Of a DNA stretch of 64,000 nt, positions 1 to 64,000 are shown piece by piece. Position numbers and translations under genes: made by a program. The stretch spans positions 130,572,001 to 130,636,000 of the forward strand of contig OZ024745.1 in the NCBI GenBank assembly GCA_964016885.1. The letters are read 5' to 3'. Below the pieces are notes generated by a model, which saw nothing but the letters and a program-made list of their open reading frames with translations, was not told the DNA's origin and made no database searches. Origin of the DNA: Eledone cirrhosa (lineage: Eukaryota). Numbering within the stretch: the stretch's first letter is position 1; every line of letters begins with the position of its first letter.

Positions 1-481
1 TATATATAATCGGTGACAAAAAGGGATGTACAGTTAAACCGGTGTAATTATATTAAACAGAAATGCAAAAGAAATTTGTAGCTTTACTTTCTTTACATAA
101 TTGTTCGTTTATATGAAGAATTTATTAAAAATGAATTTGATCAAAGAGAATACCCATACATCATGTCACATTGTATATGGTAGTTATTAATTTAGCCCAT
201 TCCGTACTTCTAGATTTCAGGGCTTTTATTCTCCTAGAGTAATTAAATTTATGGTTCTTTATGAATAAGCTTTTGTTACCAAATACAAGCAGACATACAT
301 TCATATACAGCTTCATACTCACATATATATATATATATATATACACGTGCTCAGCTTCCTTCACATACATACAGAGAGTTTGAATGTAGTGTATAGATTT
401 ACGTATTTAAGTACACACACATATATACATACATGCATACATATATATATATATGTATATATACACACACACACACACATA

Positions 482-549
<68 letters not shown>

Positions 550-704
550 TTTATATATATATTTCTTATATTTATATATAAAATATATATATATAAAATC
601 GGAGGCCATATTCAGTTTATTTAAAACTCCTTCATACATATTTCACTGAGTACTAGCTGCGAAACCTAAATTAAGCATTGAAAGTATGTATGTATGTATG
701 TATG

Positions 705-785
<81 letters not shown>

Positions 786-840
786 ATGTGTGTGTGTGTG
801 TGTGTGTATGTTTGTGTGTGTGTGTGTGTGTATTATATAT

Positions 841-1035
841 ATCCAAAGACATTTTTTCCAATTCCAACCCGCCCGTCCCGTCAATCTATCTTATTTCTCA
901 TTCTTTAGTCTGATGAAAGATGAAAGACTAGCGTCCGAAACGTCAAGCCCTCTTCCTACTATTTCAAGCGTTAACTTAATATATTCATTTCATATACTGT
1001 ACCGATTGTTTTATTATTTCTGTTTACCTTTTACA
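841..1035 (+). mobile_element. Short PLE-type (pLTR-like) repeat with hammerhead motif, family C
   Basis: Inverted copy at 44541-44727. Contains CTGATGA (910-916) ... GACTAGCGTCC-GAAACGTC. Bounded by TA/TG tracts. Its 3' end recurs inverted at about 1161-1193 across a (TA)n tract. Confidence 0.7.
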
Positions 1036-1040
1036 TATAC

Positions 1041-1155
<115 letters not shown>

Positions 1156-1555
1156 GTATATGTAAAAGGTAAACAGAAATAATAAAACAATCGTATATAT
1201 TTGTATATATATATATATATATATATACAAATATGATAATGAGCATAATTAGCCTATTTAATCATCATCGTGCTAAGAAGATATTATATGGTGTGAAAAA
1301 TACAGAGTGACAGCAGGCATAATACGAAACTGATTGAAGGGGACTTTCAACTATTTCACGGTTCATTACAGTTAATAACACAATCGTGATATTGGACGAG
1401 TTATACATACTAGGCATAACAAATCACGCAGTTGTGGATAATTTTGATAATTCTAAATGTAATTTAACACCTGTTTATTAAAGAAAAATGTAAAACTTAC
1501 ATTTTAGAATATATACATAAGCGTGCGTCTGAAAGAGATATAGAAGAAGAATTGA

Positions 1556-1697
1556 TCCCAGCACTAGGCCAGTAAATTTTTTTATTAACCTCGAAAGGAT
1601 GAAAGGCAAAGTTGACCTCACTAGGATTTGAACTCAAAGAGCAGATATCTAGAACGAACACTGTACAATATTGTATCCGACGTTCTAACGGCTCTAA
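1556..1697 (-). mobile_element. Degenerate copy of the major tRNA-derived SINE
   Basis: GAAAGGATGAAAGGCAAAGTTGACCTC...GGATTTGAACTC matches the SINE core in reverse complement. Confidence 0.7.
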
Positions 1698-2569
1698 CGA
1701 CATGTCTACGCCTCACTTCCAGTTGCTCTTAAATTTGAACGTGAATAACCGTTACTAAATATCGTAGCCCTAACAAATCAATATATAATATTGTTCTTGG
1801 GTCGTACACGGTATTATACTATAGAAACTTATAAAATTTGTAAACCATTATAATATAAAGGTTTATGTTCTTTGTATTCTGTACATTTGTATTATCAAAG
1901 GAAAAGAAAAGAAATATTTTAGTTTTATACAGAATATGACAAACTATTTGATTAATTCAATAGTAATTTTATTAATGGAGAAGCGAAACTGTTTCGCTTA
2001 GTTGATACACAGATAAATTCATAATTTTACTTCTTGCTCCACATTTTTAATATTGAACCTCACTAACTAGTAGAGATCGTCAGCTTGAATCTAAATCACA
2101 TTATAATAGACCATGTCTTCCAGCACTATTTCTGTCGTGATGTCTCTCTATAAAGCTGCACGATAGACTACAAAGACACAATCAAAGACGACCACGTTTC
2201 ACTTTGAAAACAAGAAACAACAGTTACTATCATCAATATAATTCTACCATCAACACCACCAGCACTAACAACAACAGCAACAACAACAACAATAACGAAA
2301 AGTTCCTAATAACAACACCACCAACACCACTAACAACACTACCATTACTACAAACCATTAACAGCAGCAATAACATTGGGAACTTCAACATCAACATTAA
2401 GAACAAAAGGGATAACAATGAGGAAAGTATATGGAAACAGATCAGCAAAACCAAAAATGAAAAGCAGAAGAATTACTGTAAGATACCATTGCAATAACAG
2501 CAGTATCAACAAGAACGAAAACAAATAAAGTGAAAGACTAAAGCAATCGTATAGAACCCAATCACCAAT

Positions 2570-3018
2570 ATAATCATCGTTGTTTTCGTCGTATTCGTCA
2601 TTGTCAACATAATTATCATCGTCACCGCCATTGTCAGTGTCACTTTCCTCATCATCCCGCCATTAAAACAACACCAACACCAACATCACTACCTCCACCA
2701 CAGTCATCATCAGCATCATTGTCATTATCATCATCATCATCATCATCTTTCTCACCATCATCCCCATCATCATCATCATGCTTATCATCATCATCATCAT
2801 CATCACCACATCCTCATCAGCAGCATCATCATCATCATCGTCATCATCATCAACATCAACATCACCATCACCATCCTCATCCTCATCATCATCATCATCA
2901 TCATCATAATGACCATCATCATCATTGTTCTTATCGTCATCAGCCTCATCATTATCCTCCTCATCATCATCCTCCTCATCATCACCATCATCATCCTCAC
3001 CATCATCATCATCATCAT
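2570..3018. repeat. Imperfect (CAT)n microsatellite
   Basis: Direct inspection. Confidence 0.95.
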
Positions 3019-3022
3019 GGAA

Positions 3023-3326
3023 CAGATGTGGCAGTGTGCCAACAAAGCCATTCATACTTCGCCTAATTGGAACGTCAATTCAAACAAAAGAAGCTTTTCT
3101 GTATAGACCAAAATCACCCTACTTTCCAATGGCACCCTATGAGGGCGCCCGTCTCTTCTCCAAACTAGCCAGCCTACAGGCGCATGGTCAGAGTAGACCC
3201 ATTCACACGGGCCTATCTTGCCACATCCACCTCACCAATGAAACCCGTCCTAATCACAAAAAATTGAAGAGCAGGCTTCCAATTTGACGAAGTGTGAATG
3301 GTTTTGTTGGCACCCAGCTACATCCG
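3023..3326. mobile_element. MITE-like element with about 50-bp imperfect terminal inverted repeats
   Basis: CAGATGTGGCAGTGTGCCAACAAAGCCATTCATACTTCGCCTAATTGGAA pairs with TTCCAATTTGACGAAGTGTGAATGGTTTTGTTGGCACCCAGCTACATCCG. CATCATG occurs on both flanks. Confidence 0.7.
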
Positions 3327-3746
3327 TCACATCATGAGAGATCCAAGCCTTTTAAATGTGCTGATGTCAAAAATCTAGCTCTTTCTCGATTAATTTACTT
3401 CGTGTTATGAGGAGCATCTGGTTTCCGTTGGCTCTTCTTACTGGCAGGAAGTTTTCTATCCTGGGTGTTGTTTGCAGTCGATTTTGTGTATGTATGTTTT
3501 CTTTTGGTTGGGTTTAGTCATGGTTGTGGTGTCATTGATGGTTGTGTTGCCAGTTAGGGTTGTTGTGGAGGTGGTGTTGTTTCGGATGTATGTGTTTTTG
3601 GTTTGGGTGTGTGTTTTGTATTTTCTAGAGTAGGTGTTGGTGTCTGCCAGGGAGTGCTTGCTAACTTTTGGCGAGTACCTTTTTGGTGGGGGGGGGTCCT
3701 ATCTCCTTCACTGGGAGAAGTGGTGCATGAGTCTGGTAATAGTCGA

Positions 3747-3823
3747 AAGAAGAAGAAGAAGAAGAAGAAGAAGAAGAAGAAGAAGAAGAAGAAGAAGAAG
3801 AAGAAGAAGAAGAAGAAGAAGAA
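3747..3823. repeat. (AAG)n microsatellite
   Basis: Direct inspection. Similar tracts at 12064-12159 and 19029-19110. Confidence 0.95.
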
Positions 3824-4404
3824 TGAGCTTTGCATAGGTGTATGACGGCGTATAAGTTTCTTTAATTTTGTAATGTTTCCCTTAAGGAAAACCTACTACA
3901 TACTTCGTATTATGTGTACACACAACATGAACAGATACTTGGCTGCGGAGAAAAGCATGTGAGCAAACGGTGAATAGCATTTTCATTATTACCGGTACAA
4001 CTAACAGTCTTGATTAATTGGCTATTCACATTCATTCAATAAATGTTTGATTCAGAAATGTAGTGATATTTATCACAAAGCTACCTTAACCATACAGAGA
4101 ATCGTTACAAACTCAAGTTGATATTTGATGTTCTACTGCAGTGGAGCTGTGTAAATGCCCTGGTCATCAGTCAGATAATACTTTGAGGGGATCTCCTTTA
4201 CATCTCTCGGGAAGTTGTGTGTTTCATGTATGCAGACTTCATGCATGGATGAAGGCTAAGGTTTAAGTCTCTTCCTGGTGTTTTTTTTATTTCGGTCTCA
4301 ATGATATCACCAAGGATATGTTTTCTTCTAGTCACATTGGTTTAACTCCTTTTTCTCACCCCAGATATTTCTTTAGAATGAATCCGTTACTTTATGAGAA
4401 CGAC

Positions 4405-4772
4405 TATCTGCGATTTTTATCAAGTGCCCACGTCGAGGACGCTACTTTTTTCCTAAAATAAGTCTAAAAAATCTACCATGCGTCCTGGAGGCCGAAGGTT
4501 GTTTATTATTTTTTTCAAATTGAGCGGTGGATTGGGAGTATCAGTAGAGGGTCGGACGCCATGCTTTGCAGCATAGAGTTACGGCCCTTATGATATGAAT
4601 TCAAATCCCGCCGAGGCTAACTTTGCCTTTCATCCTTACGGGGTCGATGAAATAAATTACCAGTAATACACGTACCAAACGTAGAAACAATTTTTTTTTT
4701 TTCAAATTTTTGGTTCTCAAAATTAGGGTGCGTCCTCGGGACGAAGCGTCTGCGGCGCCGGAAAATACGGTA
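4405..4772. mobile_element. Degenerate pogo/Tigger-like MITE interrupted by a SINE
   Basis: Right end GCGTC...CGCCGGAAAATACGG-TA resembles the CCGTATTTTCCGGCG terminus with a TA target. GCGTCCT subterminal motifs lie on both sides of the SINE. Left end is decayed. Confidence 0.5.
4523..4670 (+). mobile_element. tRNA-derived SINE (major family)
   Basis: A-box-like TGGGAGTATCAG, B-box-like AATTCAAATCCC, core GCCTTTCATCCTTACGGGGTCGAT. Confidence 0.9.
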
Positions 4773-5773
4773 ATTAGTTTGATCTAAGCCCTTTTCAAGA
4801 CGCATATTTTCACTGACAATATTTAACTCCTATTTGAACATTTGTTTAAATATTTTACGTATCGTTACATATCTGATCCTGGGTCGATGATATGTTTTTC
4901 TGTTTTGTTTTCGTTTACCAAATCAATGAAATCAGTTGAAGTATTGCTTTATCTTTGTTCAATTCTTTAGTATCTGCTATAGAAGTTTATTTGCTAAAAC
5001 AAAGTTTAATAAATCTTTAGTATCTAATCAATACTAGTTGAATACGGTCTTCGCTCTATGGAGACATTTAAAAATGAAATATCATAAAATATTGAATTAT
5101 GTATATATTTTAATTGTTTATATATATTTAGTTTATAATCACGCTCACAAGAACAGAGCCAACCTCACCTCCATGTTGTGGTCCTTTGGAAAGCATTTCT
5201 TGTATACACTCGATCAGTTGGCATAAATTCACCAGAAACACGGTGCTATCTCTTCTCTCTGCGTCTATTCATCAGATCAGGGTAATTTCATGATACCTTT
5301 CTTCAGATACCATAAATCATGTCTCCTACTATGATCACATTCATTGTGTTAGAAATATTCGTCCGGCATTAACTACTATACCAGATATTTTCTACCCGCA
5401 AATATAGTTGTCTGAAACTTCCTTCCTGCTTACAGCTGTGTTACATCCACAGAAAACGGTTTAATCGGAATTACAACAGAACCACCAACTCTACGTATAT
5501 TATGAGTCATGAAAGAAGAATTATTAATCAATGGCTAAAGCTATACAATAAAATAACTGAACGTTCATCTCGACATTCTATAGTCATTGATACAACCCTA
5601 TTTTCACCACTTTCAATATGTTCCGCAATTATTGACTTCTTTGTTTTTCCTCGTTATATCTGATCAGTAGCTGCTGCTTACTTTATCACCTACATCACAC
5701 TGAAACTAACTCTGTAAATATTAGTACACGAATGCAATCACTCCTCTTTCTCTCTCTCTATCTCCCTCTCTCT

Positions 5774-7630
<1,857 letters not shown>

Positions 7631-8840
7631 AAGGTCTGATGACATGGTGTGTTGGCTTACAGTGTACTTTCGGTTTTTGATAATATTTGTGTATTATTCA
7701 AATAGCGAGGTATAGGTAACTCATACACTATAGAAACAATTGTTACCTAATAAATTCTATATACCCGCATTTCCATTTCGTAAATTTTTTCTCTCTATAT
7801 ATATATATATATAGATATATATATAGATATATATATAGATATATATAGATATATATATATATATATAGATATAGATATAGATAGAGAGAGAGATATTTAT
7901 CTATCTCTTCTTTCTCGCTCTCTCTCTATCTATCTCTCTCTCTCTATCTCTCTATCTATCTCTTTCTCTTCTCTCTATCTCCCTATCTGTCTATCTCTAT
8001 CTCTCTATATATCTATCTCTTTCTCCTCTCTCTCTTCTCTCTCTCTCTCCCTATCTCTCTATCTATCTATCTATCTATCTATCTCTATCTCTGTCTCTCA
8101 CACACACACATACACACACTCTCTCTCTCTCTCTCGCCCTATTCGTTTATTTCATTTGTCATATCTTGCTATATCAAGATATCATATACCATCCCCAATC
8201 GAGTTAATCTATTCGTTGGCTTGTGTGAACACACCTTTGTGAACTAACACCTGCGTTTTGTCTCTGCACACAAGGAGCTTGTTTCACACTCGAAGCACTT
8301 GAGCTAATTACCTATATTATTTAGGAGGTCAGAATATTGAAGATCAAGTCACCAACATTAGATTGTGGCAGATGTCAAGACACAAAACTCTCAACGAATG
8401 AATTAGCACTGAGTAACTAGTTGATTGTAAGCAACGACAGCCATTATATTGCTCAATTCAATTCAAGCTGCATTTCACAAAAAGAGAGATTTGCTAACCA
8501 TGACCAAACCGGAAAAATGGGCAAGCATCAGTACCATTTACATTGCTGTTTATATGGGATAAAACAGGAGAGTCACCTTTGAATAATACATTTAATCTTG
8601 GGTGACTGATCTGTACGGGTAGATAACGAGTAACCTATTGTTAAATTCATTACAATAACCGTAGTATAAGTCCTCCATGCTAATATGGATGGTAACATGA
8701 TGGTAACCATATTAAAACAGTTATACCAATGAATATATTGGTAAATTTAAACACCAGAAGTCTGTTTGAAGAGAGTCTAATTTGTTTCTTTTCTTATAGG
8801 AACAGATTTAACACATGAAAGAGGTAGCAGAACTAATTAA

Positions 8841-9252
8841 CCCTTTAGCTTTTAAACCGGTCATATCCGGCCAGAATTCCTTCACCGCTTTCTGTTCAAA
8901 CTGGCTTTAAACGGCCATTCATACTGATGTGAAGGTAATGTTTCTAAAATAAATAATTGTTTTATACTTTTGGCACAAGGCCAGCAATTATCCCAGTGCA
9001 TTACAGGTGCTTTATTTTATCGACCCCGTAAGGATGAAAGGCAAAGTTAACCTCGCTGGGATTTGAACTCAGACTGTAAAGGGATGTAACTCTATGCAGC
9101 AAAGCATGGTGTCCGATGCTCTACTGATACTGCCAATCCACAAATAATATCAAAATCTCGTAGATTCGCTATTATGTGAGATAATTATTTGAGATAAAGC
9201 CGCTATCGTGAAAATACAATAGTAAATATAGAGTAATGTAAATGCTGAAGGG
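8841..9252. mobile_element. piggyBac-like MITE with nested SINE
   Basis: TTAA|CCCTTTAGCTTTTAAA ... GTAAATGCTGAAGGG|TTAG: CCC/GGG termini and a TTAA-like target site. Confidence 0.65.
8956..9140 (-). mobile_element. tRNA-derived SINE (major family)
   Basis: Full-length match to the other copies. AAATAAT on both flanks (possible TSD). Confidence 0.9.
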
Positions 9253-9823
9253 TTAGAGATAGTTTGATGGATGTCACCCCTTCATAGGAATGGAAAACTT
9301 TAAACCCATCGCATGTAGATATCAAACCTCTTGTTAATGTAACATAGGTCTTAGTCTTCCCGATTTAGTCAAGATTAATTTATCTTCTATTATATATATT
9401 TTATCAACTGGCTGTCAAGTGTAATTTTTGTTAGTGATGTGTAAACATACATAACTCCACGAATGTAAAAGAATACAAATAATTGACATTTTGTCAATGT
9501 GTCTATGATACTATATGCAATGCTGTTTGTTTCATCTCCCTACAAGGAATTCTGTCACCAATGCTTTATATTCCGGACGACTATATTCTGGATTTCCACC
9601 AATGCCTGCGTTTTCTTTGTTGACATTGATCAGCAAACGTTTAAATTAAACCCCATGAGCACTGTCTCATTTATTTAAACTAAATTCCAATTATGAACAT
9701 TTACAAAACCAACCAACAAGAAACAAAGCGATAGAACCCCAGGAAGATGTATGGATAACATCCATGAGCTCGGCTAATCTAGCTTAGAGATCTAGCTGGA
9801 TCAGTGGAGACTGTTTCTGACAG

Positions 9824-9884
<61 letters not shown>
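9824..9884. repeat. (AAC)n microsatellite
   Basis: Direct inspection. Confidence 0.95.
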
Positions 9885-10225
9885 CAGAAAATTTGCAATA
9901 TTCGTTGATGCTACTTAACGACAAATCTCAGCCTACTTCACACAGAATACCACAGAATACCACAGAATACCACAGGACATAGCTATGACTTTAATTATCA
10001 AGAAGATTAACAACCACTATATAACTCTATTATTGACCTAGTACTGACTCTCGTTCATTCTCCTCTCCCCCTCTCTCTCTCTCCCTCCCTCTCTTTGTCG
10101 TCCTTGACCTTCAAGTCATATTGACATATTAGGTAACTTTATCCACGCCTTCTTATTCATCGTCAACCGTGTCTCATCACTCTTGTCGTCAATATTCTAT
10201 TTGTGTTTATCACCCTTATGGATCA

Positions 10226-10922
10226 TGTGATGGTGGTGGTGGTGTCAGTGGTGGCAGTGGTGGTGATGGTGGTGGTAGTGGTGGTGGTGGTGGTGATGGT
10301 GGTGGTAGTGGTGGTGGTGGTAGTGCCGGTTGTGGTGGTGGTGGTGGTGGTAGTGGTGGTGATGGTGGTGGTGGTATTGCTGGTTGTGATGGTGGTGGTG
10401 GTAGTGGTGGTGATGGTGGTGTTGGTATTGCTGGTTGTGATGGTGGTGGTGGTAGTGGTGGTGATGATGGTGGTGGTAGTGCTGGTTGTGATGGTGGTGG
10501 TGGTAGTGGTGGTGATGATGGTGGTGGTAGTGCTGGTTGTGATGGTGGTGGTGGTAGTGGTGGTGATGGTGGTGGTGGTAGTGCTGGTTGTGATGGTGGT
10601 GGTGGTAGTGGTGGTGATGATGGTGGTGGTAGTGCTGGTTGTGATGGTGGTGGTGGTAGTGGTGGTGATGGTGGTGGTGGTAGTGCTGGTTGTGATGGTG
10701 GTGGTGGTAGTGGTGGTAGTGGTGGTTGTGGTAGTGCTGGTTGTGTTGGTGATGGTAGTGGTGGTGGTGATGGTGGTGGTGGTGGTATTGCTGGTTGTGT
10801 TGGTGGTGGTGGTAGTGTTGGTAGTGGTGGTAGTGGTGGTGATGGTGTTAGTGCTGGTAGTGTTGGTGGTGGTGATAGTGGTATTGCTGGTTGTGATGGT
10901 GGTGGTGGTAGTGGTGGTGATA
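10226..10922. repeat. (GGT)n-derived minisatellite with a 51-bp higher-order unit
   Basis: GCTGGTTGTGAT recurs every 51 bp (10481, 10532, 10583 ...). Confidence 0.9.
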
Positions 10923-11008
10923 ATGCAGGTCTTAATGATGACCGTGAAAGTATTTGTGAGTATGACTAATGAGGTTTTCACAATGGTATCAAGCATTATA
11001 TTATATAA

Positions 11009-11194
11009 AGGCGGTGGATTGGCAGTATCGGTAGAGGGTTGGACGCCATGCTTTGTAGCATAGAGTCACGGCCCTTTATGGTCTCAGTTCATATCCCACC
11101 GGGGTTAGCTTTGCCTTTCATCCTTACGGGGTCTATAAAATAAAGTACCAGTAATACACTGGGTATTTGCTGGCCTTGTGCCAAATGTAGAAAC
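11009..11194 (+). mobile_element. tRNA-derived SINE (major family)
   Basis: GGCGGTGGATTGGCAGTATCGGTAGAG ... GGCCTTGTGCCAAATGTAGAAAC. Confidence 0.9.
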
Positions 11195-11250
11195 ATATAA
11201 ATTAAGAGAAATTGAGGGACTTTCGAAAATGTATCAGTATTTGAAACCTG

Positions 11251-11570
11251 ATGATTAATCATGATGATGATGATGGTGGTGGTGGTGGTGATGATGATGA
11301 TGATGATGGTGATGATGGTGATGATGATGATGATGGTGATGCTGATGATGGTGATGATGGTGATGATGGTGATGATGGTGATGATGATTGCTGTGGTGAT
11401 GATGATGAGGAGGAGAATGAGGAGGACGAGGAGGGGGAGAATGATGATATAGATTTCAGCGGTGGCGGTGATGATGATGATGACGATGATGATGATGATG
11501 AGGAGGTGTAGGAGGGCGAGGAGGGGCAGAATGATGCCTATGATGCTGATGATGCTGATGATGCTAATGA
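11251..11570. repeat. (GAT/GGT)n microsatellite
   Basis: Direct inspection. Confidence 0.9.
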
Positions 11571-11895
11571 CTAAGGTGACAAATGTTAGTGTGCTTGAAA
11601 AGGAAGTAGATCTTTTGTTGTTGTGTAAAAGACAATAATGGCGGTAGTAAAGATGTCAACAGTAGAGATAATAATGAAGAAAACCTTGATGAGGAATCTG
11701 GTCTAGATGAAGATGGCGGCAATAATCATCATAAGGATGATGTAGCAGAGATACCAATTAAAATGTCACACATTCCAAAAATAATTATTACATTTTCCTC
11801 TTTTGATGACGTCATATTTATTATATATTTCATGGGAATATGTTTTGTTTATTTGTTTTGTTTTGTATTGTATTGTATTTATTTGGCAGCGTTCG

Positions 11896-12159
11896 TTACT
11901 ACTACTACTGCTACTACTAATGCTGCTACTACTACTACTACTGATGCTGCTACTACTACTACTACTACTATTACTGCTAGTACTACTACTGCTACTACTA
12001 GTACTACTACTACTACTACTGCTACTACTACGATGACGACGACGACTAGTACTACTATTTCTACGAAGAAGAAAAAGAAGAAAAAGAAGAAAAAGAAGAA
12101 AAAGAAAAAGAAGAAGAAGAAGAAGAAGAAGAAGAAGAAGAAGAAGAAGAAGAAGAAGA
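11896..12159. repeat. (TAC)n followed by (AAG)n microsatellite
   Basis: Direct inspection. Confidence 0.95.
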
Positions 12160-12339
12160 GATATTCGATTCAAATTTGAACAAGAGCGAGGATTGACAGA
12201 GAGAGTAATTCTTTAGTTGATTAATGTCGGTCCTTGTGGCCAATGAAGGAAACAATGAAACCATTATCAGACGTTGGTGGAACCGGTGGATTAGTTATAG
12301 TAATAATGTTCTTACCAAAGAGATTGTGATTGGAACTGT

Positions 12340-12480
12340 GTTGTTGTGTAACAGAAGGGCAACCCTGATCAAGCAGACTCGTGATTAAATGCAGTCCAAC
12401 AGAAACTTTACCATCTTTTTATGTGTATAATCAGGATGGCTTAGATTATTCATTAAGTCCTTTTGTTTTAAGAAGGTTAT
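12340..12480 (+). repeat. Old dispersed repeat remnant
   Basis: CCCTGATCAAGCAGACTCGTGATTAAATGC motif, with related decayed copies at about 13480-13560, 49400-49585 (reverse) and 54080-54260. Confidence 0.4.
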
Positions 12481-12986
12481 GTATGAACTGAAAAAGATTT
12501 GATTGATGTATTTATCAGATAGATCGACTGCTCAGTGGCTCTATCATTGATATGGAACAGGAATGATAATGACAGAAATGATAATGACAGAATGCTAGTG
12601 ATTGATGGTACTGGAAGTGATAATGGAATTATTATCAATACAATGATATCGACAGCAAGTTCTGTTCTGTTACCAGTAGGTGGCCTCATTTCTGACGTCT
12701 ATTATCAATTGTCACAGTAATGGCGTAAACGAAAATAGTCGATGTAGTTTAGACAAAGTTGTTGGTTTTGTTAGCAGTGGAATATATGCGTGTCTGTGCT
12801 GGCAATCGATTGTATGTTTACCATTGTTCCTTATAATTTTTAACCATTGTTCGTTTTTTTTTGTTTTTTTTAATTCCATACAATGGTTTTTTTGAGACTC
12901 AGATCAGGTACCTTTATTAGAAATGTCCTTATTCTGAACAAAATAGGTGTTTCAGGAATGATGTGAACATTACGAACAAGATTAGA

Positions 12987-13176
12987 ATTGTTTCTACTTT
13001 TGGTACAAGGCCAGCAATTATCTCAGTGTATTACTGGTACTTTATTTTATCGACCCAGTAAGGATGAAAGGCAAAGTTAACCTCGGCGGGATTTGGAATC
13101 AGATCATAAAGGGCCGTAACATTTTGATGCAAAGCATGGCATCACACCCTCTACCGATACTGCCAATCCACCACCC
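12987..13176 (-). mobile_element. tRNA-derived SINE (major family), first of a tandem pair
   Basis: Full-length match. Confidence 0.9.
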
Positions 13177-13205
13177 TTTAAAAAAATTGTACGAGCAAGA
13201 TAATC

Positions 13206-13401
13206 ATTGTTTCTACTTTTTGGCACAAGGCCAGCAATTACCTAGTACATTACTGGTACTTTATTTTATCGACCCCGTAAGGATGAAAGGCAAAGTTAAC
13301 CTCGGCGGAATTTGAACTCAGTCCGTAAAGGGACGTAACTCTGCTGGAAAGCATGGCGTCAGACCCTCTACCGCCGATACTGCCAACCCAATCCACCACC
13401 C
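13206..13401 (-). mobile_element. tRNA-derived SINE (major family), second of a tandem pair
   Basis: Full-length match. ACGA(A/G/C)CAAGAT(T/A)A recurs before, between and after the two copies. Confidence 0.9.
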
Positions 13402-13567
13402 TTTATACATAATAGTACGACCAAGATAATAATGGCGTGTAAAATAGTTCACCATTACCGAAAACAGATTTATTTTCTGGTTATAGTTAAGCCTAAGTTT
13501 ATCCTTGATCAAGTAGTCCTATGATCGAAAACTCATCACTCATCATATTTTCAGATATTGGCTACAC

Positions 13568-13875
13568 CAGGGGTGTGCAACTGGCAGCCCACGGGCCACA
13601 ATCCGGTCCACTAGACCTGTCAGAGTCGCCCTTATGACCGTTTTTTAATTGTTACCTTGTATGCTTATTTAGAATTTTTTTCGTAACCGTAATATATTTT
13701 ATTAGTTGACCTATACTAAAGGGCTTCACTGATAAGGTTATGTGTGTTATAATTTCATGATATAGAAAGAAGTTGTGGTGAACCGTTAGAATAGTGCTCA
13801 ATAAATATTAATGGCCCTAATAGTTGTTCCAATGTTCAAAGGTGGCCCGTCAATGCAATATGTTGCACACCCCTG
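13568..13875. mobile_element. Non-autonomous hAT (Charlie-like) DNA transposon, 308 bp
   Basis: Perfect 14-bp TIRs CAGGGGTGTGCAAC / GTTGCACACCCCTG; 8-bp TSD GGCTACAC / GTCTACAC; subterminal GCCC motifs. Confidence 0.9.
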
Positions 13876-14221
13876 GTCTACACATAATGGTACCATAATT
13901 GTGTTCTACCAATTTTGAAACACTATAGTGCGATTTCAGACATATTTAATTTCTCTTTATTGCAATAATAGCAAATAGAAAGAAGCTACGCTGCTGGCTT
14001 ATATTTACGTCGATGTTCTTTTAATGTATTTGTTGTTCGCGTTGCTGCTGAAGTCCTTGTTTTTCATGTCGTTATCGTCAGCATAATTTAGGTTGTTGCT
14101 TTTTTAATGTAGTTGTTGTTCTTGTTGATGGTGTAGTGTTTTTTTTTGTTATTGTTGTTATAGTCTGCGTAAGATAGACTCCACCTTTCATGAAAATAAT
14201 CAACTATACTAACCATATCTT

Positions 14222-14282
<61 letters not shown>

Positions 14283-14306
14283 ATAGAGAGGGGAGAAAAA
14301 GACGAT

Positions 14307-14355
<49 letters not shown>

Positions 14356-14448
14356 CATACATATACGTATATATATATATATACATATATATATACATAC
14401 ATATATATATACATATATATACATACATACATACATACATATATATAT

Positions 14449-14860
14449 ATGGTGGCTGCCAACTCGTTTTCGAGTACGGCCACTACTTGATATCCATGTA
14501 GGAGAACCCCTACCGATGCGCTGAACGAGTGTGACTTTTTAGTCCAGCCAGCGACTTGAAAACTCTGGTACAAACACTACACTTGTGACAATTATTGACA
14601 CTTAGTGCTGGGCCCATGGTATCATGTGACGACAAGTGCAGGGAGATCTCCAGATATAAAGCAATGCCTGTGTCGTGAATCTTTTATAGTGAGCAAAGGC
14701 ACTGCACAAAGCCAGTCCCACTCTCTTAACCAAGATGATATTTACAAAAAAGAAGAACAAGTCAACATCATTGGATACCATCAGAGTTGCAGGTGTTATA
14801 TCAGAGTTTTCCTTCTCCTAGAATTCTGCCTTGACAAAGGCTAAGGGGTCATCTCTCCCA
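14449..14860 (-). mobile_element. RTE-derived non-coding repeat, truncated tandem copy
   Basis: Near-identical to 14974-15384. Minus strand has TCTAGGAGAAGGAAAACTCTGA, a motif I recognise from RTE-clade 5' regions. Confidence 0.7.
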
Positions 14861-14973
14861 TATACATACATATATACATACATACATATATGCATACATA
14901 TATACATACATACATATATGCATACATATATACATACATACATATATATATACATACACACATATATATATAC

Positions 14974-15585
14974 ATGGTGGCTGCCAACTCGTTTTCGAGT
15001 ACGGCCACTACTTTATATCCATGTAGGAGAACCCCTACCGAAGCGCTGAACGAGTGTGACTTTTTAGTCCAGCCAGCGACTTGAAAACTCTGGTACAAAC
15101 ACTACACTTGTGACAATTATTGACACATAGTGCTGGGCCCATGGTACCATGTGAGGACAAGTGCAGAGAGATCTCCAGATATAAAGCAATGCCTGTGCCG
15201 TGAAGCTTTTATAGTGAGCAAAGGCACTGCACAAAGCCAGTCCCACTCTCTTAACCAAGATGATATTTACCAAAAAGAAGAACAAGTCAACATCATTGGA
15301 TACCATCAGGGTTGCAGGTGTTATATCAGAGTTTTCCTTCTCCTAGAATTCTGCCTTGACAAAGGCTAAGGGGTCATCTCTCCCGGTGATTTTGGATGGC
15401 CATTGACTCTTAAGAGCTCCTTTGCCCTTTGACAGGTTTTGTTTTTAGTCCTGCAGGATGTCCAAAGTCACCCTCCTCACCAAGAAACCTTGGTGGGGTT
15501 GCCAGTTTAGTCGCCAACGACCCGACCATGAGACAGGTTGTACTGGGATACATGTTACCAGTAGCACCAACTGGTGACCTGACAT
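14974..15585 (-). mobile_element. RTE-derived non-coding repeat, about 610 bp
   Basis: Homologous to about 22030-22484 and 40310-40601, sharing the terminus GACCTGACAT with the former. Flanked by (TACA)n. Confidence 0.7.
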
Positions 15586-18681
<3,096 letters not shown>

Positions 18682-20274
18682 CAATGGCGGGCATTATTCT
18701 AACAAAGAAAACGAGGATCATTAGCCTTTTTTTTCATCATCTTGTCTAACTCCGCCATATTTGTTACACTGTCCGTTATCGAACATCAACCAAACAAACA
18801 ACATTGACAAAGACGCCATCATAACTATCATAACAATCTGTGCACCGCCATGTTCAGCACATTCCCACCTCTAATTATGTCATTCACTTTATGGCAATAC
18901 TGTCAACAGGATTAGGTCCACCATTATTAACTTAATCCTACCACAAAATGTTAACATTACCATTAGCAACATTAACAAATGAACAAAAGACAGTGTTGAT
19001 GGTGATGATGATGATGATGATGATGGCGAAGAAAAAGAAGAAGAAGAAGAAGAAGAAGAAGAAGAAGAAGAAGAAGAAGAAGAAGAAGAAGAAGAAGAAG
19101 AAGAAGAAGACAACAACGATAAAAACAGACAGAAAATAAATCAGAAATAAGAATAGAGAATGACATCAGGACTCATAACAGCAACAACAAAAAAGTGACT
19201 AATAATTGCAAAATAAAATAGAAAACATAACGAATTGATTTCTACAAAAGTTCATTCTGATCAATTTTCTGTCAATCCGTCGTTCCTCCCTTGCTTTTTG
19301 TTCTTATTTTATGTTTTTCATTCGTTTTTTTTTTCCATTTATTCATGTCTGTATTTTTGTGTCATTAATAGAAGTAGTTTTCTGATAGCAAATTTTCTTC
19401 ACCGCCATTTGACATTATGTGAAGGTGATAATTAAAATATCGAAACATTTTAGGTTTTATTTTTTTTTATTTCTAATTTGTTGTTTGTTTTGGTTTTTGT
19501 TTTTTTTTTTGTTGATGGGAGGAATTCATTTTCGCAAATATATCAAAATTATACCTTCCTGTTTTTTTTTTTCATTTAGTTTACTACCATAAATTTACTT
19601 CATTTCGATCAGAAATATATATAAACATTACAAGTCTTGAATTTCCATCATTGGTCAAAAGAAATGGAGCTAAATTTCCTTATTTTCTCCTAAACATTGT
19701 TGATATATATTTACTTAACAATTCATTTAGTTATTACTTTGATGATATTATTTTGTGGGCTCTTACCTCTATTCTTCCAAGATTCCAGAAACTAGGTGAA
19801 AACAAACAATTACAGAATTCTCATTAATTTGTTCTTTGAAATTAAATAATATGTTCTTATTTTAATGTTTTTTTGTTGTAAAAGGGTTTATAATAAATTT
19901 AAAATGATTTGATTTAAATAAAAAGACATGCCGAAATTATTTCTACATAAAAAATTATATCAAAAATTTTAATTTTTTTTTTTTGGGGGGGGGGGGGGCA
20001 TACTGTTTTGCTATATATCATTAAGGTGGAATTTATTATAAAAGATTGGGAACCGCTGGTCTAGAGGAACATAGGAAAGAGCGTAAAAAATAAAAATAAC
20101 AACACGAGATAGAGTTACCTTGGGAGAGATTTAATTGCCCCTATATTTCGGATCGCATCCATCAACTGGGGGGTGGGGAGTTATCTGTCGGAGAGGAACG
20201 GTACGTGGCCTCTGTTGTCCGCTGTTTGTGTGTAACTGAGATGTTCTGTAGAGCGCATATATATATATATATAG

Positions 20275-20326
<52 letters not shown>

Positions 20327-20456
20327 AATAAATGAAACGAAAGAAAAGAATGCAAGGTTATATTAGGTTCACTCTTGGAGGAAGTCGAGGAGAGTTCAAC
20401 GTTTCTGACAGAAGCCTTTATGCTAAATTTAGGTTTGATCAATACATATAATAAAT

Positions 20457-20602
20457 ACAGTCCCCCCCCCCCCCGGTATTCGCATGGGTCACGTTCCTTG
20501 AGCACGTGCGAAGTGTGTAAGACTGCGAATATTGTACCTCGTCCATAAATATGCCTATAAACGTCAAAACGTAACGTAAAATATAGGCCGGCAAATACGG
20601 TA
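20457..20602. mobile_element. Tigger/pogo-like terminal remnants
   Basis: TA|CAGTCCCCC...CGGTATTCGC...ACGTTCC and TATAGGCCGGCAAATACGG|TA. Confidence 0.4.
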
Positions 20603-20610
20603 TATTGTAC

Positions 20611-21483
20611 TCTGTATATATATAAAATTACGTGTGTGTGTATTACCTATAGGGGCCTACATCTTACGACCGATTTTCATGAAACTTTACAGGCTCATAG
20701 GTTAGTCATCGGGAAGTGTTTTCGATATATCAGCGTATCGTTTCTTTTATTCCGGGGTCATTCTGCAGATAAAAATCGATATGGGTGGGTCACCTTTTTT
20801 TAGGTATCGAAAATTAAGATTTTTGGCTCCAGCTCCCACATTTTGCCACCGATTTCGTTCAAATTTTAAAGCAAAATAGAATTTATCATTGCACATCCTG
20901 TAGTCGCTTTATAATTCGCATTTGTTGCTCAGGGACGGTGTGGCAGCCGCTTAAATATTCAAAAATACCACTTTTAGACTCAAATTTCCACTTTTTCGGC
21001 TCTAGCTCCCATATTAATCAACCTACTTTGTTCCAATTTTACACTATGCTGGATCTGATTATTTCACGTCTTAATGTGGCTTTACATTTTGGATTCTTTT
21101 GTTCAGGAACGGCGTGGCAGCCGGTTAAATATTCGAAAATACCACCTTTTCGCTCAAATTTCCACCTTTTCAGCTCTAGCTCCCACATTTTTCAACCGAT
21201 TTCGTTCAAATTCGCAACTTCGGCTCCACCTCACACGTAAATCAATTTATTTGATCAACTTTTATACTACGATAGAACCTATCATTGCGCATCTTATAGT
21301 AGCTTTACACTATTATTAGCTCCTTCCACCTCCCACATATTCCATACGATTTCACTCAACATTTCGCCATTTGCTACACCTTACGACCGATTTTCAAGAA
21401 ACTCGCAGTCGCTAAGATCAACACCTTTTCATCAAAGCAAATATTAGTTTACCTACACAAGCAATGCTGGGTACTGCTGCTAG
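20611..21483 (+). mobile_element. Non-autonomous Helitron-like element
   Basis: 5' TCTGTATATATATAAAA plus (GT)n; 3' GCAATGCTGGGTACTGCTGCTAG|T; internal subrepeats of about 175 bp (AGCTCCCACATTTT at about 20831, 21005, 21178). Confidence 0.7.
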
Positions 21484-21784
21484 TTAATAATATAACGCTT
21501 AAAAGCATGAAAAAATATATATATGTCACGAAAAAGCCATTAAAAAAATGACGGAAGATATTTACGATTCTGCTAATATGCGGTGGACTCCAAGAATAAT
21601 TATTACTTATGTTCTAAGAAAAATTCCGCGAATATCCGGGACTGCAATTGCCGTGGGTACAATGTGTATATATATATATATATATAACAAGGAACAAAGA
21701 GGGTGTGGTAAGATACCAGGTGTAGCATAATACACCAGAGTACTCGATACTTGGGGTAGTAGAGAGGGCAATAGGAAAAGATTC

Positions 21785-21872
21785 AGGTCCCCGACGTTTG
21801 AGCTCTGGCTCCGGCCGTTTCGACAGCTAGATCTAGCTGTCGCAACGGTCGGAGCTCAGCTGTCGGGGTCCT
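21785..21872. repeat. GC-rich fold-back hairpin
   Basis: Perfect 22-bp palindrome CGACAGCTAGATCTAGCTGTCG (21821-21842), extended by imperfect arms. Confidence 0.85.
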
Positions 21873-22029
21873 CAATCTTTTCATATATATATACACATAT
21901 TTCATACATACATACATACATACATACATACATACATACATACATACATACATACATACATTCATGCAAACTCTACTAAGAATACTGCAATTGCTTGGAG
22001 AATTATAGAGTTTGGTGCACTTTTAGGCT

Positions 22030-22484
22030 ACGGCCAGCCACACGAACCTGCAACAGATCCTGAACAAGCAATGCCTGTACTTTGAATGTTTTCAAAGTGG
22101 GGAACTGCCTTGCACTCTACCAATCCCATTCTCTGAGCATCGAAAACACTACCTGAAAAGGAGAACTGGTCAACATCACCGGTGGCTTCCGAAGCCGCAG
22201 GTTATTTTTCAGAGTTTCCCTCTCTTACAAAGGTGCTGTGACAACAACAAGGGGCCTTTCATTCCCAGGTTAAAAAAGAAAAAAATCTATTTGGATGGCC
22301 GTTGACTCTGCTGAGTTCCACCGCCCTTTGCCTGGTCTTATATTTCATGCCGCAGGGTATCTACATATCACCTTCCTCACCAAGCTAGCTTGGTGACGTT
22401 GCCGGTTTAGTCGCCGACCATCCGACTATGAGAAAGGTTGTACTGGGTTATATGTAACCAGTAGCACTCGAGAGCGACCTGACA
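22030..22484 (-). mobile_element. RTE-derived non-coding repeat, diverged subfamily
   Basis: Colinear with 15180-15585 (TTTGGATGGCC, CACCAAG..CTTGGTG, TTTAGTCGCC, GGTTGTACTGGG, GACCTGACAT). Confidence 0.7.
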
Positions 22485-22699
22485 TACATACATATGGGTG
22501 TATGTGTGTGTATGTGTGTGTGTAGATTTAGGTAAGTGCTAGTATGTATATCCTGATGGTTGTCCTTATTTGTTGATGTAGAATATTTGAATTAAAAGAT
22601 GAAGCTGATATACTTCTCCCTGAAAACCTTTAGATGTCAGTATAGCATTGACGACACAAAAGATGCTTTGTAATCAGATGTAAATATGTCGCTTTATTT

Positions 22700-23085
22700 C
22701 CGTGTGTGCTTCGAGTGTGTGAGGCCTCCGTATGAGTGTGTGTATGTGTGTGAGAGAGTGTGTGTGAATGTATGAGAGTGTGTGTGTATGTGTGAGAGCG
22801 TGTGTATGTATGTGAGTGAGTGTGTGTGTGTATGTGTGTATGTGTGTCAGTGTGTTAGTGAGAGAGTGTCTGTGTGTGCGTCAGTGCGTATGAGTGTGTG
22901 TGTATGTGTGTGTTTGTTTTTGTGTGTGTGTAAAGGAGGAATGTTTATTTGTCAGTGTCTGTGTGTGTGAATGTTTGTATGTGTGTATGTCTGTGTGAGT
23001 GTAAGTCTGCGTGTGTGTATATGTGTGTATATGTGCAAGTGTGTGTGCGTATGTGGTCTGTGTGTGCGTGTCTATGTGCGTATAG
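22700..23085. repeat. Degenerate (GT)n tract
   Basis: Direct inspection. Confidence 0.9.
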
Positions 23086-23581
23086 AAATATATATATATG
23101 ATTGCGGAAATCATCTCAACAAAATAGGTAAAGCCATAAAAGAGACAAACTGCAATGGAACCGTTTGATGGCAACAATATCTTCCCAATAACAATACATC
23201 ACCAACAAGAATGGTGTTTCCGAAGAATATAGATCCTAAGGCAAGTGTTGAAAATACTTTTGAAAATAAAGACATAAACATTGTAAACTCTAGATTTGAA
23301 GAAACAATTTCATTTTAATGTGACATTCTTAAATATAATGAATAGCAGGAAATCCTGTTTTAAATATTAGAAAAACGAAAAAGAAATCTACTCAAAATAT
23401 GATCCTGGGCGAGAAGACATGACTGTGAAGTTTATGGCTTCGCATCACAATGGTATCGATCACTCTACACGGCACCTTAGGCAATAATCTGATAACCTTA
23501 GCATCAAAATTGACGTTTGCCTTCAGTTCTATTAAACAGATGAATCTTAGCGAGCCATTCCCTTTGAGCACACACACACAC

Positions 23582-23633
<52 letters not shown>

Positions 23634-23637
<4 letters not shown>

Positions 23638-23978
23638 CGTTTCTGAATTTGTTTAGCAAGATTCTTTATCTGAAATCGTGTGTTGAAACCGATATTGTTA
23701 TACTTTGGGAGGGTCATGTTGCCAATAAGAAACACACGCACCAGTTGCTTTCACTTCAATTTATTATATATTTATAAAGAAAGGAATCCCCAGTCACTGA
23801 AGAGGTCACAGAGTGTGTGACGAAAGAACTATGACTATATATAAACAACTATCTGGTTGTGGAACCAACCAACCAACCAGAAATTTATAAATATGTAAAT
23901 TTATAAATATATAATAAATTGAAGTGAAAGCAACTGGTGCGTGTGTTTCTTATTGGCAACATGACCCTCCCAAAGTAT

Positions 23979-23986
<8 letters not shown>
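23634..23986 (+). mobile_element. Fold-back PLE-type element, family A (inverted arms about 23692-23778 and 23900-23985)
   Basis: Arms are reverse complements, the spacer holds an HHR, and both sides are (TA)n. Monomer at about 40760-41024. Confidence 0.8.
23792..23836 (+). ncRNA. Minimal type-I hammerhead ribozyme motif
   Basis: AGTCA-CTGAAGA-G-GTCAC(agagtgt)GTGAC-GAAA-GAAC-TA-TGACT: intact core with perfect stems I and II. Confidence 0.85.
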
Positions 23987-24046
<60 letters not shown>

Positions 24047-24070
24047 AACAGTCTTCAAATTTATTATTAT

Positions 24071-24117
<47 letters not shown>

Positions 24118-24135
24118 TATATACATATATATATA

Positions 24136-24260
24136 TTTATTAAAATAACAGATTAAAGTTTAAGCAAAGAATCGCTGCTTTCGCCATTAACGGCATCTTA
24201 TGAAACTAAAAAAATCAATCTGTGAATCAGAAGTAAATATTTCGAAAAGCGTTGCAACCG
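24136..24260 (-). mobile_element. Family B PLE-type fragment with variant hammerhead-like motif
   Basis: Shares TTAAAATAACAGATTAAAGTTTAAGCAAAGAATCGCTGCTTTC with the copies at about 24894 and 60864. Confidence 0.6.
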
Positions 24261-24796
24261 AAGGAAAACAGGAAGACGATACTTTGGTTCGTGGAAACGT
24301 TCCCTGGCAAAGAACGGAAAAAACGAAGATAATACGTCATTATTTGGAGCAGTTAAAACAATTACATATACATATATATATATCGGTATGTGGTTGACGG
24401 ATGGGGAAAAGGGGTACTCAGTACGAAGTAAATATTTAATATTTATTTTATTAAGGCTGAATAGAGATTCTTTTAACTCTGAAGTTTCGCCTGTTTATTT
24501 CATGGTCAACAATCAAACAAGCTGACCTTATGATAAACACGACTATGGAACATATGTAAATACTAGAAATAAATCTTACTGTATTGCAAATCTGCGTGAG
24601 GGTACGCAATGCGAAATGTAGAATTTCTGGTCAACGTTATTAAGTTAGATAAAAGGAGCTGTTAGGAAGAAAATATATCACTAAATACTTCATATGTATA
24701 ATTATATATATAATAACTATCTCTCTCTCTATATATAATTGGTTTGGATGCTTAAAGTGTCCGTATGCGGTAGGCATATATATATATATATATATA

Positions 24797-25108
24797 TATA
24801 GTAATAATAATAAATGTGAAGACTAAAATCCGAAGAGGGCGCAATAAGGATAATATATATATCAAAATATAAAAAAAACAGACCAAATATTTCTTAAAAT
24901 AACAGATTAAAGTTTAAGCAAAGAATCGCTGCTTTCATCCTTAACGGGATCTTCTGAAACTTAAGAGTAAAAGTACCGATTCTTTGATTAAACTTTAATC
25001 TGTTATTTTAATAAATATTTGCTCTACGGTTCTTATATATTTGATATATTTTTATCCTTATCGAGTCTTCTTTGGATTTTAGTCTTCAAATGTATTGTTA
25101 TTACTATA
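24797..25108. mobile_element. Fold-back element, family B (arms about 24797-24928 and 24977-25108)
   Basis: Arms are imperfect reverse complements, embedded in (TA)n. Other copies at 60770-60976 and about 37172-37238. Confidence 0.75.
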
Positions 25109-25302
25109 TATATATATATAAATATATTTTTAATTTTATTTTTTTTAGTATATGTTGGTTGTATACCAACACCTCATGTGCAGATTGGAGCACTCGACGA
25201 AGTGCGCAGGTTGGTGTGGTTACTCCGGAGTAATGTAAAATAAAATAAAATAAATAAGTCAAATGTTTAAAATTTGGCTTCGTTTATTACTGCTATATAT
25301 TT

Positions 25303-25364
<62 letters not shown>

Positions 25365-26654
25365 ATATATATGTATGTGTATATATAAACGGATAAAGGC
25401 ACATGTATTCACACACATTACACACATGAGCATATATATAAGATATATATGTATGTATATATGCATGTGTCTGTATGATATTTATGCGTGTCTATATGTT
25501 ATTGTTCTCTATCTATATGTACTAACGAAATGTAAACGTAAGCCACAATGCCGAAACAACTGTATCGTTGAATAAAAATACGTGGTATATTATTTCATCC
25601 ACCGAACATAATACACATCTTTCAATCTCGCTATCTGATAAGAAAGGTAGATCCAAGTATAGTCAATTCATATACTAACATTACAGAAATATATACGAAT
25701 TTTCCTAAAGTATGATCTCTTTTACAGGAACCATGCCTGCTTTCTTGTCATTATCTTGGTAATATTTCGCTCCAAAAATATCAATTGCTGAAAGGAATAA
25801 TGTTTAGAAAGCGGCAGGCGATGTTTGAAAATTGAAATAGAAGGTTTTGCTGTAAAATTTGTTTAAATAAAATAGTCAAATACCGGGGCGTATAAACCAA
25901 CTGAACGAAAGCAGATGGATATCAGCCCAGTTATAAATCTATGTTATTTAATGAAATATTACAGCGAAGCCATCTATTTCAATTGTCAAGTATCAATTAG
26001 AGAGTTTGAGATATTAGGCTTCTATTTTTTAAGATCTAAACATGGCGATCTCAATCATTACGACTACAGAATAATTATATTAAGAAATATTTTCTATGTA
26101 TGACGAGGGTATATTTAATGAAGAGGGAAGCTTAAGATTGATATGTATGAAACTGGCCTATCCCTAAACTACGTTTTTTATATCCACGTCCATCCGACAG
26201 TAAAGAAAGTATTTAGTTTTAGAGGTAATGGTGAATACGTAACAGCAATTAACACCTGCGTTCTTGAAATGGTCAAAGGAGTGCTCAAAGAGATTGACAG
26301 AGTGACAATAAATAGTTTGACCATATATAAAGCATCTAAGACACAGTCGGGATTGGTTATATCTATCAAGTAAAGAAGGTGGGAGAGGCTAAGATTTTGT
26401 TGGTATAGCAGAACGTAACCTGGAGAAATATGAGATGAAACGTTCAGAAGGATTAGAAGTAGAAGCGCATAAAATATATTTTAAAAAAAGGTGAAAGTAC
26501 GTAATGATTATATAGTCTGTTGTTATTAATCCTTTCACAACTGACCACTCACTTATCATCTCATTTCAATATAAGTCTGTTGTAGCATGCATATTAACAG
26601 GCTAATATTGTATCCGAACACGGAAGAGCCAAACTCCCACTGTCATCCCCTCAA

Positions 26655-26786
26655 TCTCTCTCGCCCTCTCCATCTTTCAGTATTATAAGCAAATGGGGTC
26701 CCACGTGCTGGCCGCCCCACAGCCCCGGCGGACAGAATGGAGAAGGCGTTTCTCCGGAGGATGGTAAGGGAGATGCGTTGGAAAGA
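26655..26786. repeat. GC-rich dispersed repeat, about 130 bp
   Basis: Second copy at 53222-53349 (CCACGTG.TGGCCGC.CCAC.GCCCCGGCGGACAGAATGGAGAAGG). Confidence 0.85.
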
Positions 26787-26977
26787 TTTATATTTGCAAC
26801 AGTGAGGTGGGGGTGGGGAATCAATGTAGTGAACGTTGAAAGAACAGAAAGATACAAACGCGAGACGAAAGTGGTTAAAATTTGTCGATCGACTTTCGTC
26901 AATTCGGACCGAGGAAACAATGTTTCCGTTGGTCTTTCCAATTGCTAATACTATCTATCGGTCGCAACTCCCAGTAG

Positions 26978-27100
26978 AAGGAGCAACGTGAAATAAAGTG
27001 TCTTGCTCAAGGACATAACGCATCGCCTGGTCCAGGAATCGAACTGAGAACCCCACGATTGCGAATCCAGTTCTCTAACCAATCAGCCACACGCCTTTAC
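26978..27100 (-). mobile_element. tRNA-derived CORE-type SINE, 5' part
   Basis: Minus strand: A-box GTGGCTGATTGGTTAGAG, B-box GTTCGATTCC, then GTTATGTCCTTGAGCAAGACACTT (CORE-like). Confidence 0.75.
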
Positions 27101-27129
27101 ACAAAGTGGTAAGAGAAAGACATATTTCA

Positions 27130-27750
27130 GGAAAAAATGTCCATGGACAATATTTGAGAAGAATGAAGGAATTAGGAGCAAAGAAATCTTGGATTTAGCA
27201 GCAAAATTGTGAGACGAATAAAGAAACTGAAGATCTTAACATATCTACCTAATTACAAGCTTTACGGACTAATCTTATTAAAGCGAAAGTAGACAAAATA
27301 TTGAGAATACCAAATGCAGAATGTGCAATGAGGAGGGCAAGTTTGTAACCCACCTTGTATGTTGATGTACTTGCTTGGTACATAAAGCATAAGCGTTGCC
27401 ATGATTGTGTAGCTAGGGTGTAGTAAAACAGAGGGTTAGAAGTGGGTGTTAAATGGTAACCCCCAGCAGAGTCTGTTGTTGATAATGGCAGGTTCAATGT
27501 GCATTCGTATTTTACAATCCAAACAAATCAAGAAATATTGGTTAAAATTACCTGTCATAGTGATTATAAAGAAATGGCTCAAACGGGTATATAATTGTTG
27601 ATACAGGTATTTCTGATGAAAAGAACGTAACAAACAAGGACCAGGGAAAACATAGAAAGATTACTGAAAGACATGGGAATCACAATAAACGTAGCAACAA
27701 AAGGCTGCCTTATGGATTCAACAAGAACCATCAGAATGTCCTCTGTTATT
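27130..27750 (+). pseudogene. Decayed C-terminus of an R4/Dong-type RLE non-LTR retrotransposon ORF
   Basis: Translation across stops and frameshifts gives KNVHGQY..KSW..KETE..QALRTNLIKAKVDK..KCRMC....THLVC*C..HDCVARV, and a C-terminal QKAAL..RTIR. This matches the HGQ / QAL / CCHC zinc knuckle / RHD motif series. Confidence 0.75.
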
Positions 27751-28122
27751 CTAAGAAACTAGCTGCGATCCAACGTTAAAGACAAGAATTCCAATTTATT
27801 TGTGCGAAAGATTCATAACAATTATTTAAAAAAAGTAAAAATAAAAAAATAAAGAAAATGAATAAAACGAAGAAAACAACAACAGCATCATCATCAACAA
27901 CATCAATAGCAGTAATAATGATTTCATTTATTGGCCACAAGGGCCGACATATAGGGGACAATACAAAAGACTGTGACAGTGGGGTTTAACAGAAAAATCG
28001 AGTAAACAATATGAATAACAATAACAATATAAAATACAAGAAATATACAAGAAAAATTCCCCAATGGGGGGGATGACCACCCAGGGTTCGCTCAGGTACC
28101 CAGCAATAACAGTAATAATAAT

Positions 28123-28300
28123 AATTGTTTCTACTTTTGGCACAAGGCCAGCAATTACCAGTACATTACTGGTACTTTATTTTATCGACTCCGTAAGGAT
28201 GAAAGGCAAAGTTAACCTCGACGGGATTGGAACTCAGATCGTAAAGGGACGTAACTATGCTAGAACGCATGGTGTCCAACCCTCTACCGATACCGCCAAT
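28123..28300 (-). mobile_element. tRNA-derived SINE (major family)
   Basis: Full-length match. Confidence 0.9.
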
Positions 28301-28773
28301 TCTAATAAATAAGAATATATTCCTGCTCTCTGAATGCTGACTCATTAATATATTTTTGCAGGTGGTAATATATTATATTGAAGGTGAATCTTATTTGCTT
28401 TCATATCTCACTAGTCTGATGTCATTTTATCCATGGTAGGTTGGCGTCACAATATCACCTTCTTTCCGTTTAACACCTGGTAGTAATTAATGAAATTCTT
28501 TCGTAAAAGAAGAAATATCATTTATGATTATTTCTTAATAATAAGCAACATTTATAACAAGTACGGCAAAATAAAAGGATGCCGCAATCATCATCATCAG
28601 CGACTGTGAAACATGTTCATAACTCATACCTTGATGATGAGAAATACGCTGCTGGAGTCCAGGATTACACGATGATGATGGTGATGATGATGGTGATGAT
28701 GATGAGGCTGATGATGATGATGAAGGTATTAATGGATAGATAAAGGGTTCAACATAATAATGATATATAATCT

Positions 28774-28862
28774 TATATAGGCACAAGGCCAGAAATTTTG
28801 GGAGAGGGGGAAGTCGATTAAATTGACCTCAGTACGTGACAGGTACTTTATTTTATTGACCG
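28774..28862 (-). mobile_element. SINE 3' fragment (long-tail subtype)
   Basis: TATAGGCACAAGGCCAGAAATTTTGGGAGAGGGGGAAGTCGAT..GGTACTTTATTTTATTGACC. Similar subtype at 51017, 56092 and 58960. Confidence 0.75.
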
Positions 28863-28898
28863 CAAATACTCACTTGTTACAATCCACTGACTTCCTAA

Positions 28899-29085
28899 TA
28901 ATTGTTTCTACTTTTGGCATAAAGTCAGCATTTACCCCAGCGTATTACTGGTTACTATATTTTATCGACCCCGTAAGGATGAAAGACAAAGTTAACCTCG
29001 GAAGGATTTGAACTCGGATCATAAAAGGCCGTAACTCTATGCAGCAAAGCATGGCGTCCGACCCTCTACCGATACTGCTAATCCT
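28899..29085 (-). mobile_element. tRNA-derived SINE (major family)
   Basis: Full-length match. Confidence 0.9.
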
Positions 29086-29439
29086 AATACTCTTTTGTTA
29101 CTGTTTGACTTTATTTCCCACGGGAAAAAATAAAGTTGGATACTTTTTCAATAAAAATGACATACATAACACATTTCATATTATAGCTACCCAAGATTCG
29201 TGAGATACATAATGAAGATTGCACCATAATATATGAGATATAAATAGAATTTCACATGCTAACTAACATTTCATATATGAATTACATATTATATTTCGTA
29301 TTATATATACTGATATATGACATACATATTATATTTCACATCATATATATTGATATATTACATATATAATAAATTCCATATTATACGTGACATGTATTGT
29401 AAAATTATCTCCATTATATACAGAAGATAGATGATATAT

Positions 29440-29935
29440 AACATAAATTTCACGCTTTTATGCTATACATGTCATGCATGATATACGGCAGAGATTTCAC
29501 AGTGTTATGCTAAAAATGTGATGCATGATATATAGAATAGATTGCATACTATTATGCTAAACATGCAATGCATGATATACAGCATATATTTCACACTATT
29601 ATACTTTACATGTGATACATGATATACAGCATAGATTTCACAGTTATACTATACATGATATACAGCATAGATTTCACAGTTATACTATACATGATATACA
29701 GCATAAATTTCACATTTATGCTATACATAATAAACAGCAAAAATTTCACAGTTGTGCTATACATGTTATACAGCATACATTTCACTGTTATGCTATACAT
29801 GTTATACAGCATACATTTCACTGTTATGCTATACATGTTATACAGCATACATTTCACTGTTATGCTATACATGATATACATAATATACAACATAGATTTC
29901 ACGCTTTTGTGCTATATATGTCATACATGATATGG
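29440..29935. repeat. 36-bp minisatellite (ATGATATACAGCATAGATTTCACAGTTATACTATAC), decaying leftward to about 29150
   Basis: Unit starts at 29619, 29655, 29691 ... Confidence 0.9.
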
Positions 29936-29989
29936 AAGATGAAATCATCTGCATTAATATTATTTTTAACACATGGTCCACATTGTTAC

Positions 29990-32900
29990 ACCATCCACAG
30001 CAACTGTAGCAGCAGTAACTATACTATCACAGCATCTACAGCACCTGCAGCAGCAGAAACTATAGTAGCACATTCATCATCTCAGTAGTAGCAGCAGTGG
30101 TAGCGGCAGTGGTAGCAGCAGTGGTAGCAGCAGTAACTATACTATCACAGCATCCACAGCACCTTCAGCAGCAGTAGCTATACTATCACAGCAACTACAG
30201 TAACTGTACTATCACAACATCCACAGCAACTGTAGCAGCAGTAACTATACTATCACAACATCCACAGCAACTACAGCAGCAGTAACTGTACTATCACAAC
30301 ATCCACAGCAACTGTAGCAGCAGTAACTATACTATCACAACATCCACAGCAACTGTAGCAGCAGTAACTATACTATCACAACATCCACAGCAACTGCAGC
30401 AGCAGTAACTATACTATCACAACATCCACAGCAACTGTAGCAGCAGTAACTGTACTATCGCAGAATCCACAGCAACTACAGCAGCAGTAACTATACTATC
30501 GCAGCATCCACAGCAACTGTAGCAGCAGTAACTATACTATCACAACATCCACAGCAACTACAGCAGCAGTAACTATACTATCACAGCATCCACAGCAACT
30601 GTAGTAGCAGTAACTATACTATCACAGCATCCACAGCAACTGTAGCAGCAGTAACTATACTATCGCAGCATCCACAGCAACTGTAGCAGCAGTAACTGAA
30701 CTATCGCAGCATCCACAGCAACTGTAGCAGCAGTAACTATACTATCACAACATCCACAGCAACTACAGCAGCAGTAACTATACTATCGCAGCATCCACAG
30801 CAACTGTAGCAGCAGTAACTATAATATCACAACATCCACAGCAACTACAGCAGCAGTAACTATACTATCACAGCACCCACAGCAACTGTAGCAGCAGTAA
30901 CTATACTATCACAACATCCACAGCAACTACAGCAGCAGTAACTATACTATCACAGCCTCCACAGCAACTGTAGCAGCAGTAACTATACTATCACAACATC
31001 CACAGCAACTGTAGCAGCAGTAACTATACTATCACAACATCCACAGCAACTGCAGCAGCAGTAACTATACTATCACAACATCCAAAGCAACTGCAGCAGC
31101 AGTAACTATACTATCACAACATCCACAGCAACTGTAGCAGCAGTAACTATACTATCACAACATCCACAGCAACTGTAGCAGCAGTAACTGTACTATCACA
31201 GCATCCACAGCAACTACAGCAACAGTAACTATACTATCACAACATCCAAAGCAACTGCAGCAGCAGTAACTATACTATCACAACATCCACAGCAACTGTA
31301 GCAGCAGTAACTATACTATCACAACATCCACAGCAACTGCAGCAGCAGTAACTATACTATCACAACATCCAAAGCAACTGCAGCAGCAGTAACTATACTA
31401 TCGTAGCATCCACAGCAACTGTAGCAGCAGTAACTATACTATCACAACATCCACAGCAACTGTAGCAGCAGTAACTATACTATCACAACATCCACAGCAA
31501 CTGTAGCAGCAGTAACTGTACTATCGCAGCATCCACAGCAACTGTAGCAGCAGTAACTATACTATCACAGCATCCACAGCAACTGTAGCAGCAGTAACTA
31601 TACTATCACAACATCCACAGCAACTACAGCAGCATTAAATATACTATCACAGCATCCACAGCAACTGTAGCAGCAGTAACTATACTATCACAACATCCAT
31701 AGCAACTACAGCAGCAGTAACTATACTATCACAGCATCCACAGCAACTGTATCAGCAGTAACTATACTATCACAACATCCACAGCAACTGCAGCAGCAGT
31801 AACTATACTATCACAACATCCACAGCAACTACAGCAGCAGTAACTATACTATCACATCATCCACAGCAACTGTAGCAGCAGTAACTGTACTATCGCAGCA
31901 TCCACAGCAACTGTAGCAGCAGTAACTATACTATCACAGCACCCACAGCAACTGCAGCAGCAGTAACTATACTATCACAACATCCACAGCAACTGCAGCA
32001 GCAGTAACTGTACTATCGCAGCATCCACAGCAACTGTAGCAGCAGTAACTGTACTATCGCAGCATCCACAGCAACTGCTGCAGCAGCACTAACTATACTA
32101 TCACATCATCCACAGCAACTACAGCAGCAGTAACTGTACTATCGCAGCATCCACAGCAACTGTAGCAGCAGTAACTGTACTATCGCAGCATCCACAGCAA
32201 CTGTAGCAGCAGTAACTGTACTATCGCAGCATCCACAGCAACTGCTGCAGCAGTAACTATACTATCACAACATCCACAGCAACTGCAGCAGCAGTAACTG
32301 TACTATCGCAGCATCCACAGCAACTGTAGCAGCAGTAACTGTACTGTCGCAGCATCCACAGCAACTGCAGCAGCAGTAACTATACTATCACATCATCCAC
32401 AGCAACTGTAGCAGCAGTAACTGTACTATCGCAGCATCCACAGCAACTGTAGCAGCAGTAACTATACTATCACAGCACCCACAGCAACTGCAGCAGCAGT
32501 AACTATACTATCACAACATCCACAGCAACTGTAGCAGCAGTAACTGTACTATCGCAGCATCCACAGCAACTGTAGCAGCAGTAACTATACTATCACAGCA
32601 CCCACAGCAACTACAGCAGCAGTAACTGTACTATCGCAGCATCCACAGCAACTGTAGCAGCAGTAACTGTACTATCGCAGCATCCACAGCAACTGTAGCA
32701 GCAGTAACTGTACTATCGCAGAATCCACAGCAACTGTAGCAGCAGTAACTATACTATCACAACATCCACAGCAACTGCAGCAGCAGTAACTGTACTATCA
32801 CAGCACCCACAGCAACTACAGCAGCAGTAACTATACTATCTCAGCACCCACAGCAACTGCAGCAGCAGTAACTATACTATCACAACACCCACAGCAACTA

Positions 32901-33985
32901 CAGCAGCAGTAACTATACTATCACAACATCCGCAGCAACTCTAGCAGCAGTAACTGTACTATCACAACATCCACAGCAACTGTAGCAGCAGTAACTATAC
33001 TATCACAGCACCCTCAGCAACTGCAGCAGCAGTAACTATACTATCGCAGAATCCACAGCAACTACAGCAGCAGTAACTGTACTATCACAACATCCACAGC
33101 AACTGCAGCAGCAGTAACTATACTATCACAACATCCACAGCAACTGCAGCAGCAGTAACTATACTATCACAGCACCCACAGCAACTGCAGCAGCAGTAAC
33201 TATACTATCGCAGCATCCACAGCAACTGTAGCAGCAGTAACTATACTATCACAGCACCCACAGCAACTGCAGCAGCAGTAACTATACTATCACAACATCC
33301 ACAGCAACTGCAGCAGCAGTAACTATACTATCACAACATCCACAGCAACTGTAGCAGCAGTAACTGTACTATCGCAGCATCCACAGCAACTGTAGCAGCA
33401 GTAACTATACTATCACAGCACCCACAGCAACTGCAGCAGCAGTAACTATACTATCACAACATCCACAGCAACTGCAGCAGCAGTAACTATACTATCACAG
33501 CATCCACAGCAACTGTAGCAGCAGTAACTATACTATCACAGCACCCACAGCAACTGCAGCAGCAGTAACTATACTATCACAACATCCACAGCAACTGCAG
33601 CAGCAGTAGCTATACTATCACAACATCCACAGCAACTGCAGCAGCAGTAACTATACTATCACAACATCCACAGCAACTGCAGCAGCAGTAACTGTACTAT
33701 CACAGCCTCCATAGCAACTACAGCACCTACAGCAGCAGTAACTATAGTAGCACCTTCATCTCAGTAGAAGCAGCAGCAGTAGTAGCAGCAGTAACTATAG
33801 TATCATAGCACCCGCAGCAACTACAGCAACAGTAACTATACTATCACAGCAACTACAGCAACTACAGCAGCTGCAGCAGCAGTAACTATAGTAGCACCTT
33901 CATCTCAGTAGTAAGAACAGCAGCAGTAGTAGCAGCAGTAAATATATTATCATAGCAACTGCAGCAATTGCAGCAGCAGTAACTA
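29990..33985. repeat. 41-bp minisatellite, roughly 85-90 units (GTAACTATACTATCACAACATCCACAGCAACTGTAGCAGCA)
   Basis: Period 41 (30241, 30282 ...). Homogeneous core about 30200-33720 with degenerate ends. Confidence 0.97.
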
Positions 33986-33997
33986 TTCTATTACTGC

Positions 33998-34345
33998 CAT
34001 CATCATCACCACCACCATCATCATCATCATTACCAACACCACCATCAACACCATCATCATCAACACCACCACCATTACCTTCATCACCATCGTCACCACC
34101 ACCATCGTCACCATCGCCATCGTCACCACCACCATCGTCACCACCACCATCATCACCACCACCATCATCACCACCACCATCGTCACCATCGCCATCGTCA
34201 CCACCACCATCGTCACCATCGCCATCGTCACCACCGCCATCGTCACCATCGCCATCGTCACCATCATCATCGTCACCACCACCATCGTCACCACCACCAT
34301 CATCACCATCGCCATCATCGCCGGCGTCTTTGTCATCAACACCAT
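33998..34345. repeat. (CAC/CAT/CGT)n microsatellite with a 15-bp sub-period
   Basis: CATCGTCACCACCAC and CATCGTCACCATCGC units. Confidence 0.9.
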
Positions 34346-34395
34346 CAATGTTTTCATAGTTTTCCCCATAACATAGTTATTACTGGTGACATGCA

Positions 34396-34478
34396 TTCAT
34401 CCTTACGGGGCCGATGAAATAAAGTACCAGTAATGCACTAGGGTAATTGCTGGCCATGTGCCTAAAGTAGAAACAATT
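34396..34478 (+). mobile_element. 5'-truncated SINE (major family)
   Basis: TTCATCCTTACGGGGCCGATGAAATAAAGTACCAG...GTAGAAACAATT. Confidence 0.85.
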
Positions 34479-34567
34479 ATCTGAATTTAGGTCAGACAAG
34501 AAGAAGAACAACAACAACAACAACAACAATAGCAGCAGCAACAAGAATACCCGCATGATCTCATTTA

Positions 34568-34631
<64 letters not shown>

Positions 34632-34717
34632 TTATATATATTTTACTATACTAAATATGTATACTCTGCTATGTACTGAATACCTTACTGTGGTTACCCC
34701 CGATTGAACCCGGGATA

Positions 34718-34785
<68 letters not shown>

Positions 34786-34825
34786 GGAGGTAGTTATAGT
34801 TTACTTGAAGCATTGTGTAATGAGG

Positions 34826-35325
34826 TATAAACGTTTGAATTTGTAAAACCAAACAATGCAGGTATGGACATAGAATAAAAAAAATGCAAATGCAAAAGAT
34901 ATCGTTGACAATTAGTCTTTTACCTTCGATTTATTTAAATGTCCTTAATTTTCGAGATATCTCTTCTTCGGAGGGAAGTAAAGCGGTTAAACCAGTGTTC
35001 TAAATAGCTTGCCAAGTCATGCTGACAGGAAATGGTATAGAGTATCTGTTCTATCTCTAATGTCAAAGAGTTAAGGTGAGGTTGATAAAGAGTAGTCTCC
35101 CTTTAAAAGGTTTTTTTTTGTACATGTCTGTTTAAGTGTGTGAGAGAATGCGTGAATGTGTAAGCTTTACTTCCCTCCGAAGAAGAGATATTATCTCGAA
35201 AATTAAGGACATTTAAATAAATCTAAGGTAAAAGACTAATTGTCAACAATATCTTTTGCATTTGCATTTTTTTAATTCTATGTCCATACCTGGATTGTTT
35301 GGCTTTACAAATTCAAGCGTTTATA
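34826..35325. mobile_element. Fold-back element, family D (arms 34826-34984 and 35164-35325) with an HHR motif in each arm
   Basis: Inverted arms of about 160 bp, spacer of about 180 bp, TA-tract context. Confidence 0.8.
35174..35208 (+). ncRNA. Minimal hammerhead motif, CCGAAGA core variant
   Basis: CCT-CCGAAGA-A-GAGATA(t)TATCTC-GAAA-AT-TA-AGG. Antisense copy at about 34944-34976. Confidence 0.6.
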
Positions 35326-35959
35326 TATATATATATGATCTGGTCGGAACTGTACTGGGGTAATGACATTATCACATCAGAGGTCCGACGAGCTTTTGAT
35401 TCCGGAGTCGAGCTAGATGGATGCAGATCGAACCTTGAGCTGATCAATAGCGAAATGTGCGTCACTACTCCATAAACGTAATGAAGACATAACAAATCCT
35501 CGTTTTTATTATTATCATAATTACAATCTGCTTTGTAACTGGGCGTTACATTCCCTACATATATATATATACATATGTACATATGTACTTATATATATAT
35601 ATATATTTATATATATAAAAATGAAAAGTATAGAAATTATTGTAGCGAGAAGCTAACAGTATTCCATAACATATAAGTGACTATAGCGTCAAAATGGGAA
35701 AATAGTTAACATAAGATATGGGGAAAATAATTCAGACTCGATTCAAAAGGAATCAGGATATAGATTTATCCAACAGAATTTAGAGAAATCCAGGGAAAAA
35801 TCAATAGAGCCTTAACTCATGATAAAACAAAGTCTAAAGTACTCAACCTTCAATTTGGGATAACTTCAAATGCTCTGTATAGTCTTTAAAAGACTATTTC
35901 ACGAAAACTTTCAGTGGGGATGGTCACGGTTGGATTTCGTTCATCAGCAGAGCTCAACA

Positions 35960-36070
35960 TGGTAACCAAGGTCTCACTGGTAATATGCCAAAAAGGGAAT
36001 TTAAAAGCAGGCTAGTTGAACATCATGCGTGATTATTAAAATAAACGCACATGTGGAAAAACAGGGCTGG
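35960..36070 (+). pseudogene. Possible decayed GIY-YIG endonuclease fragment (PLE)
   Basis: TGNMPKREFKSRLVEH resembles the GxTxRxFxxRxxEH motif. Lies between HHR-bearing repeats. Stop codons present. Confidence 0.4.
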
Positions 36071-36255
36071 TGACGTCAGAATGAGACAAATGTTTGTTTA
36101 CATGAAATTACAGTCAAAAACATTCCGAAAGAAAACTCTACAAAAGGAGTTCAGCAAAAAGCAATATCATATATATATATTTATATATATATATATATAT
36201 GTGTGTGTGTCTATATATATATATTTATATATATATGTGTGTGCGTATATATATA

Positions 36256-36290
<35 letters not shown>

Positions 36291-36296
36291 TAGCTA

Positions 36297-36358
<62 letters not shown>

Positions 36359-36463
36359 TGATCAGCCAGGTCTGCTAATGTGCAAATCAGGCCGATCAGT
36401 CACTGTATATTTTAGAAAATAGCATTTATTTTCACTAGCTCTGAGAGTTGGCAGGTGAACAGT

Positions 36464-36513
36464 GAGCTGTACTGATGAAGGGTAATACCCAAAAACAGTA
36501 ATCTCTGCAGTTC
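36464..36513 (+). ncRNA. Degenerate hammerhead motif, family E
   Basis: GAGCTGTA-CTGATGA-A-GGGTA(a)TACCC-AAAA (GAAA mutated)-...-TGCAGTTC. Confidence 0.5.
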
Positions 36514-36752
36514 TGTTTACAAGGGCAAGAATGAAGGGCTCATTCTACTGACAGGGCTTTAAAAATGAGGCTTGTTTGCATAATTGCAAACGAATTGAAT
36601 GTTATTATTAATATTCGAAAAATATTCGAAAAATACATTTATTGTATTCAGAGAGAAAATGTGTTTCTTATATATATACGTACACATATATATATATATA
36701 TATATAAAATAAGATAAATATGTCAAATGTTTAAAATTTAGCTTCGTTTATT

Positions 36753-36807
36753 ACTGCTATATATATTTCGGTGACAACCATCTTTGGCTGTGACCTCTTC
36801 AGGCAGT
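36753..36807 (-). ncRNA. Minimal type-I hammerhead ribozyme motif, family F
   Basis: Minus strand ACTGC-CTGAAGA-GGTCACAGCCA(aaga)TGGTTGTCACC-GAAA-TATATA-TA-GCAGT: intact core, perfect stem I, palindromic stem III. Confidence 0.88.
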
Positions 36808-36980
36808 CCGAATTAGTTTGGTATAGACAAGTACATATGTTGTTGAGGTGTATAACTTTGTCAATACTCTGATATGCCCCGTTCCTGGTTGGGTTGTTAT
36901 TTCACTGAGGAACTGGAATCATAATCTGGAATCATAAACTGGAATCAATATATATATATATATATAAAGTAATAATAATA

Positions 36981-37165
36981 ATGGTTTCTACTTTAGGCAC
37001 AAGGCCAGCAATAACCCAGTGCATTACTGGTACTTTATTTTATCGACCCCGCAAGGATGAAAGGCAAAGTCAACCTCGGCGGATTTGAACTCAGATCGTA
37101 AAGGGACGTAACTTTGCTGGAAAGCATGGCGTCCGACCCTCTACCGATACTGCCAATCCACCGCC
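36981..37165 (-). mobile_element. tRNA-derived SINE (major family)
   Basis: Full-length match. Confidence 0.9.
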
Positions 37166-37346
37166 ATCTAGTAATAATAATAATGTGATGACTAAAATCC
37201 AAAGAGGGCTCGATAAGGATAAATATATATCAAATATATATATATACACACAAATATATACACATATATATATATGTATATATACACATATATATATATT
37301 TATATATACACATATATATTTATATTTATATATATATATATTTATA

Positions 37347-37516
<170 letters not shown>

Positions 37517-37657
37517 TGTCTGTCTGTGTGTGTGTATATATATATAAGAAACAAATTTTCTCTCTGAATACAATAAATGTATTGGATTCCTTGAAATATA
37601 TATAATACAATAAATATGGTTTTATAAATATAATTTACATATATTTAATATCATTGA

Positions 37658-37734
<77 letters not shown>

Positions 37735-39324
37735 TATATATATATTTGTGTATGTATTTGTATATATGTATATTTGTGTAAGTGCGAGTCTAGTTACATA
37801 TATCTATAACTATACGTCCATGTGTTTGTGTATGTATTTTAGTAAGTATGACGAATTATATCTATTTATATTCAATTCATATAGATAAATGTAAACCTTA
37901 ATTGTCCATTTTCTATTGCTATTTCTCCGTTGTTTTCGCCAGTATCAACAGAGACTAGGTCGTCGATTTGCAAGAAAAATACAAATAGCATTGTTAACAT
38001 AGACACATTCTCAACATCCCTTATTTAAAATTTATCTATAACTTGTGAACAAATTAATGTTTACGTCGATTCGTGTTAGTTTTTCAATAAGTATTGTAAT
38101 AATATATAATCACTTATGACGTGTAAAATGAAACATTTCATGTTGTTTTTATTCTATATAGAAGTCATTTGAAACTAGTGCCAAACCAAACAGAAAGGAA
38201 AACAGAAATTGAGACACATTTGCAGACATACAAAAATGGTTACATCTTAATTAATACTATTCATATTTGCCGAAAATGTAGAAATAGAGGTTCGGATTTT
38301 TAATAAATTATGAAATAGGATTTGTTACCTTCAAGTTCACAGTTTTCAGATATAAGATGCTATAAATATTCACCTACATCTGTTCCAAACAATAGTTTCT
38401 TGCAGGATCATTTTATATTTACAGTTGTCTCTAGAATGCTATCTCCAAGTTGACACTATAATCTCAAAGAATAACTTTTGTGAAGGTAATATTAGTCGGG
38501 ATTTGTGTATATTAGTGGATGTGTCACGTAATTCCAAAGGAAAAGCAAAGGAAAAAAGAGTTTTCTATGTATATAACAGAGCTATTTAATTAGAAAGTGA
38601 ACAACACAAAATATAACTACTCCATTACCAAAGGTTTCTGGATCACACACGATGATAATATATACGTCTGGATTGTTCGTCAGATAGAGATGTTATATTA
38701 ATGGATACTAATATCCCTAGAGTAAAGCATTGTATTTTTCTCGAATTATATAATCTTGTCGATGCCGTTTGGTGCAATGTCCTCTCTGGATGATATGATC
38801 CAACGCACTCCACATCATATATTTCGTTATTGTATGTACTGTCCCTTATTCAAGACGGTAGCTTGTGACTTCAGGGAGAGGTCCAGCTATTTCTATCAGA
38901 ATGCGTATAAACACTCCTCTAGTGTAGTTTAGCTCCTTCATTTGCTTGAAACTGATTGTTGATACCCTCAACAATATTTTTGACTCATTTCATTCAAGTT
39001 TCTTCAGCGGCTAATTGAAATACCTATCTTTGGTTAATTCTTATTTAATGACATGACAAAGTTTGCCACTTTGCTAAACAATTTGGGGCAAGACATTTGG
39101 AGCAGCACGGCCCTTTTTCAAACTGACTAGATGGTAAAATACAGCTGCAGCATCCTCTGCATACTGTAGCTTGTAAATGATTTGGGCCGAAGTTTTAGTG
39201 CGAGATGAAAGCCTACGGCATTTAAAAATACTTCCGTCTCAGGACTATATTTCACACGTATTACATCATTCACCCTCATTGTTATATCTTGAGAGTCGCC
39301 TCACAACGACAATTTATATATTAT

Positions 39325-39410
39325 GGAAACGACTAGCTATTGATACCGTTAATGGTGACCTAGTATGGAACGAACTCAGGAAATTTGGTTGCTTGCCACT
39401 ACTTCTTTAG
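39325..39410 (+). pseudogene. Small decayed RTE-clade reverse transcriptase fragment
   Basis: LAIDTVNGDLVWNELRKFGCLP resembles the KAFDTVxRxxLWxxLxKFGCP motif of RTE-type RTs. Confidence 0.6.
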
Positions 39411-39592
39411 ACGTTGTTTATGATGGCTAAATTTATGAGGGTGGTGATCGTATTTGCAATTTGTGGCTGGTGTAAATATAAAAAAAATATGTATTCTTAT
39501 ATTGTAAATACACAGACACATAATTCAATAACGGAACGTAATTTTGAGGTGATCTACTGATTATTATAATCCATAGCGCCTTACTCTAATTA

Positions 39593-39776
39593 ATTGTTTC
39601 TACTTTAGGCACAAGGCCAGCAATTATCCAGTGCATTACTGGTACTTTATTTTATCGACCCCGTAAGGATGAAAGGCAAAGTTAACCTCGGCGGGATTTG
39701 AACTCAGATCGTAAAGGGACGTAACTATGCTGGAAAGCATGGCGTCCGACCCTCTACCGATACTGCCAATCCGCGC
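39593..39776 (-). mobile_element. Young tRNA-derived SINE with clear TSD
   Basis: GCGCCTTACTCTAATTAAT is duplicated at 39576-39594 and 39773-39791. Sequence is consensus-like, with A box TGGCAGTATCGG and B box GTTCAAATCCC. Confidence 0.95.
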
Positions 39777-40309
39777 CTTACTCTAATTAATAACTGTTCA
39801 TTTCATAGGGTTTCAAACAGAAAACATGGATGATTAAAGACATTTCTTGTCTTCCACGACATTATGTTCTTCCTTATACATATCTCCATAATCTCTTTAG
39901 AAATAATATCATACGGCATCTGATCTTTTCTTAGATAATCTCTAACCTGAGTTTAGAATAATATATGTGACTCTACTTACACACTTTTTCTCGAAGTTTC
40001 CAAGAATTATTTTCATAATCTTAGTGAATTTCTTTGAATCAATCCGCAGATATTTATTATTACTTTCCAACTTACTTTTCGAAAGAATCCTTGAAAACGA
40101 CAATACGGCGACGATATCCGTATCAGAGCTCATTCGTACTCAGGCATTTAATCCTTACAAGCTAAAATAAATAATTGTGTGCTACAATGCTTCCATTCTA
40201 AAATATTGGACCTATATACATATATATAATATGTTTAAATCGATGTTGTAGCTGCAATATAGCAGATATCAAAAGAATTGTTTGGGGCAATCATATATAT
40301 ATATATAAG

Positions 40310-40601
40310 ATTGCTTAGTGAGGAGGGTGATATTTGGACACCCTGCGGGATGAAATACCAGCTTCGGCAAAGGGTGGAGGAAGTCGGCAGAGCCAACGGC
40401 CATCCAAATAGTACTTTTTTTTTTACCTGGGAGTGAAAGGGCCCCAATTGTTGTCACAACACCTTTCTATGAGAGGGAAACTCTGAAAATAAAAGAACCT
40501 GCGGCTTCGGAAGCATCCGATGAGGTTGACCAGTTCTCCTTTTCAGGTAGTGTTTTCGATGCTCAGGGAGTGGGATTGATCGAGTGCAAGCCATTTCCCC
40601 A
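40310..40601 (+). mobile_element. RTE-derived repeat fragment
   Basis: Reverse complement of about 22095-22395. Confidence 0.75.
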
Positions 40602-40641
<40 letters not shown>

Positions 40642-40647
40642 ACACAC

Positions 40648-40699
<52 letters not shown>

Positions 40700-40759
40700 A
40701 CACACACACAAAAAGAAAGATGGCGTAGGACAGAACAAAGGAGAGGCACAAAAAACAAA

Positions 40760-41022
40760 GAAAAGAATCCCAGTCACTGAAGAGGTTACATAATGTGTGA
40801 CGAAAGAACTTTGACAATATATAAACAACCAGTTGGTTGTGGAACCAACCAACCAACCGGAAATTTATAAATTCCTAAATGTATAAATTTATTATAATAA
40901 ATTGAAGTGAAACAACTGGTGCGTGTGTTTCTTATTTGCAACATGACCCTCACAAAGCATAACAATATCGGTTTCAACACACGTTTTCAGATAAAGAATC
41001 TTGCTAAACAAATTCAGAAACG

Positions 41023-41024
<2 letters not shown>
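40760..41024 (+). mobile_element. Family A pLTR-like monomer with HHR at 40773-40815
   Basis: GTCA-CTGAAGA-G-GTTACA(taatg)TGTGAC-GAAA-GAAC-TT-TGAC, followed by the same arm as 23634-23775 in reverse complement. Confidence 0.8.
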
Positions 41025-41072
<48 letters not shown>

Positions 41073-41138
41073 TCCCCAAAAGGCAGATTGATCAAAACTA
41101 GATTGAATCGTACTCTGGATTTATGATGGATAAAAGCG

Positions 41139-41172
<34 letters not shown>

Positions 41173-41225
41173 AGTATGTGTGTATACGTACATACATATA
41201 TGTATACAGACGTACAGTAGCATGC

Positions 41226-41296
<71 letters not shown>

Positions 41297-41392
41297 CATA
41301 CACACATATACATACAGGTACACATACATATATGCACGTATTAGTGCCGTACTAAGAGTGAGAAATGAAATTTCGTTTTCATTTTATTTCAA

Positions 41393-41436
<44 letters not shown>

Positions 41437-41503
41437 CGCTTTTATCCATCATAGATCCAGAGTACGATTCAATCTAGGTTTGATCAATCTGCCTTTTGGG
41501 GCT
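41073..41503. repeat. About 70-bp inverted repeats flanking a TA-rich spacer
   Basis: CCCCAAAAGGCAGATTGATCAAAACTAGATTGAATCGTACTCTGGATTTATGATGGATAAAAGCGATTA, with its reverse complement at about 41433-41501. Confidence 0.9.
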
Positions 41504-41645
41504 CATAGAAGGATACATAACATTGATCTGCATACAACACATTATCGATGGTGAAATATTTTTTGTATTGCATATATACATGTATGTAACACACATACAC
41601 ACACACACGTGCATATAAACAGACACATAGACCCATATATATATA

Positions 41646-42345
41646 CTAGCAAAATGGTCCGGCATTGCTCGGGATTCTAAACATAGATTGGCATGTTTAT
41701 CCCTCCTTTCTGAAACAGTAAAGAGAAGTACGGAATATAAAAAAATTTGTCGTAGATTACCAGGGGTTTAACTTAATTTGGTGCCTGAGTGTATAATGTT
41801 CAACCCACGAAAGCCAAGACGATAGGGTTAAGTAAAAAGGCATTCGACAAACCGAACATGTATTTGTTGTGCTATGGTAAAATGAAAGCAATAATTACAG
41901 AGCAGTAAGCATGTGGGACTGAAGAGAGCATGAAGGAATTTAGTTGGATACTTTTAAGGTTAGAAAAATCTAACCAATCTGATATAAACCGAACTGTTAT
42001 ATCGGATGCCGAACGCTTCCGAGTTACTATTGAGGTCACCATCAACAATTTCAAGGGATCTACGTTTAAGTAGGGATAATAAAGTCTATAAAGAAAGGTA
42101 ATCTTTCAAAATATCAAAGAGTTGTCTCTCTTGAACATTGTAGACAAAATTGCCAACAAAAAGCGCTTAAAGTGTTAGTAAAAAAAAACGCATTTAACAA
42201 CAGAAAATTGAAAAATAAAAGCTGCAGTTAATATCTTTAGACCGCAAGGAATATATAAATGCAAGTTTGAAGTCAATCGGAGTAGAAATGTGGATTTGTA
42301 TAGACTTTGCAAAAATTAGGACACACACACACACAGACAACTACA

Positions 42346-42362
<17 letters not shown>
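41646..42362 (-). mobile_element. Non-autonomous Helitron-like element
   Basis: Minus strand starts TATATATAAAACTGTAGTTGTCTGTGTG and ends CCCGAGCAATGCCGGACCATTTTGCTAG|T. The same 3' end occurs at 61068-61140. Confidence 0.7.
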
Positions 42363-42384
<22 letters not shown>

Positions 42385-42394
<10 letters not shown>

Positions 42395-42728
42395 AGAACA
42401 AAAGATGGTTAAAAGAGTTCCATGTATTTTATTATGCGCATTTCAAAAACAAATATCATCATGCAATAATATTTGTGTTTTCATCAGATAAAACAGGAAG
42501 ACATGATATGAAGGTTAAAAACACCTGTGGATAGTTCAGTTTCAAATCAACATATTGATATGTTGATTTAAAACTGAACTATCCACAGGTGTTTTTAACC
42601 TTCATATCATGTCTTCCTGTTTTATCTGATGAAAACACAAATATTATTGCATGATGATATTTGTTTTTGAAATGCGCATAATAAAATACATGGAACTCTT
42701 TTAACCATCTTTTGTTCTTATATATTAT
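42385..42728. mobile_element. Near-perfect 344-bp palindrome (family G) with a hammerhead in each arm
   Basis: Arms are reverse complements around a 2-nt centre (42556-42557). I see one mismatch (TTTCAAATC vs GATTTAAAA). Confidence 0.92.
42618..42688 (+). ncRNA. Type-I hammerhead ribozyme motif (mirror copy on the minus strand at 42425-42495)
   Basis: TGTTTTAT-CTGATGA-AAACACAAATATTATT(gcat)GATGATATTTGTTTTT-GAAA-TGCGCA-TA-ATAAAATA. Stem III is the palindrome TGCGCA. Confidence 0.88.
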
Positions 42729-42801
42729 GTATACTCCAGTCCTACAAACTGTAGAGTGCTTCTTATCCGATATCTGCATTGCTTTACAATAAAACTCACC
42801 T

Positions 42802-42894
<93 letters not shown>

Positions 42895-43172
42895 CGTGCA
42901 TTTCGTTTCTACCAGTACAGCTACTGTATTATCGCTCCGTGTTCGTCGTATATACTTGTCTACATTTAACGAATACCTTTCATACATACCTGCAGCCATT
43001 ACAATATGAACTAAACTTATCTTTAGCTGTTTCCATGCATGTTAATTCATTTAACGAGGCGTTATGTTCTTATCTTAGCATAGATAACCACTGCATGCGC
43101 AGTTACCTGCATGTGTGGTTCCATGCACCTCTGCATTATATATTCCTAGGTTGCTATTTTGCCTTCGTTAAC

Positions 43173-43499
43173 ATTATTATTATTATTATTGCTACTACTA
43201 CTACTACTACTACTACTACTGCTGCTGCTACTACTATGAATATTATTACTACTATTACTACTACTAATATTACTACTGTTACTACTAATACTATTACTAC
43301 TACTACTACAACTACTACTACTATTACCACTACTACCACTACTACTACTGCTACTACTAATACTATTAGTGTTACTACTACTACTACTACTACTACTGCT
43401 ACTACTACTACTACAAGTGGTGATGCTGCTGATGTTGCTGCTGATGCTGCTCTTTCTAATAACATTATCCTTATTATAATCTCTACTACTACTACTAGC

Positions 43500-43543
<44 letters not shown>

Positions 43544-43560
43544 CAGCAGCAGCAGTAGTA
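43173..43560. repeat. (TAC)n then (AGT)n microsatellites in inverted orientation
   Basis: Direct inspection. Strand switch near ACTAGCAGT at about 43494. Confidence 0.9.
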
Positions 43561-43693
43561 TAGGGTTCCATATCTTCTCTGCCACTAAATTTATCTGACT
43601 CAATGCTTATTAATGTATCTATAGCTCTGTCCATATAGATGTATATATTCTCACTACGACGCACATTTTACCATACATATATATACATGTATG

Positions 43694-43799
<106 letters not shown>

Positions 43800-43935
43800 C
43801 ATGTATTTTCATCAATGTGTATATATATATATGTGTGTGGGAAACTATATTTTTTTTTCATTTTTATGTATTTATTTTATATTAACTCTTAATCCAATTT
43901 GGAAGTGTATCAACACGTATGCATGACAAACAAGA

Positions 43936-44094
<159 letters not shown>

Positions 44095-44114
44095 ATATAT
44101 ATATATATATATAT

Positions 44115-44489
44115 GTAGAAGTTGTATTTAATTTGTTGGAAGTCCAACAAACATAAATGTTTATAACTTATTTAGAGCACTCAACAAGTTACTGGAGTAA
44201 ATGTTCCATGATATTAAATAAATGGAAGCTATATTTATAAAACCATATTTATTTTATTATATATATTTCAAGGTCAATTAAGACAACATTGGTGCGCTTT
44301 CATCAGATAAAATACAAAGTTTGTTTTATAAATAGAGACGTACCCATGAACATTCTACCTTATCGGTTGGAAATTCACTGGATTGTATTTTATCTGATGA
44401 AAGCGCACTAATGTTGTCTTGGTTGCCCTTGAAATGTATATAATAAAATAAATATGGTTTTATAAATATAGTTTCCATTTATTTCATAT

Positions 44490-44494
<5 letters not shown>
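44115..44494 (-). mobile_element. PLE pLTR (about 44115-44377) followed by an inverted partial copy (44383-44494); HHR motifs at 44250-44314 (-) and 44386-44450 (+)
   Basis: TATTTTAT-CTGATGA-AAGCGCAC...GTTGCCCTT-GAAA-TGTATA-TA-ATAAAATA. Homologous to 45773-46038 and about 37589-37656. Confidence 0.82.
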
Positions 44495-44540
<46 letters not shown>

Positions 44541-44544
<4 letters not shown>

Positions 44545-44727
44545 AAAGGTAAACAGAAATAACACAATCGGTACAGTATATGGAAGGTATATATTAGGTT
44601 AACGCTTGATAGAGCAGGAAGAGGGTCTTAACGTTTTGGACGCTAGTCCTTCATCACAAGAAATAATGAGAAAAATGATAGATTCAGGGGACGGGCGAGA
44701 TGGAATTGGAGAAAATGTCTTTAGATA
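44541..44727 (-). mobile_element. Family C repeat copy with decayed HHR
   Basis: Reverse complement of 841-1035. Minus strand TCTT-GTGATGA-A-GGAC(tagc)GTCC-AAAA-CG-TT-AAGA. Confidence 0.75.
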
Positions 44728-44757
44728 AAAATAACGGGTCCGTTCATGTTGACATCT

Positions 44758-44819
<62 letters not shown>

Positions 44820-44897
44820 ACTCCCCGGACGTGGGGTGTCATTACTGGTGAAGACGGCTTGTGTTGGACCAGCCACACTTTTCTGAAATGTGGATGA

Positions 44898-44973
<76 letters not shown>

Positions 44974-45505
44974 GTGTGTGTGTACGTTTGTATATATGTG
45001 TTTGTGTGCGTATGTGTATATATATATATATGTTTGTATGTATGTATATATACAACGTATATGCATCTGTGTATATGTATATATATGTACATTTATGGTT
45101 TAGGCTTATATACACCTATGTTTTTGTATGCTGTACTAAGCTAGGAATATATCTGGATATATTTGTGTATGCACCTATGTTTCAATCAGAGTATATTTAA
45201 ACATTGTTCGCTCTATATGTAGTAATACTTCAACATGACACTTCTGCATCGGTTGCAAAAATTAGTCTTTATCAAGAGTTCACCAGCGTGTAAAGTGACT
45301 CGTTACTAGGGTGGACCTCGAGGCGAGTATTAGATGTTTAATGAAATCATTTTCCTTCAAGACATAAAAACATAGTTCATACAAAGGCTACTCATTTTTA
45401 TAGTATACCAACGATAATTTCAAATAACATTCTGTTACTCACACCTACACACGTATACGTAGGGGGACATGAACACAGAGCGCTCGTATAAATATATATA
45501 TATAC

Positions 45506-45623
<118 letters not shown>

Positions 45624-45772
45624 TTTTATGTGCATGTGTGTATGTGTGTGTGCTGTGCTTGTGTAGATAGTGCGGTTGGTATTACGTAAGTACGTCTGTA
45701 TGTGTGAATAAATAGAATTAATATATATTACATTTGATCTTAGCCAATATATACATATATATATATATATAA

Positions 45773-46038
45773 GTAGAAGGGGTATTTAATTTGTTGGAAA
45801 TCGGACAAATCTAAATCTAAATGTGTATAACTGATTTAGAGCACTCAACAAGTTCCTGGAGTAAATATTCAATGATATTAAATAAATGTAAACTATATTT
45901 ATAAAACCATATTTATTTTATTATATATATTTCAAGGGTACCAAAACACTTTGGTACGCTTTCTTCAGATAAAATACAAAGTTTGTTTTATAAATAGAGA
46001 TATACCAGGAAAAAAATACCTTATTAGTTGGATATTCA
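45773..46038 (-). mobile_element. PLE pseudo-LTR
   Basis: Diverged direct repeat of 44115-44377 with the same boundaries. Abuts the RT fragment. Confidence 0.8.
45914..45976 (-). ncRNA. Type-I hammerhead ribozyme motif in the pLTR
   Basis: Minus strand TATTTTAT-CTGAAGA-AAGCGTACCAAA(gtgt)TTTGGTACCCTT-GAAA-TATATA-TA-ATAAAATA. Confidence 0.88.
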
Positions 46039-46361
46039 AAAATGTTTTTATTAGCGGAGATGCATGAAATCCGTTTTTGGACACAATTGATAATAGTGTT
46101 CTTGATAGATCTAGGATGATTAGAGTTAAAACTTACATAGTTTAGATTCTCATTAATTTCATGGAATGGATAGTAGAGCCCTGTGTTAAGGTTTAATGTT
46201 AGGTCTAAAAAGTTAACAATTTTATAGTTATTCTCTATTTCTAACTTAAGGTTGTAGTTATTGAAGAATTGTATTATGGATTTTCTTTTCCTATTAATTT
46301 CACAATTACTATGATTTTCAATTAAAAGCAGCAAATCATCACGATATAAACCACCGGTCAT
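46036..46361 (-). pseudogene. Penelope-like element reverse transcriptase fragment (catalytic motif to thumb)
   Basis: ORF 45921-46361: GLYRDD ... VNFLDLTLNL ... YVSFNSNHP ... KRISCIS, characteristic PLE RT motifs. 5'-truncated, no GIY-YIG. Confidence 0.9.
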
Positions 46362-46647
46362 CTCTGGTATTTGATATATATATATTTGATATTTGATATC
46401 AAATATATCATCTCTGGTTTTTTATATATATATATATATCAAATTACAAAATATGAGGAAATAATAGACAAGAATATACCTATCTTTTCTTCAAGCTATA
46501 TATATATATATATATGTGTGTGTGAGTATGTATGTGTGTATGTGTGTGTGTGTACGGGTGTGGGGACTGTGTATGCGTGTATTTTCTTATGTGTATTTAT
46601 AAATATCTTATAGACACATATATACGTGTAAATCTTATATTTATTAA

Positions 46648-47130
46648 ATGCGTCCTTGCCTCTTTCCTCGGAGCTTAAAGGTCAATGCTACTGACTATAA
46701 GAGTGTATTGGAGAGGGTTGTGAGGGTATGGATAGAAAGCGTGATCACAGGAAGACCGTACACCTAAGATCAATATACAGCACCATCTCATACGACCAAC
46801 ACGACCCACCGGCCGCCCAACCGACGCTCGGACGTCGAGTCTGACGCCAACGCTGCAGCCCCGTACCGGTTCACCGCTTCGCGTACAATCTTCATGGTCA
46901 CGTCATCCAAAACATATGGTCTTCCAGTTATCCAAACGTGAATCCATTGGACTGTATGAGGAGAAGGGTGTCAATCAACGCCCTCATAACTCTACAAAAT
47001 CCTTGAAGTCCGCCATATGTACTACAATATCCAACATAGATAAAACAAAATCATCTGATTCGGGCATGTCAACGTTTCAGACTTCCTATCAAAGCAGTTA
47101 TGAATTCTAACAGCGATATTATTGGAAAGA
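46648..47130 (+). pseudogene. Decayed Tc1/mariner transposase C-terminal half (DD37D/maT-like)
   Basis: MRPCLFPRSLKVNATDYKSVLERVVRVWIESVITGRPYT*DQYTAPSH ... NLHGHVIQNIWSSSYPNVNPLD ... HNSTKSLKSAI ... HLIRACQRFR. Matches the QQDxAPxH and WPPxSPDLNPLD motifs. Stops and frameshifts present. Confidence 0.85.
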
Positions 47131-47376
47131 TCGGTCCAGAGGCGTCTCAAGATTATTTCACGCCAATTTCAAATAAAGTTCCTCTTTATAAAATATGGTA
47201 GGTGTAAGTGAAATACATTTTCCATTACTTAGAATCCTTTTAAATAGGTTTATAGTTCATTTATCAATTCTGTGTAACTGGTGAGTATGATAATGTTATT
47301 TTTTTATTTAGATGTCATCCAATGAGAAGAAAATGTATTCCAGTCACTGTTTATCATTTCGTTTAAGGGTTTATAG

Positions 47377-47734
47377 TAATGATTCCTACCGCGAGGCGCA
47401 TGTCCTACGGGGGCTGGAGATAATTTGAATATAATGGGGCGGGGGCAATTTGAATGTGATATAATATGACCAAACTTCCAGTTAAACTTCGTCTACACAT
47501 GTTATCGTGTATCTGCACTGTTTTATCTTGAGCTCAATAAATGAAGTCGAACTTAAATTAGAAGAAAGAATTGTTTGCCTAATTTTTAGCTTTGTATAAT
47601 TAAAGGATGTCTACTTTATATTACAGTAATTACACTTTTACAAAACACAGTCTTGATTTTATATTAAAGGGGTACATAAGCATTTTTTAGATGTTGAGGT
47701 GGAGCATGGAACAATAAAGGTTGGGAGTTTTCTG
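47377..47734. mobile_element. Degenerate hAT-like MITE
   Basis: TAATGATTCCTACC ... AAAGGTTGGGAGTTTTCTG with flanks GTTTATAG / CTCCATAG. A similar orphan right end (AAAGATTGGGAACCGCTG|GTCTAGAG) lies at about 20041-20066. Confidence 0.45.
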
Positions 47735-48430
47735 CTCCATAGTGATTCAAGACGATAGAATGTAATTTAAGGTATAACATTTCCGCTATGTTTAACATAT
47801 TCACAAAGCACGTAAAGAGAGCCACATAGAAAGAGCATAATTCCAGTAATAATCTCCGATATATTCACCATTAGCCAAAACCCTTGAAAATATAACATAC
47901 AAAACATTAGCTGATAAATGACAGAAATATAACAAAATAAAGAATATCTACTTGGATTTCAGGACCATTTTGCTATAAATTATTTATAAAATATTTTCAA
48001 AATTAATCAGTCAACCAACGAATCACATCTAATTAAATATCTGAACAAAGTAATTGAAGAATTAGTTCTTGGCTCAAATCCAATAAATACCTTTAAAAAA
48101 ATACAACTTGAAAATTGGGGAAAAAATAATTGGAATGGAAGATTAAAGCAAACATGATTGATTGATTATTTTTAGAAGAAATGTTCATGTTTTGTTATGC
48201 CTTTCTGCATATTATTTCCATGAAATGTGAATGGTTCCCTGAAAGAAGTTTAATTTAATAAATAATATTATTGTTATTCTAAAACATTATTTACTCCAAA
48301 AATGTTTTATGTCCAAAGAGTTAGAGTTCGATATAACGGAGCGCCCAACTATAACTAATGAGTAAATGTTTAATTCGGTATGTGATTCCTATAAATATCA
48401 TTAATCTGTTTGACTTGATTCAATTAGACG

Positions 48431-48471
<41 letters not shown>

Positions 48472-48492
48472 ATGTATATATATATGTATATA

Positions 48493-48524
<32 letters not shown>

Positions 48525-48939
48525 CATATATATATATATGTGTATGTATATATATAAACACATTTATATATATATATATATAACGTGCTGTGTGGATGTG
48601 TAAGTGTGTTTATGTATTTATCTATGTTCAGTAATGAGCAATCATTAATATCCCACATTAACTCGCAAATATATCAAATCTTTAGAATAGTTTCAGCGAT
48701 ATTTCATGTATTAAAAGAATATAAATGATAAACGCATTCTATCACATTCACCATGACTACGCTGAAACATCACCACCTCCTCCAACATTACCATCACTAA
48801 CAGCAAGACACCATTGGTAACATCACCACCAGTACGCTCTTCCCCCCTATCATCTTAATTTAATTTGACCATCTCCTCTACAATCTCAGGCGTTACTACC
48901 TGACGATAGCACTTTCATCACTACTACAAACACCGACGT

Positions 48940-49032
<93 letters not shown>

Positions 49033-51016
49033 CCATCAGAAATGCCACTAACAAGATGACAATTATAATTATCACTACTGAGACCACAATATACCCATCA
49101 TTCCTGTCATCATTACTAACAATACCACTATGCCTACTGGCCACCACAATAACAATGTTCTACTATCTAATATGAAGTAGTTCTAGCAACAGAAATGCCA
49201 ATACGAATTTTTATATATCCTATCAAAACTACAACAATCAGAAATAACGACGCCATTAATATTTTTATCATCACTGCCAACCTTTCCGCTATGTTTGCAA
49301 AGAATAGCAACGCAATCATTAGAGTTGTTACAATTATGTTCTCCACTATGATTACTACAAACAATGAGGAAGCAGAGGAACAGTGTTTTTTTCTTCGTGA
49401 AAAACAACAGCCATATTTCCCTCAATTCACATCCGAGATTCTTAATGAAAAGTATATTCAAACAAGATAATTTAGTTCTAGATACGCTGTATCTGTGAAA
49501 CAAATACAGCGTGATTACGACTAGAAACGCTTTGATCATAGATTTGTTTGTTGATGACTGATCTGGGGTTAAAGAACAACAAGAAAACACCATTACTAAT
49601 AGCACCTCAAACTTATCCCATGAAATTTCAGCAGGATTGTTATTGATTTCAACGACAGATATTAATCACAGCAACCATGGAGAGCAACTAGTATACAGTC
49701 TTTAAAATGTGAAAGACTCTTTCAATAACGTTGTCTTAGATACAAGGAATCTGATAAAGAGATGAGAAGGATACTGTGACAACACTTTTGATAACTCGGT
49801 CATAGAATAGTTTATTATAGAGATATCGTTAGGTTAAATATAAAACAAAATATATAATAACATTAATACCAATAACACAGTCTGTATCATAAGCAATGAC
49901 ACCACATCCACTTTCCTTTCCCCGAACAAACCTCATATCGCATATGATAGCAACACTTCAACTAGCCAGACCAATAACTACTAGCAACAACACCTATTCC
50001 ATAAGCACATCGTCTGCTATGAGACACTTCAATAAAGGAGCACCAACAAATATATTATCCTGTAATAGCAATATACTAAAAACTATATTAACTCTGAGAA
50101 CGAAAATATCCATACACAATTAGAGCAAATTTCGCCAATACGAAACACAAGGACAAACAGACAATGGAGTTAACAAGAATCAACTTAAAATGACAAAACA
50201 AGATAACAACAAGAAACAATTTATCACAAATAATATTTTTCAAGCAGAGTTGACAACAATAGCGTTCATATCTTCATATAGTGTCTTTGAATACACTTGT
50301 ATTAAAGAAACATAACATACACTTTATTTTAACCTAATGGGATAGTGAGGTAAGTTAACGTTTCGTGTTTGCGTATAATTAGGATTCAGCCAGACCAGAC
50401 AATTACAATTACAAGAGGTTTTCTTTACTCTAAAATGGTAAGAACCTGTTATATTAAGATAGCTTGGGGAAAGACGAACCTCATTAAGCTGACTTACTCT
50501 ACATGCTTGTATTTACTTGTACTTATGGAGGCGTTCACCCGGAGTTGGTTGAGCCGGCTCCTTCGAAGGAATTCACGTTGTAAGTTTATTTCAATGGAGT
50601 TTCTTCGGGTGATTGGTTTCACAAGCAGTGCCCAGTTGCAAGTATATGCACTTTAGGATAGTGCATTCCAAGCATTGCATCTGTTATAAGATCGAGTTCT
50701 TGCTTTAACGCCCAACCCAATTTGTTGGAGCCAGTGCCGCGACGGGTCGCATGGAGGGGAGTTTGGCCGACAAAGGTGATAAACACAACCAATTTGAGCC
50801 AATTTGTAGGCCAGCAGGAGCTCACCCCACTGACCAGATAAGGCATAGCAACTCTTGGCACCCTCCTATATACACATTATGATAAAGAATTATCTATGAC
50901 CGGAATGGATTAGACATTCTTACCTGCACCATTCATGCAATAAATTATGTTTTCTGACGTCTCAAGTAACAGTGTTTTTGGTTTTCCCACGATTATTGGA
51001 TCACTCGTAATGTAAT

Positions 51017-51163
51017 GGTTTCTTATATAGGCACACAAGGCCAGCAACTTTTTGGGGGTGAGGAGAAATCGACCCCAGTACTTTATTTTATCGGGGGTAC
51101 TTTTATTACCCCCTGAAAAGCAAAGTTAACCTCGGCGAAATTTGAACTCAGATCATAAAGGGC
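51017..51163 (-). mobile_element. Partial SINE (major family, long-tail subtype)
   Basis: CAAGGCCAGCAA ... GCAAAGTTAACCTCGGCGAAATTTGAACTCAGATC. Confidence 0.8.
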
Positions 51164-52092
51164 CAATCTTAACATGTTCAGTGCATAATTTTTTCTTCAA
51201 TACAAACGTCAAAGTTGATTAGAAACTATGACCATCTCGTTATTCTTCGTGATTCTTCGACATTTATTCCCCGTCTTCGTTCACTTCTCTCGTCCATACT
51301 CCTACATATTTTCCTCTCCCTCCTTTCTCTTATACGACTACTCTGCGGAAGAAGAAAAGAAAATATTTTGTTTATTTGAAAAAAGATGTTAAAACTGTTT
51401 TCTTTTTCACTCGAATTCCATGGCTGTCATCCATTTAAGAGAATACATAATGCATGTAATTTCCAGATTCTTAGATTCAAATGTAACGTTTTAATTCTGC
51501 TTTATTTTCTTTAATCGATTCAAAGATGAATTAAAACGTTGTGTTTTGTCGATCGAAAATTAGTATAATAGGAACAAGAATATACGTTAGAATTAAAATG
51601 CCAAATCAAAAGATAAACATAATATTCATAATACATTTAGTGTAGATTCCGAACATCATCCAGTTATCTGATCTCCAACTGAAAAGCAGATACATAGAAA
51701 TGTATCAACTGAGTGAAATTGCTTTGTTAAAGACAATGAAATTAATATGTCACACCTTCAAAGTTCTCACTGTGTCGCATTAGATAGATAACAAAGTCAA
51801 ATTTGCAATTTAGGTTAAAGCTCTAACGCTTATTGTTTGGAATGTAAAGAAAATCGATAAGAAACAATCGCAAAATGATTGGTGATGATAATTGTAATGT
51901 GTTGAGAAAGGTCACAGAAATTTGTCACAGTATCGAGGCAAGGAATTCGACTAAGTCCCTGTAATAAATCGTAAAAAACGCTATTACTCGACATGTAAAA
52001 AAGAGAAATGTATTTCGCTGTTCCACATACCTTTTAATGGTTTACCTATATATATAGAGAGCGAGAGTGAGGATTTATATAAGTAGACATTA

Positions 52093-52180
<88 letters not shown>

Positions 52181-52950
52181 ATTATTGATGGAGGAGAGAG
52201 GAAGGAGGGTGAGAGAGAAAGAGAGGAAGTATGTTCACATACAATTCACTGTTAGTAACTTCGTGAAAACTTGAAATACATAATCATCACACATTCCTCT
52301 CTTTCAATCAACATCCAAAATATAGTGCTATGTTCTTCGTAAGAAAATATAATTTGTCTAAAATTGGTGAGCACTGTGGATATTGCGTCTCCTATTCTAT
52401 TTTTGCTGACGTTTTTATATCACTTACACTATTAATGCCTCAATTAATGATACACGGTCACCATATTCCTTTCACCCCTTCATCTAATTTATATTCCTTT
52501 CACCTCTTCATTTAATTTATACGACCGTTGTATCTAGTTATATTAGAAATGGTTATCTCTGTATATAAGGACACAGTGAGATTGTCAGATAGGTTACAGC
52601 GATGGCTTAAATATCTTACTGCATTTTAAAATATTTTCAATAGAAAGGAGGATGTGACATGAAGTCAGCAATATGGTTGTAGGAAATTGTTAAAGCTATT
52701 AATTTCCAGTACACCACAGTATTTCTCGATTTGGCTGATGGTACGCAGAATCGTGTTGAAGCTCCAATTCTTCCAACATTTCCTGGTGAACATGTGAGGA
52801 CACCTTTTATTAGACACGTCTTTCACAAGCTCGTCTTTTTAACAGAGCCGCATTCCATGACCAGGAGCCGATGCTTGACAAGTAAGATGTAATAAGGCGC
52901 TCACATCTCTCTGTTAGTTGGACAATGTCGTTGATAGAAGTTCGACTTTG

Positions 52951-52966
52951 AGGTGGTGGTAGTGGC

Positions 52967-53033
<67 letters not shown>

Positions 53034-53034
53034 A

Positions 53035-53071
<37 letters not shown>

Positions 53072-53116
53072 GGTAGTGGTGGTGGTGGTGGTAGTGGCCG
53101 TAGTAATAGCAGTAGC
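52951..53116. repeat. (AGT)n/(GGT)n microsatellite
   Basis: Direct inspection. Confidence 0.95.
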
Positions 53117-53221
53117 AACATTAGATTCTACGTAGTATATGTTAAGGGGAAAATAAATAAACGTCAGATATGTAATTATCAACAGCAACATAGAATTGAT
53201 AAATGTGCCATCGCCTCCATT

Positions 53222-53349
53222 TCTCACGCCCTCCCCATCTCTCTGTATTGTGAGAAAATGGAGTGCCACGTGTTGGCCGCTCCACGGCCCCGGCGGACAG
53301 AATGGAGAAGGTGTTTCCACGGAGGATGGTAAGGGAGATGCGCTGGAAG
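53222..53349. repeat. Second copy of the GC-rich dispersed repeat
   Basis: Homologous to 26655-26786. Confidence 0.85.
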
Positions 53350-53476
53350 AGCTACGAGGAGAGAATTAGTGGTGTATAAGGAAAGACGTTCTCGGCGAGA
53401 GTCTGGGGAACTTTCAGTACAGAGCTGATGGATAATTCCCAGAGTTGTTATACAGGACATTGCTTGCCGGTTCGAA

Positions 53477-53571
53477 ATAATCTCTATAGGCATAAAAGTC
53501 TCGTTAGCCGGGTACTGTGCGAGATAATCTCTATAGGCATAACAGTCTCGTTAGCCGGGTACTGTGCGAGA
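53477..53571. repeat. 47-bp tandem duplication
   Basis: ATAATCTCTATAGGCATAA(A/C)AGTCTCGTTAGCCGGGTACTGTGCGAG, twice. Confidence 0.9.
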
Positions 53572-53776
53572 TGTGCGCAGGCAGATTAAACCGACATGCA
53601 CAAAGCTTTACAGTGATAGGATATTACTGACTTTTGAGTTGTACAACCTCCGATCATTTCAACAGCCCTACCTACCTCTACACATTTATTATGCTCTAAG
53701 TTCAGTTCCAGCATTTATTTTTAGATTCAACTTCCATATTCCTTTTGCTATTATCTAGCAGATATTATTAATGATA

Positions 53777-53965
53777 AGGCGGTGAATTGGCAGTATCGGT
53801 AGAGAGTCGGAAGCCATGCTTTCTAGCATAGAGTTACGTCCCTTTATGGTCTGAGTTCAAATCCCGTCGAGGTTAGCTTTGCCTTTCATCCTTACGAGGT
53901 CGATAAAATAAAGTACCAGTAATGCACTGGGATAATTGCTGGCCTTGTGCCAAAAGTAGAAACAG
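53777..53965 (+). mobile_element. tRNA-derived SINE (major family)
   Basis: Full-length match. Confidence 0.9.
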
Positions 53966-54843
53966 TTATTAACGAGTACTCCTGTAAAGCTATACACAGA
54001 GTTGTTTTCTTTTTTAATCTAAGAATCACGCAGTGTTCTAAGATTATTTTACCTTAATATTTAGTTCCAATTCAACACACTAGTCAGTAAGACCAATAAT
54101 CAAGGGCTTTCCCGCTGCGACAACGCCGTCCTCTTCTGAGGTAGAGTTCATCTATAGCCGCATTAACAATCGTGACATTTGTTTCGAAGACAATATGGCA
54201 TGGTTTAAGGGTGAAGTGACAATTATTTCTAACAATGCAAATGACTACATAGGGATTCCAGATTTAACTGTATATAATGCTGATGTAAATTTACAATTCA
54301 AAATCTGCAATAGCTATTTTAAAGACAATAATAATTTTCTGATCAGCTTCAGCTGACATGGTCACAGAATTGCGTCGTCAAAATTTAACTTTTGACTTAC
54401 GAGAGGAAATGGCAGCCGGTGAAACTGAATAAAAGACATTGTATGAAATGGGTTCTGCAAAATTGTAATAGAAACTATTTATCTGGAGGCAGTTTCATTT
54501 TTTTTTTCTCTTTTACATTTACACTCCTTCTGTACAACCAATACCCAGGTTTCTCTACAATATGGCTGGCATGACTTTCAGCTAAAATACTCTAATTAGT
54601 ATCTCAAAGAACGAAGCCTGAGCTCACATTTTTCTTCACTTAATTTCTATTTGTTAATATTTCACAGGCAAAACAAAAATAAAGAATTTTAAGCTAAAAT
54701 ATTAACAACATTGAATCATAAGATTCCATAACGAAGCAACATCAACAACACATTGAACGGGTTATGTTGAATAGTATTAATTAAGATTGGGAAATAATTC
54801 AAATATCACAAAATATTGCTATCAGCATAGAAGCACCCTCAAA

Positions 54844-55252
54844 CATTATCATCATCGTCATCATCCTCATCATCATCATCATCATCATTATCATTGTTAG
54901 CGTCACTATCATCATCATCTCCTTCTTCCTCATCATCATCATCAACTTCATCACCATCACAATCATCATCATCGCCATCATCATCATCAGCAGCAGCAGC
55001 GTCATCGTCAACTTCATCATCATTATAATCAACATCATCACCATCATCAATATTAGCAGCAGCAGCATAGCAGCAGCAGCAGCATCATCATTATCATTAT
55101 CATCATCACCCATCGCCATCATCATCACCATCATCATCATCGTCCTTAGCGTCACTACATCAACACCATCATTATCCCCATAATCATCACCATCATCATC
55201 GTCATCATCCTTATCACCATCACCATCATCATCAACATCAACATCATCAACA
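54844..55252. repeat. Imperfect (CAT)n/(CAG)n microsatellite
   Basis: Direct inspection. Confidence 0.9.
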
Positions 55253-55292
55253 TTCTCTTAAACGACATTCTTCTGTTAATATTAATGAAATT

Positions 55293-55500
55293 AATGCACT
55301 GGGTAATTGCTGGCCTTGTGCCTAAAGTAAAAACAATTAATGAAATTATCGCTGTCATCATTACAGTGGACTGGCAGAATCGGTAGAGCGTCGGACAACA
55401 TGATTTCCAGCATAGAGTTGCGGCCCTTTAAGTTCTGAGTTCAAATCCCACCTACGTTGTTTTGCCTGTCATCGTTACAGAGTCAATAAAATAAAGTACC
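55293..55500 (+). mobile_element. SINE 3' fragment (55293-55338) and older SINE 5' part (55365-55500)
   Basis: Matches to the major SINE. Confidence 0.75.
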
Positions 55501-55653
55501 CACAAAGAGCCACACTCAAGGACAGAAGGCACAGGGTGGGAAAAGCACGACTCCAAGTCATCAAACCCTGACAAGACTTTCAGCTGAAACCGCTGTGGGT
55601 GTGCTTGCCTGTCCCACATTGGCCCGAGGAGCCAGGAGCATGCCTGCAATTAA
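55500..55653 (+). pseudogene. RTE-clade LINE 3'-end fragment (C-terminal Cys/His motif)
   Basis: PDKTFS*NRCGCACLSHIGPRSQEHACN* resembles FxCxxCGRxCxSRIGLxSHxRAC. Confidence 0.65.
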
Positions 55654-56091
55654 AGTCGACCACCACTTTCACAATATTCGTTCTCAAAGCCAAGCCATAA
55701 AAAAAAAGAAATGAGTTTCTCCTTGTAATTACCGTTCCCATTAAAGCTAAAGTATTGCAATCAACCACTGACGAGTTATCAGATGTGCCCAGATTATTTA
55801 AAATCTCGGGCTTCGAATTTACTACCTCCCCGTGATTTGTTCTGAATGTCTAACATTTACTTACAAAACATTTTCCAAATGGCTGTACATTTCACATCAA
55901 TATGATACTCTGTAACCCTCCAAACTACGTGGAGCATTAATTTTAAATTGCTGTGGTCAAAGTGCCTAATTAAGTTGGCTTGGATTCTATAAGATTAATT
56001 CTATAGTAGGTGAATGCACAGAAATGGAAATGAGGTCTAGAAATATATTGAGGAGACTGTAACTGTGGGTGAATGATATATATATATAATG

Positions 56092-56300
56092 GCTTCTTAT
56101 ATAGGCACAAGGTCAGCAATATTGCGGGAGGAGAAAGACTATTTAATCGACCCCAGTGCGTAACTAATACTTTGTTTTATCGACCCCGCAAGGATGAAAG
56201 GCAAAGTTAACGGGATTTGAACTCAGATCATAAAGGGCTTTAACTCTATGCTGCAAAGTATAACGTCCGACCCTCTACCGATACCGCCAACTCACCACCC
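56092..56300 (-). mobile_element. tRNA-derived SINE (long-tail subtype)
   Basis: Full-length match. Flanked by GAATGATATATATATA on both sides. Confidence 0.9.
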
Positions 56301-56355
56301 TTAGAATGATATATATATAATGATATCAAACGTATACCAGATAACATTATGTATT

Positions 56356-56536
56356 GGATTGGCAGTATCGGTAGAGGGTCGGACGCCATGCTTTCCAGCA
56401 TAGTTACGTCCCTTTACGATCTGAGTTCAAATCTCGCCGAGGTTGACTTTGCCTTTCATCCTTACGGGGTCGATAAAATAAAGTACCAGTAATGCACTGG
56501 GTAATTGCTGGCCTTGTGCCTGAAGTAGAAACAATT
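56356..56536 (+). mobile_element. tRNA-derived SINE with TSD ATTATGTATT
   Basis: TSD at 56346-56355 and 56534-56543. Confidence 0.93.
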
Positions 56537-56552
56537 ATGTATTATATGAGCT

Positions 56553-56741
56553 GGTGGTGGATTGGCAGTATCGGTAGAGGGTCGGACGCCATGCTTTGAC
56601 GCATAGAGTTACGGCCCTTGCCATTCTGAGGTCCAATCCCGCCGAGGTTAACTTTGTCTATCATCCTTATGGGGTCGATAAAATAAAGTACCAGTAATGC
56701 ACTGGGTAATTGCTGGCCTTGTGCCAAAAGTAGAAACAATT
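56553..56741 (+). mobile_element. tRNA-derived SINE with TSD AATTATGTATTATATGAGC
   Basis: TSD at 56533-56551 and 56738-56756. Confidence 0.93.
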
Positions 56742-58004
56742 ATGTATTATATGAGCACCTACTAAAAGGTTACGGTATAAGAGTAATAAAATGTTGGTGT
56801 GCTAATGATATTTTCCTCCATATTACTGAACATAGTTATATCTGTCGGCTAAAATTCTAAACTATATTATAGTGATGTAGGAATATTATTTGCACTGAAC
56901 GAGATATGAGAGCAATGGGGAATTTAGCTTAATCTAAATCAAGAAACGAATTCATTTAAATTATTCAGAGTGGCAAAAATAGCACACTAAGGATACATAA
57001 TTAAAAGCATCAGAGAATGAAAGATAACATTATAGAAATGTAATATAGAGGAAGTAACGCTACAGATGTGTTGGAGAAGATAGACAAAGCGAACGGAAGA
57101 GAAAGAACAAAAATATATATTCACATGAAAGAATAAAAGGTATGAAAATCATACCTTTTATTAATAACTGCATAGAAATAACTATGCCAAGATGGTGCCG
57201 GAAATGACTGATATATTATAAAATGAAACTGCAAACATACAATAGATAACAGAGAAAGAAAATGGGCAAATAAACAGCATTAATATAACGAGGTGAACAT
57301 TTTAAAATATTTTTATTTTCATTACGCAGCATGTCTTTGTTGAAATAATGACACTCATATTCTAAATATTAATTGGAGCATTGCGACAATATTTGTATAC
57401 ATAGCTATAAGAGTATTGAAATTTGGTTTGTAAGTGAACCATTCTTAAACGACTATTCATAATCTACGTCAGCTAATTCCTTAGAAATACGTATGATACA
57501 GGAATGTGAAGCATTAAATTTAATTAAAAGAGTCCACAATAAAGTTGTCCATCATATTTGCTGTATGAAATGATTTGGAATATTTCAAATCAATTATACA
57601 CACACATACTTCATTGAAACTCCAATTAGAATCAATAACCAATTAAGGATATTTATTTTCTTTCAGTTTACAGGTAAATATCAAAAGCATGTATATCATT
57701 GGTCCCAAATAATAGGGGGGAAATAAGCTAGGGGCGGAAAAATTTGTAATTTTTCTAGATTGTCTCCGTTGAATTTTTCCAAAACCAGGATTAATCGTTT
57801 AGTTTACATATTGAGACAATAAACCATCCTGAATTGAATACATTTTTTGTATTTAAAATGACATTTCATACTTCCTCTAATTTTACAAGCACTTCAACTT
57901 CAATTTAGAGTATATGTATTATCAAAGCGAAAATATATCAGCATATATACGTGTGTGTGAGGGTGCGGCTGTGTATCACTTTATCTCTCTCTCTACCACT
58001 CTCC

Positions 58005-58087
<83 letters not shown>

Positions 58088-58165
58088 GGTGAAATTGGAA
58101 ATATCACGGAAAATATATTTAAGGGTGTGTTTTTCTTTTTTTCCTTTCTTTGATTCGTTAAAGTG

Positions 58166-58245
<80 letters not shown>

Positions 58246-58772
58246 AATCTGTAAATACGAAACTCTTGCTCACAAAATCAATTTATATGTTTCTATATTA
58301 TTGTTCAGTCGAATAGGAGGGTAATTATGTGCAAACATTGATAATGCTCCGATGACTTCAAACGAGAGTTTGGAAGAAACAATTGTCAGCTAATAAATGA
58401 TTTGAACACAACATATATATATATATATAAGTATGTATACGTACATACATATATGTATACAGACGTACAGTAGTATATATATATACGTATGGATTCACCG
58501 ACCATTTATTGTAATGCTCGGTGTGTTTGTAAACAAACATCCCGAATTAAGCCGTACAGTGTCTAGCAGCCATCGTTGCTCATTTGTTCAACACTGACAA
58601 AGGAACGCTGTACTAGTTTCAAGCTTATTAGCTATCGTCAGCAACGTATACCTTCCTGCCAGATGATTGAACGCCTGAAAGTATATACTTTCCTTATGCA
58701 TATTAACGGCTGAGCAGCCTAATTTGCATATCGAGTGAGTTAATCGGCCGCGGTACCGAAAACGATAAACGG

Positions 58773-58851
58773 AAAAAATGAAACGAAATTTCATTCTCAC
58801 TCTTGGTACGGCCGTACTAAGAGTGAGAAATGAAATTTCGTTACATTTTTT
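58773..58851. repeat. About 78-bp imperfect palindrome centred on CGGCCG
   Basis: AAATGAAACGAAATTTCATTCTCACTCTTGGTACGG|CCGTACTAAGAGTGAGAAATGAAATTTCGTTACATTT. One arm alone at about 41346-41385. Confidence 0.88.
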
Positions 58852-58868
58852 ATATATATACACACACA

Positions 58869-58907
<39 letters not shown>

Positions 58908-58959
58908 CAAGGATATAGTCGCACTCTCTCGCAAAATATTTCGTGGACATTGTTAAAAG

Positions 58960-59152
58960 TCTAGCAATTTTGGAGTAGGGAAAAATCGATTAAGTGGACC
59001 CATTGCGTGACTGGTACTTTATTTTATCGACCCCGTAAGGATGAAAGGAAAAGTTAACCTCGGACGGATTTGAACTCAGATCATAAAGGGCCGTAACTCT
59101 ATGCTGCAAAGCATGGCGTCCGATCCTCTACCGATACTTCCAATCGACCGCC
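58960..59152 (-). mobile_element. tRNA-derived SINE (long-tail subtype), tandem pair
   Basis: Match to the family. ATTGTTAA occurs before, between and after the pair. Confidence 0.88.
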
Positions 59153-59164
59153 ATTGTTAATAAG

Positions 59165-59336
59165 TGTTTCTACTTTTTGCACAAGGCCAGTAATTATTGG
59201 TACTTTATTTTATCGACCCCGTAAGGATGAAAGGCAAAGTTAACCTCGGCGGGATTTGAACTCAGAATGGCAAGGGCCGTAACTCTATGCGTCAAAGCAT
59301 GGCGTCCGACCCTCTACCGATACTGCCAATCCACCA
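59165..59336 (-). mobile_element. tRNA-derived SINE, tandem pair
   Basis: Shares diagnostic CTCAGAATGGCAAGGG / GCGTCAAAGC variants with the 56553 copy. Confidence 0.9.
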
Positions 59337-59459
59337 ATTGTTAATAATGACAGTTATTCTTTATTATCACAACCTGTACGTGCATCCTTATATGCCTAAT
59401 CATCAGTTTTGAATGATTATATATAAATATGGACATTTTTTCCACATGCGTGTACAACT

Positions 59460-59547
<88 letters not shown>

Positions 59548-60197
59548 AATATATTGCGTAATTTTTAACTGCTGTCATACCTTTTGTATATTTCTAGTAG
59601 ATTTCGTCTTGTATTTAATTACATTTGTTTTATTTTGTTTGTGTGTGTTTTTGTTTTGTTTGAATGTTTTACCCTTTACATGATAAGTCAACGAAAAATT
59701 TCGTTTGGAAGAAAAGATTGAGTTCAAAAGAATTCCATTTGCATAAATAACTCTAATGAGGCTGTTTATGATAATGGCATCACAGGGTTTCTATGAATGA
59801 AACCTGGAAATAAGGCATGAATTTCCTATAATTTTCTTTTTCTTTGCTTTAGTTTTGACAAGCCATTATATAAATGTCACCAACGGTCTAGACATAACGA
59901 AAGCAACGACATTGCATATACGTTCAATGGTGGATTGAGAAAGCCACAGCATACGATACAAATACACATTCTATATCAATGTATAATAGTTATGTTGTCA
60001 GTGTGATTATGATGCTTATAGAAAGGATACGTTATGTAATCTATTCGTACGCATCTTACAGCACATACGCTACAAGCACGCACACAAACGAACACACACA
60101 CACACACACAAACATATATATATATATATATGTGTGTATCTATAAATATTTATCTACACACACAATCAACACACACAATCAACACACACACACACAG

Positions 60198-60233
<36 letters not shown>

Positions 60234-60255
60234 ACTCACGAACACACACACACAA

Positions 60256-60287
<32 letters not shown>

Positions 60288-60491
60288 TGTTATACTTGGG
60301 GAGGGTCATATTTGTGTAATATTGCCAGAATTAATAACAGAACACACTCACTGTTTGGTTGGTTTTCGCTTTTCGCTTCTGTGTCTTTTATATCGGTAAT
60401 CTAATTTATTCGGTCCTCAATGTTGCCATTGACTGACCAACGGTCAAAAATAATACAGATACAATATAGACACAAACACATATATATAGTT

Positions 60492-60535
60492 CATCAAAGT
60501 TCTTTCGTTGCACATCTGCAACAACGTCAGTGGTG
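60492..60535 (-). ncRNA. Family A-related hammerhead motif with one core change
   Basis: Minus strand CACCA-CTGACGT-T-GTTGCA(gatg)TGCAAC-GAAA-GAAC-TT-TGATG. The surrounding repeat starts at about 60284 (ATATTGTTATACTTGGGAGGGTCAT), with an inverted end copy at about 63894-63956. Confidence 0.65.
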
Positions 60536-60696
60536 CTATTGTTTCCTCCCGTTACATTGTATGTCTACGCCATTTTTATTTAGTCTGTCTATATATATAT
60601 TTATTTATTTGTTTGTTTGTTTATCTTATTTTGTCTTCTTTTGTATTGTTTCGACACACGATTTCATATAAAAAACCTCGCAAAACTAATTCATCG

Positions 60697-60769
<73 letters not shown>

Positions 60770-60772
<3 letters not shown>

Positions 60773-60976
60773 AATAATAATAAATTTGAAGACTAAAATC
60801 CAAAGAGGGCTCGATAAGGGTAAATATATATCAGATATATAAGAACCGTAGAGCAAATATTTATTAAAATAACAGATTAAAGTTTAAGCAAAGAATCGCT
60901 GCTTTCACCCTTAACGGGATCTTCTGAAACTCAGAGTTTCTTTGCTTAAACTTGAATCTGTTATTTTAATAAATAT
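60770..60976. mobile_element. Family B element with short fold-back arm
   Basis: Homologous to 24800-25020, and turns back after CTTCTGAAACTCAGAG. Confidence 0.78.
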
Positions 60977-60985
60977 ATATATAAT

Positions 60986-61016
<31 letters not shown>

Positions 61017-61067
61017 GGGGGGGGGGGGGGGTAGATAAATATTTATATATACACATATATATATACA

Positions 61068-61140
61068 CTAGCAGAATGGCCGGCGTTGCTCAGGATTCTA
61101 AACATAGATTGGCATGTTTATCCCTCCTTTCTGAAACAGT
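61068..61140 (-). mobile_element. Helitron-like 3' end (same family as 41646)
   Basis: ACTAGCAGAATGGCCGGCGTTGCTCAGGATTCTAAACATAGATTGGCATGTTTATCCCTCC. Confidence 0.7.
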
Positions 61141-61527
61141 TTCGACGTATGTTCACCAATTGATACAGAAGTCCTAATAAAAAGGGAAATCACCTTGGGT
61201 GAATAGGCAAATAATTTTTCATTAAGATTTTTTTAAATCCTGTAATTGCGTTCTCTATTTTTTTTTTTTTTTTGTTATTATTGTTGATGTTGGTGTGATA
61301 GCGGCCGTTGGTCGTACTAATAACACAGTCTCCTTCTTCAGCCAATCGTGTATATCCCCTTCTGCCTCGTCAGCAATGAGAACATTATTTGCTCTAGGGT
61401 TCTCATATATTTGATACATATTTATCATTATCGAGCCTCGTGAAATAAATACGTTTGTTTATATTTTGTTATTGTGTATGCAAAAATATCTGTACAAGTA
61501 TATATAATTAAGAATGTCTGTATGTCT

Positions 61528-61858
61528 GTCTGACTGACTCCCTAAAACTTGAAAACCACCCAACTGATTTTTTTAAAACTTTACACATGTAATACTTATG
61601 GTCGTGTGAGTATTTTGAGCAAAATATATTTCAAATTTTCAATATCCTGGGGACCGCATTAGGCGCCGAACGTCACGCCCTTATAATATCTGTCTGTATG
61701 TCTGATGTCTGCATTACGTCATTATGGCATTATCTGTGTGTGTGTGTATATATATTCTGAAACTAAAAACATCAATCTGTGAACGCAGAAGTAAATATTC
61801 CGTAAAACGTGACACACTATATATATACACACACACTATATATATATACACACACACG

Positions 61859-61949
<91 letters not shown>

Positions 61950-62168
61950 AAGAGAGAGAGAGATAGCGTCATAATGTTGTAATGCAGACAGGCAGACATA
62001 CAGACAGATATTATAAGGGCGCGACGTTCGGAGCCTAATGCGGTCCCTAGGACATGGAAAATTTGAAATATGTTTTGCTCAAAACACTCACAGGACCATA
62101 AATATTACATGTGTAAAGTTTGAAAACAATCGGTTGGGTGGCTCTAGAGTTTTATGAGTGACACAGAT
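61528..62168. mobile_element. About 210-bp inverted repeats (61528-61736 and 61960-62168) around a TA/GA spacer
   Basis: For example GGGACCGCATTAGGCGCCGAACGTCACGCCCTTATAATATCTGTCTGTATGTCTG pairs with CAGACATACAGACAGATATTATAAGGGCGCGACGTTCGGAGCCTAATGCGGTCCC. Confidence 0.85.
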
Positions 62169-62233
62169 AAATAGATATGGAGTTGTTGAATGTGTGTGTA
62201 GATAAATATATATATATACATTTATATATATAT

Positions 62234-62299
62234 ATTTCGTTTCTGAATTTGTTTAGCAAGATTCTTTATTGGCAACATGACCCTCCCAAAGTATAACAA

Positions 62300-62303
<4 letters not shown>
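62234..62303. mobile_element. Internally deleted derivative of the family A fold-back element
   Basis: Left end of 23634 joined directly to the right end of 23986 at a TTCTT(T)AT microhomology. Confidence 0.8.
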
Positions 62304-62351
<48 letters not shown>

Positions 62352-62567
62352 GTGTGGGAGGCTTAAAGCAGTGGAACCTCTGCTTCATAGAATCGAGACG
62401 TATCTGAGGATGTTGCGATTTCAGAGTATGGTTCGATCATTACATCAATCATGCTTCGAGCTGGTCGTCAGAGAAACGATTGTAATATGTCTAATAAATG
62501 TTATTCGTCGCAACACTAATTCTCCGTTTCTTATGGCCTCAGCCGGATGGCTGAAACAGGTAAAAGA

Positions 62568-62611
<44 letters not shown>

Positions 62612-62943
62612 CTATATACTAAAGCTGGTCACAATATATATATCTATATACTAAAGCTGGTCATAATGAAGAGATATAGTGCTGGTATTCTGTTGAAATT
62701 ACTACTTTCCATATAAGGAATATATTCGTTATCTCCTACGAGTGCAGCAGTCTGATGTTTTATGCATTGCCCTGGAACTACGCGTTCATTATGTACAGTA
62801 TTTTGTATACTTTGATTATGTAACGACTTAAGACCCGGGGTTAAATGACAGTCGGAATAGTTTTATGTCAGTTGAAATTATTATTAAACATAATATTTAT
62901 AATATTCTATATTTTCTTCTTAACATTCTTCAATTTTTTAAAT

Positions 62944-63130
62944 AATTGTTTCTACTTTTGGCACAAGGCCAGCAATTATTCCCGTGCATTACTGGTACTT
63001 TATTTTATCGACCCCGTAAGGATGAAAGGCAAAGTTAACCACGGCGGGATTTGAACTCAGATCATAAAGGGCCGTAACTCTATCCTACAAAGCATGGTGT
63101 CCGACTCTCTGCCAATACGGCCAATTCACT
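62944..63130 (-). mobile_element. tRNA-derived SINE (major family)
   Basis: Full-length match. Confidence 0.9.
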
Positions 63131-63504
63131 TTTAAATAATATTTTGTGTTACCTAGATTTCTGGCAAAGTAATGAAAATAAAATCCATTTTCCTGACGGC
63201 AGAATATACATTCTTCTAAATATTGTATAAGAGTAACCTAGAAAGATGGGACATTGTTTTCTGTTTTCATTGCTTAATGTTCCATGGTACATAGGAGAGT
63301 AACTGAGGGGGACAATAGTGCATTTGCAAAGGGATCATATTACCTGAGCTGGACAAGTGTCGACGGCCTTGTACCCCTTGGATGATGTGTTATGAGCTGC
63401 AGTTGCTGACATAGAAGTAACACGGTTCGTGGACTTCAAAACGGTAAACAAGCCGGTGAAGGAAGGTATATGTTTAATGAATCTAAAGTCTAATGTCTGT
63501 CTCA

Positions 63505-63871
63505 AGCCAGGAGACTCGTCAGGCCGGTACTTATCCCTGTTTCGTGCCGTGGAGCGACTGAGAGTACAAGTCTCCCACCTGGATAGGACGCCAGTCTATC
63601 ACAGCGTTAAAGTCTGCCAAGAGCCAGGCGGCACGTCAGGCCGTTGCTTATCCCTGTTTCGTGGCGTGAAGCGACTGAGAGTACAAGTCTCCTCACACAA
63701 GAAGCCAATCCGTCGTAATTGCTGCTACTCATTTTCAGCTGAGTATACGGGAGCAACATAAAATGAAGTGTTTTGCTCGAGAACAAAACACACAACCCTA
63801 TCCATGAATTGAACCCACGACATTGTGTTCGTATGTCAAACAGCCTTACCACTAGGCCACATGCCTCCACA
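63505..63871 (-). mobile_element. tRNA-derived CORE-type SINE with duplicated 3' segment
   Basis: Minus strand TGTGGCCTAGTGGTAAGG (A box), GGTTCAATTC (B box), GTTCTCGAGCAAAACACTT (CORE-like). 63505-63575 is duplicated at 63620-63692. Confidence 0.75.
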
Positions 63872-63949
63872 TTTAATGAATAGGAAAGTTAAAATGTGTT
63901 CTGTTATTAATTCTGGCAATATTACACAAATATAACCCTCTCCAAATAT

Positions 63950-64000
<51 letters not shown>

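Follow-up and report, generated by a model that had tools for sequence, protein, structure and literature searches.

A near-perfect palindrome in a 64,000-nucleotide stretch of Eledone cirrhosa DNA (the window) is one of at least 1,600 palindromic stumps of this kind in the genome, and represents the hammerhead-bearing end (pLTR) of an abundant Penelope-like retrotransposon (PLE). Partner arms in this family share their alleles, as a rule only one of the two carries a tail, their inner ends pile up at one position (+1), and many arms have an extra G before it. We consider it probable, at roughly two chances in three, that such head-to-head insertions in (TA)n are made from a single sense RNA, uncut and likely capped: reverse transcription would be primed by both cut strands, each at its own internal site, and the resulting cDNAs would be joined at the RNA 5′ end. 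The window locus itself is of a known kind and unremarkable within it, a common mobile-element product that needs no function.

The palindrome and its hammerhead motifs

The window is microsatellite-rich animal DNA from an assembly of 3.0 Gb. The two arms of the palindrome, 171 bp each, are reverse complements of one another with a single mismatch (C at 42543, A at 42570) around a centre of 2 nt, in agreement with a preliminary description of the locus. The features are listed in Table 1; family positions are numbered so that the C of the native CATATG is 0. The limits first given to the element (42385..42728) proved too short, as the right arm runs on into a tail of 77 nt. The left arm has no tail, and (TA)n, within which a target-site duplication is not discernible, adjoins both outer ends.

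Table 1. Features of the palindromic insertion, in window positions
Feature	Position	Strand	Basis
(TA)n run, left side of insertion target	42350..42387	.	(TA)n at 112/124 sampled family arm ends
Untailed arm, pLTR +1 to about +172; outer end is the inner predicted reverse-transcription start	42385..42555	-	Arm comparison
Type I hammerhead layout, mirror image of that on the plus strand; cut predicted between 42433 and 42432	42427..42493	-	Motif layout
Junction dinucleotide TG; G at 42557 in place of the native C before +1, likely cap-derived	42556..42557	.	
Tailed arm, pLTR part, +1 to about +172	42558..42728	+	
Type I hammerhead layout	42620..42686	+	Motif layout
Tail, family +173 to +257, 8 nt deleted here; 5′ UTR start in ORF-linked copies	42729..42805	+	
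(TA)n run, right side of insertion target	42804..42893	.	

Folded as RNA, the palindrome gives one hairpin (predicted −276 kcal/mol, z = −38, 0/100 shuffles as good), which upholds the earlier prediction that the ribozyme would lie buried in a long hairpin in a read-through transcript; a role of that transcript as Dicer or ADAR substrate, also proposed earlier, is putative. The extra G discussed below suggests that transcription starts at the centre; in that case, each RNA would carry the sense arm only and no hairpin would form. A microRNA precursor was considered and rejected, the best Rfam match (54.5 bits, with 95 required) being a generic hairpin match.

The least credible of the explanations weighed here is a fold-back artefact of library or assembly, a possibility which the preliminary description had raised. 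The mirroring halts where the element ends and the flanks are unrelated (12–19 of 50 matches beyond 200 bp), the tail is found on one arm only, and the arms differ by one base. Contigs of run X1, which may not be independent of the assembly, show inverted joints onto 42557–42560 from many positions. On the other hand, in four runs no read or contig bridges the exact junction together with its own flanks, the matches coming from the family at large.

Both strands have the layout of a type I hammerhead. On the plus strand, stem I (42620–42625 with 42681–42686, TTTTAT/ATAAAA) encloses the core CTGATGA (42626–42632), stem II (42633–42668), GAAA (42669–42672) and stem III (42672–42679), and the cut is predicted after AUA at 42680. 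Stem II has 15 pairs (3 + 12) with one C-U mismatch, some G-U pairs and a 4-nt loop; about 16 bp had been given earlier. Stem III is the 8-nt palindrome ATGCGCAT, which pairs between two copies in a co-fold of two ribozymes, so its characterization as palindromic and suited to dimers holds. These parts correspond to the type I minimal PLE hammerhead (core CUGANGA, GAAA and NUH, stems I and II, palindromic helix III) as set out in the parts of PMC4209133 cited here. On motif layout, the hammerhead may be called intact and self-cleavage is predicted. However, the isolated ribozyme folds no better than its shuffles (z = −1.2), and an Rfam search of the window gave nothing at the gathering score and no hammerhead among 73 weak matches; the claim of one intact ribozyme per strand is thus retained with regard to layout.

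Ribozyme-cut RNA was dropped as a candidate template because 5′ ends show no clear pile-up at the predicted cut site (family position +125). There were 175 matches at this site and 127 at a control two bases on; with 11/30 of the matches being true junctions at the cut site and 11/30 at the control, about 64 and 47 junctions are estimated, respectively. Since both arms span the cut site, the ribozyme appears to be a passenger in the window insertion. In a single case, locus L246 (G000:C1:331692657-331695685), segments in both orientations start at +124/+125, that is, at the predicted cut site, and are joined after 350 nt of 5′ UTR plus ORF; a mini-circle or a template jump is possible.

The parent element and its copies

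A similarity search of the organism's own genome with one arm revealed copies at 94–99% on many contigs, and nine of the first 30 loci run upstream into a common 3′ UTR and ORF end. At locus L067, an intact ORF of 798 aa with RT and GIY-YIG lies between two arm copies. The unit is 3,710 nt long, including a 3′ UTR of about 1 kb. In the family layout, the arm (+1 to +172) is followed by a tail of 85 nt (+173 to +257) and an ATG near +343, and where copies stand in tandem, the tail forms the beginning of a 5′ UTR that extends to the ATG. FDIAS, GxMG, YRDD and IYE..YFG motifs are present in the L067 ORF. Its product has 37 homologues (E 1e-64 to 1e-129), several of them with PF26215 and one with PF00078; the ORF itself had no match in Pfam or PDB sequence searches. 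The window copy has no ORF; the ORF is found in other copies of the family.

Set beside published families by their descriptions, the element is a Penelope-like retrotransposon with Hydra-clade motifs. As in EN+ Penelope-like elements, a single ORF joins RT to a C-terminal GIY-YIG nuclease (L067), partial tandem copies give rise to pLTRs (204 tail-to-5′ UTR junctions genome-wide; an upstream partial copy in L067 and in 27 of 28 ORF-linked loci), and inverted 5′-truncated copies have a tail at one end (44 of 48 sampled pairs, and the window copy). Among Hydra motifs, the L067 protein has RLRWI, DKT, CNCPVKNKC, CNLC and CLH and is without CCHH. It reads RWI where all five aligned homologues have RWK, and its GIY-YIG core contains no conserved pair of cysteines. 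The (TA)n target of the Hydra clade adjoins 112 of 124 sampled arm ends (5 of the remaining 12 run into 5′ UTR), and its hammerhead is recognized here by layout. Between RT and nuclease (L067:2646-5039, minus strand, residues about 590–650), there is an N/T-rich insert of ~50 aa that is absent from the five aligned homologues; N-rich inserts are known in rotifer Penelope elements (PMC3846280, in the parts cited here).

Two other classes were rejected. A non-LTR retrozyme consists of head-to-tail hammerhead units, whereas the arms here are joined head-to-head and represent one end of an autonomous element. With regard to a MITE or DNA foldback element, the outer ends are asymmetric and the inner junctions differ among copies.

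The exact ribozyme 35-mer has 13,629 matches in the genome, and 1,613 head-to-head junctions were found at the same turn-around, near +1. These 1,613 junctions do not support a reading of the structure as rare or special, and, in the comparison of turn-around points that had been proposed, the junctions differ between copies. From the 13,629 35-mer matches, the first 100 listed were taken, and pairs were sampled at the 68 loci that contain these, because picking by likeness to the window was to be avoided. All of the sample lies in the first 47.6 Mb of a single contig, and at least one arm had to contain the exact 35-mer. It contained 48 head-to-head pairs, the remainder being single arms or tandems; four seeming single arms actually have a very short tailed partner. 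Two palindromic insertions lie 1.4 kb apart at one locus (L016), and two identical insertions lie 16 kb apart (L057/L058), probably through local duplication.

Further insertions of a related type are present in the window. A second head-to-head insertion in (TA)n, at 44124–44492, is of a different hammerhead family; its arms are about 82% alike and one of them has a longer tail-like outer extension. The same family occurs at 45782–46421 (minus strand), where a pLTR with the core CTGAAGA is joined to an RT fragment that shares 53% identity with the L067 ORF. The likeness in stem I to the RT-linked element at 45914, pointed out earlier, is real, and the kinship holds, but the family is a different, related one. 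A short single stump of it is found at 37589–37684 (plus strand), and hammerhead-like motifs of another family (CTGAAGA, short stem II, GAAA) are found at 23789–23850 (plus strand) and 36750–36810 (minus strand).

Paired arms, the turn-around and the proposed origin

One tailed and one untailed arm were found in 44 of the 48 pairs (43 of 48 by a second pairing rule). The remaining four, which break this rule or are unclear, are counted against the proposed origin: two are two-tailed, one was scored as having no tail (an arm is cut by the locus end) and one is unclear. Inner ends span −3447 to +208 and differ between partners. Among the 44 mixed pairs, the untailed arm extends further 5′ in 25, the tailed arm in 9, and the two are equal (within 5 nt) in 10. 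Thus, in 25 of 44 pairs each arm has sequence that its partner lacks, the tail being on one only, so that neither arm can have been copied from its partner by fold-back. This argues against a post-insertion fold-back of a single cDNA, or a palindromic master copied whole, with later gene conversion, as does the fact that junctions vary from copy to copy. The two rare variants that the window arms have in common (G at +31 and a shorter T run) would agree with such an event, which we nevertheless regard as very unlikely.

Partner arms stem from one source. At 16 subfamily sites, partners were discordant in 15 of 531 comparisons (2.8%); random re-pairing raises this to 35.6%, with 26% as the lowest value in 1000 shuffles. 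When all sites are counted, the difference between partners is 1.5%. It is 1.8% (49/2682) in short palindromes and 1.0% (21/2028) between arms 0.6–5 kb apart, the latter figure leaving out one doubtful pair (L189); the likeness of long pairs is favoured here, as these were oftener picked via exact matches in both arms. Short palindromes are no more alike than distant arms, and gene conversion between close arms was not seen, which also speaks against the fold-back or master-copy explanation. One difference in 171 positions is typical of a young copy and does not call for gene conversion. Of the earlier reading of the palindrome as a recent event, the young age is kept, whereas a simple cDNA fold-back and ongoing gene conversion are abandoned. 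An A-to-I hot spot at +31, suggested by G/A differences in 10 of 34 pairs from the similarity search, was rejected: genome counts (G in 46 arms, A in 10,640, with G at 21 for a neighbouring control) identify it as an ascertainment artefact.

A common source is also compatible with double priming on two separate RNAs of one locus, held together by protein or by a ribozyme dimer. The same 172 nt are often copied in both arms, an extra G may be present on both arms (as in L199/L200), the PLE protein is a predicted dimer in the parts of PMC11167929 cited here, and stem III pairs between two copies in the co-fold. However, given the many subfamilies, freely drawn RNAs would lead to ~36% discordance and not 2.8%, so a single source is needed, and tailed arms often end near +160 to +180, as if meeting a second primer on the same RNA. 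We consider two RNAs improbable, if the least so of the alternatives; in these copies, a single RNA that had been read twice would look the same as two RNAs from one source.

Inner ends fall at −1 to +3 in 30 of 96 cases. Arms also end at +1 when the partner stops far off, so that +1 behaves like a feature of the template itself. In the native sequence, the turn-around has a pyrimidine run followed by C-A, which we take to resemble a polymerase II initiator. Immediately before +1, 2,253 arms have G and 637 have A, the native base being C; joinable sequence contains 19–24% G and 39–42% A, that is, about half as much G as A. Of 30 G-bearing arms examined, 11 were tailed and 19 untailed. For 9 of these 30, a script traced the G to the partner arm as template, 6 of the 9 being readable as the partner's native C, and three further G junctions look templated by eye, which weighs against the proposed origin. 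In L1, an untemplated extra 5′ G has been ascribed to copying of the mRNA cap (PMC9341517, in the parts cited here), and the G at 42557 is likely cap-derived by analogy. At L205, L209 and L210, the first 8–9 nt are repeated ahead of the extra G, which suggests repeated copying of the RNA 5′ end.

Self-priming of antisense RNA, which Arkhipova et al. (2013) put forward for Penelope copies of rotifers (PMC3846280, in the parts cited here), is to be weighed against these junctions. It holds that the 3′ end folds back at a short ATAT palindrome and is copied to a hairpin, which is then integrated. The native turn-around is indeed a short palindrome, on which about half of the junctions listed overlap perfectly, the alleles are common to both arms, and at the inner end one arm often lies within the span of its partner. 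However, self-priming gives no reason for an extra sense-strand G before +1, nor for arms that stop at +1 though the partner stops tens to hundreds of bases off. It leaves the fixed outer ends at two sites unaccounted for, and pairs such as +170..+257 with +1..+172 hardly overlap. For the present copies we judge it unlikely.

According to the origin that we favour, priming at two sites of one sense RNA, the GIY-YIG nuclease of the element would cut both strands in (TA)n. One 3′ end would prime at +257 and yield the tailed arm, the other at +172 and yield the untailed arm, and both cDNAs would extend toward the RNA 5′ end, the second pass requiring strand displacement or a sister RNA of the same source. 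The cDNAs would be end-joined with 0–6 nt of microhomology or a few added bases. The arms would then be nearly identical because they share a template and are young, and the window copy would be a case in which both cDNAs got to the RNA 5′ end. In vitro, both target strands were cut and extended by a PLE protein, which began synthesis at two internal RNA positions, one at either end of the tail, and used mainly uncut RNA (PMC11167929, in the parts cited here). The copies fit a direct extension of this result, in which each cut side primes at one site.

It was also predicted that full-length copies would have their start at +1 with G, but they do not: of 28 distinct ORF-linked tandem loci, 16 run upstream of +1, 11 start downstream, one has no upstream piece, and not one begins at +1 itself. 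This is counted against the proposed origin. The RNA behind long copies would thus lack that 5′ end, so that one capped template is not enough to explain every member of the family. A longer, multimeric or circular RNA must be the source of long copies, and the stumps themselves may supply most of the short capped RNA. We would give even odds to a wider proposal, namely that the inverted ends of PLEs form when two target-primed cDNAs from the tail-bounding sites of one capped sense RNA meet at the cap, and that the mini-palindromes are a self-renewing non-autonomous class. Among the matches listed in the open literature, we found no account of PLEs that combines double priming with a cap-derived G.

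Relation to known systems and meaning

The comparisons below refer to the cited parts of each paper. C-terminal EN+ PLEs of the Hydra clade (Craig et al., 2021, PMC8557442), including Hydra-1_Obim, are like the present family in their single ORF with RT and GIY-YIG, their RW, DKT, CxCX5C, CxxC and CxH motifs without CCHH, their pLTR hammerhead and (TA)n target, and their insertions, which may be tandem or inverted and have one tailed end. The family differs from them in its unit of 3,710 nt (owing to the 3′ UTR of about 1 kb) where the clade is generally <3 kb, a general tendency and not a strict criterion in that paper. Its tail has 85 nt and not 30–40 bp, RWI stands for RWK, and the N-rich insert precedes the nuclease. 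One octopus Hydra family is included in the supplement of the same paper. Penelope of Adineta vaga and Drosophila virilis (PMC3846280, PMC2377424) also has head-to-head inverted pLTRs with a palindromic junction, a one-end tail and an initiator-like start inside the pLTR. Unlike in these species, there are thousands of copies here, many without any ORF, and they favour double priming on sense RNA over the antisense self-priming proposed there.

In Anolis Poseidon in vitro (Frangieh et al., 2024, PMC11167929), as proposed here, two internal RT starts bound the tail, both target strands are cut and extended, and ribozyme cleavage is unneeded. The start sites there are inside the ORF, whereas here they are upstream of the ATG (about +343), and the cited parts of that paper do not connect this pair of start sites with the pair of arms in inverted insertions. 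L1 twin priming (PMC11702581, PMC9341517) resembles the proposed origin in that a second DNA end primes on the RNA, leading to an inversion joined by microhomology, and in the G opposite the cap. However, L1 inversions consist of adjacent, barely overlapping parts of the RNA, whereas the arms here often copy the same stretch, and a true palindrome results. Animal non-LTR retrozymes (bioRxiv 10.64898/2026.07.22.740005) are likewise short and non-coding, with a type I hammerhead from PLE pLTRs, but are head-to-tail repeats, unlike the head-to-head window insertion.

Several elements of this picture are already in print: one-tailed inverted pLTRs, PLE hammerheads with a palindromic helix III and low activity, and Hydra insertions in (TA)n. 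The origin of PLE inverted ends is called open in the cited parts of PMC8557442 and PMC3846280. On this question the family provides thousands of junctions that separate the models by the one-tail rule, the extra G and the shared alleles, and it gives the exact sites +1, +172 and +257. Such palindromes should not be taken for designed antisense switches, nor be annotated as MITEs or microRNA hairpins. If the wider proposal is true, +1-to-tail copies would carry the promoter and both start sites, and the mini-palindromes would be a class that outnumbers ORF-linked tandems about eight to one. If read through, at least 1,600 near-perfect hairpin templates would be a possibly sizeable source of dsRNA in one genome.
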